Source: an uncultured delta proteobacterium (GTDB lineage Bacteria; Desulfobacterota; Desulfomonilia; Desulfomonilales; Desulfomonilaceae). Taken from it: a DNA stretch of 64,000 nucleotides. The stretch lies in NCBI GenBank assembly GCA_963789265.1, contig CAWBKB010000001.1, forward strand, positions 224,001 to 288,000. Reading direction: 5' to 3'. Below are positions 1 through 64,000 of this stretch, in pieces. Both the position numbers and the translations under genes were made by a program. The notes under the pieces are model-generated. The model saw only the letters and a list, made by a program, of their open reading frames with translations, had not been told where the DNA came from and searched no databases. Position 1 is the stretch's first letter. Each line of letters starts with the position of its first letter.

Positions 1-223
1 CCTCGTAGCGCGGTTTGCCGTCCACGTATTTTTCGTAGTCTGCCTGGAGATCGAATCGTTGGAAGGGCTCACCGGTCTTCCCGGCCCGTTTACTCAGTAA
101 GGCATCGAATGTCTTCTTCCAACAAGCCGCGTGAAGTTTGGCGGTGTCGGTGATCACGCCGTCCAAATCAAACAGCACGGCATCGAACCGATTTCGGCTG
201 ACTGCCTCCGTTTTGGGGTTCAT
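1..223 (-). CDS. HAD-family hydrolase (beta-phosphoglucomutase-like), N-terminal part; runs off the window edge
   Basis: Own translation from ATG 223: [40 protein letters not shown]...YVDGKPRYE, containing HAD motif I (DxDGV). Not in the ORF track. Confidence 0.85.
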
Positions 224-284
224 AGGACTTTCCTTCCAAATACGACGCGAGAGGGGACGACCTCGATTGAAACACCCTCATGAC

Positions 285-662
285 ATAGAACCGGCGCAAT
301 CCATCTTCGCTTTCACTCTTATCCGGGTAAATTTCAGAATAAGTGCCTTCGAGGTAGGTGTGGGAATGAACGGCCGCTGCTCCGTGTCCCGGCCCCGAGA
401 CAAACACCATATTCAGATCGTGTTTCTTAATCAACCGATTAAGGCGCACCCACGTGAATGTCCGGCCGTGGTTGCAGCACCAGCGGCCCAAAAGTCTACT
501 CTCGACTTGCTCAATTTTCGGGAACTCTCTCAATCGCGCATTGTCACGCAGATAGATCGTGCCTACGCAAAGATTAGGCGTTGCTCGCCAATATGCGTCA
601 ATTTTGCGCAATACCTCAGCGCTTAACGGTCCTTCAAACGGAAACGTGGCTGCTTCGGACAT
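285..662 (-). pseudogene. xfp: Phosphoketolase (XFP) N-terminal remnant
   Basis: IDAYWRA..L..G.IYLRDN and GPGHG...TYLEGTYSEIYP motifs are present, but the conserved LLGHWG reads LLGRWC and similarity stops after ~125 aa of a normally ~790 aa enzyme. Confidence 0.75.
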
Positions 663-775
663 GACGAGCTCGTTCCCCTGATGGTGTCCGGTTCGTAAGA
701 GATCTTCGTCGCCGACGGCTAATTAGGTCCGCCGTTAGACGATCCGGCAGTTCGACATCGACTTTACGGTTCCAA

Positions 776-1039
776 TTACTCTGAAATGTCCTTTTTCATT
801 TGCTCAAATTCTTCCTTGGAGATTTCGCCTTTCACGTAGCGCTTTTTCAAAATCTCTAATGGGGTCTCGGAAGCTTGTCGTTCCCCTGGGTAGGGCCCTC
901 CAGTGGCTCTGACGCCTCCTCGGCCCGCAACGGCATAAATAAGGATTACGACAAGGATGACAAGTAATATCCATCCCCAGGGTATCATCCATATTCCCCA
1001 ACCCATCATGTCATGCATCCAACCATAGTGCGGTCCCAT
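776..1039 (-). CDS. Small membrane protein with Met/Gly-rich N-terminus and C-terminal SHOCT domain
   Basis: MHDMMGWG, one TM helix, then PLEILKKRYVKGEISKEEFEQMKKDI (SHOCT pattern). Confidence 0.8.
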   Translation of the reverse strand: MGPHYGWMHDMMGWGIWMIPWGWILLVILVVILIYAVAGRGGVRATGGPYPGERQASETPLEILKKRYVKGEISKEEFEQMKKDISE

Positions 1040-1208
1040 GAGTCGCTCCCCTTTGGGAACTTTGTGTTGAAATGAATGGCCCACAAATTCGTATGCACTA
1101 GATAAAACAAAAGAACTGCTTCATGCTCATTTTGTGGATTAAGCAAACTGAATCTCCACCGCAAAATTAATTCCGGAGCCAAAAAAGTAGCTTTTCGAGT
1201 GATCCGAA

Positions 1209-1733
1209 TTATTTTGGCTTCTCAGTCGATTGTCCTTGAGTAACATTCTTCGCGCCTTCTTGGATTTTCTTGTTCCCTTCGGTCATCTTCTTTGCCGCTT
1301 CCGGAGCCTTATGCTCTTTCATCATTGTCATACCTTGGCCCATCATCTTTGACCCTTGCATCATCTGTTTGCACGATTGCATCATGGGATTCATCTTTTT
1401 CATCATCTCTTTGTTGCCGGTCATCTTTTGCTGAGCTTCAGAAAGCATCTTCTTGCCTTCCTGCATCATCGTGGAGCCGTCTTTCATCATTTGCTCAGCC
1501 TTGTCGACGTCCTTCTTGTTTTGGATCATTTTTGCCGCTTCCAGCATCTTTTGGGCCCCTTCTGTCATTTTCTTGGAGCCTTCCATAACAGATGATTTCA
1601 CTTTCGTGACGTTTTCAGGCATGGCAGCTTTCGATCCTGTTTGAGCCATCGCAGTCAAAAATGCTGCAACCACAAACAATCCGCAGGCGGCAACGATCGC
1701 GGTAATTCGGCCGAGCACACTTAACGTTTTCAT
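1209..1733 (-). CDS. Secreted Met/Lys-rich heptad-repeat helical protein (putative Cu/Ag-binding)
   Basis: GGAGG upstream, signal peptide ending AMA, 24 Met in ~144 mature residues, divergent from copA. Confidence 0.75.
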   Translation of the reverse strand: MKTLSVLGRITAIVAACGLFVVAAFLTAMAQTGSKAAMPENVTKVKSSVMEGSKKMTEGAQKMLEAAKMIQNKKDVDKAEQMMKDGSTMMQEGKKMLSEAQQKMTGNKEMMKKMNPMMQSCKQMMQGSKMMGQGMTMMKEHKAPEAAKKMTEGNKKIQEGAKNVTQGQSTEKPK

Positions 1734-1886
1734 AATGATCCCCTCCGCTATAGAATTTGGTTTTTTGGACATTTATTTCAATTTCAAGTTCCGCTGTTCC
1801 TTAAGAAGAGCCCGGGTCAAAACTTGACAAAACGAACCAAGCACCCAATTTCCTCTTAAGATTCTCGCGGCGCAGGAGGTATCCTC

Positions 1887-4304
1887 ATGAGCGACGTAAG
1901 AGAAGAACCTGCGACCCCTAAGACCGCCGATTCAGTACCCTCCGTTCGTGCGAGGGCAAATTCCGAGTCTCATCACGAGATGGCGCCATCTGCTCAGGAA
2001 CGTTGCGAGCACTGCGATCCCGGTACGCCCTCGGACTGCTCTGTAAAATCTCGAGACAGGGGATCTCCTTCCGCAGGGTTGTACACCTGTCCGATGCATC
2101 CCGAAATCCGAGAGGAGAAACCTGGCGGTTGTCCGAAGTGCGGCATGGCGCTTGAGCCGATTTTTCCGCAAACGGGAGGCAAACGCACTGAATGGACTTG
2201 CCCCATGCACCCGGAAGTAGTGCAAGACAAGCCCGGTAACTGTCCGAAGTGCGGTATGGCGCTGGAACCGCGAAGTGTCCTATCCCAAGAAGAAGAGGAA
2301 AATCCTGAGCTGGTTGACATGCGCCGGAGATTTTGGGCGAGCATATTCCTGAGTGTTCCCGTATTCGTGCTGGCAATGGGGCACCTTATTCCGGGGAAGC
2401 CGCTCCAATATTTGGGCACTCCTGCAACTTTGAGGTGGGTCGAATTCATACTTGCTACGCCCGCGGTTCTATGGTGCGGCTGGCCGCTCTTGGTGCGAGG
2501 TTGGCAATCGCTCGTTAACCGCAGCCTGAACATGTTCACCCTCATCGGGCTCGGCGTTGGCATGGCATATTCCTACAGCGTGGTCGCGCTGTGGCTTCCC
2601 GGCATTTTTCCTCGCTCGTTCCGCAGCCCGGCAGGTTTGGTGGAAGTCTATTTCGAAGCTGCAGCAATGATTGTCACTCTGGTTTTGTTGGGCCAGGTTC
2701 TGGAGCTCAAAGCCCGCAGTCAAACCAGCTCGGCAATCAAGGAATTACTTGGGATGGCTCCCAAAAAGGCTAGAATCATCCGAGATGACGGAACTGAAGA
2801 AGACGTGCCTCTGGAAGAAGTTCAGGTGGGTGATCGCCTGAGAGTCCGACCAGGCGAGAAAATCCCGGTGGATGGCACCGTAGCGGAAGGCTCAAGTTCC
2901 GTGGATGAGTCAATGGTGACTGGGGAGCCGATTCCTGTGGAAAAGGGACCTGACGATAAGGTGATCGGCGCAACGGTGAACGGCAGCGGCTCTCTCATCA
3001 TGAGAGCAGAGCGGGTCGGATCGGAGACTCTGCTCGCCCGGATCGTTCAGATGGTATCCGAGGCCCAACGCAGCCGGGCGCCTATTCAGAAGTTGGCCGA
3101 TGTTGTCGCCGGGTACTTTGTTCCCACAGTGGTGGGCATCGCTGTCGTCACATTCATAGTTTGGGCTTTGGTCGGGCCTGATCCTCGCATGGCTCACGCA
3201 TTGGTAAACGCAGTCGCGGTTCTGATCATTGCTTGTCCGTGCGCCCTGGGTTTGGCCACCCCGATGTCGATCATGGTCGCAACGGGCAAGGGAGCCACTT
3301 TAGGTGTGCTGTTCAAGAATGCCGAAGCGATAGAGGTCATGAGGCAGGTCAACACGCTCGTGGTGGACAAGACCGGAACACTCACCGAAGGCAAACCCAA
3401 ACTGGTTGATGTTGCGGTGACCGACACCCGGGACGAACAGGCGATCCTGGGCCTGGCCGCGAGCCTGGAGAGAGGGAGCGAACATCCTCTGGCCGCGGCC
3501 ATAGTAGACGGAGCACAAGCAAAGGGAGCTCGTCTTTCGCATGTCGAAAATTTCGAGTCTCGGACTGGAAAAGGAGTGATCGGTAGGGTCGATGGTCGCA
3601 CCGTGGCACTCGGAAATCGAAAGCTTGTCGACGAACTTGGAGTAGAGGTTGGATCGCTTGTCGAAAAGTCCGAGGCTATGCGTGGTCAAGGACAGACCGT
3701 CATGTATTTGATCGTTGATAACGAGCCTGCAGCCTTGCTCGGCGTTGCCGATCCCATAAAAGAAACGACGCCGAACGCGATTGAAGCCCTGCACCGTGAA
3801 GGAATGGAAATTGTGATGATCACCGGCGACAGTAAAACAACGGCGTCTGCCGTGGCAGGGAAGCTCGGCATTGACCAGGTCATGGCTGAAGTGCTGCCGG
3901 ACCAGAAGGCTGCTGCGGTCAAGAAGCTGCAAGGGGAGGGACGTATCGTGGCTATGGCCGGCGATGGAATCAACGATGCCCCCGCTCTGGCGCAAGCCCA
4001 AGTGGGCATCGCTATGGGGACCGGCACGGATGTTGCCATGGAGAGCGCGGGGGTCACCTTGGTCAAAGGCGATCTGACAGGCATTGTGCGTGCCAGGAAG
4101 CTGAGTCGAGCGACCATGCGAAATATCAAGCAGAACCTGTTCTTCGCGTTCGTGTACAACTCAATAGGGGTACCCGTTGCCGCAGGTGTGCTGTACCCCT
4201 TCTTCGGCATTTTGCTCAGTCCGATTATCGCTGCTGCGGCCATGAGCTTCAGTTCAGTCTCGGTCGTGGGCAACGCCCTGAGACTGCGCCGTCTGTCTGT
4301 TTGA
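1887..4304 (+). CDS. copA: Cu(I)-translocating P1B-type ATPase
   Basis: Two TCPMHPE...[10 protein letters not shown] metal-binding domains, TGE, CPC, DKTGT, HP, GDGIND, YN...MxxSS; AGGAGG RBS. Confidence 0.95.
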
Positions 4305-4366
4305 GATCCACTCGACGTGGCAAGCTCGATCCTGAGAAGGTTTGCCAATGGGAGGGCAGCGGATCT

Positions 4367-5035
4367 ATGATTCGTGGATTAGACAAAATCAAATTGATTC
4401 AAATTTACGATCGCGTAGCAAGACACTACGATTATCAGCACGCATTCCTGACTGCGCGGTCGGATCAGAAGGGGCGTCGAGTCGTCGTAGCTAAGACGGT
4501 ACACCCGAAAAACACCGTTCTGGACATTGGGGCCGGCACCGGCAGTACAGGCCTGTTAGCAGCGGAAAAAGTGGGGCCGAAAGGCCGGGTCGTTCTGCTG
4601 GACCAAAGCAGTGTGATGTTGGATGTTGCCCGAGAAAAAGCGGCATCAATGGGGTTGACGGATCGTACGCATTTTCTAAGAGGTGACATCATGAGGTTGC
4701 CGTTTCGAGACGGCCTCTTCGACGTCGTGCTGTCCACATATAGTGTGTGTCCGCTCGCGAATCCTGCAGCAGGAGCGCTGGAAGCTTTCCGAGTCTTGAA
4801 ACCGGGGGGCTGGTTGGCATTTGCACACTCCACGGAACCGGCAAATCCATTGATTCGTCGAATCGCACGATGGGTTGAGGCGGCTGTATGGCGCTTGCCG
4901 TCCATTTCACTCGGTTGCCGTCCGGTGTCCGTGCTGCCGGCTCTCGAGATGGCGGGGGCTGAGTTAGTATTCAGTAAAATCATCGGCGTACCCTTGTGGC
5001 CCTTTCTTGTCATTGTCGTTCGAAAGCCGCTTTGA
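4367..5035 (+). CDS. Class I SAM-dependent methyltransferase (UbiE-like)
   Basis: VLDIGAGTG, LPFRDGLFD and RVLKPGG motifs. Confidence 0.85.
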   Translation: MIRGLDKIKLIQIYDRVARHYDYQHAFLTARSDQKGRRVVVAKTVHPKNTVLDIGAGTGSTGLLAAEKVGPKGRVVLLDQSSVMLDVAREKAASMGLTDRTHFLRGDIMRLPFRDGLFDVVLSTYSVCPLANPAAGALEAFRVLKPGGWLAFAHSTEPANPLIRRIARWVEAAVWRLPSISLGCRPVSVLPALEMAGAELVFSKIIGVPLWPFLVIVVRKPL

Positions 5036-5484
5036 CCTTGGGGACATTAGGAATCGAGTAGGGCCGCACGTCGTCGTTGTCCCTCGCATCGCGGGGTCGG
5101 GCATGGCCCTAGTTGTCTTGTATCCTGTTCCAAGAAGTGCTTGCCCTTTCGACCCGTACGTCGGCAGTGAAGAGGCAGAGGAAACGAGAAATTCTCCGCG
5201 ATCTCCGCTGTGAACTATTTCGATTCCTGGTAATTGACTTACCGGCCAATGACCTTTATGATGAACTATCGCTCCATGATAAGATGATGAAATGTTACCG
5301 CGAGCGAGTGTTGAAAAAACTAAATCGTAAGCTGGCATAATTGGTCAGCCTTAACGTCATCATTATGTTGCGCTCTGCGCATGTAGAATTGATCGGTTGG
5401 CAATATAATATGCGTATTTCTCCGAGTCCTATCACAGATTGTGGAAGAAACGACCGGCTTCCGAGCCGCTGACGGAGAAAACCT

Positions 5485-5979
5485 ATGAAATATCCTGTCT
5501 TCCGAGCCGGTGAGATCCTGGACATGGCCGTCCAAATAGAGCGACAGGGCATACAATTTTATGAAGTGTGCGCATCGACAAGATTGTCCGAAGACGTTTT
5601 GAAGGTCTTCAGGCACTTGATGGAGCAGGAGCAGTTGCACGTCGAAATATTTTCCGAGATGAAAGTAGGGCTCGACAATTATTATCTTCCGGAAACGTAC
5701 ACGGGAGAATTGCGAAGCTATGTGGATAGCTTCGTCAAGGATCAGGTTTTTTACGGACCGGCAGAAGCTTTACGGCAGGCTAACAGCATTGAAGATGTAT
5801 TCCAAGCCATAGAGTTCGGCATCGACTTTGAGCAGCGCTCAATACTGTTTTACTCCGCCATCAAGGAAGTGATTCGTCGTTCCGAAACCAAAGTGGTTGA
5901 CGATGTGATCTCTCAGGAACACGGTCACATACGGTCACTCCTAGCGTTGCGCCACCAGTTGGAGCTGAGGAGTGCTTGA
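5485..5979 (+). CDS. Ferritin-like / rubrerythrin-family diiron protein
   Basis: Two repeats of E..G..FY...ExxH (EQEQLH, SQEHGH). Confidence 0.85.
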   Translation: MKYPVFRAGEILDMAVQIERQGIQFYEVCASTRLSEDVLKVFRHLMEQEQLHVEIFSEMKVGLDNYYLPETYTGELRSYVDSFVKDQVFYGPAEALRQANSIEDVFQAIEFGIDFEQRSILFYSAIKEVIRRSETKVVDDVISQEHGHIRSLLALRHQLELRSA

Positions 5980-5990
5980 ACGGAGAGGGC

Positions 5991-7040
5991 ATGCAAGCCT
6001 ATGTAGTCTCACACGAGGACTGGAACATCTTCCTGACTCGCCTCGTGGAAGCCGGGACAGTCTTCGGTCCTCGCGAACGGCCGGACCAGCCGGGATTTCA
6101 TCATTTTGATCGTTTGAACGATCCGCTGGATCTGACTCTAGACTACGTGACCACAACTATTCCCCCTAAAAAGGTCTTTTTCCCTCCGATTGAGACTCTG
6201 TTCTCTTTTACTGAGAATGGAGCGCTTTCCGTCAATCGCATCCGAGAATACACTCCATTCACTCTGATCGGTGTTCATCCTTGCGATCTGGAAGCGATAG
6301 ACGCGCTGGACGCGGCGTACTCGTATCCTCCAGCCGAAATAAGATGGGCCGACAACAGAAATCGTGCCACTATTATCGGGGTTGATTGTCTGCCCGACGA
6401 GTATTGCTTTTGTACCTCAATCGGAACCGGCGGATCTCGTAAAACCTGTGATCTGTTCCTAACGCCAATCGATGATGCTTACCTCGTCGAAGTACACACG
6501 CTGACCGGTCAGAGGCTTCTAGAAGGTACCCCGAAAGCTCCAGCCAGTGTCCGTGATATGGACGAAGGCGACCGTTGGCGCTCGGAAAAAACTGCACGGA
6601 TGACCGCTTCTTTGGCTGCTCCGATACCCGAGTTCGCGAAGATCCTTGACCGCGGCGGGCTTACACCCGTATGGGAAGAGATTGCGTCACGGTGCTACAG
6701 TTGCGGGTCGTGCAACACGACCTGTCCCACCTGTTTCTGTTTCAACATGCACGACGAATTCGACTTGACACTCGCCGCGGGTGTACGGAAGCGCTCATGG
6801 GATTCCTGTCAACTTCTGGAGTTCGCTTTGGTTGCGGGCGGTCACAACTTTCGTGGTGAACGCTGGCAACGGGTGCGGCATCGTTGGCACCGCAAGTTCC
6901 TCTACCTTTATAGGCGGCTGGGTCGCCCGTACTGTGCTGGCTGCGGTCGTTGTAGCCGGGCCTGTACCGCGGACATCAACATAGTGGACGTTTCAAACCA
7001 GCTCATAAGCTATTCTCGGAACGGGGGCCGCAATGCCTGA
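5991..7040 (+). CDS. Group 3b hydrogenase (sulfhydrogenase) beta, 4Fe-4S subunit (AsrA-like)
   Basis: GVHPCDL, CYSCGSCNTTCPTCFC, WDSC, CAGCGRCSRAC. Confidence 0.9.
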   Translation: MQAYVVSHEDWNIFLTRLVEAGTVFGPRERPDQPGFHHFDRLNDPLDLTLDYVTTTIPPKKVFFPPIETLFSFTENGALSVNRIREYTPFTLIGVHPCDLEAIDALDAAYSYPPAEIRWADNRNRATIIGVDCLPDEYCFCTSIGTGGSRKTCDLFLTPIDDAYLVEVHTLTGQRLLEGTPKAPASVRDMDEGDRWRSEKTARMTASLAAPIPEFAKILDRGGLTPVWEEIASRCYSCGSCNTTCPTCFCFNMHDEFDLTLAAGVRKRSWDSCQLLEFALVAGGHNFRGERWQRVRHRWHRKFLYLYRRLGRPYCAGCGRCSRACTADINIVDVSNQLISYSRNGGRNA

Positions 7041-7920
7041 GAGCGCCACAGAGGGGCCCGACGCAGGGCAGGGCGTATTCTATGAGCCGCAATTGGCTAT
7101 GGTTGCCAGGGCTTACGTAATGAGGCCCACGGAAGGCTTCCTGGAAATAGAATTGTACGACGGTAGCCCATTGAACCACCTGCCCGGGCAATTCGTCATG
7201 GTATCCGTCTTCGGCCACGGTGAAGCGCCAATATCCATTTGCTCTTCCCCGACTCACGAAGAAAGCTTTGAGCTGTGCGTAAGGGCGGTAGGCAATTTGA
7301 GCCGCGCAGTGGACGCGGTTTGCGCTGGCGACCTGATCGGAATCAGAGGGCCGTACGGCCGAGGCTTTCCCGTTGTTGAAATGCGAGGTCGAGACGTCCT
7401 GGCCATCGCTGGAGGAATTGGCATAGCCCCTCTCAGATCCCTCATAACTTATGTGCTGGATAACCGCGAGGATTACGGGAGGCTGATTATAGTTTACGGC
7501 GCGAGGAGCCCTTCAACCCTGCTTTTTCACGATGATCTTGAGAAGTGGTCGAAGGCTCCCGGCGTGAAGTTATACGTGACAGTCGATCAACCGGATGACA
7601 CGTGGACGGGGAGAACAGGCGTTTTAACGTTGCCTCTCCGAGAAATCGAGCTGAATTCCGGTCACGGGATGGCAGTCGCGGCTGTTGGGCCGCCTGTGAT
7701 GTACCGGTTTGTTGCGATGGAACTGCTCAAAAGAGGACTCAGTGAGAATCAGATATATTTTTCTCTGGAAAGACAGTTCAAGTGTGGAATCGGGAAATGC
7801 GGGCACTGTCAGCTTAACGATGTTTATGTGTGTCAGGATGGACCCGTGTTCCGTTATTCGGACCTCCTCGGGCGCATCGAGGCCGTTGAAGCATGGGCAC
7901 CGGAAAAGGATCAAGATTAG
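7033..7920 (+). CDS. Group 3b hydrogenase gamma, FAD/NAD(P)-binding subunit (AsrB-like)
   Basis: PGQF, GEAPISI, RGPYGRGF, AGGIGIAP, KCGIGKCGHC...CQDGPVF. Confidence 0.9.
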   Translation: MPESATEGPDAGQGVFYEPQLAMVARAYVMRPTEGFLEIELYDGSPLNHLPGQFVMVSVFGHGEAPISICSSPTHEESFELCVRAVGNLSRAVDAVCAGDLIGIRGPYGRGFPVVEMRGRDVLAIAGGIGIAPLRSLITYVLDNREDYGRLIIVYGARSPSTLLFHDDLEKWSKAPGVKLYVTVDQPDDTWTGRTGVLTLPLREIELNSGHGMAVAAVGPPVMYRFVAMELLKRGLSENQIYFSLERQFKCGIGKCGHCQLNDVYVCQDGPVFRYSDLLGRIEAVEAWAPEKDQD

Positions 7921-7941
7921 CGCCGAGGAAAACGGTCACCC

Positions 7942-8130
7942 TGTGGGGCGGACTTTCCAGTCCGCCAAATCTAAGACAAGAAACCACAGACTGGAAAGTC
8001 TGCGCCACAAGCAGGATAGCAAGGAGTGCAATTTGGTTCGTCGGACGGGCATCTTGCCCGTCATCCTTGGTAGACGGAGTCTGTCCCGCGTCTCTCGGGA
8101 CTTTCCCACCATTCGCTCCTCGCAATGACA
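7942..8130. repeat. Cluster of REP-like palindromes inside the hydrogenase operon
   Basis: TGTGGGGCGGACTTTCCAGTCCG / CAGACTGGAAAGTCTGCGCCACA inverted pair, GACGGGCATCTTGCCCGTC hairpin, micro-hairpin at 8084-8100, partial CTCCTCGCAATGACA. Confidence 0.7.
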
Positions 8131-8182
8131 GAGGACATAAGGTTCGCCGCTTACGTGATAGGGTACGAACAGCGAAGGGAGT

Positions 8183-9037
8183 TTGATTTTGCAGGTAGCC
8201 AACAGACCGCGAGTAGCTTTCTTTGATTTCGCCTGCTGCGAAGGCTGCCAATTGACGGTGTTGCAGCTTGAAGAAAAACTGATTGAAATTGTCAAGCATG
8301 TAGAGATAGTCACCTGGCGCGAGGTTATGTCGGATGAAAGCCAAGAATACGACATTGCCTTTTGTGAAGGAAGTGTAACACGACAAGAGGATATTGACCG
8401 TATAAAACAAATCCGAGAGAGAGCTAAAACTCTTGTCTCCCTCGGAGCCTGCGCAAGCATCGGTTGCCATAACGCGTTGAAGAACACGCAGCCAATGGAA
8501 AAAATGCTCGAAATTGTATACGGCAGCGAGTCTCGTCACTTCGACACTGTGCCCGCACGTCCGATTTCTGCTGTCGTCCCCGTTGATTATCAGATCCAAG
8601 GGTGCCCTGTTAGCTTGCCGGAATTCTTAACAGTGTTCAAACACATCCTCACAGGACAAACGTACCATCCTCCAAACCAGCCGGTCTGCGTAGAGTGCAA
8701 GTTGAATGACCATGTCTGCGTTTACGAAAAAGGCATTGTTTGTCTCGGCCCGCTGACACGCTGCGGATGCAATGCGATCTGCACCGCGTACGGCGATCCG
8801 TGTCAGGGGTGCCGAGGCTTCATGGATCAGGCGAACCTCAAGGCAATATCGACGGTCCTCTCCCGGGAACGGCTCCATGCCATCATGGACGCGGTGGCAA
8901 AGAAGAACGCCCTCACGGCAGAGGGGATCCGGGATAAATTCTCCGTATACAACAATTGGCCTGATTTACGACTCGAGGAGATTTCCGCCAATGACCACGG
9001 ACGCCAAGATCAAAGTGCACCACATCACAAGAGTTGA
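8183..9037 (+). CDS. Group 3b hydrogenase delta (small) subunit
   Basis: ACCEGCQ, EGS, GACA, GCP, VCVECK...CLGPLTRCGCNAIC...CQGCRG. Confidence 0.9.
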   Translation: MILQVANRPRVAFFDFACCEGCQLTVLQLEEKLIEIVKHVEIVTWREVMSDESQEYDIAFCEGSVTRQEDIDRIKQIRERAKTLVSLGACASIGCHNALKNTQPMEKMLEIVYGSESRHFDTVPARPISAVVPVDYQIQGCPVSLPEFLTVFKHILTGQTYHPPNQPVCVECKLNDHVCVYEKGIVCLGPLTRCGCNAICTAYGDPCQGCRGFMDQANLKAISTVLSRERLHAIMDAVAKKNALTAEGIRDKFSVYNNWPDLRLEEISANDHGRQDQSAPHHKS

Positions 9038-10281
9038 AGGACACGGCGACATTTCCGCCGAGATCAAAGACGGCCGACTGGTGGATGTGCGATTCGCCAT
9101 AGTTGAAGCTCCGCGGCTTTTTGAAGCCTTTCTCCTGGGACGGTCCTATGACGAGGTCACCCATATTGCGCCCAGAGTTTGCGGTATATGTTCGGTAAGC
9201 CACAAGTGCGCGGCTCTGAAGGCAACTGAAACCGCTCTGGGAGTGGATATCCCCGAACAGACCCTCTTGTTGCGGCGGCTTGCTTTTCACGGAGAAGTGA
9301 TAAGTAGCCACATTTTGCATATCTACTTCCTGGCCGGACCGGACTTCTTCAATGTGACGAGTGTCTTCCCGCTCGTTGAGAGCAACCCGGACGTAGTGCG
9401 ACGAGCCATGCGCATGAAGAAGCTGGCTTATGACCTTTGTGCCACGGTTCTTGGCAGACACACACATCCGGTTGCCATGACTGTAGGCGGCTTCAGTTTT
9501 GTTCATTCGGAAAGTAGGCTCGCTGCAATGAGGGAACGGTTGGAGGAGGGGTTGGAGGACATAAAAGCCACCGTAAAGTTGTTCAAAGCTGTAAATCTTC
9601 CTGAATTCGAGCGTGAAACGCAGTACGTTTCGCTCAAGCATCCGGCGCACTATGCATTCTATGACGGCGATCTGTTTTGCAGCGATGGCGAATCCGTGCC
9701 AGTCGATCGGTACCGGGAGGTACATACACGAACAGGTCGTCTCTTATTCTACTGCCAAGCACGCGGACCGGCATCGGTCGCAGTACATGGTGGGAGCCTT
9801 GGCTCGTGTCAACAACAACCGCGGGCAACTCAGTCCTCTCGCGCTGGAAGCCGCCCATGATCTAGGAATTAAGCTGCCGTGCTACAATCCGTATGCGAAC
9901 ACTTTCGCGCAAATTGTGGAATGTGCCCATTGCCTTGAAGACGGTATTCACATCATTGACATGCTTTGCGAGCGAGGGATTAGAGCGGAAGAAGAGCAGG
10001 TGGAAGTTGCGACTCGCTCCGGCAGCGGAGTAGGAGCCGTCGAGGCCCCTCGCGGCACTCTGTTCCACGAATACGAATACGGGGCTGACGGCAAATGTAT
10101 TGCAGCAAACCTGGTCATTCCCACTGCACAAAATTTGGCGAACCTCGAGGCGGACATGCGTGCGTATGTTCCGGCGATTATCGAACAAACCAAGGACTCC
10201 ATTACCCACAAGCTGGAAATGCTCGTCCGCGCATACGATCCTTGCATTTCCTGCTCTACGCACGTCATTTTAGCAACGTAA
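8991..10281 (+). CDS. [NiFe] hydrogenase large (alpha) subunit, group 3b; one frameshift near 9720
   Basis: TRVEGHG, L1 motif RVCGIC, EAPRG and L2 motif DPCISCSTH, split over two frames by one extra base. Confidence 0.9.
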
Positions 10282-10538
10282 TACCAATGCGCAATCAAAC
10301 AAGTGACAATTGCGGCGTGGATATGGTGGGGCATCCCGCGCGGAACGCGGGACTGCCTGCCATTCGTCACCCCGGACTCCGATCCGAGCATGGTAGGGGC
10401 GAATGGCATTCGCCCTGGGCGACCGCCGGTCGCCCCTACATTGCCCCGAGTACGCGGGCATGACGACAGGCAATCACGCCCGGGCGTGCCTGTCCCACCA
10501 AGAACAGGGTGTTACTTGTTTGAAGGAGAATCGGTGTA
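10281..10538 (+). mobile_element. MITE family A, copy 1, with REP cargo
   Basis: Left end ATACCAATGCGCAATCAAACAAGTGACA and right end TGTTACTTGTTTGAAGGAGAATCGGTGT form an imperfect ~28-bp TIR; internal blocks are shared with 27444-27716. Confidence 0.75.
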
Positions 10539-10584
10539 GGATCTTGGAAGGAGACGGTTCCAAGATTGGCTGAACGACGGGGCA

Positions 10585-12376
10585 TCAATTTTGAGGCAGC
10601 GTTAAGCTTTCCCTCAATCCACGAGCCTGTAAGGCCTGGTTGTATGCAGACATTATGTCACGTTGAGAGATTATCCCGACAACCTTTTTCCCATCTTCCC
10701 CTCCGCGAACCACGGGTAGCCTTTCAATTCCATTATCGTCAATCAATCTCAGGGCCGTGTCCAAATTATCCGCGGTCGTGACGGAGATTGCCGGAATCGT
10801 GGCAATATCCCTTGCTATTACGACGTCACTGATATTCTCTTCGAATATCACTTCCCGAAAATCTTTGAGGGAAAGCATGCCGACGAGATTTCCGTCCGTA
10901 TCGGTTACTGGAAACGACGTATGTTGGCTGTAAGGTATTATCCGAACTAACTCTCCCCATGAGGTTCCCTCGAGCACGGTTTCCGGGTGCCAAGTCATAA
11001 AGTCCTCGACCCGCAAGCTCTTGAGAATGTTGACGTCTCTACCGGCCTGAATGTCCACCCCTCTGCGCAGAAGCTTTAAGGTGTAGATCGACTCCCGTTT
11101 GAGACCCCGCGCGACGAATGTTGAAATTACACAACAAATCATGAGGGGCGGTATGATGCGGTAATCCTGGGTCGTTTCGAAGATGATGAGAAATGCCTGA
11201 ATCGGCGCATGAGTGGCTCCTGCGACCACGGCCCCCATACCCACCACGGCATAGGCGCCGGGCGGGGCCGTATATTCAGGAAACAAAAAATGGACGGCAT
11301 AGCCGAAAGCCTCTCCTAGCATTGCCCCCATGAAGAGCGAAGGTGAGAAAATTCCTCCGGATCCTCCGGAACCAACTGTTATCGAAGTAGCAAAGATTTT
11401 CAAAGGGACGAGAACAAGGACCATGCTCCATACATCCTGATTCAGCAACGCTTTTTGTATAGAATCGTACCCAACCCCCATCACCTGCGGGAATCTTAGC
11501 GCAATGATTCCGATAATAGTTCCGCCTACGGCGGCTTTCATATAGTCCGGCACTTTCCAAGCATCCCAGAAATCTTCGCTCTTGTACACCGAAATAATGA
11601 AGCAAACTGCCACCAATCCACCCAGCAAACCAAGGACCGCATAGGACCAAAGTTCCCACGGGGAGATCCAATCATAAGGAGGAACACGAAATGCCGGATA
11701 GTTTCCCAGGAAGTGACGCGAAACGGCGACCGCGACCACGGAAGATAGCATTATGGGAGTAAACGTCGGCACAGCAAAGTCGGCAAGTACGATTTCCAAG
11801 GCGAAAACAGCCCCCGCCATCGGAGCATTAAATGTAGCCGCAATGCCGGCGGCAGCACCGCAGGCCACAAGCACCCGAAGCTTGTCGCTGGGAACTCTCA
11901 GAAGCCCGCCGAGGAGCGAACCCGCCGCACTTCCAATTAGAACTATAGGACCCTCGCGGCCGACCGATCCTCCTGAGCCTATACACAGGCCCGAGGCGAT
12001 AGTCGTCACAAACGAGACGCGTTTCCTAATCGTTCCGCCCTGGGTGGCTACCGCATCCATGACCTCCGGCACACCATGCCCTTTAGCCTCCCTGGCCAGA
12101 AAGTACCACGATCGGCCCGACAAAGACTCCGCCTATGGCCGGCCCCAGCATAACTCTCCACCAAGGAAGAGATTGGACAACCGGGACAAGATCGCCGCCG
12201 TTCGAATATATGAGTGTCTGAAAAAATTCTATGAGATACCTGAAGACTACAGCGCCGAGCCCGCCGCAAACTCCGACCAGCACCCCCAGACTTGGCAGCA
12301 TGAGGCCGCCCGTGTAATTGAGGATCGTTGGCCTCGGTCGTGGCGCTCTACCATCAGTGGAATCGTTCCCTTGCAT
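10585..12376 (-). CDS. ClC chloride channel/antiporter with CBS pair; frameshift near 12110
   Basis: GHGVPE, GREGP, FNAP and GGIFSP motifs, C-terminal CBS domains; N-terminus lies in the adjacent frame. Confidence 0.9.
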
Positions 12377-12553
12377 TGACCCCTCAAATCCGGGAATAGT
12401 CTTCAAAAGGATCAGCCTTGTCAAGCTCCAGGATAATCGAAGATGGGAACCGCTTCGTGGCTGTTGAAAAGGCGATTTGGCACGCACTTTCCGAAGGGAA
12501 TTTGTTTCGGAGCAGCCCCATAGATATCATTTCATGAAACTCTTGTCTTCCAC

Positions 12554-13886
12554 TTAATTCACGGCGTGTATCTTTCGACTCGCCTCAATATCTATTCCAC
12601 GGCGAAAGAGTTTGAGCGTATAAATTGACTGTCTCTTTATTCGGTAAGCAATAAATGTGGATAATGCGCAGCAAAGCGCTAGCGGCAGAATCATTCCATA
12701 ATCCTTGGACATCTCAAGCACCATCACAAGGGCTTGTAGTGGTGCGAGAGTCGTTCCTGCAACCGCAGCGCACATGCCGACAACGGCATAAGCGCCTACG
12801 GGTGCGGCAAACTCAGGAAAGACAGCATTGACGCCAAACCCGAAAAGGCTCCCATGCACGGCCCCCATAAAGAACGAAGGAGCCAATATGCCTCCCGAGC
12901 CTCCGGAGCCCAGGGTTACGGTTGTTGCCAGTATCTTGAGAGGCAGCAAGATCAGCAGAAGGCTCGGGACCTGTTGCCCCAGCAAAACCCTTCCGATGGT
13001 CGAGTCCCCGAGTCCCATTACTTGAGGAAAATACAGGCCGAGACATCCGACGACGATGCCGCCTATTGATGCTTTGCAGTATTCGGGGATCCTGAAAGAA
13101 TTCCAAAGATCTTCCATCTTGTAGGTAGAGAGAGATTGTAAAGGCAACAGCCACCAGCCCGGCTCCTGCCCCCAATACGACGTAAGACGGCAGTTCAAAA
13201 GCGGAGTGCCAGGCGTATGGTGGAATCGAAAATAGGGCATAATTCCCCAAGATCGTGCGAGCGACTACCGTGCCCAGAACTGAAGAAAACAGGACCGGCG
13301 CGGCAGTGGACAAAGTAATATCGACCAGGACTATTTCAAGGGCAAAGATAGCCCCGGCAATGGGAGCATTGAACGTTGCGCCTATTCCGGCCGCGGCGCC
13401 GCAGCCGACCAGCACACGTAACTGTTGCGATGAGAGTCCCAGCGACTGCCTCAAAGCGGAACCGATTAACCTGCACATTTGGATTATCGGACCTTCTCGA
13501 CCGGCAGAACCGCCTGAACCTATGCAGATCGCTGAAGCAACTGCTTTTACCAGTACAAGCCGTTTTCTGATGATGCTCCCGCCAAGGGCTGATGCATAAA
13601 TTACTTCGGGGACGCCGGAACCTTTGGCTTTCCCTGGCAAAGAAATATACCAACGGGCCGACCACGGCCCCGCCGATTGCCGGACCGAGAACTATCCGCC
13701 ACCCGGCAATAAAAGGTACTATCTCGCTGAAGTCGCCGGAGTGGGAGTAAATTAGCCGCTGGAATAATTCAATGAGCCCCCTAAATACAACTGCGCCCAA
13801 CCCGCCGAAAATCCCGTCAATATTACCAGCGCGGGCAGTATCAGGGTAGACGACGGGGAATACTCGTTTGTTTCAAGATCTGTCAT
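12554..13886 (-). CDS. Second ClC-family protein without CBS domains; ~3 frameshifts (or pseudogene)
   Basis: GSGVPE, GREGP, FNAP, GGILAP and SIYTLKL spread over several frames (shifts near 13815, 13635, 13135). Confidence 0.8.
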
Positions 13887-14029
13887 GCAGCCACGCTACC
13901 CAACGAGCACGTTGCGAGGCGAGAGTATTCGGAACGGTTCACCTGACAAAGAAACTTGACCTTCATTGTGAGGATTAGTGGTGTGGGCATCCTGCCCGCC
14001 ACCGCGTTCATCTGGCAAAGAAACTGAAT

Positions 14030-14124
14030 CGTCATTGCGAGGGCGCAAGCCCGTGGCAATCTCCCAATCTGGGAGAAAAGATTGCTTTCCCGCGGAACGC
14101 GGGATTTCACTTCTCGCGATGGCA
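14030..14124. repeat. GTCATTGCGAG...GCAATC REP-like doublet with an inserted micro-hairpin
   Basis: CGTCATTGCGAGGGCGCAAGCCCGTGGCAATCT plus inverted partner AGATTGCTT[TCCCGCGGAACGCGGGA]TTTCACTTCTCGCGATGGCA. Confidence 0.7.
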
Positions 14125-14190
14125 TCCCTCCTTCAAGCCGATTCTTTTGCAAGGCTACTATCCGAAAAGCCATTGTCAGCACAAAATTGA

Positions 14191-14673
14191 CTAATTCCGG
14201 GCCTCCGCTTCGAGCGGCTCGATTTTCGCGTTATCGACAATTTCTATACAGCCTATTACACTCTGGGCTGCCGGACATTTGGTCAAATATATTGCAAGGG
14301 CATGCCTTGCGTCGTCTTCTTTGCCCGGTGGAACCTTCAAATCGTAATTAACGCGAATTCTGGTGATCTTTAGCACACCGTTGACATCCTCGATATCGCC
14401 TTCCACATCAGCCCAAAAATTATCCGGAGGTGTGCTGATTTGTTTTCCGGCCAGGACCCCGGCCAGTGTCCCCATCATTCAGGCGGCAACTGCCGTGATT
14501 ATGTGATCCAACGTGGCGGGGTGCTCCTGCGCCGGCTCAACCTTGTAAAATTCTTTGATGCCGCCGTGGACACCATAATAGACTTCGCCTGGAAAACCCT
14601 TGATAATTGCCTTCCTGGTCGGGCCTTCTTCTCTAACGATCCTGCTGACAGACGTATGAACAATTTTGCCCAT
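14191..14673 (-). CDS. OsmC/Ohr-like selenoprotein (160 aa), Sec at TGA 14481-14479
   Basis: ORFs 14479-14673 and 14191-14478 abut in one frame: LDHIITAVAA-U-MMGTLAG...YLTKCPAAQSV. U occupies the first OsmC Cys position and a SECIS-like hairpin follows. Confidence 0.85.
14447..14466 (-). promoter_or_regulatory. SECIS-like hairpin of the OsmC-like gene
   Basis: CTGGCCGG-GGTC-CTGGCCGG, 8-bp stem (two G-U pairs), starting 12 nt after the TGA. Confidence 0.75.
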
Positions 14674-14857
14674 TTCAACCTCCCGCCAAAGCTATTAAAT
14701 CGTCGTTTGTAGGGTACTTCTTCAACGAGAACAGAGCAAGCGTTTAGTTTTTGCATTAGCAGAATTGCCCGGGCTGAAGAGGCCGGGTTAACGCGGGTGC
14801 CCAAAATAATATCCCTTTGACCATCTACACTTAGAACCTTGAGGGGACGCCGGCGCT

Positions 14858-14955
14858 ACTCCGGATCGGCGTCCGGGGTGACCCCACGTTCCACGCGAGA
14901 TGCCCTACCATATCTTGTCCAGGATTGTTACCTCTTTGCCGGCGCATTGGTATTA
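14858..14955 (-). mobile_element. MITE family A, partial copy (left end)
   Basis: Reverse complement TAATACCAATGCGCCGGCAAAGAGGTAACAATCCTGGACAAGATATGGTAG matches the starts of the 10281 and 27444 copies. Confidence 0.7.
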
Positions 14956-15143
14956 GCAGGTCCTGTTTACAGTCGCACCGGAACTAAATTTCACAGGCTT
15001 ACTCTAATTAACAGAACGAATGACGGCCAATTTGACGTTCGCTGTCTGAACGCAGCACATTGGTCATGATTCTCATTTACGATCGGCGGGTGAATTGTTG
15101 AGCCGATCGACGGGCGGGCAATTGTACGTGTGGAGAACCGCAA

Positions 15144-15863
15144 ATGAAAATCGCAAGTCCCGGCATATTGCCGGCAATGATTATAATCTTGCTTACATGC
15201 TTTATCTCGTCTAACCTGTCCTGGTCCAAAGCTCAGGTGCCGGTGGAACCGTTTGCTGTGGTGAAGGCGGTGCAAGGAATCGTTGACATGACCACGGCAA
15301 GGGTCCACCAGCCGGTGGAGCTTATGAACGGGGACATAGTCCATGTTCGGGACACCATAGCCACGAATGCGCGCAGCAAACTTCTGCTGAAATGGAAGAC
15401 CGGGGTATTGACCTCGCTGAGCGAGCAGTCCTCTGTGTCGATTGGTCGAAGCGGGACCCCGAGCAGCCTGGTTAACGTCCTTAAGATGACTAGTGGAGTG
15501 CTTCGCGTCTCAAAACCGGGAGGCTGCAGCCAGGTCACACCGTACAGAGTGACAACTCCGGAAGCTTCCATAGAGCCTCTCGATTATAACGCGCCGGTGG
15601 ATTTCATCGTAGACGTGCGCTCACCGGCAATGTCGGTAATAACGGTGATTAGCGGACCGGTGCGAATCGCCGGTCTATCCGCGGCTCAACCCATGGAACT
15701 GGCCGTTTCGGGCTGCCACACGGTTTTTGTAAACCGGGGGATGCAACAGCCCAAGGTATTTGGGTCGGACTCGGGTGACCTTGGTAAACTAGTGAACCAA
15801 ACAACCATTCCGGGAACATTAGTGATGAATTTTGCGTGTCCTGTGCCGACATGGCTTTTCTGA
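15144..15863 (+). CDS. Secreted FecR-domain protein
   Basis: Signal peptide; GD.V...DTI.T...S, LSEQSSVSI, L....G.LRV and VTTPEA FecR-like pattern. Confidence 0.65.
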   Translation: MKIASPGILPAMIIILLTCFISSNLSWSKAQVPVEPFAVVKAVQGIVDMTTARVHQPVELMNGDIVHVRDTIATNARSKLLLKWKTGVLTSLSEQSSVSIGRSGTPSSLVNVLKMTSGVLRVSKPGGCSQVTPYRVTTPEASIEPLDYNAPVDFIVDVRSPAMSVITVISGPVRIAGLSAAQPMELAVSGCHTVFVNRGMQQPKVFGSDSGDLGKLVNQTTIPGTLVMNFACPVPTWLF

Positions 15864-16000
15864 ATTGCCGCACGACCCGGCACTATGATATGGCACATGA
15901 CTCTTCATTGGGGTCCGGGTACGGCAATCCCGATTCGCGAGCCGAGATATCGGGAATTTCAATCTTCGAAAGAAGAAGCCGCATATAGGCAGTGGTAGGC

Positions 16001-17327
16001 ATGAGAGTAATCAAGTTAATGTTGTTTGCCCTTGCGCTTTGGGTTCGGGCCGGCGCTGTTGTTTTTCGAGCCGCAAACCTTGTTGGGAGACACAAATGAA
16101 CCGGTGCACCCTTTGGTGTATCTGCTGGACGTAGACGGCACGATAAATCCGGCAGTCGCCGCCTTCATTTCAGGCGGAGTTGAAACGGCCGAAGAGAAGC
16201 ACGCTGCTGCGTTAATCATTCGTTTGGACACTCCGGGCGGCGTTTCTGGTTACGACAAAGACCATCATTAAGAAAATGACCAACGCCAGAGTGCCGGTTG
16301 TGGGTGTACGTGGCTCCCAGCGGTTCGTCAGCCGCTTCAGCCGGCGCCCTCATAACCATGGCTGCGGATGTGGCCGCTATGGCACCCGGCACAAATATCG
16401 GCGCGGCCCACCCGGTGGGTGGAATCGGCCAACAAATCAATTCGACCATGTCCGAAAAGATAGTGAATGATCTCACTGCATACATGCGGGCTATAATTGC
16501 AAGTAAGGGACGCAACTCTCAATGGGTCGAAAGTGCGATTAAGGAGAGCGCGTCCATAACGTCCGATGAAGCGCTCCGCCTCAAAGTCATAGATCTCATA
16601 GCAGACTCTGTTCCGCAGCTTCTTAACAAACTGAACGGAAGAACAATCGAGAAGAACCGCATAAGTATGACGTTACAGACCAAAGGCGCTACGGTGGTGA
16701 GAATACCGGCAGGGTGGCGCTTCAAAATACTGGACGCTATCGCCAATCCGAACGTCGCTTACGTCCTGATGCTGATCGGGACCCTCGGCATAATTGTGGA
16801 GCTATACCATCCCGGTGCAATCCTCCCAGGGGTGGCGGGCGGAATTTGCCTCTTCCTGGCCTTCTTTGCTCTGCAAGTACTGCCGGTGAACTATGTGGGA
16901 ATATTGCTTATTATTCTTGCAATAATCCTGTTTGTTGTGGAACTCAAGGTTCCGTCTGTACGGCCTGCTGGGTATAGGGGCAATAATAAGCCTGACTCTG
17001 GGCTCCGTCATGCTCTTTAGCCCAGACGAGACCGGGATGCGAGTATCATGGTCAGTGATAGTCCCCATGGTTTCCGTATTGTCCGCTTTCTTCATTGTCG
17101 TCCTCGGATTGGTGGCGAAAGCTAGGCTCAAGAAGCCGAGGACCGGTCAAGAAGGACTCATGGGAGAAATCGGTCTTGCAGTTACCGATCTTGACACCAC
17201 CGGAATAGTATCGGTTCACGGCGAATACTGGCACGCTCGTGCGTTAGAATTTATCTCTAAAGGCCAAACGATCCGCGTAATTAGGGTTGAGGACCTTTGC
17301 CTGGTGGTGACGCGGGACGCGACGTGA
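16001..17327 (+). CDS. nfeD: NfeD membrane-bound ClpP-class protease; ~3 frameshifts
   Basis: GTINP, IRLDTPGG, YVAPSG..AASAG, GTNIGAAHPV, TM block, C-terminal TG.EGLMGE...V.VHGEYW OB domain. Confidence 0.85.
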
Positions 17328-19153
17328 GATCGTTTCTGAGAAACACTTCTAAACGGAAGGCCACGAACCAGGCAATCGAGCGCAGATCACCGCCCTCTTT
17401 CCTGCACAGACTTTGGAGCCTCGTCGGACCTTACTGGACATCTGAGGAAAAGTGGAAGGCTCTCGCACTGCTCGTTGTGGTCATGGGCATGAACCTTGGA
17501 ATGGTTTATGTTCAGGTGTTGCTCAACCAGTGGATCAAAGAATTCTATAATGCTCTGCAGACTCAGAATAAAGCCCTCTTCTTAACACAACTATGGCGGT
17601 TTGCCGAGCTTGCTGCGGCCTACATCATCCAGGCCGTTTACATGCTCTATCTGAATCAAATGCTTCAGATACGCTGGCGGCGCTGGTTTACGCAAAGGTA
17701 CCTGTCGAGGTGGCTTGGCCACCAAGCATATTATCGTATGCAGTTTCTGGGACCCGGCACGGACAACCCCGACCAACGGATCAGTGAAGACATCGATTCA
17801 TTCATCAATCTCACCTTGACTCTGAGCATTGAGCTATTGAGTTCGGCAGCGACGCTGATTTCGTTCGTTGCCATTCTTTGGGGACTGTCCGGGACTCTCA
17901 GCATACCTCTGGGCGGGTCTTGGGGGACATTGAAAATCCCTGGCTACATGGTCTGGGCTGCCATCACTTACTCCACGATTGGGACGTGGCTTACCCTGCG
18001 TGTGGGAAATCCCCTGATCCAATTAAACTTTAATCAGCAACGATTCGAGGCGGATTTTCGTTTCAGCATGGCTCGCTTGCGTGAAAACAGCGAATCCGTC
18101 GCTTTGTATGGCGGTGAACAGCAGGAACAGGCCGACTTTTTTACTCGCTTCAGATCGGTCGTAAACAATTACTGGAAAATCATGAAGCGACGGAAGAAAG
18201 TTAACTGGCTGACCAGCGGGTACAATCAATTGGCTGTCATTTTTCCGGTGTTGATGGCCGCGCCCCGATTTTTTGCCGGAAAGATGCACCTGGGCGGCCT
18301 AATGCAAACCGTCGCTGCCTTCTCATCGGTTCACAACTCGCTGTCATACCTGGTTAACAGCTACACGACAATTGCGACTTGGACTGCTGTAATGAATCGG
18401 CTCACAGGATTTACCGGCGCCATCGAGCGAGTTGAATCGCTAAAGGGGAGAGAAAACCTCAAGCGTCTCAGTTCTCCCGACCGATCCTTCTACGTAAGAT
18501 CTCTCAACGTGTTCTTACCCGATAATAAGCTTCTGCTGGAAAATTTGAACTTACATCTGGAACCTGGAGCTTCCTTGCTCATCTCCGGGCCGTCCGGCTC
18601 CGGCAAAAGTACGTTGCTGCGCGCCCTGGCCGGGATCTGGCCGTTCGCCACCGGAGTCGTCTCATTACCCGAAACAGCCAAGGTAATCTTTGTGCCCCAG
18701 AGGCCATATCTGCCCTTGGGAACTCTGCGCCGGGCTATGTATTACCCCTACATGCCGGAAAAGGAAGACCGGCGGTTGCCTGAAATCCTCGATATCTGCG
18801 ATCTTACGCATTTATCGACCTCACTGGACAAGGGTGAAAATTGGGCGCAGTCGCTATCATTGGGGGAACAGCAGCGCGTTGCCTTTGCCAGGATTCTTCT
18901 CCAGGGGCCTGATTACATGTTCCTGGATGAAGCAACCGCATCACTTGATGAAGAAAGGGAAGAGACACTTTATCAGCTTGTCAGATCACGACTTCCTTAT
19001 GCGACGGTAGTGAGCGCCGGCCATCGTCATACTTTGCTTGCCTGGCACGAGTCACGTTTGAACCTCCTGGGGGGAGGGAAATGGGCCAGAGTCGTTGGTG
19101 CAAAAGAAGCAGCCGAAACTGTTGGTTCATGGACTGTTAGACGAATGGATTGA
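17324..19153 (+). CDS. Fused ABC transporter permease/ATPase (YddA/BacA-like)
   Basis: DNPDQRISED, EADFRF...RENSE, Walker A GPSGSGKST, LSLGEQQR, LDEATA. Confidence 0.9.
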   Translation: MRSFLRNTSKRKATNQAIERRSPPSFLHRLWSLVGPYWTSEEKWKALALLVVVMGMNLGMVYVQVLLNQWIKEFYNALQTQNKALFLTQLWRFAELAAAYIIQAVYMLYLNQMLQIRWRRWFTQRYLSRWLGHQAYYRMQFLGPGTDNPDQRISEDIDSFINLTLTLSIELLSSAATLISFVAILWGLSGTLSIPLGGSWGTLKIPGYMVWAAITYSTIGTWLTLRVGNPLIQLNFNQQRFEADFRFSMARLRENSESVALYGGEQQEQADFFTRFRSVVNNYWKIMKRRKKVNWLTSGYNQLAVIFPVLMAAPRFFAGKMHLGGLMQTVAAFSSVHNSLSYLVNSYTTIATWTAVMNRLTGFTGAIERVESLKGRENLKRLSSPDRSFYVRSLNVFLPDNKLLLENLNLHLEPGASLLISGPSGSGKSTLLRALAGIWPFATGVVSLPETAKVIFVPQRPYLPLGTLRRAMYYPYMPEKEDRRLPEILDICDLTHLSTSLDKGENWAQSLSLGEQQRVAFARILLQGPDYMFLDEATASLDEEREETLYQLVRSRLPYATVVSAGHRHTLLAWHESRLNLLGGGKWARVVGAKEAAETVGSWTVRRMD

Positions 19154-19199
19154 GCTGAGTACAGGTTTTCATAAATTCGGTCACGCATTTCCACAGTGG

Positions 19200-19272
19200 A
19201 GATTGCTTCGTCGTTTCACTCCTCGCAATGACATTCCTACTACCTGTCATTGCGAGCGCAGCGAAGCAATCT
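19200..19272. repeat. GTCATTGCGAG...AAGCAATCT REP-like doublet
   Basis: AGATTGCTTCGTCGTTTCACTCCTCGCAATGACA and TGTCATTGCGAGCGCAGCGAAGCAATCT in inverted orientation. Confidence 0.8.
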
Positions 19273-19378
19273 TCTTCCGTACTCGGTTCTTAACATCACC
19301 GTATTTGCGAAAAGGAGTACTAAGGGATTATGGAGTTTGCTCCGCCTGTGAACTCAATCTGGGAATAACCGATACGAT

Positions 19379-19426
19379 GCAACAGACGAATCCTTGAAAA
19401 ACGGTTCACTCGGATTCGTCTGTTGC
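19379..19426. terminator. 15-bp perfect inverted repeat between convergent genes
   Basis: GCAACAGACGAATCC-N18-GGATTCGTCTGTTGC just downstream of degP. Confidence 0.55.
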
Positions 19427-19455
19427 GAGCTGCCGGTTGTATTAATGCTCTGTTG

Positions 19456-20893
19456 TTAGAAACTCTCCGCCAAGAAAATCGTTGCACCAGCCCGCTGGAT
19501 CTTCATACGTATGATCCCGCTTTTCTTGGACTTCGTAACCTGCTTGTTGAATTCCGAGACGCCGGTAATTGAAGTTCCGTCGACTTCAAGGATTATGTCT
19601 CCAGGTCTCAACCCCATTGCGGCGCCCCGACCTTCAGGATTCACTTCTTTGATCTCGAGTCCGACCCCTTCTTTTAAATGCAACTTGGATGCCATTTCCG
19701 GGGGTACCTTCTCCACAGTGATTCCGAGTTCGCCGGAAGTCTTTGCAGAAGGTGTCGCAGTCTCGACTGCTTTGGCAGTACGTTCCGCCACTGTGACGTT
19801 CACTTCAAGAGATTTCTTGTCTCTCCAGATTTCTAATTTAGCCGCGGAACCCGGCTTGGTTGCCCCAACAAGGTTCTTGAGTTGCGATGCGTCAGTTATT
19901 GGCTTCCCGTTATAACTGAGAATAATATCTCCCGCCTTAATACCGGCTTTTGCCGCAACACTTTCCGGTACCACCTGTGCCACGAGCGCTCCGTTAGTAT
20001 CAGGGCGTCCAAACGATTTTGCCAGCGCTTGGCTCAGATCCTGAATGTTGACTCCCAGAAGCCCGCGTTCCACCTTGCCGTGCTTGCGAAGTTCCTCCAT
20101 GACCGTTTTCGCAGCATCGGAAGGTATGGCGAATCCTATGCCCATGTAACCGCCACTCTTGGTCGCTATGGCAGTGTTTACCCCGACAACGTGCCCCTTG
20201 AGGTTTACCAAAGGTCCCCCGGAGTTTCCGGGATTGATTGGTGCATCGGTTTGAATGAAGTCTTCGTAACTTTCGATTCCCACGTTGTTGCGGCCTGTTG
20301 CGCTCACGATGCCATTGGTGACGGTGCCCGTCAACCCGAAAGGATTACCAATGGCCATCACGATCTCACCGACTTTCAACTTGGCAGAATCGCCCCACGT
20401 GATCGGAGACAAGTTCTTCGCTTTAATCTTGATCAAGGCGAGGTCACTGTCGGCGTCGGCGGCGACCAATTTGGCAGTGTACTCTCGTTTACCTTGTAAA
20501 GTCACCTTGATCTTCTTCATGTCCTTCACAACGTGGTTGTTTGTCATTATCAAGCCGTCCGGAGATACAATAAACCCAGATCCCAAGAGCGTCTCGACTG
20601 AGTGCGGATGTTGTTGGAATTGCTTGGGCATCTCTTGACCGGGCGGCAAGAAAGGAAATCCTTTAAAAAAAGGCAATAGACCTCCCCCAGGAGCGGTGGC
20701 TACCGTTCTCAGTAGAACTCACGCGCACAACGGAAGGTGAGATCTTCTGCGCAATATCAATAAATGTTTGGCTCAGACCTTGGATCGCCGGTGAAGGCGT
20801 TACTGTAGCGGAAAAGGAGGAGCCGGGAACAACCAACCCCACGATGAGCACTAGCGCTGCCAGCAAAGATGACAGCCAATTCTTTTTGTTCAT
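19456..20893 (-). CDS. degP: HtrA/DegP (Do-family) serine protease with two PDZ domains; frameshifted near 20670-20710
   Basis: Signal peptide, GSGF, TNNHV, DLALIK, QTDAPINPGNSGG, two PDZ domains. Confidence 0.9.
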
Positions 20894-21187
20894 TAATTTG
20901 CCTCCTGTCTAGTCGTGTTTGCAAACGGACTCGTAGTCCCTCTGCGTGATATTCACTACGGAAGTCGATAAACGGTTTAGACCTACATGTTTCCGGGCAT
21001 GTGAAACAACAGACGCAAACAGTATGAAATAGACAGCACAAAAACAAATGCAGGCACACGTCTAATTCTTATTGCCGGCGTTTTGTATTAGGACATGCGA
21101 GAATTCGACTCCAACCGTTGGGACGAACACTCGACAATCTTCGTCTTCCTTGGTCCCCCCATTGCACAGTGATGTACTGTTTGGGCT

Positions 21188-21688
21188 TCATCGTGGTGAA
21201 GCTGCTGCAACCATCTTTTGGCCTCGTTTCAGCTTGCCTTGGCCTTTCTTCGTAATTCCGTCGACCCTGGACAAAGCTTTTCCCGCTCTCACCATCATCG
21301 CTATTCCCTTTCGCACAAGCCTCGCGCCTTCCATCATGTTTCCACCGGCTACTCCCAATCTCCTTATGTTCTGCAACAATCCGGTCTGAAGTTTCCGAAC
21401 CTCAGAAAGCTGTTTTACCTCCTCGGCCATTGTTTTGTCCGCTTCGGACATCATTTATCCGGCCTTCGCATAATGGTGTTTCGTCGCTATAATGCGCATG
21501 GCCTCCTGCAATTTCTTTGACGCGTCCGCCACCTTTTGAGAGCCCTCAATAATCGGGTTCCGTTGCTTGGTTGTTTGTTCCCGTAAGGTGCCTTTTGAAG
21601 TTGCTTGCGCAGTAGCGGGAGGTGTAACAATTTGCACCAGAGCGCTGCTGGTCAACCCTACAGTCCATATTTTAATTTGGGTCCGCAT
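21188..21688 (-). pseudogene. Degenerate paralog of the Met-rich helical protein (1209-1733)
   Basis: IEGSQKVADASKKLQEAMRII...AKAG*MMSEADKTMAEEVKQLSE aligns with MEGSKKMTEGAQKMLEAAKMI...DKAEQMMKDGSTMMQEGKKMLSE; an in-frame TAA at 21457-21455 replaces a Gln codon. Confidence 0.65.
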
Positions 21689-21917
21689 TATTTATGCTCC
21701 CAAGCCTAGTTGACAAATACGACTCGATTACCGAAAGTTTGTTCCATGTTTGACCGCGGAATCATCAAAATAACGGAGGCAACGGGACATGTCGGAAACG
21801 CGGCCCCCCGAGGTGGAAGGTCGAGCGCCGTTGCTCCGTGAACTGGAAGCGGCTCAAATTGTCTACTGTAGAATATGGACGCGAAATGGTTAGGTCCAAC
21901 TCCAGTTGGGCGGAGGG

Positions 21918-22088
21918 ATGAGGATGCTGAGCAAGCCATTCAATCACTTGCCAAGTACAGAATACTTGATCATGCTTGGAGTCGCCATTGTGATTGCGTT
22001 TCTGGCGGCGTTTTTCGGTTCTTTGGTTCGCAGAATTCTGGGAGACCGCCGTCGAGCGGGCCGGACGAAAAATCAGGAATCGCCCTGA
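21918..22088 (+). CDS. Small single-TM protein
   Basis: GGAGG upstream; hydrophobic LIMLGVAIVIAFLAAFFGSLV followed by a basic tail. Confidence 0.5.
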   Translation: MRMLSKPFNHLPSTEYLIMLGVAIVIAFLAAFFGSLVRRILGDRRRAGRTKNQESP

Positions 22089-22367
22089 GCAGCCCATGAG
22101 ATTTGTTAGTGAGCGCGGCCCAATCTTGACTCTCCTGGAGGGATGTTCTATTTACGAAGAGGGAAGCTTCATCAAGCTCGTTTAGGTACTATTTCTTATT
22201 TATTCAGAGCTGGAGAAAGACAGAACAATCCGCGAGAATGAGAGCGCCATCCAGGACTGTGATCTCGCGGTGAGAGGAGCGTCCCGCGAACGTGGGATCT
22301 TCGCCAATTCTCTCGGATTCTAGGCACCGGTGGTAAGCATTCACTTACGCGAGGCAGCTTTTGTCCC

Positions 22368-22450
22368 TTGTCATTGCGAGGAGTGCAGCGACGAAGCAAT
22401 CTAAGTGGCGTTTAAAGGAATGGATTGCTTCGCTTCGCTCGCAATGACAA
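22368..22450. repeat. GTCATTGCGAG REP-like doublet
   Basis: TTGTCATTGCGAGGAGTGCAGCGACGAAGCAATCT ... GGATTGCTTCGCTTCGCTCGCAATGACAA. Confidence 0.8.
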
Positions 22451-22518
22451 CCTTTCGCCGTTCATAAGTGAATGGTTACCACCGGTGGACAAAGGGGCAT
22501 CATTCTTCTGCAACCGTC

Positions 22519-22860
22519 CTAAATACTTATCCTCTTTGCACGTTTCACTTGAAACATGTAATCGAATATCGTTCGGGTTACGAAGAAGGCCGTAAACAGT
22601 GAGATGACCAGACCTATGCACAGAGTGACAGCGAATCCCTTTATGGGGCCTGTTCCGAACTGTATAAGAGGGAGAGCAGCGATAATATTGCTAAGATGAA
22701 TGTCGACAATTGTTAGTAACGCCTTGCTGTAGCCTTTCTTCAGAGCGACTCTCGCAGACTTTCCCATGCGGAGTTCTTCGCGTGTCCTTTCGAAAATCAG
22801 CACGTTTGCGTCGATGGCCATGCCCGTTGTCAGCGCAACGCCGGCTAAGCCTGAGACCGG
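22519..22860 (-). pseudogene. secD: SecD C-terminal fragment
   Basis: GLAGVALTTGMAIDANVLIFERTREEL and FGTGPIKGFAVTL are SecD signatures; the N-terminal ~400 aa are absent. Confidence 0.85.
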
Positions 22861-23088
22861 CTGGGCCGCTTTCTCGATCAACAGTAACAGTGAAAGGTTT
22901 CCCTTGCTATTACGATTTTCGTGGCCAACGGCATCCGTATTGTATATTTATGTAGGACCTGGGGACCACGGTATATTGATAGTCCCGCACATGTACGTCG
23001 GCTCGCGGGGAAATGGTATGGGCAGCTAGTGTCAGAGGGACTATTTGAATTCTTCATAAAGAAGAAATTAACTGAGGGTTGTAAAAGG

Positions 23089-23778
23089 ATGAAATCGAAC
23101 ACAATGAGCGATAGTGAAGTCAGGAGCGAAAAATCATCTCGCAGACTGTTCCAGGAATACTCGGAAGCGTTTGTGGTTGCCATAATTCTAGCTTTCCTCA
23201 TCCGGGCTTTTTTCTTTCAGGCTTTTGACATCCCATCCGGCTCCATGGAACCAACGTTGCTCATTGGCGACCACATTCTGGTCAGCAAGTTCATCTATGG
23301 GTGGCGAATCCCTTTTACCGCCAAAAGATGGCCGGAGTACGAGATTCCGGTCCCCTTTACCGGAAGCAGACTGGCTGAGTTTCGGAAACCTCGGCGTGGA
23401 GACGTCATCGTATTTGTCTATCCCTTAGATCGATCCAAAGATTTCATCAAACGGGTGATCGCAGTGGGTGGAGACACTTTATCAATTGTAGACAGAAAGA
23501 TTTTTATCAACGGCAAGGCTGCGCAGGATCCTCATGCCTACTTTTCCAGTGATGTAATCTATCCTTCGGACCAGTCACCGCGGGACAATCTGGGACCAAT
23601 AACCGTTCCCAAAGGTGCTTTATTCGTCATGGGGGACAACAGAGACAATAGTTATGACAGCAGATTTTGGGGGTTCGTGCCTCTCCGAAATGTCGTAGGA
23701 GAGGCATTGATTATTTATTACGCCGCTCCTAACATCTTTCATGTCCACTGGGACCGCTTTTTCAAAATCATTCGATAG
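23089..23778 (+). CDS. lepB: Signal peptidase I
   Basis: IPSGSMEPTL, RGDVIVF, DFIKRVI and MGDNRDNSYDSRFWG boxes. Confidence 0.95.
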   Translation: MKSNTMSDSEVRSEKSSRRLFQEYSEAFVVAIILAFLIRAFFFQAFDIPSGSMEPTLLIGDHILVSKFIYGWRIPFTAKRWPEYEIPVPFTGSRLAEFRKPRRGDVIVFVYPLDRSKDFIKRVIAVGGDTLSIVDRKIFINGKAAQDPHAYFSSDVIYPSDQSPRDNLGPITVPKGALFVMGDNRDNSYDSRFWGFVPLRNVVGEALIIYYAAPNIFHVHWDRFFKIIR

Positions 23779-23808
23779 TCTATCTTCTCCGCTTTGGCGG
23801 CACTCGTC

Positions 23809-25365
23809 TCAATGAGACATGGCCGCAGATTTCTTGCCTATCGGCGGTTTGCGAATGATCCACACCGTGGCGATCAAAGCCACCAGAATGCAGGCATCGA
23901 GAAAGAATACGTCATTGAAAGCAAGGATCGTAGCTTGCTGCTGGAGTTGCATGTAGAGAGCCTGCATCGCCAACTTGGTATGGCCGGCAAAAGCCCCCAT
24001 CTTAAGATCCAGGTATGATCTAACATGATCCAGCGGGATCGGTAATCTGTGGCTGAATTGTGTCAAGTGGTCAACGAGTCGGTTCTGGTGGAACTGCGAT
24101 CTCCGTTCGATCATAGTGCTAACAAACGCGATGCCGCTTGACCCGCCGAGATTTCTCAGGAGATTGAAAATTGCCGATGCATTGTTCATTCGTTCGTTGG
24201 GGACATAGGCCATAGCGACAAAAGTAACCGGCACGAAAATTAAAGGCATTCCAACGCCCTGTATCACCCGCCCCATGGCCCCGGTGTAGAAGTCTATCTG
24301 TCCGTCAAATCCCGACATGTAATAGCCCGAATATGCCGTAATCAGCAACCCCATCGCGAGTAAAATACGAGCATCCATTTTTTCCGTCAGCTTTCCGGTA
24401 ACAGGCAGCACTGCTAACAGCAGCACGCCTCCCGGTCCCAAAACCAGTCCTGCCAGGAACGCGGTGTATCCCATTACTGTTTGAAGGAACAGGGGAAGCG
24501 ACACAAGCATGCCGAAAAATGCAAAAAAAGTGAAAAACATGACAACATTTCCCGCGGCAAAGCTTCGATCTTTGAAAATCCTCAAGTCAAGGATGGGTCG
24601 ATCCTGGCTAAGCTCCCAGAAAACCAGAGCTGTGAGGCTAACAACCGATACAATCGTCAGCGTCAGGATAAAGTCCGAGCTAAACCAATCGTCTCGTTGG
24701 CCTTTATCCAACACTACCTGGAGGCTTCCCAGTCCCAGAGTCAGCAGCGTTATGCCTACGTAGTCGACCTTTTCTCCTTCAGCCCTTCGTTCCTGGTAAG
24801 ACGGGTCGAAGACAAATGCGGAAATAAGAGCCAGGGCCACAATACCCACGGGTATATTAATGTAAAATATCCACCGCCAAGAATAATTGTCAGTAAGGTA
24901 TCCGCCGATCAAAGGGCCCAGGACAGGTCCCAGCACCGCGCCCATTCCGAAGATGCCCATGGCCACTCCTCGTTCCTCAGGTGGAAACGTCTCCAAAAGG
25001 ATGGCTTGCGACATGGGCTGGAGCCCTCCGCCACCGATGCCTTGAATTACCCTGAACACTACAATTTCGGCCAGGCTTGTCGCAGAGCCGCAGAGAATGG
25101 AGCTCAATGTAAATACGACAATGGAGCCGAGGAGGTATTTCTTGCGACCCATTATTCTGGCCAGCCATCCACTCATGGGAATGACAACCGCATTCGATAC
25201 CAAATACGAGGTCAAAACCCAGGTGACCTCATCCTGACTGGCCGAAAGACTGCCTTGGATATGCGGCAGTGCGACGTTCGCCACGCTTGTATCAAGAATC
25301 TCAATGAGGGTGGGCAACATCACCGCCAGGGTGACGAGCCATTTGTTTGGGTCGGGACTTCCCAT
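23809..25365 (-). CDS. emrB: DHA2-family MFS multidrug efflux permease
   Basis: LDTSVANVALP, WVLTSY, GPVLGPLIGG, WRWIFYINIP. Confidence 0.9.
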   Translation of the reverse strand: MGSPDPNKWLVTLAVMLPTLIEILDTSVANVALPHIQGSLSASQDEVTWVLTSYLVSNAVVIPMSGWLARIMGRKKYLLGSIVVFTLSSILCGSATSLAEIVVFRVIQGIGGGGLQPMSQAILLETFPPEERGVAMGIFGMGAVLGPVLGPLIGGYLTDNYSWRWIFYINIPVGIVALALISAFVFDPSYQERRAEGEKVDYVGITLLTLGLGSLQVVLDKGQRDDWFSSDFILTLTIVSVVSLTALVFWELSQDRPILDLRIFKDRSFAAGNVVMFFTFFAFFGMLVSLPLFLQTVMGYTAFLAGLVLGPGGVLLLAVLPVTGKLTEKMDARILLAMGLLITAYSGYYMSGFDGQIDFYTGAMGRVIQGVGMPLIFVPVTFVAMAYVPNERMNNASAIFNLLRNLGGSSGIAFVSTMIERRSQFHQNRLVDHLTQFSHRLPIPLDHVRSYLDLKMGAFAGHTKLAMQALYMQLQQQATILAFNDVFFLDACILVALIATVWIIRKPPIGKKSAAMSH

Positions 25366-26617
25366 GACGGCCTTCTCTGGTGTATATCGTCGGCTCGACG
25401 CTCATCCCATTTCTTAATATCGGCAAATCGTCCGAATCGCTTTTATCAATAGTGATTCTCACTGGGACACGTTGGACCACCTTAACAAAATTTCCGGTGG
25501 CATTTTCCGGTGGAAACAAAGAGAAGACTGCTCCTGTTCCAGCCATTATGGACTTAACCTTGCCTTTGATGATGACGCCGGGGTATGTGTCGATCTCGAT
25601 GTCCACGGGCTGTCCCGAGCGGACATTCGTGAGCGCGGTTTCCTTATAGTTTGCCGTAATCCAGACGTTATCCGGGTCCAGCGGCACGACGGCAAAGAGA
25701 TTTTGACCGGGTGAGACAAATTGACCGGGTTGGATTTGCTTCTTGGTTATGTATCCGTCGGTGGGGGCAACGATGGTCGCATAGCTCAGATTTAGCTGAG
25801 CTTGTTTTACCTGGGCCTTTGCCAACTCAACTGCTGCCTTCTGGGCCTCGGTTTGACGGGCTTTGATCTCTGCCTGCTCTTTTCCTGTGGCCGCATAAGC
25901 AATGCTCGCTTTGCGCTGCTCGATTTCGGCCTCCTGGGATGCGAGTTGTTTCTTAGCCGCTTCCAGTTGGGCCTTAGCTCCTTCGAGCTGGGCAAGGGCA
26001 GATCGATAGCTGGTCACTGAATTGTCAAGAGCCTGCTGGGATATCGCCCCATCTTTTCTAAGAGCTTTGTTGCGCTCCAGGTCCAGTTTTTGCAAATTAT
26101 ATTGCGCTTGTTGCTGCTCCACATTTCGAGTGGCGGCATCCACATTCCGGTGCAATTGCTCCAGAGTCTGCTCCAAACTGTGTAATTCCGCCTTAGCCTC
26201 CCTGACCTGCTGGGCGGTTTGGGTAAGCTGAAGGGGTACGCTCAACTGCAACGAGACCATGGTAAAGCGATTTTGTGCCAAGGTAGCCTTGGCCTGTGCC
26301 AAAGCGACCTCGTACGGAACAGGATCGAGGGCCACCAAAGGTTGCCCTGTCTTCACCTCGTCGTTGTTATGTACGTAGATTTTAGTGATATAACCCGAAA
26401 CCCGAGGTGTGATTGTGAAAATACGGCCATCTACGTAAGCATCGTCGGTCGAGACCTCGCCTCGCGTCCACAAATAGTAGCCAAGGCCTCCTGCGACGAG
26501 CAGGCATACAACAATGATCGCAGCGACCCATTTGTGTCTTTTCACATATTGAACCATACGGAAATGCGCCTCCTTTTCGGAGATTCGTAAATTCTTCTCG
26601 AGGGGTATCGACATCAC
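25301..26617 (-). CDS. emrA: HlyD/EmrA membrane fusion protein
   Basis: STDDAYVDG, PRVSGYI, coiled coil, ANYKET, PPENATGNFVKVVQRVPVRI. Confidence 0.9.
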   Translation of the reverse strand: MMSIPLEKNLRISEKEAHFRMVQYVKRHKWVAAIIVVCLLVAGGLGYYLWTRGEVSTDDAYVDGRIFTITPRVSGYITKIYVHNNDEVKTGQPLVALDPVPYEVALAQAKATLAQNRFTMVSLQLSVPLQLTQTAQQVREAKAELHSLEQTLEQLHRNVDAATRNVEQQQAQYNLQKLDLERNKALRKDGAISQQALDNSVTSYRSALAQLEGAKAQLEAAKKQLASQEAEIEQRKASIAYAATGKEQAEIKARQTEAQKAAVELAKAQVKQAQLNLSYATIVAPTDGYITKKQIQPGQFVSPGQNLFAVVPLDPDNVWITANYKETALTNVRSGQPVDIEIDTYPGVIIKGKVKSIMAGTGAVFSLFPPENATGNFVKVVQRVPVRITIDKSDSDDLPILRNGMSVEPTIYTREGRHGKSRPKQMARHPGGDVAHPH

Positions 26618-26792
26618 CGCTCTGCACCGCAGTTTTTTCCGTCCGCGAGTGAAGCCGAGAACCTTCCCGGGATGACTGATTATCCAAATCGGCGTGAGGG
26701 CTCTGACGGCGTAACAATTTGTCGGAGGGTTCCGGTCCCTGAAATCTGGACCGAATCACTGTCAACTTTCAGCGTGTCATTGCCGAATTCGT

Positions 26793-27287
26793 TCACCCCT
26801 CGGTCTTCTGAATTGTGGAATTACACCAATCTTTCATATCACTACCCAAATTGTTCAGTATCCGTTCCAAGATATGCATTAGAGAATTCAAATCTTCTTG
26901 TGTCATTCCGGCAAATGCCTTTTGCAGAAAGCCCATCGCGATACGAACCAATTCCGGCTTCAGAGATCTCCCTGCTTCCGTGAGATAAACCTTATGGCGT
27001 CGGAGGTCCTCGCGATCAGGTTGCCGCCGCACTAAGCCACCCTTCTCCAACAGGTTCAAAATCCTCGCTATATTGTGCCTGTCCTTTGCCGTTTTTTCAG
27101 CCAATAAGCTCTGGTGCACACCTTCAGCCTCCCACAATGAACCAAGGACCGTCCATTGTTCGGGGGTTATCTCGTATCCCTCGGATTGGAATGCCCTATG
27201 GAGGCCGGCTTTCAAGCACGTGGAAGTTTGGCAGATTACGAATCCGGGAGACTCTGTCCTCGGAAAAATTTTGAGTCTCGGTTTCAT
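26793..27287 (-). CDS. MarR-family regulator
   Basis: ITPEQW.VL..L, LEKGGLVRR..DREDLRR..VYLTEAG. Confidence 0.9.
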   Translation of the reverse strand: MKPRLKIFPRTESPGFVICQTSTCLKAGLHRAFQSEGYEITPEQWTVLGSLWEAEGVHQSLLAEKTAKDRHNIARILNLLEKGGLVRRQPDREDLRRHKVYLTEAGRSLKPELVRIAMGFLQKAFAGMTQEDLNSLMHILERILNNLGSDMKDWCNSTIQKTEG

Positions 27288-27339
27288 TCGCTATTCTCCA
27301 CGCCAATTATCTTCATTGACCAATCCTATCACTGATTAA

Positions 27340-27380
27340 TGTTGCTATGACAACAATGTTCATCGTTTTTGGTTTGTCAA
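27340..27380 (-). promoter_or_regulatory. Putative marR promoter with overlapping palindromic operator
   Basis: TTGACA (-35) at 27380-27375; palindrome TGTTG-N6-CAACA at 27340-27355 over the -10 region. Confidence 0.55.
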
Positions 27381-27443
27381 GATTCAATCCGATCGGCCCG
27401 CGTCAAGGCGCAAATAAGCTCTTGAAATATGGGATAGATCTCT

Positions 27444-27716
27444 TATGCCAATGCTCCATCAAAGAGGTGACAATCCTGGACAGAATATGGTAGTGCATCT
27501 CGCGCAAAACGCGGGCCTGCCTGTCCCGCGTTTTGCGGGGTCATCCCGGACTCCGACCCGAGCATGGTAGGGGCGAATGGCATTCGCCCCGGCGGTCCCG
27601 CGTCCCGCGGGATCGCCCCTACATTGCCCCGAGTACGCGGACACGACGACATGTAGGGCCGGGTTTCAAACCCGCCCCTACCGGAAACAAGGTGTCACTT
27701 GCTTGAAAGCGAAGCC
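27444..27716 (+). mobile_element. MITE family A, copy 3, with GTAG-type REP cargo
   Basis: Ends ATGCCAATGCTCCATCAAAGAGGTGACA and TGTCACTTGCTTGAAAGCGAA; internal GTAGGGGCGAATGGCATTCGCCC is identical to copy 1. Confidence 0.75.
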
Positions 27717-27996
27717 TTGAGATCTGACAGAATCCCCACCAGCGTGATAGGTCGCTGCCGATATGCATGGGCTTATTTGAGAATCTACTGTTCCAGAATT
27801 GTGAGCTTACATCTTATTGCATTTAGACTGGCAATCGGCAGAATTTGTCGCGAATTGACAACAACAATCGAAGTGCTCATCGTATTGGCAGTAAAATAAC
27901 GTACAGCCCAGTTGGCTATTAAGGGTTGCCTCCTGCAGAGGAGAGAATTAACGGTCAACCATTGACAGATAATGACTCGAACACCAGGAGCGAAAA

Positions 27997-28692
27997 ATGA
28001 GGACCATACTTTACGTAACGGTATTGGGGTGTTTGCTTTCAGGTTTGCTCGCGTTTGCCGTAGTACCTGCTGCAGCCCAGGTAAACTCCGACTTGATGAT
28101 GATGCAAAAGGCAGGACCAATGACCCAGCATCAGGGCCCGGTGGCCACTCCGGGGCAGAAAGGCCTTGCCGGCGTGTCCAAAGCCGGTACCTCACAGCAA
28201 GTGAACAGTCCCGGCTCTATGAAATCCATGATGAACGGCCAGAGCGCAGGTAAGCCTAACCAGCAACCCAAGGCCCAGGGCGCACAGCCGGCTAACGTCT
28301 CTGCCCAGGCCAAAGGCGGTGAAGCTACAGTTGCTCGAGTGGACCGATCCGGTAAGTGTCTCCATGTCTACAGTAGTCCTTCTGTTACGTCCAAAGAAAT
28401 TGCTTGCGTGCCGAAGGGAGAAAAAGTGCACCTGACCGGTGTGTTCAGCAAAAATAGGCGGTGGGCCCAACTGGACAACAATGGCTGGGTGCGCTTCAAA
28501 CAGCTCAAGACCAGTGTGAGGCCGCCTCGAATGTCGGCTAACAAGGGATCGTGGGCGCGTTCCGCCGCGGCGGGTAAGGGCAGGCCCAGGGCACCGCATC
28601 ATTACCGCCGGGCCCACCACTGCTGCTATCCGGGTAATTACTCGGGCTACTATCCCGGTTATTACGGATACTATTGGAGACCCTGGTACTGA
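27997..28692 (+). CDS. Secreted protein with low-complexity linker, SH3b-like domain and Tyr/Gly-rich tail
   Basis: Signal peptide (AAA-Q), CLHVYSSPS...KGEKV.L...WAQL..NGWV SH3-like pattern, YYPGYYGYYWRPWY end. Confidence 0.7.
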   Translation: MRTILYVTVLGCLLSGLLAFAVVPAAAQVNSDLMMMQKAGPMTQHQGPVATPGQKGLAGVSKAGTSQQVNSPGSMKSMMNGQSAGKPNQQPKAQGAQPANVSAQAKGGEATVARVDRSGKCLHVYSSPSVTSKEIACVPKGEKVHLTGVFSKNRRWAQLDNNGWVRFKQLKTSVRPPRMSANKGSWARSAAAGKGRPRAPHHYRRAHHCCYPGNYSGYYPGYYGYYWRPWY

Positions 28693-28713
28693 CAATGCCT
28701 AGACGGCCTTTTT

Positions 28714-28744
28714 GGTACCCGGGCCACGGCCCGGGTATCTTTTT
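28714..28744 (+). terminator. Rho-independent terminator
   Basis: GGTACCCGGGCC-AC-GGCCCGGGTATC followed by TTTTT. Confidence 0.8.
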
Positions 28745-29209
28745 GTGTGGTGGGAACTAAGTGGGCCTCCCGACAGGAAACCGCCAACAAGTTTCAACGT
28801 CTATGAAAGTGACTCGATACCGGCAGTTCAGTGTGCCCGTTAGATCCAAATGGGCAAGGGGAGGTTATAGCATTTGAAGATTGTATTGGGATAGTGCGGA
28901 CATTAGTTTTGATTTCGGTTGCGGATGAGCGATTGAGCATCCGACAAAGGCGATCAGACAACTTGCGGGCAGGTTCTGCGATAAAGTCGCCAGTATTACA
29001 ATTAAATTCAGCCTCAAATCTGCTTTTGCTGGAAACTCTTTCGTGGCCTCGGCCAGCCTGAAAGTCACTACGGTATTTTTTCCAAGATAAGCATCAATCG
29101 CATTTTTTTGAAGTGCATCGTTCACCTCTAAGGCCGGAAGTGCTACCGTGATCGCACCCATCTCTCCGACGACCCTTCATGTTACACCTGTCGACCTAAC
29201 CCTCGATCT

Positions 29210-30683
29210 CTACAAGTTTTCGGTTTCCAAACGCTGTCCATCCGTAGCATATCGGCCTTCAAACACCCCCAAAACGCCTTTCTTCAACAGAATCTTATGC
29301 TTGCGTATTTTATTGTATAGTGTGGCGCGAGATATGTTCAGATATCTGGCGGAATCGGTGATGTTACAATTATTGCTCCTGAGGGCGTTGAGAATGCAGC
29401 TCCGTTCCTGGATTTCCAGGCCCGTTCCTGTTCGTGCTGTTCGCCTCTCAGGGAAGTCATTCTCTTCCGAAGCCGGGGTCCACCTTATTTTGGGGTTGCC
29501 CAAAAGGACTTGCCTCACGTCATTAATTGTGACCTCGTTTTGTGAAGCATTGAGGCTGATCCGGTTGGTAACATTGCGAAGTTCACGCACGTTTCCCGGC
29601 CAATCGGTACTGCATGAGGAGCTCGATTATGTCTGAGGGAAAAGACAGATCTATGCCCTCTCTTCTCATTAAATGCTCTATCAGAAGTGGGATATCTTCC
29701 TTATGAAATCTCAACGGAGGGACCCTTATTTCTATGACACTCAGCCTGTAATACAGGTCTGGTCGGAATTTTCCTTGCCTGCAAAGTTCATCGAGGTCAC
29801 GGTTCGTAGAGGCAATCATGCGGGCATTTATTGGTAAAAGCTTCGTGCCTCCTATCCTTTCGTACTCTTTCTCTTCAAGAACGCGCAACAGTTTGCTCTG
29901 CAATCGCATGTCCATGTCGCCGATTTCATCAAGAAGGATTGATCCTCCGGCAGCCAACTCGAATTTGCCCTTTTTCTTGGAAACCGCTCCGGTAAAGGCG
30001 CCTTTCTCATAACCGAACAGCTCTGATTCCAGTAGCTCGTTGGGAATGGCCGTGCAATTGATTTTGACAAACGGCCGAAACGACTTGTTCAGGCTCTCAG
30101 AATGGAAAGCGCTTGCCAGAATCTCCTTACCTGTGCCTGTTTCACCGATTATTAGTATTGGGTAAAATGTGCGTGCCGCCCGCTTGCACTGATCCAGCAT
30201 CTCCGTGACAATCTTGCTCTCTCCCACATAATCTTCAAAAGTGTAGCTTGAGTCGACCCTGGCTATTGCACTGTAGGCGTCCTTCATAAAGCGATGTTCG
30301 GCATCATCCAAACTGGATAGTATTCTCTTCAGAGTAGTCAAATTCTTGAAAAGAACCATGCCCAGCACCCCTATGACTTCTCCCTTAGAATTTATGGGGA
30401 TAAGATTGGTCATACATTTTCTGCCCTTTATGATCACCATGATCCCCATCATGGCTTTTCCCGTTTGCAGCACATGATCGAAGGGAGATAAGGGATCGAA
30501 ATTCCTGATAGGCTGACCAATGACGGCTTCCGGAACCTTGAACGTCTGTACTGATCCAGAGCTGCAGTGGATAAGGCGGCCGTTCCGGTCAACAAGAACC
30601 GCGGCATCAAACGCCGTATCCATGAATTTATCCAGTACCCCGCCGCGGGTGTGTATCTCCTCCAGTGTAAAGTCAAAATACAT
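29210..30683 (-). CDS. PAS-domain sigma54-dependent activator with Fis HTH; frameshift near 29605
   Basis: GETGTGKE, ESELFGYEKGAFTGA, LDEIGDM, FRPDLYYRL, WPGNVREL split by one extra C, LNISRATLYNKI. Confidence 0.9.
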
Positions 30684-30876
30684 ATCGCCTCCGCGTCTAC
30701 CATGTACCGACAGAAGTGTTTTATGGTCCGTACGATATCCTACAACTACTGTCAATCGATATTTTCCATTTTGAGTCAAGTGTATAGACAAGTGTCTTTC
30801 TCCTTAACAGCCGGAATAACAAGATCCACGCTCGGGATGATCTGAATCCAGTGTCTAATGAGACATTCGGCGAGGT

Positions 30877-30892
30877 TGGCATACCGCTTGCT
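30877..30892 (+). promoter_or_regulatory. Sigma54 (-24/-12) promoter
   Basis: TGGCAT-ACCGC-TTGCT matches TGGCAC-N5-TTGCW, 45 nt before the PhlG-like gene and divergent from a sigma54 activator. Confidence 0.85.
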
Positions 30893-30937
30893 GTTCTTTC
30901 ACACTTATCATTCGAATCCGCTGTCAGGAGGGAGAAT

Positions 30938-31750
30938 ATGAAGCAAGATTTGACGGCGCGCGAAAAGGAAAGGCCCTATTCCAAGTATTTCAATCGGCCA
31001 TTGGCCCCTGTCCCGAAGGAAATTCTTGATTTCTTGCAACAAGGGCCTATCGATCCGACTTTGGCGACACCGATAGACCAGAGAAACGATCTGCTGAAAC
31101 CCGGTTATCTTCCAGCCGAGATGGGCTACTGCATCATGCCGGACGGTTCCGGCTATGTATCCATGCTGACCAGAATGCCGGGTGTCACATCCGAAATGAT
31201 CGACTGGTGGTTTGCCTGGCACGGTTTGGAGGGGCTTCGCTACAAAATATGGGATCCGGACGATCATTTTGATAGCCATGTAGCCCCGCATGATCTGACT
31301 CGCCGTCTGGATGCCAGTCTGACCGTCCAGCAGAGAAACTGGAACACAACTGACATTGTCCTCGAGGACATAGGAACCGGCAGCGTCGAATTGGCCATTT
31401 CTTTCATGTCGCCTGAAGATTTTGGTTATGACATGGACAGATTCAGGGCGCCGAATGTGCTGACTGCAGTCAACGCCAACGGTTCATTGGTGGGTCCTGG
31501 AATCGCCATGGGGACCTTTACCCATTTCGCACGTGAAATCCCAGGTGGGATCGAATTGAGAAGTCGTTTCTATATGGGGTGGCACATTATCGACAAAGGA
31601 CCGGTGAAGGTAGCGGAGCAGATACCGCTGGAGCTGACAAAGGGACTGGCCTACCATTGCTCGAAGGAGTACAGCAATTTGGCTGCCATCCTGCCGATGG
31701 TATACGCAGAGAATATAGGTAGGATCGACAGAATGGACGATTTCAACTAG
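30938..31750 (+). CDS. PhlG/phloretin-hydrolase family C-C hydrolase
   Basis: E.GYC..PDGSGYV....MPGVT.EM.DWWFAWH...RYKIW.P.DH, LEDIG, ELRSRF and HC.KEY.NLA, giving the Zn-ligand pattern H/E/H/E. Confidence 0.8.
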   Translation: MKQDLTAREKERPYSKYFNRPLAPVPKEILDFLQQGPIDPTLATPIDQRNDLLKPGYLPAEMGYCIMPDGSGYVSMLTRMPGVTSEMIDWWFAWHGLEGLRYKIWDPDDHFDSHVAPHDLTRRLDASLTVQQRNWNTTDIVLEDIGTGSVELAISFMSPEDFGYDMDRFRAPNVLTAVNANGSLVGPGIAMGTFTHFAREIPGGIELRSRFYMGWHIIDKGPVKVAEQIPLELTKGLAYHCSKEYSNLAAILPMVYAENIGRIDRMDDFN

Positions 31751-31898
31751 CGAAGCCGAACCGTCCGTGGAGGGTGAAGCATTCGGGGTCGTGCTCAATC
31801 AAACGCCGGGGACCTGTGGGCACTTGAAGTCGGCTCTCTGCCTGAGACCCCGACTCCCAGTATCAGTTTGATCGAAAACCGAACAGCGAGAGGTTTCA

Positions 31899-33194
31899 AT
31901 GGCTACGGTTGCTGCGAGATCCGAATCAAGATCAAAGACCGGTATGAACTTTGGCGGATGGGGCTGGGGAGTAATCTTTTTCTCCATGCTCATGTACTTC
32001 AACTATGTCGGTTGGTCTGCCGACGGTTTGAACATTTTTACCACGGCCTTTGGAAAGGAGCATGGCTGGGATCCAGCGGTACTGCTCTCGTTGGCCACCC
32101 CTGGAGGGTTGATGGGAGTCGTCGGCGCATTCGTCTTCGGACAGATCATCATGAAAAAAGGACCCAGGTTTGTGACGACCGTTTGCCTGGCGTTCGCCGG
32201 TCTTTCCGTAATCTGGTTCGGTAGAATCAGCTCACTCCCCGAATTCGCAGTCGCTTTCGCTGCCATAGGATTTTTTGGAAGCGGGTTCGGGTTCATAGCA
32301 CCCGGTACCTTGATTACCAACTGGTTTCCAACAAAGAAAGGAATAGCCTTGGGATGGGCAACCATGGGCATGCCAGCCGCAACAGCCTTGTTCGTTCCTC
32401 TCATAGCTTTCCTGTTCAGCAGTCTGGGCATCGCAAATGCCGCCGCTTTATATGGGATTATCATGATTGCTCTGGCAGTATTCGCCTTCTTCTTCGTCAA
32501 GGATTTCCCGGAGCAGATCGGATGCTGCCCCGATAATGAGACGATCTCTCAGGACGAGATTCAAGCGAACCTGAAGGAGATCGAAGGCTACGAGAGCCCT
32601 TTCACGCTGAAAAGGCTCATGAAAGATAGAGAAATGTGGCTCACTTCCCTGGGATTCGGCTGTCTTTGGATGGTTACATTAGGAATTGTCGTCCAGTTAG
32701 TGCCACGGCTAATGAGCATAGGTTTTGACCAGCAGACAGCGATCCTCTTGCTTGCTTCGGCTGCTGTGTGCGCACTGCCTGGAAGTGTCCTCTGGGGTTG
32801 GTTGGACCAGAAGTATGGAACCAAGCCCGCTGGTATGTTGTATGCCTGCTGGTATGTACTGACCCTCATTCTGTTGATTGCTCAGACGAGAAACACAGCG
32901 CTTACCTTTGCCACGGTGGTTTCTGTTGGAATCGGACTCGGTGGCATAAAGAACCTGATTACCTCTATGATCGGATCAGTGTACGGTCGGTACGATTTCA
33001 CTGCTGCTAACCGCATTATCATTCCCATTTCGATCATCGTCCGTACTCTTGGATTTGCGGTCATGGGAATCGCAATGGCTTCAACCAATGGATTCTCCGG
33101 CGCTTACGCCGCCTTTATCGCCGTGGACATTATCGGGTTGATCCTGATTTTCTTTATTTCTCCCGTCTGTAAAGGGAAACTGGCCGCGACTTGA
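31899..33194 (+). CDS. MFS transporter
   Basis: ~12 hydrophobic segments, NWFPTKKGIALG, GWLDQKYG. Confidence 0.85.
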   Translation: MATVAARSESRSKTGMNFGGWGWGVIFFSMLMYFNYVGWSADGLNIFTTAFGKEHGWDPAVLLSLATPGGLMGVVGAFVFGQIIMKKGPRFVTTVCLAFAGLSVIWFGRISSLPEFAVAFAAIGFFGSGFGFIAPGTLITNWFPTKKGIALGWATMGMPAATALFVPLIAFLFSSLGIANAAALYGIIMIALAVFAFFFVKDFPEQIGCCPDNETISQDEIQANLKEIEGYESPFTLKRLMKDREMWLTSLGFGCLWMVTLGIVVQLVPRLMSIGFDQQTAILLLASAAVCALPGSVLWGWLDQKYGTKPAGMLYACWYVLTLILLIAQTRNTALTFATVVSVGIGLGGIKNLITSMIGSVYGRYDFTAANRIIIPISIIVRTLGFAVMGIAMASTNGFSGAYAAFIAVDIIGLILIFFISPVCKGKLAAT

Positions 33195-33525
33195 CGTTCT
33201 TCAGCAATCTGGCAAATTTTAGCAGGGTGGAGATGACTCCTCACTCCCGGCCTGATGCCCAAAAGCCACGTCCAGGCGAAGCATGTGTTTCCCCAATTTC
33301 CATCTCCATGAGGCCCTGGAGAACTGCAGAAAAGCGTTGGGTTAGGTCAGATAACAAGTCGGGTTGAACATTTTTCAAAAGTTCTGCCCGACATAATCTT
33401 TTGAATTGATAGCGGTCCGGCAACGACACAGACTCTTCTTGCAATAACTCTTGAGCAAGCCTGACAGATGACCTCTCGACCGCAGGCCAATGTCGCCTTG
33501 CCCGCGTGTCACAATTTGTCCAGGC

Positions 33526-33575
33526 TTGACAAATATATATATTTGGGCAAATAATGTACTAAACGGTTGGTACAT
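33526..33575 (+). promoter_or_regulatory. Sigma70-type promoter and palindromic operator of the TetR gene
   Basis: TTGACA at 33526-31, AATAAT at 33550-55, 22-bp palindrome ATGTACTAAACGGTTGGTACAT at 33554-33575. Confidence 0.7.
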
Positions 33576-33581
33576 GCGAGG

Positions 33582-34184
33582 ATGAAAGTGGAGGCCGCCA
33601 CAAAAGGTGAAAAAACGAAAGCCAGGGTTCTGGAAACGGCCAGGCGACTGGTCAACGAGAAGGGGTTTTGCAACACAAGCATCAACGACATCATCCAGGC
33701 AACCGGGGTGAAAAAAGGCAATCTGTATTTCCATTTTTCCAGTAAGGAAGAACTGAGCCTGGCAATCCTGGAAGAGGCCGGCAAACAGTTCTCAGCCTTT
33801 CTATTGAAAAGCCTGCAGGGTGAACGTCCCCTGGACAAGCTGTCCAACTTTCTCGACGCGGTCTTTGAAAAGCATAGAAGGGCGAGGTTCGTCGGAGGCT
33901 GACTGTTCGGTAATACCGCTCTGGAAATGAGCGACTCGAACCCTCGTTTATCGGAACTTATAGGGACGGTCTTTGAACGCTGGACCGGACTCGTTGCAGA
34001 AGTGCTGCGTCAAGCTTGTGATGCTGGGGATCTGACCATGAGTGTCCCTCCGGAGCTGTTTGCCAAGCACATTGTTGCCACCATCGAGGGAGGAATCATG
34101 ATGTCGAGGCTGAGCAAAAATGGAGATGATCTTCGAGACTGTTTGAACTCCCTTCGGGTAGCCTTGGGAATAGAGCCGCAGTAG
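33582..34184 (+). CDS. TetR/NemR-like transcriptional regulator, predicted selenoprotein (200 aa), Sec at TGA 33900-33902
   Basis: HTH (GVKKGNLYFHFSSKEEL) and C-domain are in one frame separated only by TGA: FVGG-U-LFGNTALEMS matches the family motif GCLxGNxxxE. A hairpin follows. Confidence 0.8.
33905..33941 (+). promoter_or_regulatory. SECIS-like hairpin of the TetR gene
   Basis: Upper stem CGCTC-TGGAAAT-GAGCG begins 14 nt after the TGA; lower stem GTTCGG/TCGAAC. Confidence 0.6.
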
Positions 34185-34412
34185 AAGCTTGGTCGTCAAG
34201 CATTCAGGCGGCAATGTCCTGGAGTTCAAGGCTGACCCAATATGTTTGAGCATTAAGAGGAAACCCCATGGCACTGCTACGACGTCGAGAACCGGCTAAA
34301 TCGCATCGCAATTTTTGAAGGAGAAATCAGGGTACGAATGTGGCCAGTGCCCCAACTCCTTGCGCTTTTTAACAATTGGTCGATCATTTGCGAGAGTGCG
34401 GGGAAAATTACT

Positions 34413-35282
34413 ATGAACCTCAATTTTGGAAGAAATCGTTGGCTTTCTTTTCTATTCGGAGTGATGTTTGGGGTGATGATCTTGGTCTGTGGAATAGAGC
34501 TGCGTGCTGGAACTGCCGCGGCGGAGATCTCGTTCGACGATTACGCAGCCGTTCTTAAATCCCATGTTGATGATCACGGGATGGTCAATTACAAAGGGTT
34601 GAAGGCGAATCGCAAACCTTTGGACGATTTCATCTCGTCTCTATCTCGTCTCGATCCCAAGTTCTACGATGGTTGGAACGACAAGGAGAAGATAGCATTC
34701 TGGATAAATGCATATAATGCTTTGACTCTCAAAGCTATTGTCGACCATTACCCCATCGAGGCCTCGTTTCTCAAATCCTTTGTTTACCCCAAAAACAGCA
34801 TCCGCCAGATACCCGGAGTGTGGGACAAGCTCACGTTTGCCGTGATGGGCAGTAACATGACGCTGGACGGCATTGAGCACAGCACACTCCGAGCGAAGTT
34901 CAACGAGCCCAGAATTCATATGGCCTTGGTATGCGCGGCGATGGGATGTCCCCCTTTGAGAAACGAACCATATACTGGTGCGAAATTAGACGCTCAACTG
35001 GGCGATCAGGCGGCTAAGTTCTTGAGAAACCCGGAAAAATTCAGAATAGACCGTAATAACAGCAAAGTGAATCTCTCATCGATTTTCAACTGGTTCGGCC
35101 AGGATTTCGTAAAGACGTATGGTACCGTCAAGGAGTTTTCAGGGTTTTCAAAAAAAGAGAGAGCTGTGCTCAATTTCATAAGCCGTTATCTTGCTCCTGC
35201 GGACAGAGCCTTCCTTTTGAAAAGCGGCTTTACCATCGAATATCTGAAGTATGACTGGTCCTTGAACGAAAGGAAAATTTAG
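34413..35282 (+). CDS. DUF547-domain secreted protein
   Basis: Signal peptide; AFWINAYNA, TLDGIEH, EPRIHMALVCAAMGCPPL, YDWSLNE. Confidence 0.9.
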   Translation: MNLNFGRNRWLSFLFGVMFGVMILVCGIELRAGTAAAEISFDDYAAVLKSHVDDHGMVNYKGLKANRKPLDDFISSLSRLDPKFYDGWNDKEKIAFWINAYNALTLKAIVDHYPIEASFLKSFVYPKNSIRQIPGVWDKLTFAVMGSNMTLDGIEHSTLRAKFNEPRIHMALVCAAMGCPPLRNEPYTGAKLDAQLGDQAAKFLRNPEKFRIDRNNSKVNLSSIFNWFGQDFVKTYGTVKEFSGFSKKERAVLNFISRYLAPADRAFLLKSGFTIEYLKYDWSLNERKI

Positions 35283-35415
35283 GGCTTTCCGGCATCGATC
35301 TTTTTTGTGCCCGTTTGTCCCTTGAAGGCTAACCGGCTTGCAACAAGAGCCCTTGCTGAAGCTTTCGGGAACGGGAACTTGCCTTCGAGGAAATGATTTC
35401 GCGGTTGGAGGGGGA

Positions 35416-36009
35416 ATGGAAGCATTGATGAATCACGATGCATCGACGTCGCGGAAACAGGAAGCAGCCCCCGAAAAGTGGGTTGACGCTCATGGAGACT
35501 ATTTGTTTCGGTTTGCAATGAGTAGGCTTCAGGATCGCACAATCGCCGAAGATCTGGTCCAGGAAACGTTCTTGGAAGCTCTTCGCTCTCAGCAATCATT
35601 TCAGGGCAGGGCCTCGGAAAGGTCGTGGATGGTTGAGATCCTTCGCCACAGAATAGTGGACTTTATCCGGAAGAGGATTCGAGAGAAGGTGGACCACGAC
35701 GACGGATCATTTGAGAACCTGTCGGAGGAGTATTTCGATGACAAGGGAAGTTGGGCCCTAAAACCTTCGATGTGGGGAAATAACCCGTTAGAAGTCCTAG
35801 AGGAAAAGGAATTCTGGTCTGTGTTGCTCCAGTGCCTGTCAGGTCTTTCCCGCAGTGCGGCTAATGCTTTTGTGCTTCGAGTACTGGAAGAGTGGCCCTA
35901 CGAGGAATTGTCCGAAAACATGAGCATTTCAACAAACAATCTAGGAGTCATCCTGTACCGGGCTCGGATGCAGATCAGAGGTTGCTTGGAGTCGAACTGG
36001 ATCAAGTGA
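35416..36009 (+). CDS. ECF sigma factor
   Basis: YLFRFA..RL.D...AEDLVQETFL region 2; N..VILYRAR region 4. Confidence 0.9.
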   Translation: MEALMNHDASTSRKQEAAPEKWVDAHGDYLFRFAMSRLQDRTIAEDLVQETFLEALRSQQSFQGRASERSWMVEILRHRIVDFIRKRIREKVDHDDGSFENLSEEYFDDKGSWALKPSMWGNNPLEVLEEKEFWSVLLQCLSGLSRSAANAFVLRVLEEWPYEELSENMSISTNNLGVILYRARMQIRGCLESNWIK

Positions 36010-36027
36010 ACAACCGGGTGGACGATC

Positions 36028-36291
36028 ATGTTGTCCTGCATAGAAGTGACAAGACTCATCTCCGAATCTTTGGACAGGCCGCTGAGTTTTCGGCAGCGGA
36101 TGTCAGTGGCCATGCACCTTTTTGTCTGTAGATTTTGTTCGCGTTATCGGAAACAGATGCGGCTCATAAGCCTTGCAGTACAGCGCTTGGCAAAAGACAA
36201 AGGTGATGCGCTTGAGAATATCTCCGATGACATGCTTTCACCCGAAGCGCGTGAACGGATCAAAGAAAACTTGCGCAGTGGATCCACGTGA
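36028..36291 (+). CDS. Soluble zinc-binding (zf-HC2/ZAS) anti-sigma factor
   Basis: MLSC.E...LIS..LD...HLFVCRFC (HxxxCxxC), no TM segment, directly after the ECF sigma. Confidence 0.9.
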   Translation: MLSCIEVTRLISESLDRPLSFRQRMSVAMHLFVCRFCSRYRKQMRLISLAVQRLAKDKGDALENISDDMLSPEARERIKENLRSGST

Positions 36292-36364
36292 GCTACCGGG
36301 TCGGCGAATACCGAGCGCCTGGTCGTCGTAACATTCTCTCGGTTCAAGGAATTTTGGAATCTCG

Positions 36365-36393
36365 GTGTAAGCATTTCGTGTTTCAGACGACTT
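36365..36393 (+). promoter_or_regulatory. Putative ECF-sigma promoter, copy 1
   Basis: GTGTAAG-cATTTCgtgtttcaGA-CGACT; the same architecture occurs at 45024-45051. Confidence 0.65.
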
Positions 36394-36522
36394 AAGGGTA
36401 ACAGCAATTAACGGAAGGAAGCGCGCGGCATCCTCTATTTCATCGAAGCATATTTCCGCAAGGAGAAGATTGCGGACAGAACGTCAATTATTAGGATTTG
36501 AAGGTCCCGAAAGGGGGACACA

Positions 36523-38820
36523 ATGGATGGTACAGCCGAACAATATGGAATGGTCTCCGGATCAAGGCCCAAATTAAGACTTGCAAAAATCATTCTGGTG
36601 GTCGTCATTGCATTGACTCTGTTGCTGTGCCTCTTCCTCTTACCGGTTAAGGATTATTTGATCGTCGCTCTTGAGTGGACACGAGGACTCGGCGTTTGGG
36701 GCCCCTTGTTTGTAGCGGCGTTTTACGTCGTGGCAGCGGTACTTTTCCTACCCGGCTCTATTATCACGCTGGGTGCCGGGTTCCTGTTCGGAGTCCCAGT
36801 GGGTATGCTCACAGTTTGGATCGGGGCGAACCTTGGAGCGTATGCTGCGTTCCTCGTGGGACGAACTGTCGCACGTGAATGGGTCGCACAAAAAGTAAAG
36901 GGAAACGCAAAGTTCGCTGCTATTGACGAAGCACTGGGCAGAGAAGGGTTCAAAATAGTGCTGCTGTTGCGATTGAGCCCGGTGTTTCCGTTCGACCTTC
37001 TTAACTATGCGCTCGGAATTACGAAAGTCTCTTTCGCAAATTATGCCTTGGCCTCACTCATAGGAATGCTTCCCGGCACGCTTATGTACGTTTACTTTGG
37101 CTCGGCAGCAAGATCTCTCACAGAGCTAGCTGCAGGCAAAGTGGAAACCGGGTCAGCCGGCCAAGTGTTCTTTTGGTTCGGACTGGCTGCCACAATTGCA
37201 GTTGCGCTGTTCGTCACAAGAATTGCCCGCAAGAGCTTGAAAGTAGCGGACGCGTCATCTGCTGTTGCAAAAACACCGCAAACACTGATCCCACCTCTTT
37301 TGGATGGCGGGGTCGAGGTTATCCCTGATGACAGGTACAACCGAGAGCTGGTATCTAACGTGCATCCGACCGGTTGGAGCAATCCCCAACCCGCACAACG
37401 CTACAACCTGGTAGTTCTCGGGGCTGGGACGGCTGGGCTCGTTACTGCGGCAGGTGCAGCGGGGCTGGGAGCGAAAGTTGCCCTGGTGGAACGGCATCTC
37501 ATGGGAGGCGATTGCCTCAACTACGGATGTGTGCCATCCAAAGCTCTGATTCGATCATCCAGGGCGTTTGCAGAGATACAGGCGTCGCAAAATTACGGAA
37601 TCGAGGTTCCAGAAGGGGCGTCAATCAATTTTTCGGCGGTTATGGAGCGATTGAGAAGACTCCGAGCAGGAATCAGCCATCATGATTCTGCACAGCGTTT
37701 CAAGGACCTGGGCGTGGATGTTTTCCTCGGGCATGCCGCATTCACCGGCCGTAACACGATAGAGGTCGACAATAAGTCCCTGCATTTCAAGAAGGCGGTC
37801 ATAGCTACCGGCGCCCGGGCCATGCACCCGGGAATCAAAGGCCTGGCCGAGGCGGGGTTTCTCACGAATGAGACTGTGTTTTCTTTGACCGAAAGGCCTT
37901 CGCGACTCGCCCTGATTGGAGGCGGTCCAATAGGCTGTGAACTGGCGCAGGCGTTCCAGAGATTAGGCAGTCAGGTGATTCTTTTCCACAAGAATGACCA
38001 CATACTGGATCGCGAGGACGCGGATGCTGCGGAAATCATTCAGAACAGATTCATCAAAGAGAGGATTCGACTCATTCTGAACAGTGACCTGAAAGAAGTC
38101 GAGACGGTCAACGGCGAAAAGGTGATCCATTTCGAAGTTAGCGGAAAGAGAGACTCCGTCGCTGTGGACGAGATTCTAGTTGGAGCAGGCCGAGCGCCGA
38201 ATGTTGAGCATCTCAACTTGGAGGCCGCTGGAGTTCAATATGATACTCGCAAGGGTTTTTTTGTAGATGATTACTTACGGACCACAAATCGTGCCATTTT
38301 TGCGGTCGGTGATATTTCCATGAGTTATAAGTTTACCCACACCGCAGACGCGGCTGCTCGCATAGTGATTCAGAACGCCCTTTTCAAGGGATCCAAGAAA
38401 CTCAGCGCCCTGACTGTTCCGTGGTGCACCTACACCGATCCGGAAATCGCCCATGTCGGGATGTATGAGAGAGATGCGATAAAGCGCGGAATAGCCGTCG
38501 ACACATTCGTCAGACCTCTGGTGGAAGTTGATAGACCAATACTGGATGGCGAAGCAGACGGATTCGTAAAAGTTCATGTGAAAAATGGCACGGATAAGAT
38601 CCTCGGGGCCACAATAGTGGCTGCTCACGCCGGGGAAATGATAAGCGAACTCACCTTGGCCATGGTGGGAAAGCTGGGGCTCGGGACGATATCGGGAGTC
38701 ATCCATCCCTACCCAACGCAAGCAGAAGCGATCAAGCAGGCTGCGGACGCGTACAGTCGAACCAGACTCACCCCGCTTGTCAAGACGCTCTTTACGAAAT
38801 GGCTTTCCTGGACTCGTTGA
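36523..38820 (+). CDS. TVP38/VTT (DedA-family) membrane domain fused to a flavoprotein disulfide reductase (MerA/Lpd-like)
   Basis: LLRLSPVFPF..LNYALG in the N-terminal part; GAGTAG, GGDCLNYGCVPSK, GGGPIG, HPYPTQAE; no C-terminal Cys-Cys pair. Confidence 0.9.
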   Translation: MDGTAEQYGMVSGSRPKLRLAKIILVVVIALTLLLCLFLLPVKDYLIVALEWTRGLGVWGPLFVAAFYVVAAVLFLPGSIITLGAGFLFGVPVGMLTVWIGANLGAYAAFLVGRTVAREWVAQKVKGNAKFAAIDEALGREGFKIVLLLRLSPVFPFDLLNYALGITKVSFANYALASLIGMLPGTLMYVYFGSAARSLTELAAGKVETGSAGQVFFWFGLAATIAVALFVTRIARKSLKVADASSAVAKTPQTLIPPLLDGGVEVIPDDRYNRELVSNVHPTGWSNPQPAQRYNLVVLGAGTAGLVTAAGAAGLGAKVALVERHLMGGDCLNYGCVPSKALIRSSRAFAEIQASQNYGIEVPEGASINFSAVMERLRRLRAGISHHDSAQRFKDLGVDVFLGHAAFTGRNTIEVDNKSLHFKKAVIATGARAMHPGIKGLAEAGFLTNETVFSLTERPSRLALIGGGPIGCELAQAFQRLGSQVILFHKNDHILDREDADAAEIIQNRFIKERIRLILNSDLKEVETVNGEKVIHFEVSGKRDSVAVDEILVGAGRAPNVEHLNLEAAGVQYDTRKGFFVDDYLRTTNRAIFAVGDISMSYKFTHTADAAARIVIQNALFKGSKKLSALTVPWCTYTDPEIAHVGMYERDAIKRGIAVDTFVRPLVEVDRPILDGEADGFVKVHVKNGTDKILGATIVAAHAGEMISELTLAMVGKLGLGTISGVIHPYPTQAEAIKQAADAYSRTRLTPLVKTLFTKWLSWTR

Positions 38821-38858
38821 GGCGAGATCCAATAGCCGATACTGTCAGGAGGAGATTC

Positions 38859-39192
38859 ATGGAAACCTATTATGACCCCAAAGACCTTCCGAAATTCGCT
38901 GACATCGGAGAAGAAGCTCCCGAGTTGGCAAAGAAGTTCTTCGATTACTATGGAGCCGTGTTTGCCGAAGGTGAACTCACAGAACGAGAAAAGGCTTTGA
39001 TCGCCCTGGCTGTAGCACATGCCGTTCAATGTCCGTATTGCATAGACGCCTATACCCAGAACCTGTTTGGAAAAAGGGGCCAGTCTCGGTGAAATGACTG
39101 AGGCCGTTCACGTGACCACGGCCATCAGGGGCGGCGCTTCGCTTGTACACGCGACTCAGATGAGGAAAATTGTCAAGAAGGTTTCCATGTGA
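38859..39192 (+). CDS. AhpD/CMD-family peroxidase-like protein of ArsS neighbourhoods; frameshift near 39060
   Basis: REKALIALAVAHAVQCPYCIDAY, then after one extra A: TCLEKGASLGEMTEAVHVTTAIRGGASLVH. Confidence 0.85.
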
Positions 39193-39207
39193 GCCACGGA
39201 GGGTGTC

Positions 39208-40236
39208 ATGCCTCAGGAACCAACGTCGGCCGACAAGGCGTCAAGCGTTGAAAGCTCTCTAGCCTGTAGAGTGGAACCTTTTGCAGGAACTCTGGCCAGG
39301 CACGGACTTGAACTGAAGAGAGGCCATGCCAACACGCTGCAAATCAACGTTGGTTTGATATGCAACCAGGCTTGCCGGCATTGTCATCTCGAAGCTGGAC
39401 CCAACCGGTCAGAAATGATGAGCCGTGACACGATAGACGAGGTTGTTGCCTACGCCAAAAGGGCACGTTTTCAGGTCGTGGATATCACTGGCGGCGCTCC
39501 AGAAATGAACCCCCAACTGGCCTATCTCATTGAAATGATAGCCCCTCTGACTCCAAGACTGATGCTCCGGGCGAATCTCACTGCGTTGGCTGAACAGAAC
39601 TCGCATCAATTAATAAAGCTGTGCAAGATTCACCGGGTGGTGATTATGGCTTCGTTTCCTTCAGTCAGTGCTTCCCAGACTGACTCTCAGAGGGGCACTG
39701 GCGTGTTGGAGAGGAGCATCGCCATGCTAAAGAAGCTCAATGACCTGGGTTACGGGCCGGAGGGAACGGGTCTGGAACTCAATCTTGTTTCCAATCCCAC
39801 CGGTGCGTTTCTGCCGGTACCCCAATCCCAGGCAGAAAAGAAGTTCAAAGCCGACCTTGGACGAAAATGGGGACTTGTCTTCAACAATCTCTTCACATTC
39901 GCGAATGTCCCGCTGGGAAGATTCCTTGCCTGGCTCAAGGCATCAGGAAACCTTGAAGCATATATGCAGAAGCTCTCAGGAAGCTTCAATCCGTGTACGG
40001 TCGAGGGTTTGATGTGTCGGACGTTCGTATCTGTGGATTGGGAAGGCTATCTATACGACTGCGATTTCAACTTGGCCAGGGGAGCCGGCCTTGCCGGTGG
40101 CAAGCGACATGTCTTAGAGATGGATGGTTTGCCGGAACCTGGAACGCGAATACCCACAGGCAATCATTGTTATGCCTGCACAGCCGGGTCAGGCTTTACG
40201 TGAGGCGGGTCCATTGCGACCCAGGTGGGTCCCTGA
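39208..40236 (+). CDS. arsS: ArsS-like (arsenosugar-type) radical SAM selenoprotein, Sec at TGA 40201-40203
   Basis: TLQINVG..CNQACRHCH, DITGGAPEMNP, LMCR..SVDWEG.LYDCDFN; HCYACTAGSGFT-U-GG corresponds to the family motif CTAGxGSSCGG. Confidence 0.85.
40218..40231 (+). promoter_or_regulatory. SECIS-like hairpin of arsS
   Basis: GACCC-AGGT-GGGTC, 14 nt after the TGA. Confidence 0.65.
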
Positions 40237-40347
40237 GAAACGACGTGTACGGGCCTGCCCTTGCCCGGGTGCCCAGGTGCTCTTCGCCGTGTCATTTCCC
40301 TTGCTCCCCATTCAGGCAGAGACTGGGTGAACAGGAGGTCAGGCAAA

Positions 40348-40695
40348 ATGGAACTCAGAGGAAAAGCTGAAATTCTACAGGTCCGAATACTCTATTCTGA
40401 AGGATGTGCCAACACTCCTCCGACCGTCGAATTGGTGAAAAAGGTTGCTCAGGAACTCAATGTGTCAATTCATGTAGAGATGATGGCGGTAAGAACCCTA
40501 CAAGAAGCACAAGAACTTCGTTTCTTGGGAAGTCCTACAGTCCAAATTGACGGAATAGACATCGAGCCTTCATGCCTTGATAACTGCACATACGGGCTGA
40601 CCTGACGCCGGTACGAGGCCTCAGGCGTGCCCCCTGAGGAGATGGTACGACAGGCGTTGCTGAGGGCTTCACGACAAAGAGGCCAGGAAATGTGA
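40348..40695 (+). CDS. Small thioredoxin-like (DUF2703/DF-type) selenoprotein (115 aa), Sec at TGA 40603-40605
   Basis: GGAGG RBS; YSEGCAN, FLGSPTVQIDG.DIE, YGLT-U-RRYEASGVPPEEMVRQAL. The read-through stop overlaps the next GTG start (GTGA at 40692). Confidence 0.8.
40619..40639 (+). promoter_or_regulatory. SECIS-like hairpin of the thioredoxin-like gene
   Basis: CCTCAGG-CGTGCCC-CCTGAGG, 13 nt after the TGA. Confidence 0.65.
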
Positions 40696-42530
40696 TTCGA
40701 GAAGGCGCAAGTAAGATGTTACGTCCCGCTTGCCTTGTGAAGACGGACCGACATTCCGGGAACAATCTCTTGTCAAACGCTCTTTCTGCAGAAAGATATG
40801 ATTCCGAAAGTGTCAACGATAAGCCGAAAGTAAAAAAAGATCGTCGGTTCGATTCAACGCACTTCACATTCCGTGACCGATGCAAACCTAACGGCATACG
40901 ACGTGCCTGTCTGATCTTCGCAACTATGTCGGTTGCTCTGATAAGTTTTTGCGCATACAAACGGACTTTGGCATACTTCTTCGCCGGGACCGACACATTC
41001 ACTCTCATTGAAACGGCCAGACTCACTTCGGCAAAAGATTTAATTAAGATTCTCTGCAACCCACTTATGGCAGGATCAGGTTTCGTTTCCCGGGCCTTGT
41101 TCTATAGGCCTGTCTCATCATTATCCTACAGTCTGGATTACTTTTTGTGGGGATTGAACCCCTTTGGTTACCATCTTACCAACCTGATCCTTCATGTCCT
41201 GGTAACCGCTCTGGTGTTAATTCTCGTCGTATCGCTGACCAACGGTGATGTGGTCAAGGCTTGGGCGTCAGCTCTCATTTTTTCCCTCCATCCGATTCTC
41301 ATTGAAAGCGTCCCGGCCCCGGACTGCAGACACGATCTTTTGGCAGCCTTCATCTTGGTCTCGGCTTTTATTCTATTTATTAGAGCTCGTGATGGCGGGG
41401 CATTCAGTAAGGTCGGATTCGGTTTGTCCGTTTTGTGTTACGGACTTGCCCTCGGTTCAAAAGAAATAGCCGTTGTGTTTCCATGTCTCACGTTCGCATA
41501 TATCTTGATATTTTCCGATCCTGGTTGCAAGAGATCAAGAAGAATTTGGGCGGCAACGAGACGAAGCGCCGTGTACCTGGGAGTGACACTCGTTTACATG
41601 GCTTGGAGAACCGTCATTCTGGGCGGACTGGGAGGGTATTCCACGGAGTCCGCTGGTTCCACCTTTTGCCACCGTGTGATGGATATTGTAGTCATGTATC
41701 TCAGAGATTTGGTATATCCGCAAGATTTCTTAAGCCTTTTCGGTACGATCTCCATGTCTTTGTTGATATTGTTGCTGACTTCTTTGGTCGCAGTCCACGG
41801 GTGGGATTTTCGGCAAAGTAGCGGAACGGACCAAGAATCCCATACCAAGCTGGCCCGATTCTTTTTGGTATGGCTCTGTTTGCCTATAGCGGTAATGGTG
41901 TTCACATTAACGTTCAGTCATCGAACCATGTATACTGCCGTCATTCCTTTCGCCGCCCTGCTGGGGTGCAATGTTGTAAGCGGCATTCGACACCACGCTA
42001 GTCTTTTAAAAGAAGTTCCCGGAAATCGTACCCTCGCAGGAATCCTCGGCTTGGTCAACATGACGGGATTGAGTTTTTCGGCCCTGGTGCTGAACGCCGC
42101 TTTGGTCGTATCGCTCCTCGCCTATTCTCCGTTGATACGGAGTTACAGTGAATGGGAAGCCAGCTCACAGATCGCTTCGTCACTATTCAAGAAATTGGCC
42201 GAAGTCATTCCCGCCCTGCCGCAAGACACCCTTATTGAGGTCCACAATCTACCTGCCGCTGTCCAGTCGTATCGAAGCGAGATTCCTCGGGCCAGAGAGG
42301 TCGGGTATTTGAATGGCTACAGCATAAAATCGTGGATCGATCTAAATTACCCGGGGAATCATATCCAAGTAAGCATTAACAGCAGACATTGCCCCCGTAG
42401 AACGCCCGAAGACATGCACCTGCTTGTTAAAGTGCTCGATAAAACAAACACAAGGCTTTCCGTATTGTTTGTCCATGATGCATCGGCTATGAGACCAAGA
42501 GCCGTGCAGTGGAGGTACGTAGCCAGATGA
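40692..42530 (+). CDS. GT-C fold membrane glycosyltransferase (TMTC/GT39-like)
   Basis: FYRPV..LSY..D..LWG.NP.GYHLTNL.LH, LHPI..ESV, SKE; multiple TM segments. Confidence 0.75.
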   Translation: MIREGASKMLRPACLVKTDRHSGNNLLSNALSAERYDSESVNDKPKVKKDRRFDSTHFTFRDRCKPNGIRRACLIFATMSVALISFCAYKRTLAYFFAGTDTFTLIETARLTSAKDLIKILCNPLMAGSGFVSRALFYRPVSSLSYSLDYFLWGLNPFGYHLTNLILHVLVTALVLILVVSLTNGDVVKAWASALIFSLHPILIESVPAPDCRHDLLAAFILVSAFILFIRARDGGAFSKVGFGLSVLCYGLALGSKEIAVVFPCLTFAYILIFSDPGCKRSRRIWAATRRSAVYLGVTLVYMAWRTVILGGLGGYSTESAGSTFCHRVMDIVVMYLRDLVYPQDFLSLFGTISMSLLILLLTSLVAVHGWDFRQSSGTDQESHTKLARFFLVWLCLPIAVMVFTLTFSHRTMYTAVIPFAALLGCNVVSGIRHHASLLKEVPGNRTLAGILGLVNMTGLSFSALVLNAALVVSLLAYSPLIRSYSEWEASSQIASSLFKKLAEVIPALPQDTLIEVHNLPAAVQSYRSEIPRAREVGYLNGYSIKSWIDLNYPGNHIQVSINSRHCPRRTPEDMHLLVKVLDKTNTRLSVLFVHDASAMRPRAVQWRYVAR

Positions 42531-43240
42531 GAAATGGGAATCGCGTAGCCGTCATAATTCCGGCACTTAATGAAGAGAAAGCCATTGGAAAGGTGATAGC
42601 GGCCATACCGGAATGGGTCGATGATGTGATCGTTGTAGACAATGGCTCGACCGACAAGACACCGGAAATCGCAATCGCGCAAGGAGCATGTGTAGCCTTC
42701 GAACCTCGCCGCGGGTACGGTTCTGCTTGCCTGACCGGAATCAGGTACCTCGAGAATCCGGATATAGTTCTTTTCGTAGACGGCGACTTCAGTGACGACC
42801 CCGGTGAGGCTGACTTGTTGGTCGACCCAATTATAGATGGGACAGCCGATATGGTCATAGGCTCTCGTTTGTTGGGAAATCGAGAGTGCGGGGCGCTCAC
42901 CCCACAAGCGATGTTCGGCGGCTGGCTGGCCTGCAAGCTCATGGCCTTATTTTGGGGAGCGCAGTTTACCGACCTGGGACCCTTTCGCGCGATAAGGTTC
43001 ACCGCTCTCCGAGATTTGGGCATGAGAGATCCGGATTACGGATGGACGGTGGAAATGCAGATCAAAGGGGTACTCGCAGGGCTCAACGTTCAAGAGGTTC
43101 CGGTCTCCTACAGGCGACGGATTGGAAAGTCAAAAATTTCTGGAACGATCAGAGGTGTTGTCGGGGCTGGGTTTAAGATTCTCGGCACGATCTTCCTCGC
43201 GGCCATGAGCGCCCGGAAGCAACCGGGACGAAGTAAGTGA
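42527..43240 (+). CDS. GT2 glycosyltransferase (polyprenyl-phosphate sugar synthase-like)
   Basis: IIPALNEE, VVDNGSTD, RGYGSAC, FVDGD, TDLGPFRAI, GWTVEMQ. Confidence 0.9.
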   Translation: MRNGNRVAVIIPALNEEKAIGKVIAAIPEWVDDVIVVDNGSTDKTPEIAIAQGACVAFEPRRGYGSACLTGIRYLENPDIVLFVDGDFSDDPGEADLLVDPIIDGTADMVIGSRLLGNRECGALTPQAMFGGWLACKLMALFWGAQFTDLGPFRAIRFTALRDLGMRDPDYGWTVEMQIKGVLAGLNVQEVPVSYRRRIGKSKISGTIRGVVGAGFKILGTIFLAAMSARKQPGRSK

Positions 43241-43310
43241 CGGCCCAACGGAGAGGCGTGGACCTTGCATTCCTCGGGCGCATACCGTTGTCTCGAATTC
43301 CGGCGTTAGC

Positions 43311-44786
43311 TTATGGACGCCCATAAGTTTCCGGACACAAAGTCTTCTCCGATTTCAGTAGTTGCCAAGATACTAGAGACACAAAAGGCAAGTACTCTGC
43401 CCAGACCACGAGGTTGTCGAAGGTCGATGGATGGCCCACCCCTCGATAATAGTACACCAAGTAATACAACGGCAAACAGCAATTGAGGACCAGAAGGGAA
43501 GGCATGGGGGAGATTGCCAGGAAAGGTACGGCCCACAAGAAATACCACGGGAAAGCGGTAGGGCTGAGAAGGAATACCGCTGCAACGATGAGGAGACAGT
43601 GCGTCCAAACTTGCTTGGAATCTGCTGATGTATTCCCGGACAACCACAAGATCCAGAATGCCACAGCCACAAGTACCACACCTCGAGTTGTTATTTGAGT
43701 TAGGGACGTGTCCAGTGAAAGGCCGGCAAGGACGTACTTCACCCCCCAGGATATTAGCCTGTACGCCGCATCGTTCATCTCCCAATATCTGCCGTATGCC
43801 ACGAATCCGGAACTGCTATCGATCCCTGATAGGTAGACGGGGAGGAAGAGAATGGCGGACGCAATCCCAAACACTCCCAATGAAAAGACAAACCTTCGAG
43901 GTGCCTTCAGTAGAGGCCACAGAATTACAGGAAGCAAAACCAGAGGCCACAGCTTGGAAGCCACAGCCAATGCCAAGGTAATCGCAGCCTCCACCTGCCT
44001 ACCCTTGAGAGCCAGGACTATCGCAGCCAATGCGAAGGGCAACGCAATCACATCGAGATGCATGGTGTTGAAGATTTCCCTTACAACGAGAGGATTCCAC
44101 CAATAGACGGCAGCCAAAACGCATGGCAAGCGTAGACTTCGGAGCACGATCAGAAGGATTACAAGAGTGGCTACATCGAAGATTGCCAGGACAGTCCGCA
44201 GTGCAAACTCATTCCAAGGTCGCAATAAATATGCAGCGGCAAAAGTTGCTTGAGCTACCGGCGGGTAGATAGTCCTCAATTTCGGAAAGCTGACCCTGCC
44301 TATCACGTCACCCGATTCCCGGGCCAATCGGACGAGCGTCCTCGGAACGGGTGCTGTGGCTTCGATCGCTTGCTTGGGTGAGAAATCGAACGGATTTATG
44401 CCGTGCGCGAGGACTGCTCCGTCCCAAAGGTACCGATAGTAGTCATATTCCAGCATCGGTGTTGAAACAAACATGATTCCTCGCATGAAAATACCCACGC
44501 ATACGAGCCAAGGCAGGACATCATCCTTGGCCGACCGCTTAAACACTCCTCTCCAAACTGCGAACAAGAACACAGCGCCTGCTGCGAATTCGATGGCCAC
44601 CATTGTCACAACAGGCTGTTCCGATAGAGATCGATCATACCCGAACTGAGTCGATAAGAATGCCAACGCTGCGTGGCAACCGATGAGTGTTAGACCGGTA
44701 ACGCCCCAGAATATTCGAGGAGACATCTCCATTGAAGAAAGATATCTCAGCATGGAAATTATTTGATGTCCCGATTTGTCGGTCAT
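43311..44786 (-). CDS. GT87/DUF2029-like GT-C membrane glycosyltransferase
   Basis: D.YRYLWDG....GINPF, TIYPP, YWWNPL, H.D, SPT..PWY. Confidence 0.8.
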   Translation of the reverse strand: MTDKSGHQIISMLRYLSSMEMSPRIFWGVTGLTLIGCHAALAFLSTQFGYDRSLSEQPVVTMVAIEFAAGAVFLFAVWRGVFKRSAKDDVLPWLVCVGIFMRGIMFVSTPMLEYDYYRYLWDGAVLAHGINPFDFSPKQAIEATAPVPRTLVRLARESGDVIGRVSFPKLRTIYPPVAQATFAAAYLLRPWNEFALRTVLAIFDVATLVILLIVLRSLRLPCVLAAVYWWNPLVVREIFNTMHLDVIALPFALAAIVLALKGRQVEAAITLALAVASKLWPLVLLPVILWPLLKAPRRFVFSLGVFGIASAILFLPVYLSGIDSSSGFVAYGRYWEMNDAAYRLISWGVKYVLAGLSLDTSLTQITTRGVVLVAVAFWILWLSGNTSADSKQVWTHCLLIVAAVFLLSPTAFPWYFLWAVPFLAISPMPSLLVLNCCLPLYYLVYYYRGVGHPSTFDNLVVWAEYLPFVSLVSWQLLKSEKTLCPETYGRP

Positions 44787-45023
44787 TGCAAGTAGACGCT
44801 CCGTGATTTCGAAGCGCACGCCCTCAGATTTTCTGACTCATATTATTCGAGTCACAACGGCATAAGAAGCAAAATCGTCCCCCAAGTCAAACCTCCAGGC
44901 CAAAGTCTCCTCCACATGTCTCGTAATGTATCAACGAATTAATCGGGTTCAGAAGTGCCTCACTGTTTCATGCAACCGTTGTCTCAGGCAGCTAATATCG
45001 GTTACAAGCAGATAAGAATTCTT

Positions 45024-45051
45024 GTGTAAGAATTTCCGCCCCCGGACGACT
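45024..45051 (+). promoter_or_regulatory. Putative ECF-sigma promoter, copy 2
   Basis: GTGTAAG-aATTTCcgcccccgGA-CGACT, 16-nt spacer as at 36365. Confidence 0.65.
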
Positions 45052-45148
45052 AACAGTAAAAAAATTGTCCCTGGGGCCAAAACCAGATAGATCCGGACGG
45101 CCTCGAAGGCAATGCTGGAAAAAAGTTTAGCGAAAGGGGAAGAAAACG

Positions 45149-45577
45149 ATGAAAATCCGCATGAACATGCTGGTATTTGTGGCTCTGGCTGCGGTTCTTG
45201 GCTTCGGCGCGGTTTCGTGGGTCGGAAGACAAAATCTTCCTTTCATGGCGGCCAAAGATAGTGCAAAGGCGACAGGTACCATCGATCTGAGTAATGATAA
45301 ACTGACGATCCAAGCTCATGGCCTGAAACCGAACTCTATTTACACAGTCTGGTTTGTGAACATGAAGCCTAAGAAAGAGCAGGCGGGGGCGGGCAAAGCT
45401 CCATTCATGTTCAAAACGGACTCGCAGGCCAAGGGTGCTTACAATGCGTCTCTTGCAAAGTCACCGATAGGCAAATGGAGTACGATAATGGTGGTGCGTC
45501 ATCCGAGCGGAGATCCAAAGTACATGAAATACATGGTCCCGGCTTTTTCGACCATGATCCCAAAATCCGGCAAATGA
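45149..45577 (+). CDS. Secreted/membrane-anchored hypothetical beta-rich protein
   Basis: Hydrophobic N-terminus, GLKPNSIYTVWFV; followed by the hairpin GGAGAGAGG-GGAT-CCTCTCTCC (45585-45606). Confidence 0.65.
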   Translation: MKIRMNMLVFVALAAVLGFGAVSWVGRQNLPFMAAKDSAKATGTIDLSNDKLTIQAHGLKPNSIYTVWFVNMKPKKEQAGAGKAPFMFKTDSQAKGAYNASLAKSPIGKWSTIMVVRHPSGDPKYMKYMVPAFSTMIPKSGK

Positions 45578-45707
45578 CACAGCAGGAGAGAGGGGATCCT
45601 CTCTCCGCCTCTTCTTCGCTAGCTTCTGTATTGTGACATTTACCCACTAGGTCTCAATGCTGCCGGCGAGACCTCAAGGTCTTGCGAGCTCCAAGAGCGC
45701 CCGGCTT

Positions 45708-46860
45708 TCAGCCGGCCAGTTGCCGTTGCCAACCTGCTATCCAACTTGGCATCCATTCCCCGACATCCACCGTCCCGGTTCCGAGTACGAAGTTCAGCGC
45801 CGGCTTCCAATAATCTTCAAGTGCCTGTTTCTTCATAAAAAGTCCAATATGGCCGCAATCGGGGATAGTGATCTTTAGTACCTCTCCGGAGACATACTGT
45901 GCCATATTGAATAGTTGCGGTTCCAGAGTAATGTCGTCGTTGGCTCCCACGATGAGTTACAACGGGGCAGGCAATGTTCTTGAGGGAAACATATTGGCCC
46001 AGGACTTTCAGCTTGCCTCGTACGAGTCTGTTTCGTTTGAACAATTCGTAGACGGCTTGCAAATACCAGGATCCGGCAACATCTTGAGTGTACTCGTACC
46101 AGGTCCGAAATCGGTGTGATCTTTCAACTATCTTGGGCTCGTTTATGTTCGTGAACAGTTTTAGGTAATCCCCGACGTACCGATCGTACACATTCATATT
46201 CTTAAATCCGGTCACAATGAATTTTCCCTTCATGACGCCAAGACCCATTTGCACCATAGACCAATAAAATTCCATAGGCAGACTCTGCACCATTTCTTGC
46301 AGCTTGCCGCCCCCGGCCGTGAAGTCGATAGGGGCTCCGCCGAGTATAAGCGATAAGACTTTGGCAGGGTAGAGAGACGCATATATGCTTGACAACCATC
46401 CTGCCTGACACAAGCCGATTATATGAACTTCGCCACCAATGAGGTTCACACAGTCTGAAACCTGGCGGACCAGGTCGTCGATTGTCTCGTCGCCTCTGGA
46501 AGGATCGGCACTTTTCCATTCCACTGCGTAAATCGTGCAACGGGAGTTGTGCTTGCACAACTCCACCAACGACTGTCCGGGCAAGGCAAAATCGGTTATG
46601 CAACTATGGTGCCCTGCCTGAGGGCCCAAAATCAGCAACGGAGGCCCAGATCTTTTCGGGGTGAATTGTCTTAACTTGATTGCCGCTGTCTCTAAAACCA
46701 CTATATTTTCGGACTGCCAGTCCGGCTTTTCAACTGAGAGCAGTTCTTGCCAGAATTTGAAGAGGCTCTGATAGAAACTCGCGTAATAGTTCAGCCACGA
46801 GAGCCCGAAGACGTCGCTCGAAGGTGAATATGAACTTGCATTTCCGTCACTTTCCATCAT
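45708..46860 (-). CDS. PHB depolymerase/PHA synthase-like alpha/beta hydrolase; frameshift near 45958
   Basis: PQAGHHS, nucleophile elbow GLCQAGW, GAPID, LFK.N.L, G..DDIT, GHIGLFM. Confidence 0.8.
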
Positions 46861-47609
46861 GGATCGCATCCTTTCCGCAAAGCTCCAACCTGCGTACGAA
46901 CTTCTCCGCCCGCAGTGAATTCCTTGAAGCCTCGAAAGAAGCCCCAGTGCTCGTGCATCAGGCAGTCTCGCCGATGCCGGACATGTGCCTTCCCGAATCA
47001 AATGGGAGGCGTCACGCTTAAGCCTGCATTTCAGAAAATCTTAGTATTAGAGGTAGGATTCTACCGTAGACCACCGAGATGTAACGGACTGCCCCGGCCC
47101 CCAGACGTCCGGTCACGCCCATTTCGCAATCATGGTCCCGGTATGCGGTAACAGTGCTCTCTCCAGCCGTTGGGTATTCATCGAGAAAGCAACCGAGTGC
47201 TTTGACCATCGTGAAGCACTGATTTACCTATAGGTCACGTCGTAAGGTCAGTCAATCTTTTTCTTGCACGTAGGACTTTTCCCAAAAAGAGGAGCACGGG
47301 TGTCGGATTTTAAACGTGACGGCGGGGTGTTGTGGTTTTCATGAAGTGAAAAATGGAGAAACTCCTGGTAAAGGATTGTTGACGGAGCGGCCTGGAGTGA
47401 GGTACTCTCGGAAACACGACAAAATAGGTTTCTTCATCAACGTGATAACGGTTTTGCCTTTTTGGTGTGTTATGTGGGGGGGACTGCCCGGGGCTTTTTC
47501 GGGGTCAGGGGAACCGTTCTGCGACGGGACTCCGGCCCGGGGGCACCAGAATTGGCAGGACCGCGGCGTAATTCCAGTTCTTGGCTATTCAAGAGCGGTG
47601 AAGGTGATT

Positions 47610-48500
47610 GTGAAGCTCGATACCGATTGGGCCGGCATTTCCCTCAGAGAATACCATACGGATGTCACCTGGCGCCGTACCATGAATTATGCAGCCGCAG
47701 TCGGTGACCACAATCCCTGGTATTTCGACGATGACCGCGAGGGAGGTATCATAGCTCCACCGATGTTCAGCGTTGCTGTGACGTGGCCTGTTTCGGAGAG
47801 GATCTGGGAATACATTCAGGCAGAAGACTTTCCAACAGAAATCCTTGCCACCCAAGTCCACTTAAAGGAGCAGCTTATCTTCCATCGACCACTGCGCCCG
47901 AGCGACAGACTGACGATCAAAGGGTCTATTGCGGAGATCTCACCTCATAAGGCAGGCACGTTGGTCGTGATACGATATCAGGCTGTGGACGAGAAAGAGC
48001 GGCCCGTGTTCACCGAATATATCGGTGGTCTCATGCGAGGGGTCGAATGTTGCGGCCAGCCGAAGAGAGCCGAACCTGCGCCTAGCGTGCCGTCACATGA
48101 CGGGACGGCTCATCCTCCTCTCTGGGACATCCCCATCTTCGTCGATCCGATGGCTCCTTTCGTATACGATGGGTGCTCCAACATTTTTTTTCCGATTCAC
48201 ACGTCCTTCGCCTTCGCCCGGAGTGTCGGGCTACCCGGAATCATTCTACAGGGGACAGCCACACTGGCCTACGCGATCCGGGAACTCGTCGATCGCGAAG
48301 CCGAATGCGATCCTCGGGCCTTGCGTTCTGTGGCATGTCGTTTCAGCGGGATGGTTCTGCCGGGATCCGAAATTCGTGTAACTCTCTTGGATCGCAGATT
48401 AGATGACACAGGCACGGATCTATTCTTCGCCGTCCTCAATGCCACCGGATCCCCGGCCATCAGCGACGGGTACGCGCGTCTCGGACCCGCTGAAGGCTGA
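47610..48500 (+). CDS. MaoC-like double hot-dog (R)-hydratase/dehydratase
   Basis: YAAAVGDHNP..FDD, APPMF, F.PIHTS..FA..VGLPGIILQGTAT, RFSGMVLPG. Confidence 0.8.
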   Translation: MKLDTDWAGISLREYHTDVTWRRTMNYAAAVGDHNPWYFDDDREGGIIAPPMFSVAVTWPVSERIWEYIQAEDFPTEILATQVHLKEQLIFHRPLRPSDRLTIKGSIAEISPHKAGTLVVIRYQAVDEKERPVFTEYIGGLMRGVECCGQPKRAEPAPSVPSHDGTAHPPLWDIPIFVDPMAPFVYDGCSNIFFPIHTSFAFARSVGLPGIILQGTATLAYAIRELVDREAECDPRALRSVACRFSGMVLPGSEIRVTLLDRRLDDTGTDLFFAVLNATGSPAISDGYARLGPAEG

Positions 48501-48546
48501 TCGAGACCGAGGGATCAGGCTTGGTTCGAAGTGATCTCCTGAGAAA

Positions 48547-50148
48547 ATGGAGGGAACAGTGAGCTGGGAAAGTCTGACTCAAACATGGCACTTTGTTGAG
48601 AAATGGGCGGAAGCCAAGCCTCAGGCCGAAGCAGTGGCGTTCGAGAACGATAGGCTTACCTGGGCTGATTTCAAGACCCACACGAATCTTATAGCCAAAG
48701 CATTTCTCGAAATAGGGGTCAAGAAAGGAGACCGAATTGCCATGCTGTCCATGGCGCGTACCGAGTTCTTGACTACCTTCATGGCAGCGGGAAAAGTGGG
48801 TGCTATCTGGCTGGGGTTGTCCCCTAAGTTCACCCTGGACGAGCTGCGATACTTGGTTGGGGATTGCGAGCCGGCGGTGTTCATCACGCTACGAGAATAT
48901 ATGGGCAACGATCTGGCCCCAATACTCAAAGCCCTGATGGAAGAGTTTACCTGTCTCAAGAAAGTACTTGTCATCGGCGTACCGTTTGAAGGAACCGAGC
49001 GGTTCTCGGAGTTTGTTAGCCGGGAGCGATCCGAAATGAACGCTGAGATGGAAGCGCGGGCCGCTGAAGTCGCGAACCGGGATCCAACGCTCCTACTCTA
49101 TACCTCCGGCTCAACGGGAAAACCCAAAGGAGTAGTGCACACACATTCGAGCCTTGTGGAAAACATCAAGGTCGAGGTGACAAAATTCTATTTGGGTGAA
49201 CAAACACGGGCGCTGCTTCATTTCCCCATCAATCATGTGGCGGCGGTCGTGGAGTTGGGTTTTGCCGTGGTCATGGCTGGAGGATTTCTCGTGTGCATGG
49301 ACAGGTTCGATCCGGCCGAATCGTTGAAAATGATTCAAAGGGAGAAGATTACGGTTCTCGGACAAGTGCCGGCAATGTATCTCCTCCAGTTCAAGGATCC
49401 TCAGTTTGCACAAACCGACCTGAGCACGATCCTGCATTTCCTGTGGGCGGGAGCGGCGGCTCCGAGGATAATGGTTGCTGTTCTGTCACAAATCTGTGCG
49501 AAGACAGGAGCCGCCATGATAACCGGGTACGGTAGGACCTGAGGTGTGCGGATTCGTGACTTACTCCGAGCAAGGTGACGATGTGGACAGGCTAATTCAT
49601 ACCGCAGGGAAGATTGCGAGCCCATTTGAACTGAAGATCGTAGATTCAGATAGCAAAGAACTTCCTGACGGAGAAGTGGGAGAAGTGGCAGTACGTGGGT
49701 CTTTTCTCATGAAAGGGTATTACAACAACCCCGAAGCTACGGCAAAGGTCATTGACGATGATGGATGGTACTACACTTCGGACTTGGCGTTCAGGGACTC
49801 CCACGGGTATATCCATTTGACCGGCCGAGCATCCGAAATGTACAAGAGTGGGGGCGAAAAATGTACCCCCGGGAAATAGAAGAGGTCATTGAATCTCACG
49901 GAAGCATCCTATATGCGGCTGTAATTTCGGTCCCGGACGAAGTGTTTCAAGAGGTGGGATGGGCATTTGCGATGCTCCAGCCCGGCAAGATGGTATCTGA
50001 AGAGGCTCTGCGCGAATTCTGCAAATCCAAGCTGACCAATTACAAGGTTCCGAAAAGATTCTTCGTACGGAACGTGCTGCCTTTACTTCCCACCGGTAAA
50101 GTCGACAAAGTGGCCCTACGAAACGAAGTCCCTGACGCAACTTTTTGA
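48547..50148 (+). CDS. Acyl-CoA synthetase (class I adenylate-forming); frameshifts near 49540 and 49860
   Basis: YTSGSTGKPKG, GYGxTE, KGYYNNPEAT, TSDLA, GRxxEMYKSGGE..YPREIE, LPTGKVDK. Confidence 0.85.
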
Positions 50149-50255
50149 TACAATTTCGCGTTCAGGAAACTGATCAACCCACATATTGGCCGGCAGGAAC
50201 GCCGGCCCTTGCCCGCGTCTCGCGGGATAGCGGCGAGCCTCCGTGCCCGCCGTAT

Positions 50256-50711
50256 TATACTGATTCGCTTTGAAGCAAGTGACACCGTGTTTCCGGTGGA
50301 ACGGTTTGGTAGGGGCGGGTTTGAAATCCGCCCTTACGTGTCGTTATGCCCGCGTTCGCGGGCATCAATTGTAGGGGCAGACCCATGTGTCCGCCCCTAC
50401 ATAGACCGGATCGGAATCCCATAGGCGTTAACTTAAGGCAATTTCGTTCCTTTTCAGGAGGTCCATGCAGGCCGAAGCCGATCAAAGTCCCCCTTTTCTA
50501 AAGGGGGATTTAGGGGGATTTTCAAGCAGTTATCCCAAAATCCCCCCTGGCCCCCCTTTACGAAAGGGGGGAACCCTGCGTTTCGCGGGGTTAAGTTAAC
50601 GCCTATGGGATCGGAATCCGGGGTGATCCCGCGGAACGCGGGACAGGCAGAATGCCGGCCCCACCATATCCAGTCTGGCATTGTTAGTCGTTTAGCGGCG
50701 CATTGGTACTA
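50256..50711 (-). mobile_element. MITE family A, copy 4, interrupted by a nested element
   Basis: Ends TATACTGATTCGCTTTGAAGCAAGTGACA (50256) and GCGCATTGGTAC (to 50709); internal GTAG REP hairpins. Confidence 0.75.
50420..50607. mobile_element. 188-bp IS4/IS231-like MITE with a 12-bp target-site duplication
   Basis: Perfect 17-bp TIR CATAGGCGTTAACTTAA / TTAAGTTAACGCCTATG, flanked by the direct repeat GGATCGGAATCC (50408-19 and 50608-19). Confidence 0.85.
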
Positions 50712-50820
50712 GATCGAGATCGGATTGGCGGTGTACACCACAAGTTATTGCGCTGGCGCTTGAACTTTCAAAGCGCCGGTCTGTCATACAGGACGGGAAG
50801 ATTTGTCCCGGAGGTTGAAA

Positions 50821-51072
50821 ATGAACGTTGACTTGACAATTATACTTGCGATTACAGTAGTGGTCATGTGTAGTTTCGGATATTTGGCAGACCTGATCTT
50901 TGAGGACTGGAAGGCGATGGGAAAGACAAAAGCCGATCCGTTGAGTAAACTGAACAAGAAAGGGCTCCTACATCGTCAAAAGCCCATCCCCGACTGCTTT
51001 GGAGCTTGTATGAAAAAGTATGCGTGGGACGTGGACGAAACGTCTCTGTGCGCTTCAAAGTGCAAAGCATGA
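50821..51072 (+). CDS. Small TM protein with a C-terminal twin CX3C motif
   Basis: GGAGG RBS, hydrophobic N-terminus, CFGAC-X13-CASKC. Confidence 0.6.
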   Translation: MNVDLTIILAITVVVMCSFGYLADLIFEDWKAMGKTKADPLSKLNKKGLLHRQKPIPDCFGACMKKYAWDVDETSLCASKCKA

Positions 51073-51222
51073 TCTCTTCGGAGGATTATGTGGGGCTCTG
51101 CACGCACCTGGTGCTTGAAATTCGCAGAGTCCGCAGAATTACCCACTGTGGGAGTTTTTTTGACCTGACGGGATCCGGGTGCTAGCGCATGTTCCCGGAT
51201 CCACGTGCTTTTGGCGATCGTT

Positions 51223-51510
51223 TTAGTTTTCCTGGGAGACCGATTTCCTCTCGTACCGGATATACGTGTACACCATCGGTATGAATGTGCACGCGGCAAG
51301 AATCAAGCCGAAGACAATGTCTCTCTGGAGTCCAAGCTGCACGTAAGACGCTCGTCCAATCGGATTGCTTAGATAGCTCACCATTCTTAACAGGACGAGG
51401 ACGAAAGGGATCCCGAAAAAGATCGAACACAGGATGCTCACTACGTTGAATAATTGTTTTGCCTCATGCACATCGTCGCAGTGAGCTGAAGGCAGGCAAC
51501 TTACTCTCAT
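51223..51510 (-). CDS. Small two-TM membrane protein
   Basis: AAGGAGG RBS before ATG 51510; two hydrophobic stretches. Confidence 0.5.
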   Translation of the reverse strand: MRVSCLPSAHCDDVHEAKQLFNVVSILCSIFFGIPFVLVLLRMVSYLSNPIGRASYVQLGLQRDIVFGLILAACTFIPMVYTYIRYERKSVSQEN

Positions 51511-51718
51511 TGCTTCAGCCTCCTTTCTAGTATTTGCAATTAAAATAGGCACCGAATTCGATTTTTCCAAGAGGAGGAAGCCACTCCGCTCGAAGAAATA
51601 ATACCGCACCCCGTCGGTCCGTTGATTAGACCCAAATACTTTACCGCTGCCCTGATAAGTGGTACACATCCGGAAACAAGTCATAGGAAATGGCGTTTCT
51701 TGACTGCGACTTTGTACC

Positions 51719-52622
51719 ATGCGAGGCAGACTGACAGAAAATGGTGAACAGGTGAACCGCGAAGAGGAAAGCAAATTGCCGGATAGCGCGGAAAGGTCCG
51801 GTAAATCTGATAATACTGGATATCGAGAGATTATTTTTGAACAGAAAGGCAATATTGCAGTCCTGACATTGAATCGCCCTGATATTCGGAATGCTTTCAC
51901 TCATCAGGAGATGATCGACGAAATCGTCGACGCGTGCCAAAGGGTGCAGGATGCCGAGTCAGTGAGCGTGCTCGTGGTTACGGGCGCCGGCGCCGCCTTT
52001 TCGGCCGGCGGCAACGTTAAGGACATGTACAAGAAAGAGGGCATGTTCTCGGGGGACCCCAATGACGTTCGGCAGAACTACCGCAAAGGGATCCAGCGAG
52101 TTACCCTGGCATTCCAGCGCCTCGATGTGCCGGCCATTGCTGCGGTGAACGGCCCGGCCATGGGCGCGGGCTGCGATCTTACCTGCATGTGCGACATACG
52201 TATTGCCAGTGAGAAGGCGCGTTTCGGAGAGACCTTTGTGTCGGTAGGATTGATTCCCGGGGATGGCGGGGCGTTTCTTGCTGCCTCGGATCGTCGGGTT
52301 CTCCAAAGCCTTGGAATTGGCTTTCACTTGCCGCGTGATTGACGCTGCCGAGGCACTGCATATCGGCCTTGTAAGCGAAGTGACGCCACCGGAAACGCTG
52401 ATGGAGCGTGCAATGGAAGTTGCGGCTGAGATTGCCCAGCACCCGGCACGAATACTCCGTCTGGCCAAGCGGCTATTCTATCTCTCCCAGGGGAGGAGCC
52501 TGGAAGAGACGCTGGAACTCTCCTGCTCATTCCAGGCCCTGTGCCACCATAGTCCCGAACACATGGCCGCCCTGGAGGCGTTTTTTGCTAAGCAACGAAG
52601 TCGGAGCAAGCTCAAGGATTGA
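51719..52622 (+). CDS. Enoyl-CoA hydratase/crotonase-family protein; frameshift near 52275
   Basis: LTLNRPD.RNA, AFSAGG, IAAVNGPAMGAG, CDIRIAS..ARFGE, GLIPGDGG, then LPRIVG in the next frame. Confidence 0.9.
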
Positions 52623-52836
52623 GGTCGCCTAGCATGTGGTGAACCTCGCGTGCCCTGGGATTCACCACATCCGGGCTGACGCGCGGCGGCCCCAATTTAC
52701 GTTGATGGGAACGTCCCGCGAGGAGCGAGACAGCCTGTCGCTGATGGACGGGCAGGATGCCCGTGGCCACTGTTAGATGACCATCGCCTCCAAGTCATTT
52801 TCTTTCGGAACTGTTCACTTGACGCAGAGGCTGGAC

Positions 52837-52914
52837 TGTCATTGCGAGCGGAGCGAAGCAATCTTTTCCTCCAACCTCCTAGATTGCTTCGTCGTTTCAC
52901 TCCTCGCAATGCCA
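52837..52914. repeat. GTCATTGCGAG REP-like doublet
   Basis: TGTCATTGCGAGCGGAGCGAAGCAATCT ... AGATTGCTTCGTCGTTTCACTCCTCGCAATG; the second arm is identical to 19200-19230. Confidence 0.8.
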
Positions 52915-53004
52915 GGGTGCCAACGGCTCCCCCTAGTAACTGAATACTTATCCAGAAGAGCAAATTTTTGTTGACAACTTAATCTGGACTCCTGTATTTT
53001 TATC

Positions 53005-53028
53005 TAGACCGACCGGTCAATCCACAAC
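53005..53028 (+). promoter_or_regulatory. Putative TetR operator 1
   Basis: TAGACCGACCGGTCAATCCACAAC, downstream of TTGACA (52971) and just before tetR. Confidence 0.65.
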
Positions 53029-53039
53029 GGAAAGATACC

Positions 53040-53648
53040 ATGCGCGATTCCGCCGTAAGTGACGTCAAGGAAACCATTATCAGGGAAAGCACCAGGCTGT
53101 TCCTTGCCAACGGCTTCCGAGGCACGTCCGTCAAACAGATTACCGAAGCGGCTGGAATTGGGAGAGGCACCCTCTACTGGTATTTTAAGAGTAAAGACGA
53201 CATCTTAAAGAGTGTATTCACAAAATTCGAACACGAGTTCCTGGAGGGACTTATGGAAGCCGTGCGCGGCTGCAACGGCGATTTCATGGTGAAATACAAG
53301 GTACTTCACAAATTTTCCTCAGAATTTGCTCGGGACAACCGAGACCTGTCCTTGGCCTTCAATGCTCTTCTCAATGAGATCGTGGGAACCAACACCGGAT
53401 GCGAGGTTGTGGCTAGGGCTATATGGGAACGATTCCGGGGTTTTTTCGAGGAAATGCTGAGAGATGGGAAGCGGGAAGGCACGGTGGGTGCGGAGATAGA
53501 CCCGGCGATCTACTCTCATATCATGGTGGCAAGCCATACAGGGATGCTTGTCCAGTGGTTTGTCAATGGAGAGGAACTCGATGCCCCTACGTTTGTAAGA
53601 ACATTTCGGGACTTCCTTTTGAAGGGTCTTACGGGAAGGGAGCGATAG
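53040..53648 (+). CDS. TetR/AcrR-family regulator
   Basis: LFLANGFRGTSVKQITEAAGIGRGTLYWYFKSKDDIL HTH. Confidence 0.92.
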   Translation: MRDSAVSDVKETIIRESTRLFLANGFRGTSVKQITEAAGIGRGTLYWYFKSKDDILKSVFTKFEHEFLEGLMEAVRGCNGDFMVKYKVLHKFSSEFARDNRDLSLAFNALLNEIVGTNTGCEVVARAIWERFRGFFEEMLRDGKREGTVGAEIDPAIYSHIMVASHTGMLVQWFVNGEELDAPTFVRTFRDFLLKGLTGRER

Positions 53649-53665
53649 TTTTTTTTGGATCGGGC

Positions 53666-53689
53666 TTGACTGATCGGTCAGTCCACAAC
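53666..53689 (+). promoter_or_regulatory. Putative TetR operator 2
   Basis: TTGACTGATCGGTCAGTCCACAAC, 20/24 identical to operator 1, before the catabolic operon. Confidence 0.65.
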
Positions 53690-53712
53690 CGCGTATAGAA
53701 AGGAACTCTAGA

Positions 53713-55203
53713 ATGGCCCTCAAAACACCTCAAGAATACATTGAGAGCCTCAAAGACGGCAGAGTTGTTTACTGCGATGGTGAAAAGGTGCCGGACGTAA
53801 CGACACATCCGATCCTTAAGAGCTGCCGTGATTGGATGGCAATGGATTATATCCTAAATCAGGATACCCGCTATCAGGAGCTTCTAACGGAAAAGAACGA
53901 GGACGGCGAACGAGTCAGTTTTGCGCTGATGCCCCAGCGGACGCGAGAGGACCTGTTAAGGCTTCGCGAGATGGTAAAGCTGTGGGCCAGGGTTTGTTTC
54001 GGAAAACCCTCCGGGGCAAAGTTTGTCGCTAAAGATGGTCTGAATGCTGTGACGGTGGTCAGTCCCAGAGTCGACAAGAAGTGTGGGACCCATTATGCCG
54101 AAAATGTGGCAGCATATCGAAGATATCTGCAAAAGAACGATCTTTCTTTCGCAATGGGCTTGACCGATGTCAAGGGTGACAGAAGCCTCCGTCCTTCGCA
54201 GCAGAAGCAACACCAGGATTTTTACGTGCGGATTGTGGAAGAGCGCAAAGACGGAGTAATCGTGAGGGGCGCAAAGACCCACATCAGCCAGGCACCTCTC
54301 TGTAACGAAATATTGGTCGCACCCTGCAGGGCCATGAAAGAGGAGGACAAAGCCTATGCCGTGGCCTTTGGGGTCCCGGTTAATGCCAAAGGGTTGACGC
54401 TCATCTCTGCCGAACCCGAAGTCAAGGAGGGGGCGAGCCTTTTCGATCATCCCATTTCCGGCAGTATTTTTATCAACGATGCCACAATTATTTTTGACGA
54501 CGTCTTTATCCCCAGCGAGCGGCTCTTTTTGAAAGGGGAGTGGGAATTCGCGGGCCAGGTTGCGCACATGTTTGCCAATTTTCATCGCCTAAGCGCCGAG
54601 ACCTACAAAGCAATGGAGCTCGAGCTGTTTACCGGGGCCGCTTCCCTGATGGCCGAATACAACGGCATAGAGAAGGTGGCCCATGTACGTGACAAGTTAA
54701 CCTGGCTGGCCATGTATACAGAAGCTGTGGAAGTGCTGGGAAGGGCGGCAGTTGAGCACTGCAGTAGCGAAAAGGACTCGGAGCTTGTTTACCCCAATCC
54801 GATGATTGCCAATATCTGCAAGTTCCACTTTGCCGACAACTGGCACCAGGCCACGAAATATATTCAGGATATTGCCGGAGGGATTGTGGCGACTTGTCCG
54901 TCTTCCAAAGACTACTTCAATCCCGAAACTCAGGCCCTGCTGGATAAGTATTTGGGTGGAAAGGATGGAATACCCACAGAAGACAGGCTTCGAATGGTGA
55001 AGCTCGTCAGGGATCTGACCTCTTCGTATGAAGATGTCCTCACCATTCATGCTGAGGGGTCCTTGGAGGCTCAGAAACTTTCCATCCTTGCTCTGGCCGA
55101 TTTCGACCGGTACCAGGCAGCAGCCAAGAGGGCAGCCAGGGTGGGGAACAACAAAGGACATCCTATTTTTAGTGAACTGCCCGCTTTTCCTCCAGAGCTA
55201 TAG
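53713..55203 (+). CDS. 4-hydroxybutyryl-CoA dehydratase / HpaB-family flavoprotein (divergent)
   Basis: EYIESLKDGR.VY..GE.V.DVTTHP, TDVKGDRS.RP, GVIVRGAK.H, FDDVFIP.ER.F, H.EGS. Confidence 0.85.
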   Translation: MALKTPQEYIESLKDGRVVYCDGEKVPDVTTHPILKSCRDWMAMDYILNQDTRYQELLTEKNEDGERVSFALMPQRTREDLLRLREMVKLWARVCFGKPSGAKFVAKDGLNAVTVVSPRVDKKCGTHYAENVAAYRRYLQKNDLSFAMGLTDVKGDRSLRPSQQKQHQDFYVRIVEERKDGVIVRGAKTHISQAPLCNEILVAPCRAMKEEDKAYAVAFGVPVNAKGLTLISAEPEVKEGASLFDHPISGSIFINDATIIFDDVFIPSERLFLKGEWEFAGQVAHMFANFHRLSAETYKAMELELFTGAASLMAEYNGIEKVAHVRDKLTWLAMYTEAVEVLGRAAVEHCSSEKDSELVYPNPMIANICKFHFADNWHQATKYIQDIAGGIVATCPSSKDYFNPETQALLDKYLGGKDGIPTEDRLRMVKLVRDLTSSYEDVLTIHAEGSLEAQKLSILALADFDRYQAAAKRAARVGNNKGHPIFSELPAFPPEL

Positions 55204-55271
55204 GGAAAGTTGGTTGAAAACGGGATGAAATGGGATCTTTAGCTGTAAAAGTACATCAGGGACTAGGGGAC

Positions 55272-55444
55272 GAGTGACACCGTGCTTTTAGTGGGACAGG
55301 CATCTTGCCTGTCGTCATGCCCGCGTACGCGGGCATCCAGACTGGACCCCGGATCGAAGTCCGGGGTGACGAATGGCAGGCAGGATGCCTGCCCCACCTT
55401 ATCCTCGCCGGGATTGTACTTGTTTGATGGCGCACTGGTAATAG
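55272..55444 (-). mobile_element. MITE family A, copy 5 (one end eroded)
   Basis: AGTGACACCGTG...GTCCGGGGTGACGAATGGCAGGCAG...TTGTTTGATGGCGCACTGGTAAT matches copy 1 in reverse complement. Confidence 0.7.
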
Positions 55445-55478
55445 TGCTCCATTTCCAAAAAGTACGGTGCCAATTGCA

Positions 55479-55540
55479 CGGTAGCGCCGGCCTCCGTGCC
55501 GGAGGTTTCGGAGTGACCGGCACGGAGGCCGGCGCTACCG
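55479..55540. repeat. GTAG-type REP doublet (perfect 24-bp inverted repeat)
   Basis: CGGTAGCGCCGGCCTCCGTGCCGG-N14-CCGGCACGGAGGCCGGCGCTACCG. Confidence 0.8.
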
Positions 55541-55668
55541 GAACAAGATTCCGGACACACGCAACCAGCACATCGGAATACGAGACCGAATTTGAGTATG
55601 AGAGCGCTTAAACAATGCGTTTTCCCCGATTGGAATCGGGAGATGGCTCGGTCGAAAGGAGGTCGATC

Positions 55669-57327
55669 ATGGGAAAAAGATGGTACAAGGTATGGCCCTC
55701 CTGGGTTCCCAAGACCTTTGTAGTGGATAAGCCCGCATCCGAATATATACGGGAATGGGCGGCATTGACCCCTGAACGGATAGGCCTCAGTTTTTACGGC
55801 CGGGACATTACCTATCGGGAACTCGATCAATCGATCGATGCTATAGCCTGGGGCCTGGCCGATCTGGGCGTTAAGAAGGGGGACCGTGTGGCTGTTCACA
55901 TGGAAAATTGCCCTCAGTTTGTCATGGCCTATTTCGGGATACAAAGGGCCGGCGGAGTGGTCGTTCCAGTCAACCCCATGTTCAAGCAGACCGAACTGGA
56001 ACATGAACTGAACGACGCAGGGACAGGGATCTTGTTCGGTCTTGATTCTCTTTATCCCGAAGTGGAAAAGATAAGGTCCCGTACGCCACTGAGAAATGTC
56101 ATCCTTACTTCCCTTGATGCATATCTTCCGGAAAAGCCCATGCTGGCCGTACCACCGGAGGTCGGAACGGGCGACCGATCTTTTCCCGATACCCTTTCCT
56201 TCGAGACTTTCATCCGGAAATCCACACCCCGGCCCCTCTCCCTTGTGGCTGATTTGAGAAAAGAACTGGCAGTTTTGCAGTATACCGGAGGGACCACCGG
56301 CATACCTAAAGGAGCGATGATCAGCCATTATGCCTTAAGCGCGGCCACTTTCGTGTCTTTGTATTGGTACCACCATCGGGAAGACGATGTGTTCATGGGA
56401 GTGGCGCCCTTCTTCCACGTAATGGGCCAGATAAACCTGATGTGCACTCCCCTGGCGTCCGGTGCTCAGGTCGTTATTTTGTCTCGCTTTGTTCCGGAGG
56501 TGCTGGCGCAGGCTGTTGCTCATTACCGATGCACTTATTGGGTAGGAGCTACCCCTATGGTGATTGCTTTGCTCAATCTCCCCAATCTCAAAGATTACGA
56601 CTTAAGCTCCCTGCGGTGCCTCTGGACCGGTGGAGCCCCAATTTCCACCGAGCTCCAGAGGAAATTAAAGGACCTTTTGCCCAATACGGTCGTGGGCGAG
56701 GGATACGGGATGACTGAGACCATGTCCTCGGGCGGCACTTGCACGCCGCTTTTCCGCTACAAGCCGGGCTTCGTGGGCATCCCCGAGCCCAATGTAGACA
56801 TGAAAATCGTCGATCAAGAAACCGGAACAAAGGAGCTGGGGGAAAACAAGGAGGGAGAGATCATTATCAAAGCCGACTCCATGATGCTCGGCTACTGGAA
56901 CAGGCCGGAGGAGACCGAGCAAGTCTTGAAAGACGGCTGGCTTCATACAGGAGACATAGGTCTCATGGATGAGGAAGGCTACCTCAAGTTTCTGGGAAGA
57001 ACACGAGAATTAATCAAATGCTCCGGCTTCAGTGTCTTCCCGGCCGAGGTGGAGGATCTTCTTTACCGACATCCGGCTGTTAAGGAAGCCGCGATCATAG
57101 GGGTAAACGACCCCTACAGAGGAGAGACACCCAAAGCCTTCATCGTTCTGAAAGAGGAGTATGCCGCCGAAATCAAGGAAGAAGAGATTCTGGAGTGGTG
57201 CAAAGACAACATGGCGGCTTACAAACGTCCGCGTATCGTAGAGTTCAGACAGGATTTGCCCAAAAGCGCCGCAGGAAAGTTACTCAGGCGGATTTTGGCC
57301 CAAGAAGAAATGGAGAAGCAAGCTTGA
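55669..57327 (+). CDS. Long-chain-type acyl-CoA ligase
   Basis: QYTGGTTGIPKG, EGYGMTE, GWLHTGDIG, LPKSAAGK; AGGAGG RBS. Confidence 0.92.
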   Translation: MGKRWYKVWPSWVPKTFVVDKPASEYIREWAALTPERIGLSFYGRDITYRELDQSIDAIAWGLADLGVKKGDRVAVHMENCPQFVMAYFGIQRAGGVVVPVNPMFKQTELEHELNDAGTGILFGLDSLYPEVEKIRSRTPLRNVILTSLDAYLPEKPMLAVPPEVGTGDRSFPDTLSFETFIRKSTPRPLSLVADLRKELAVLQYTGGTTGIPKGAMISHYALSAATFVSLYWYHHREDDVFMGVAPFFHVMGQINLMCTPLASGAQVVILSRFVPEVLAQAVAHYRCTYWVGATPMVIALLNLPNLKDYDLSSLRCLWTGGAPISTELQRKLKDLLPNTVVGEGYGMTETMSSGGTCTPLFRYKPGFVGIPEPNVDMKIVDQETGTKELGENKEGEIIIKADSMMLGYWNRPEETEQVLKDGWLHTGDIGLMDEEGYLKFLGRTRELIKCSGFSVFPAEVEDLLYRHPAVKEAAIIGVNDPYRGETPKAFIVLKEEYAAEIKEEEILEWCKDNMAAYKRPRIVEFRQDLPKSAAGKLLRRILAQEEMEKQA

Positions 57328-57377
57328 TTGAGTTACACCGACCAACTTGACGCCACTGAGCAAGAGGAGGCAGGCAA

Positions 57378-58355
57378 ATGAACCTTTCTGCAAACAATGG
57401 TCAGGTCATGACGGTCCTTGGCCCTATTTCAGCGGACGAATTGGGCGTAACCCTGGTTCATGAGCACATGGCATTCGGGTTTCCGGGTTGGTCTGCCGAT
57501 GAAACCATGGCGCCCTACGATCCGGAAGCCATTGAAGCCAAGTGCTTAAGTATCTTAAAAGATGTGAAAGCAGTGGGAGTTAAGTCCATAATCGATGCCA
57601 CCCCTTGCGACGTAGGCGGCCGCGACCCGGCGATCTTGAAGAATCTCGCCGAGAAATCCGGAGTCCACATCATTGCGACCACCGGGTTGTACTATGAAAA
57701 GGATGGAGGGTCTTCCTATTTCAAGTGGCTCCAGTTCGCTCAGCGGGATGTAGAGCAGGACATCTACGAGTTATTCAAACAGGAAATCACCGCAGGCATT
57801 GGAAAAACAGGGGTAAAGCCCGGCGTTATCAAGGTGTCCACCGACGATCCATCGATCAGCGAATACGAACAGATGGTAGCCAGGGCCGCAGTACGGGCGG
57901 CCAACGAGACCGGGGTCCCGATCATTACCCATTGTCAGGGCAACGCAGTGGGGCCGGTTCAACAGGACCTGTTCCTTCGACTGGGTGCAAATCCCAAAAA
58001 GATCATGATCGGTCACCAAAACAACTCCCTTGATGTCGATTACCACCTCTTCCAACTGCAAAAGCCGGACTTTTTCATCGCCTTTGATCGCACCGGCAGC
58101 ATCAATGACCCCAAGGCTGAAGACTGTCTCATCGAGCTGATAAGGAAAGGCCATGCCGACAGGCTGATGATTTCTCATGATTCCATCGGCGTCTGGCTTG
58201 GAAGAGCGATTGACTTAGGGCCGAAGGCCGCCGAGTGGTACCCGACCTACATTCACAAAAGACTGATCCCGAAGATGAAAGCGGCCGGAGTGACCGACGG
58301 TCAAATTCAGACGATGCTGGTAGACAATCCGCGGCGCCTATTTGCAGGAGAATGA
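57378..58355 (+). CDS. Phosphotriesterase-family lactonase/hydrolase
   Basis: MTVLGPI, HEH, GRD, VIK (carboxy-Lys), ITH, IGH, SHD, NPRRLF. Confidence 0.9.
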   Translation: MNLSANNGQVMTVLGPISADELGVTLVHEHMAFGFPGWSADETMAPYDPEAIEAKCLSILKDVKAVGVKSIIDATPCDVGGRDPAILKNLAEKSGVHIIATTGLYYEKDGGSSYFKWLQFAQRDVEQDIYELFKQEITAGIGKTGVKPGVIKVSTDDPSISEYEQMVARAAVRAANETGVPIITHCQGNAVGPVQQDLFLRLGANPKKIMIGHQNNSLDVDYHLFQLQKPDFFIAFDRTGSINDPKAEDCLIELIRKGHADRLMISHDSIGVWLGRAIDLGPKAAEWYPTYIHKRLIPKMKAAGVTDGQIQTMLVDNPRRLFAGE

Positions 58356-58443
58356 TCGAGGAAGTGATGTAACGGAAGGCACTCTGGCGCAGGCAGGCCA
58401 AGGTTACCATTAGGTCAGATTCTTATCCCAAAGGAGGCTCAGA

Positions 58444-59664
58444 ATGAATCGAAAGAGGTCATTATCGGCTTCAAGTATGGTTTCGATCCTCGTAGCATGT
58501 CTGTTCATTTTTTCGGCTTGGGGCCCAGAGGCTGGGGCAGCTCAGGCAAAGAAATTGAAGATCGGCATGATCGCCTGCCTGACAGGTTTTTTCTCGCCTA
58601 ATGACGTGCCCGGTGCGCATGAGGCACAAATGACTGCCGACATGATAAACGAGCAGGGCGGGATCACCGTCAAAGGTCAAAAGTACAAGCTGGAGATTAT
58701 TGTCGAGGACGCAAAGAGTACGCTCGACGGAGTCACCGCCGCGGCTAACCGGCTGGTCTATGATGAAGGAGTGAAACTGATTCTTGGCCCCGCAGGTTTC
58801 TTTTCTGCCGCATCGTCACCCGTTACAACCCCGAACAAGGTGCTCAACATAATAAGCTTCTCCACGGGCCAGCCGGGGGAATTGGACAAGACGACACCAT
58901 ATACCTTTCAGGCTTACGACGGCACGGCAGCGAGCTTCGGCGCGGGTATCAGCTACGTCAAAATGCACTTCCCAAAAATAAAGAAGGTCGCCATCGTTAC
59001 CGCGGACGATGGATCTGCCCAGTACCTCAAGCCCGTATTCCAAAAAACGTTGGAATCTGCCGGGATGAAGATGGCAGCCGATCCTGTCCTTTTTCCTAAC
59101 CAAATGCAAGATTACAGCCCTATAGCGGCGAAGCTCAATGCAATCAAAGACGCAGACGCGATTGGGGTAGGGCTGGCTCTGCCAAATACTGTTGGTGCAA
59201 TAGTCAAAGGTCTGAGGGAATTGGGCAACAAGAAGCTTGTCTTTATGGGGGTCGTGTGCCCCTGCTCGGTGGTGGCACAGATCGCTGGTCCCGAAGCAGC
59301 CGCTCATGTGGTTCTAAGCAGCGTCACTCCTAACGATCCGGGCAACCCGCCCTTGATGAACAAAATAAGCGAGAGACTCATCGCCAAGTATGGAGCAAAT
59401 ACGCCGGTCTATCTTCAGAGTGCCAACTCGCTTTGGGTCTTGAAGCAGGTTATTGAAGCGGCTCAGAGCATTGAAACGGATGCGATAAAGGCGAAATGGG
59501 AGTCCACGGACAAGGTGGAGACGTTCTTTGGAACCGGAATGGTGTGCGGAAATGCAACCACCGGGATCAAGCATCACGTGGTCACGCACCCATTGCCTTT
59601 TCAGACCGTGAAAAACGGCAAAGTAGTCTCGGCTGGGTTCTCAGGCGACGTGGTCCTGCCATAG
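58444..59664 (+). CDS. Liv/HAAT-type ABC substrate-binding protein
   Basis: Signal peptide, LKIG....LTG, INEQGGI.V.G, LIVED, V..ILGP. Confidence 0.85.
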   Translation: MNRKRSLSASSMVSILVACLFIFSAWGPEAGAAQAKKLKIGMIACLTGFFSPNDVPGAHEAQMTADMINEQGGITVKGQKYKLEIIVEDAKSTLDGVTAAANRLVYDEGVKLILGPAGFFSAASSPVTTPNKVLNIISFSTGQPGELDKTTPYTFQAYDGTAASFGAGISYVKMHFPKIKKVAIVTADDGSAQYLKPVFQKTLESAGMKMAADPVLFPNQMQDYSPIAAKLNAIKDADAIGVGLALPNTVGAIVKGLRELGNKKLVFMGVVCPCSVVAQIAGPEAAAHVVLSSVTPNDPGNPPLMNKISERLIAKYGANTPVYLQSANSLWVLKQVIEAAQSIETDAIKAKWESTDKVETFFGTGMVCGNATTGIKHHVVTHPLPFQTVKNGKVVSAGFSGDVVLP

Positions 59665-59762
59665 TCAACCGGTCAGGTTAGCCCGCCGACTCAAGTAAAG
59701 CTGTGCCACGGCGCCCTCCTCGACGGCCGGCTGACCTGACAAAGATCCGGAACGGATTAGAC

Positions 59763-60620
59763 ATGGAACAGGTAATAGCCACGACAAGTAACGTACTGAT
59801 ATTGTCCTCGATGTACATTCTGGTAGCGCTGGGCTTTGCCTTTCTTTTTAACATGCTCGGTTTGCTCAATCTTGCCCATGGCGCTATTTACATGATCGGT
59901 GCATACATCGCCTTCATACTCATAGCGGGGTTAGGCCTCCCATTCTGGCTGGCCCTGATCTTCGCAACGCTTATGGTGGCCCTGTTGGGAGTCTTCCTCG
60001 AAAGGGTGTGCTTCCGCCCGTTTCTGGGGGATTTCAACCGCTCGGTAATGATATGCGTCGCCCTCACAGTCCTTTTTCAGACGACGGTCAACATTGTGGC
60101 AGGCGCCAAAACACTGGCTCTGCCGCCGGTTGCTGAAGGCATCCTTCATTATGGACCGGTCTCGTTGAGCCACGAAAGAATCATCATCTTTATCATTGGG
60201 GCGGTGCTCCTCCTGGCATTCGTTCTATTCGTGAATAAGACGAAATGGGGTCAACAAATGCAGGCTATCGCCCAGAACGCCGAAGGGGCTTCTCTGCAAG
60301 GCATCAATGTGCATCGGATATCGGCTCTGGCCAGCGGCCTGGGCTGCGGTCTCGCAGCTTTGGCGGGATGCTTGATGGGTGCTTTTCTGGGGATTGGACC
60401 TTTCATGGGAGATCAAATGCTGGTGAAGGCCCTCATGCTTGTCATCTTGGCCGGAGCGGGCAGCATGGGCGGCATTTTTTTGGCCGGCCTTCTGATGGGC
60501 ACCCTCAACTCCGTGTTGCCTCTGATGCTGAATGGAGCGGCCAGTGAAGCCGCCGCTGTTGCCGTAGTGATCGTTCTGCTCTTGATCAGCCCAAAGGGCT
60601 TCTTTGGCCATGAAGCATGA
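59763..60620 (+). CDS. livH: Liv-type ABC permease
   Basis: LVALGF....G.LNLAHG, TKWG..MQAIAQN...A.LQGIN. Confidence 0.85.
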   Translation: MEQVIATTSNVLILSSMYILVALGFAFLFNMLGLLNLAHGAIYMIGAYIAFILIAGLGLPFWLALIFATLMVALLGVFLERVCFRPFLGDFNRSVMICVALTVLFQTTVNIVAGAKTLALPPVAEGILHYGPVSLSHERIIIFIIGAVLLLAFVLFVNKTKWGQQMQAIAQNAEGASLQGINVHRISALASGLGCGLAALAGCLMGAFLGIGPFMGDQMLVKALMLVILAGAGSMGGIFLAGLLMGTLNSVLPLMLNGAASEAAAVAVVIVLLLISPKGFFGHEA

Positions 60621-60680
60621 TAGGCGCCCACTGTGACGCTCTTCCGGCCGGCTATATTGAAGACGAGAAGGATTGCAGTC

Positions 60681-61679
60681 ATGGGTGAAGACAGCTTTTC
60701 TACCCCAATAAGTCCGCAAGTGGCTTTGGGAAGGAGAAGATGGGGTTCGGCTCCGGCATACGCGGCGCTGTTGGCCGTTTTAGCCCTGTGGCCGATCGTG
60801 TATCATTCATCTTACGTGATGCACCTGTTTATCCTCTGTTTCATCTATATAATTGCCAGCGTCAGTTTACGAACCATAACCATATCCGGCCAATTTCCGC
60901 TCGCCCACGGGGCTTTCATGGGCATCGGAGCTTACCTTGCTGGCATGGCTTCAAAATGGCTGGGCTGGCCGGGCTGGATTACCATGCCGGGAGGTGCACT
61001 CGGGGCAATGGTACTCGGAATCCTCATCGGCTACCCTTTCGCCAGGCTCAGGGCACTGTACTATGCCATGGGGACACTCTTCTTCGGCATAGGGGTCATA
61101 GACTTCATTGCGGCCTTCAGCAAGTATACCGGCGGATACAGTGGGCTTATGGGCATCCACCCCATTTTCGTAGGTTCCAAGGTTCCATATTACTATTTCT
61201 TTCTCGGCCTCGCTTTTGTAAGTACGTTGGCTCTCTATAGGTTCGAGTTCTCTCGAATCGGGACGAATCTGAAGGCTATTGCTCAGTCACATCTTGTGGC
61301 ATCGAGCGTCGGGATTAATGAAGCCTTCTACCGCATACTCGCAGTCGCGGTCGGCTGCTTCTTTGCCGGTTTGGCCGGCGCCGGCTACGCACTTTACAAT
61401 CAGGTGATTTCTTCTTCGAGTTTCAATTTCCTGGCCACCCTCTGGCTCGTGATGTACGTGCTTGTCGGCGGGGTTGAGAGCTTTGCCGGCCCCATAGTGG
61501 GAACCATAGTTCTGTTTCTGATGCCGGAGTTCGTGCGCGACCTCAAATACTATTCCCCTTTTGTGACCGCTGGAGTGTTGATCCTCGTAGTCTATCTCCT
61601 GCCCAAGGGGCTGGTAAGTCTTCCTGGCTTACTGCGGCAGAGGTGTGGACGCACGGCAATCGAAGAAAAGGGTGACTGA
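60681..61679 (+). CDS. livM: Liv-type ABC permease
   Basis: GQ..LAHGAF.GIGAY, RLR..Y.AM.TL, TGG..G, SRIG..LKAI, GG..S..GP. Confidence 0.85.
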   Translation: MGEDSFSTPISPQVALGRRRWGSAPAYAALLAVLALWPIVYHSSYVMHLFILCFIYIIASVSLRTITISGQFPLAHGAFMGIGAYLAGMASKWLGWPGWITMPGGALGAMVLGILIGYPFARLRALYYAMGTLFFGIGVIDFIAAFSKYTGGYSGLMGIHPIFVGSKVPYYYFFLGLAFVSTLALYRFEFSRIGTNLKAIAQSHLVASSVGINEAFYRILAVAVGCFFAGLAGAGYALYNQVISSSSFNFLATLWLVMYVLVGGVESFAGPIVGTIVLFLMPEFVRDLKYYSPFVTAGVLILVVYLLPKGLVSLPGLLRQRCGRTAIEEKGD

Positions 61680-61681
61680 GT

Positions 61682-62491
61682 GTGTTTTTCGAGATCATAA
61701 AACTCGGAAAGGTGTTCGGGGGCCTGACTGCCGTATCCCAATTCAACATGTTCGCCAACCAAGGAGAGATTGTCGGTCTTATCGGTCCGAACGGGGCGGG
61801 TAAGTCGACCCTTTTCAATTTGGTGACCGGTGTGGTTCAGCCGACAAGCGGTCAGGTGCTGTTCGAAGGGAGAGATATTACCGGCAAGAAACCGCACCAG
61901 GTCGCTCGTTTAGGGATAGGGCGCACTTTTCAGCTCAACCCGCTTTTCGGTGACTTCACCGTCCTCGAAAATGTCTCCGCATCCTTTCATCTTCATCCGC
62001 GGTCGAGTCTTTTGAGCATCTATTTCAACACACGCTCTCACAAGCGTAATGAGGCATATATTCGTAAGCAGTCTCTTGAAGTGCTGCGCCTTGTGGGACT
62101 GGAAAGGGTCAAAGACGATCTCGCCAAGAACCTGCCTCACGGCTACCAGAAGATGCTGGGGGTAGCGAGAGCTTTGGCTACACGACCAAAACTGCTCCTC
62201 CTCGACGAACCTTTGGGCGGTATGAATCCCGAGGAAATAGAGTTCACTTTAGAGGCCGTGAAGAGAATGCAGGCACAGGGAGTAACGATCCTCATAGTTG
62301 AACATAATATGCAGATACTGGATTTGTGCGAACGAGTGGTGGTCATCAATTTCGGGACAAAAATCTGCGAGGGATTGCCTGAGGAAGTGCGAAAGGATGA
62401 GCAGGTCATTCAGGCCTATTTCGGTGGTAATCATGCTGCTGGAAATCGACAAGGTGACCGTCCGCTACGGAAAATCAACGGCCGTTCGTGA
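61682..62491 (+). CDS. livG: Liv-type ABC ATPase
   Basis: FGGLTAV, GPNGAGKST, RTFQ, LPHG, LLLDEP, VEHNM, AYFG. Confidence 0.9.
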   Translation: MFFEIIKLGKVFGGLTAVSQFNMFANQGEIVGLIGPNGAGKSTLFNLVTGVVQPTSGQVLFEGRDITGKKPHQVARLGIGRTFQLNPLFGDFTVLENVSASFHLHPRSSLLSIYFNTRSHKRNEAYIRKQSLEVLRLVGLERVKDDLAKNLPHGYQKMLGVARALATRPKLLLLDEPLGGMNPEEIEFTLEAVKRMQAQGVTILIVEHNMQILDLCERVVVINFGTKICEGLPEEVRKDEQVIQAYFGGNHAAGNRQGDRPLRKINGRS

Positions 62492-63140
62492 AGTGTCGTT
62501 GCGGGTTCCTGAGAAAACGGTCGTGAGCATCATAGGCGCTAACGGTTCGGGAAAGAGCACGCTGCTCAGGGCGTTGGTGGGTCTCGTGGCACTGAGCGAA
62601 GGCGAAATACGGTTCAACGGTGTTCGGATAAGCGGGTTGGAGACGAGTGAAATCGTTAGGCATGGCATTGTCCTCGTTCCGGAGGGCCGTCAGCTCTTTC
62701 CCTATCTGAGCGTTCTGGCGAACCTGAAGCTCGGCGCCAGCTTGCGTAAGGACAAGGAAGGCATCAACAAGGATATGGAAGAGGTCTTCGAGTACTTTCC
62801 CAGACTGCGCGCGAGACTGAATCAAAAGGCAGGTACTCTTAGCGGCGGAGAGCAGGAGATGTTGGCTATAGCCAGGGGCCTAATGGCTAAACCCAAACTC
62901 CTTGCGATGGATGAGCCTTCTCTGGGGTTGGCACCGATTGTAATCGACCGGCTTGGCGAGGTGATCGCGAAAATCAACCAGCGAGGCGTGACTGTTCTTT
63001 TGGTGGAGCAGAACGTGCATCTGGCCCTTGAGGTGGCGAACACCGCCTGCGCTCTCCAGGTTGGAAGGCTGGTGCTGGAGGGCGATGTCGACACAATGAG
63101 GTCGAGCGATATTGTGAGGAAGGCTTATCTGGGTGGATAA
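62433..63140 (+). CDS. livF: Liv-type ABC ATPase
   Basis: GANGSGKST, VPEGR, LSGGEQEM, DEPSLGLAP, VEQN, AYLGG. Confidence 0.9.
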   Translation: MLLEIDKVTVRYGKSTAVREVSLRVPEKTVVSIIGANGSGKSTLLRALVGLVALSEGEIRFNGVRISGLETSEIVRHGIVLVPEGRQLFPYLSVLANLKLGASLRKDKEGINKDMEEVFEYFPRLRARLNQKAGTLSGGEQEMLAIARGLMAKPKLLAMDEPSLGLAPIVIDRLGEVIAKINQRGVTVLLVEQNVHLALEVANTACALQVGRLVLEGDVDTMRSSDIVRKAYLGG

Positions 63141-63817
63141 GAAATCGGATCATGTTGGGTTTAGGAAGTTCTTGGACGGGAAAACGAAGTATTTACATAT
63201 ACCTCGTTTAATACCCAGAATCGTGGCACGATCTAGCCTTGTGCGTATTTCGTTGCCCTCACCCCGGCCCTCGCATTTTGGGAGAGGCCCAAAGTGAGAA
63301 GATTTCGTGTTAAGATTTTGTCCGGTTCAAGGATTTTGACACAGTTCCTGGAGTCAGGTCCTATCGGATTCCCGCGTACGCGAGCATGACCAGGGCCAAT
63401 CCCGCTTTGGCGTGACCATCCCACTGGAAACACCACGTGACGTCCTTGGAAGCGCATAAGCATTAGATGTCAAATCGGATGCCGATCTCGAGACCTGCTC
63501 TAGCTGCCGAGGCTGTGCCTCGCTCACGCCTTTTGTCAAATAATAATCATTGATAACCGTAGTTTATTTAGATTGCATAACTTGGTTTGTAGTAATAATT
63601 ATTAAAATTGGCTACTGGCGCAGGCTTTATCACCATTTAGCAGTGCAAAAAAGCTATAGGATTAAATTAGCCATAATATCCAGATGTTATCAATATTACA
63701 GTATGATTTTCTAGATACTTTTTGCAACATCTTTAAACTTCGTTCATTTTTTTCTTGACATCCGATTTGCCGTAACCAATAGTGACCCTGCAAATAGTTG
63801 GACCCTAGAGGGAGGGT

Positions 63818-64000
63818 ATGATGAGAAGGATACCTTATACGCTACTCGTATGTCTTGTGCTCTTGATGTCAACAGCCTGGCTGGCCCCTATCTGGGCGGC
63901 ACAAGTCGTGGACTCACCGGACAAAATCCTCAAGGAACCTCAAGCAGGTTCCACTGGAACACCCGCGGATGTGAAAACCAAAGTCGTCACCAAGGTGAAA
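63818..64000 (+). CDS. Secreted protein, N-terminus only; runs off the window edge
   Basis: GGAGG RBS; MMRRIPYTLLVCLVLLMSTAWLAPIWAAQ signal peptide; frame open to the end; TTGACA at 63755 in an AT-rich upstream region. Confidence 0.65.
   Translation, partial: MMRRIPYTLLVCLVLLMSTAWLAPIWAAQVVDSPDKILKEPQAGSTGTPADVKTKVVTKVK

What the first reader, a model, noticed from the sequence alone, without database searches (positions are those of the whole stretch)
33526..34184. Selenocysteine-containing TetR/NemR-like transcription factor
Seen: the HTH half and the ligand-domain half are in one frame separated only by TGA (FVGG-U-LFGNTALEMS), giving a normal 200-aa TetR. A two-stem hairpin follows, and a 22-bp palindrome overlaps the gene's own promoter. 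Known: NemR-like repressors sense electrophiles and HOCl through the Cys of the GCL motif, while most characterised selenoproteins are redox enzymes, not DNA-binding regulators. Inference: a highly reactive Sec-based redox, electrophile or metalloid sensor. Under Se limitation only a truncated HTH would be made, so repression could also be coupled directly to selenium supply. I cannot verify whether this family is already catalogued.
Basis: partly seen in the sequence, partly recalled or inferred. Interest (0 to 1): 0.85.

Follow-up and report, generated by a model that had tools for sequence, protein, structure and literature searches.

The report
Selenocysteine-containing TetR repressor gene
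A DNA-binding repressor gene that looks broken by a stop codon most likely makes a whole protein with selenocysteine at the position where related repressors use a cysteine to sense chemical stress, and no selenium-containing regulator of this family turned up in the catalogues I checked.

Summary
Window 33582-34184 (+) is one 200-codon TetR-family gene with a single in-frame TGA at 33900-33902.

The TGA is most likely a selenocysteine (Sec) codon:
- It lies on a Cys that is invariant in 120 of 120 database homologues.
- That column aligns with Cys106 of E. coli NemR, the residue that senses reactive chlorine.
- Orthologues in 10 other species genomes of the same family (Desulfomonilaceae by record titles) have TGA wherever the column is covered. 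The sister family has TGC or TGT.
- A second TetR subfamily (31-36% identity) has TGA at the same column in at least 14 genomes.
- A 5-bp hairpin starts 14 nt after the TGA. It forms in 25 of 26 TGA forms and 2 of 33 Cys forms, with one U-A/C-G swap.
- The spacing matches the hairpins of two known selenoprotein genes of this genome, ArsS and SelD.
- tRNA-Sec, SelA, SelB and SelD are present.

The gene has its own promoter, overlapped by a conserved palindrome that is the only strong site of its kind in the genome. It leads an operon with DUF547, a DedA-FAD oxidoreductase, an AhpD-like protein and a Sec-containing ArsS.

Sensing by the selenol is inferred, not shown. I found no TetR selenoprotein in two recent catalogues or in NCBIfam.

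The parts
33526..33555 (+). Sigma-70-type promoter, TTGACA-N18-AATAAT
   Evidence: It matches 11 of 12 consensus positions. A TTGACA box at the same distance from the operator appears in most of the orthologous loci printed.
33554..33575 (.). Palindromic operator (ATGTAC-N10-GTACAT) overlapping the -10 box and the likely transcript start
   Evidence: 18 of 22 positions are self-complementary. The site is conserved upstream of orthologues. It is the only strong site in the 6.06-Mb genome, scoring 24.5 against 16.6 for the next best. Binding by the protein was not tested.
33582..34184 (+). TetR-family repressor gene, 200 codons including one Sec codon (start ATG 33582, or GTG 33588 behind GAGGA)
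   Evidence: Translation. Pfam TetR_N and TetR_C_13. AlphaFold model with mean pLDDT 95.1. Best fold matches are the TetR structures 3QBM, 3BRU and 4YZE.
33900..33902 (+). UGA read as selenocysteine (U109 in P0001 numbering; residue 107 from ATG 33582)
   Evidence: It aligns with a Cys invariant in 120 of 120 homologues and with NemR Cys106. TGA is kept at this column in other genomes.
33917..33933 (+). SECIS-type hairpin: 5-bp stem CGCUC/GAGCG, 7-nt loop UGGAAAU, starting 14 nt after the UGA
   Evidence: Four pairs are invariant. The fifth pair is C-G in 12 sequences, U-A in 12, U-G in 1 and unpaired in 1, out of 26 TGA forms. The full stem forms in 25 of 26 TGA forms and 2 of 33 Cys forms. 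ArsS and SelD of the same genome have the same geometry.
33905..33941 (+). Outer (lower) stem of the two-stem hairpin, 33905-33909 with 33937-33941
   Evidence: It is part of the minimum-energy fold. It is only partly conserved, with 72% of cells paired.
34338..35282 (+). DUF547 protein, first gene downstream
   Evidence: Pfam PF04784, E 1.2e-27. The same gene follows the TetR in L081 and L083. By my own reading of the DNA printed, it also follows in L033.
35338..36009 (+). ECF-type sigma factor
   Evidence: Pfam Sigma70_r2 and r4_2. NCBIfam TIGR02937 at 90.6 bits, cut-off 42.9. It was not seen in the orthologous loci examined.
36523..38820 (+). Fusion of a DedA/VTT membrane domain with an FAD-dependent pyridine-nucleotide-disulfide oxidoreductase
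   Evidence: Pfam VTT_dom, Pyr_redox_2 and Pyr_redox_dim. NCBIfam NF004991 at 841.6 bits, cut-off 620. The same fusion lies downstream of the TetR in L080, L081, L083 and L091.
38799..39192 (+). AhpD/CMD-like protein of family TIGR04169, here split by a frameshift near 39058-39075
   Evidence: NCBIfam TIGR04169 at 126.1 bits, cut-off 120, on the first 97 residues. tblastn places residues 1-92 and 87-130 of the intact L080 orthologue in two different frames.
39208..40236 (+). Radical SAM selenoprotein ArsS (TIGR04167), with its Sec codon at 40201-40203 and its true stop at 40234-40236
   Evidence: NCBIfam TIGR04167 at 374 bits, cut-off 300. Read-through gives AGSGFT-U-GG.... The same TGA and hairpin occur in 5 of 5 orthologous loci.

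Best explanation
This is an intact gene for a homodimeric TetR-family repressor in which UGA at 33900-33902 is decoded as selenocysteine. SelB with Sec-tRNA(Sec) would be recruited by a small hairpin that starts 14 nt downstream.

The repressor binds the palindrome that overlaps its own -10 box. It thereby shuts off its own gene and the genes transcribed behind it. The core set is DUF547 and a DedA-FAD disulfide oxidoreductase. In most loci an AhpD-like protein and the selenoprotein ArsS follow.

The selenol sits at the N-terminal cap of a helix in the ligand domain, at the position of NemR Cys106. My reading is that it reacts with an oxidant, a soft electrophile or a metalloid. The adduct or selenenyl species would shift the ligand domain, release the DNA and turn the operon on.

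Shown here: the gene, the conserved TGA/Cys alternation, the hairpin, the Sec machinery, the promoter and operator, and the synteny.

Inferred: Sec insertion itself, binding to the operator, co-transcription, the selenol as sensor, and the nature of the signal.
For: Cys/Sec column
- The TGA lies on a Cys invariant in 120 of 120 listed homologues. It aligns with NemR Cys106.

Conservation of the TGA
- In the 70 genomes of the same order, which holds a single family, 11 genomes including this one carry the 60-78% identical orthologue. All 12 rows that cover the column have one TGA. The 2 rows without a stop do not cover it. The exact column was checked in L014-L018, L028-L033 and L045.
- In the sister family, 26 of 52 genomes have hits and none has a stop. 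The orthologues there use TGC or TGT.
- A second subfamily has TGA at the same column in 13 checked loci of the same family and in one locus of another family, L063. Four loci have Cys.

Translation past the TGA
- The half after the TGA is as conserved as the half before it, with many silent changes. For L016 the 88 codons after the TGA split into 33 identical, 27 synonymous and 28 changed.

Hairpin
- All 5 pairs form in 25 of 26 TGA forms, counting G-U. They form in 2 of 33 Cys forms, and in 0 of 33 with Watson-Crick pairs only.
- One pair swaps between U-A and C-G.
- The third codon position that closes the stem is C in 26 of 26 TGA forms and in 8 of 33 Cys forms.
- In the same genome, ArsS has UGA-N14-stem and SelD has UGA-N13-stem, both with G-rich loops.

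Machinery
- tRNA-Sec scores 71.3 bits and ARAGORN calls SeC with anticodon tca. SelB scores 386 bits, SelA 594 bits, and SelD 360 bits with its own TGA.
- SelB was found in 8 of 10 other TGA-form genomes tested.
- TGA is otherwise the commonest stop: 388 of 720 long ORFs on contig C1.

Structure
- The model has pLDDT 95.1, and residue 109 directly precedes helix 110-118.

Promoter and operator.

Synteny
- In 7 of 7 loci whose contig reaches far enough, a Sec-form ArsS lies downstream on the same strand. These are G000, G085 C203, G085 C622, G026, G020, G013 and G014.
Against: - There is no protein or RNA evidence. Sec insertion is inferred from sequence only.
- The hairpin folds no better than shuffled sequence. 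No Rfam family matches it.
- The stem lies in codons for a conserved peptide (A-L-E-M/L-S/G-D). In a wider set, 10 of 69 Cys forms can also form all five pairs. Hairpin potential alone therefore does not mark Sec.
- The TGA forms of subfamily 1 are one clade of related genomes. The counts are not independent events.
- SelB was not found in G026, which is 94% complete in 1100 contigs, nor in the genome of L120.
- In the window a sigma-factor gene and a 513-nt gap separate the TetR and DUF547 genes from the oxidoreductase. Co-transcription of the whole set is uncertain here.
- ArsS occurs in 40 of 69 genomes of the family, most of them without this TetR. The regulator is not a fixed part of that cassette.
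- NemR's partner residues are absent, so NemR's chemistry cannot simply be carried over.
Confidence: 0.8

Rival explanations
1. Sec is inserted, but it is a ligand-contacting or metal(loid)-binding residue rather than a redox switch. One example would be a selenolate that binds As(III), methylarsenite, Hg or selenium species and so ties the ArsS-type cassette to its substrate.
For: The cassette downstream carries NCBIfam's arsenosugar names: TIGR04167, TIGR04169, and in L081 TIGR04282 and TIGR04283. The fused oxidoreductase also scores against MerA models, though below their cut-offs. A second Cys, C189, is kept in 8 of 8 Sec forms and 59 of 85 Cys forms. Subfamily 2 has Cys at -4, and often at -1, next to the Sec, which looks like a chelating or selenylsulfide pair.
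Against: No arsM or ars resistance gene turned up among the neighbours examined. Subfamily 1 has only one Sec per monomer and no nearby Cys in the sequence. The Cys-form orthologues sit in unrelated contexts.
Confidence: 0.25
2. The TGA is a true stop. The gene is a pseudogene or a strain-level nonsense mutant.
For: Gene callers see two ORFs. One more distant TGA form, L120, lies in a genome where SelB was not found and lacks the conserved hairpin, so plain nonsense codons at this column may occur.
Against: The TGA is kept at the same codon in 11 genomes of 9 genera for subfamily 1. Both halves are kept in frame with many silent changes. The hairpin is kept.
Confidence: 0.03
3. Split gene: an HTH-only protein of 106 residues (from ATG 33582) and a separate 85-residue C-terminal protein that starts at ATG 33927.
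For: An ATG-initiated ORF 33927-34184 exists.
Against: The eight codons between the TGA and that ATG encode the most conserved motif of the family, LFGNTALE, with G112, N113, A115, L116 and E117 invariant or nearly so. The ATG is the Met of ALEMS and is Leu or Val in most orthologues. Pfam TetR_C_13 spans the TGA.
Confidence: 0.03
4. The UGA is read through by something other than Sec, such as near-cognate Trp, Cys or Arg insertion, or a local recoding signal.
For: Nothing in the sequence shows which residue is inserted.
Against: The aligned residue is always Cys. The genome has complete Sec machinery and other selenoprotein genes with the same hairpin geometry. TGA is the main stop codon of the genome.
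Confidence: 0.05

Closest known systems
E. coli NemR (TetR family; PDB 4YZE)
   Same: Same fold: Foldseek rank 8, TM 0.74; phmmer E 1.5e-9. The Sec aligns with Cys106 in a shared G-C-L motif. A review passage describes Cys106 as the reactive-chlorine sensor (PMC7464077). It is an autoregulated repressor that leads its operon (gene order).
   Different: Sec instead of Cys. Identity is only 24%. NemR Lys175 aligns with Arg178, Cys21 with Val26 and Cys116 with Ser119. The target genes are not nemA and gloA.
TetR regulator Caur_2221 of Chloroflexus aurantiacus (PDB 3QBM), with no characterised function in the entry title
   Same: It is the closest solved relative: E 2.3e-30 by sequence, Foldseek rank 1 with TM 0.86. 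It has the same V-G-G-C motif at the aligned position (alignment).
   Different: Cys, not Sec.
Catalogued bacterial selenoproteins that have Cys homologues, for example the radical SAM protein TIGR04167 (ArsS) of the same operon
   Same: In-frame UGA on a Cys column, a hairpin within the coding region shortly after the UGA, and a patchy Sec/Cys distribution. TIGR04167 is listed as a selenoprotein family in the table of PMC13188914 (passages).
   Different: Nearly all catalogued families in that table are enzymes, carriers or redox proteins. This one is a DNA-binding repressor.
FmdB-family 'putative regulatory protein' selenoprotein (TIGR02605)
   Same: Among the passages returned for my search terms, it is the only entry carrying the word 'regulatory' in the selenoprotein tables of PMC9312934 and PMC13188914.
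   Different: By the name of its NCBIfam model (CxxC_CxxC_SSSS) it is a small Cys-rich protein, not a helix-turn-helix repressor. I did not compare the sequences.
TetR-like regulator of Methanosarcina with an in-frame amber codon (MA2902)
   Same: A TetR-family gene interrupted by a recodable stop codon and kept in two species (PMC1914089, passages).
   Different: The codon is UAG, a candidate for pyrrolysine, in an archaeon. The authors say it is unclear whether pyrrolysine is inserted. I did not compare the position.

Membership tests
Bacterial selenoprotein gene (SelB/SECIS-dependent UGA recoding) | In-frame UGA aligned with Cys in homologues | tested here: met
   120 of 120 homologues have Cys. 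TGC or TGT occurs in the sister family.
Bacterial selenoprotein gene (SelB/SECIS-dependent UGA recoding) | UGA conserved at the same codon in orthologues of other species, with the downstream frame under selection | tested here: met
   11 genomes of 9 genera. Silent changes are common after the TGA.
Bacterial selenoprotein gene (SelB/SECIS-dependent UGA recoding) | Stem-loop shortly after the UGA with G in the apical loop (the criteria are recalled, not read here) | tested here: met
   A 5-bp stem starts 14 nt after the UGA, with GG invariant at loop positions 2-3. The geometry matches ArsS and SelD of the same genome. Folding energy alone is not significant.
Bacterial selenoprotein gene (SelB/SECIS-dependent UGA recoding) | tRNA-Sec, SelA, SelB and SelD in the genome | tested here: met
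   All four score over their curated cut-offs.
Bacterial selenoprotein gene (SelB/SECIS-dependent UGA recoding) | Selenium found in the polypeptide | not testable with these tools
   This needs 75Se labelling or mass spectrometry.
TetR family of transcriptional repressors | N-terminal TetR helix-turn-helix domain plus a helical C-terminal ligand and dimerisation domain | tested here: met
   PF00440 at 52.8 bits (cut-off 24) and PF16925 at 79.1 bits (cut-off 27). The model has nine helices. TetR structures fill the top of the fold search.
TetR family of transcriptional repressors | Binds a palindromic operator at a regulated promoter | tested here: inconclusive
   A conserved palindrome overlaps the -10 box. 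Binding cannot be tested here.
NemR (E. coli-type electrophile and reactive-chlorine sensor) | Sensor residue at the Cys106 position | tested here: met
   The TGA aligns with Cys106.
NemR (E. coli-type electrophile and reactive-chlorine sensor) | Lys175 partner of the sulfenamide switch, and Cys21/Cys116 for electrophiles (roles as told in PMC7464077) | tested here: not met
   These align with Arg178, Val26 and Ser119.
NemR (E. coli-type electrophile and reactive-chlorine sensor) | Controls nemA- and gloA-type detoxification genes | tested here: not met
   The downstream genes are DUF547, a sigma factor, a DedA-FAD oxidoreductase, an AhpD-like protein and ArsS.
Named NCBIfam TetR equivalogs (ScbR, AcuR, MtrR and others) | Score over the curated cut-off | tested here: not met
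   The best scores are 101.1 bits against a cut-off of 150 (ScbR) and 91.5 against 247 (AcuR). No selenoprotein-specific TetR model was hit.

The most novel reading that the evidence does not exclude
This would be a natural selenoprotein transcription factor. A selenol at the sensing position of a TetR repressor gives an anaerobe a faster, reversible switch for oxidant, electrophile or metalloid stress. Both the repressor and an enzyme of its own operon (ArsS, and in some species a PrdB-like protein) need Sec, so operon output would also depend on selenium supply. The same Cys-to-Sec change appears in a second TetR subfamily next to acyl-CoA genes, which suggests that selenol-based sensing is a recurring solution in this family of bacteria.
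Probability: 0.35. Interest if true: 0.9.

Novelty: new variant of a known kind. Interest (0 to 1): 0.8.

Why it matters
Known selenoproteins are almost all redox enzymes or carriers. A repressor with Sec at its sensing position would extend selenium biology to gene regulation.

It would also give a natural Sec/Cys pair, since orthologues have Cys at the same site. That allows a direct test of what a selenol adds to a thiol switch in sensitivity, reversibility and resistance to over-oxidation.

There is a practical side. Gene callers cut these genes in two, so at least 25 regulator genes in this bacterial family are probably mis-annotated. The regulator also gives an experimental handle on the poorly understood ArsS, AhpD-like and DedA-oxidoreductase cassette.

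Tried and rejected
- **Rfam.** No family matched at gathering score over the whole window. At E up to 10 around the TGA only a chance snoRNA hit appeared.
- **Folding energy of the hairpin.** It does not differ from shuffles, so it was not used as evidence.
- **treekit tree.** The sandbox killed the job. I replaced it with MAFFT and FastTree.
- **First automatic pick of operators.** It took wrong sites in 5 of 10 loci. In the redone pick, 3 of 10 are still out of register, so the matrix is noisy. Only the gap between 24.5 for the gene's own site and 16.6 for the next site is used.
- **Regex hit in L162.** This is a false hit at another place and was dropped from the counts.
- **L120.** It has TGA at the column but a different hairpin, and SelB was not found in its genome. 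I do not count it as a Sec form.
- **Sequencing runs.** No RNA holder is listed. Four DNA runs of one study hold parts of the stretch. Parts of the stretch have no cover in the contigs laid.
- **Earlier findings of this scan.** A search by sequence found nothing.
- **NemR-type chemistry.** A Cys106-Lys175 sulfenamide was considered and set aside because Arg occupies the Lys position.
- **Literature.** Full-text searches for 'TetR family' + selenoprotein + Sec-containing found 0 papers. TetR + selenocysteine + UGA found 15 papers, 14 listed. I opened one. By title and abstract start none reports a natural Sec-TetR.
Full report
**1. The observation**

TGA at 33900-33902 joins ORF 33567-33902 to ORF 33927-34184 in one frame. 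Read-through gives a TetR protein of 200 residues from ATG 33582. GTG 33588 behind a GAGGA is an alternative start. I use the numbering of P0001, which begins at 33576, so the recoded residue is U109.

Pfam places TetR_N at residues 19-64 and TetR_C_13 at 85-188, so the C-terminal domain runs straight across the TGA. An AlphaFold model built with 52 Cys-form homologues is confident, with mean pLDDT 95.1. It has nine helices, and residue 109 directly precedes helix 110-118. Its best structural matches are TetR regulators: 3QBM, 3BRU, and E. coli NemR 4YZE at rank 8.

**2. Is the TGA a selenocysteine codon?**

Five lines of evidence agree.

*(a) The column.* All 120 best database homologues have Cys there, in G-C-[LIVP]-x-G-N. 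The same column is Cys106 of E. coli NemR.

*(b) Conservation of the TGA.* I ran six-frame searches of species-representative genomes.
- The order of the window's genome consists of one family, called Desulfomonile or Desulfomonilaceae in the titles of matching public records.
- Among its 70 genomes, 11 including this one carry an orthologue at 60-78% identity. Every one of the 12 rows that cover the column has exactly one TGA. Two further rows are fragments that do not reach the column.
- I checked the codon itself in L014-L018, L028-L033 and L045.
- In the sister family of the same class, 26 of 52 genomes have hits and none has a stop. The orthologues there (44-52% identity) use TGC or TGT.
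- In an even sample of 401 genomes of the phylum, TGA forms appear only in the window's family and in one genome of another family, G157.
- Among the best 80 loci from all species representatives, 69 have Cys, 9 are the same Desulfomonilaceae TGA forms, and one (L162) was a false regex hit.
- The last, L120, is a doubtful extra TGA form. Its hairpin differs, and SelB was not found in its genome.

*(c) Selection after the TGA.* The 88 codons behind it are as conserved as the 99 before it, and silent differences are about as frequent as amino-acid changes. For L016 the downstream codons split into 33 identical, 27 synonymous and 28 changed. For L028 the split is 44, 26 and 18. L029 and L032 score lower downstream in this ungapped count.

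*(d) The hairpin.*
- In 26 TGA forms, a 5-bp stem begins 14 nt after the UGA and closes a 7-nt loop with an invariant GG.
- Four pairs never vary. The fifth is C-G in 12 sequences, U-A in 12, U-G in 1 and unpaired in 1. That swap couples a silent third position of an Ala codon to a Ser/Gly first position.
- All five pairs form in 25 of 26 TGA forms and in 2 of 33 Cys forms. With Watson-Crick pairs only, the figures are 23 of 26 and 0 of 33.
- The silent position that closes the stem is C in 26 of 26 TGA forms and in 8 of 33 Cys forms.
- Two selenoprotein genes of the same genome have the same layout: ArsS with UGA-N14-stem-loop and SelD with UGA-N13-stem-loop.

*(e) Machinery.*
- tRNA-Sec, SelB, SelA and SelD all score over their curated cut-offs, and SelD itself carries a TGA.
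- SelB was found in 8 of 10 other TGA-form genomes tested. It was not found in G026, a 94% complete genome in 1100 contigs, or in the genome of L120.
- TGA is not reassigned in general. It ends 388 of 720 long ORFs on contig C1.

**3. Cautions**

- The hairpin's folding energy is ordinary (z -0.41), and no Rfam model matches it.
- The stem lies in codons for a conserved peptide. In the wider set, 10 of 69 Cys forms could also form five pairs. Latent hairpin potential probably came before the Cys-to-Sec change and may have eased it.
- The TGA forms are relatives. A FastTree tree was built from 123 distinct sequences. Seven duplicates and all partial sequences were dropped, the Sec column was masked, and the tree was rooted at its midpoint.
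- In that tree the eight full-length subfamily-1 TGA forms are one clade with support 0.995, nested among Cys forms. The counts above therefore reflect one old change that has been kept, not many events.
- The only public contig over the site reads TGA without differences, but it may come from the source sample.
- There is no protein or RNA evidence.

**4. A second subfamily**

A TetR subfamily only 31-36% identical to this protein has TGA at the same column. That holds in 13 checked loci of the same bacterial family and in L063 from another family. One further TGA row, G085 C44, was not fetched. Four loci have Cys.

- Most TGA forms here have a Cys four residues before the Sec, and often one directly before it.
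- The Cys forms lie as a clade inside the TGA forms.
- Its operator is a different palindrome.
- In the eight loci examined, the neighbours that Pfam could name are mostly acyl-CoA genes: enoyl-CoA hydratase, a CoA ligase and a 2-hydroxyglutaryl-CoA dehydratase component.

Sec at this sensing column is therefore not a one-off.

**5. Regulation and targets**

The gene has a near-consensus promoter, TTGACA-N18-AATAAT, at 33526-33555. The palindrome at 33554-33575 overlaps the -10 box and the likely start of the transcript. The same arrangement is seen upstream of Sec-form and Cys-form orthologues. A noisy matrix built from the orthologous sites finds the gene's own site at 24.5 and nothing above 16.6 elsewhere in 6.06 Mb. 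The regulon is therefore probably the local transcription unit.

No terminator-like site was found on the + strand between 33300 and 40800. Downstream on the same strand lie:
- DUF547;
- an ECF sigma factor;
- a fusion of a DedA/VTT membrane domain with an FAD-dependent disulfide oxidoreductase;
- an AhpD-like protein of family TIGR04169;
- the radical SAM selenoprotein ArsS, TIGR04167.

In all 7 loci whose contig reaches far enough, a Sec-form ArsS lies downstream on the same strand. Six of the seven were examined gene by gene:
- The AhpD-like gene directly precedes ArsS in five of them, and the DedA-FAD oxidoreductase is present in five.
- No AhpD-like gene was called in L091.
- G020 (L082) has no oxidoreductase.
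- DUF547 is present in three of the six, counting the window.
- The seventh locus, G085 C622, was checked only for the position of ArsS.

In G088 the TetR gene is followed by DUF547 and the DedA domain, although no ArsS was found in that genome. I read those two genes from the DNA printed and did not scan them.

ArsS itself occurs in 40 of 69 genomes of the family, most of them without this TetR. The six Cys-form loci examined have unrelated neighbours, one of them a PrdB-like gene. The regulator was therefore recruited to this cassette within Desulfomonilaceae.

**6. Most likely mechanism**

The protein is an autoregulated repressor whose selenol, at the N-cap of a helix in the ligand domain, is the reactive site. 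The best-studied relative uses the same position as its sensor. According to a review passage, NemR Cys106 senses reactive chlorine through a bond to Lys175 (PMC7464077).

Here Lys175 is Arg, and NemR's other functional cysteines are missing. The chemistry after the first reaction must therefore differ. It could be a selenenic acid, an adduct, or a selenylsulfide with Cys189, which is kept in 8 of 8 Sec forms.

The target genes are a disulfide oxidoreductase and a peroxidase-like AhpD protein. On that basis I favour thiol-reactive oxidant or electrophile stress as the signal, at about 55%. A metalloid ligand is second, at about 25%. Neither was tested.

Without Sec the repressor would be cut before its dimerisation domain, and ArsS would lose its last 11 residues. 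This remains speculation.

**7. What is known**

The table of prokaryotic selenoprotein families in a May 2026 review holds no TetR or other helix-turn-helix regulator in the passages returned for 'TetR', 'regulator', 'DNA-binding' and 'transcription'. Its only 'regulatory' entry is the FmdB family (PMC13188914; likewise PMC9312934).

- The supplementary family list of the deep-Sep paper has no TetR entry (PMC12013277, 4 files searched).
- NCBIfam release 20.0 has no model that this protein passes.
- Full-text searches found no report.
- A 2007 survey lists a Methanosarcina TetR gene with an in-frame amber codon, which is a parallel for pyrrolysine and not for Sec (PMC1914089).
- Earlier notes of this scan report a Sec codon in a LuxR-type regulator of Chloroflexota, and a Cys-type TetR heading an operon with PrdB-like and AhpD-like selenoproteins. 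I did not test the first. The second fits what I saw next to some of these TetR genes.
- I could not see subscription-only papers or most supplements, so 'not catalogued' holds only for these sources.

**8. Verdict**

This is a real and conserved gene, and very probably a selenoprotein. It is a Sec variant of a Cys-sensing TetR repressor and is not a member of NemR proper. The novelty class is a new variant of a known kind. Interest is high because it moves Sec into transcription control and offers natural Sec/Cys pairs for testing.

Noticed in passing
window 39208-40236: The ArsS-type radical SAM gene (TIGR04167) runs past TGA 40201-40203, giving AGSGFT-U-GG..., to a true stop at 40234-40236. 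The same TGA and a conserved hairpin occur in 5 of 5 orthologous loci. This is a known selenoprotein family, but ORF listing cuts it short.
   Followed up: yes
window 38799-39192: The AhpD-like gene (TIGR04169, with a CPYC motif) is split by a frameshift near 39058-39075. The orthologue in L080 is intact at 130 residues. This is either an assembly error or a real defect.
   Followed up: partly
L082 6733-7947 (-), and L045 after the TetR: A PrdB/GrdB-like gene of about 405 codons directly follows the Sec-TetR and has an in-frame TGA at codon 154 (LLVPV-U-PFC). It would be the third selenoprotein gene of that operon. 153-codon ORFs with the same family match also follow the TetR gene in L091 and in the Cys-form locus L089.
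   Followed up: partly
L024, L025, L027, L034-L037, L040-L044, L047, L063: A second TetR subfamily has TGA at the same column. Most members also have a Cys at -4 and often at -1. It has its own palindromic operator and lies near acyl-CoA metabolism genes.
   Followed up: partly
G000 contig C9 565-1467: The genome holds a second Sec-form ArsS copy at the start of a small contig. Its neighbours were not examined.
   Followed up: no
L120 (its genome is G509): A 50%-identical relative has TGA at the same column but a different hairpin, and SelB was not found in its genome. It may be a plain nonsense codon, or the genome bin may be incomplete.
   Followed up: partly
window 30851-33194: Upstream on the same strand lie a DAPG-hydrolase-like gene (PF18089) and an MFS transporter gene. 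A sigma-54 activator gene lies on the other strand at 29583-30791. No link to the TetR unit was seen.
   Followed up: no
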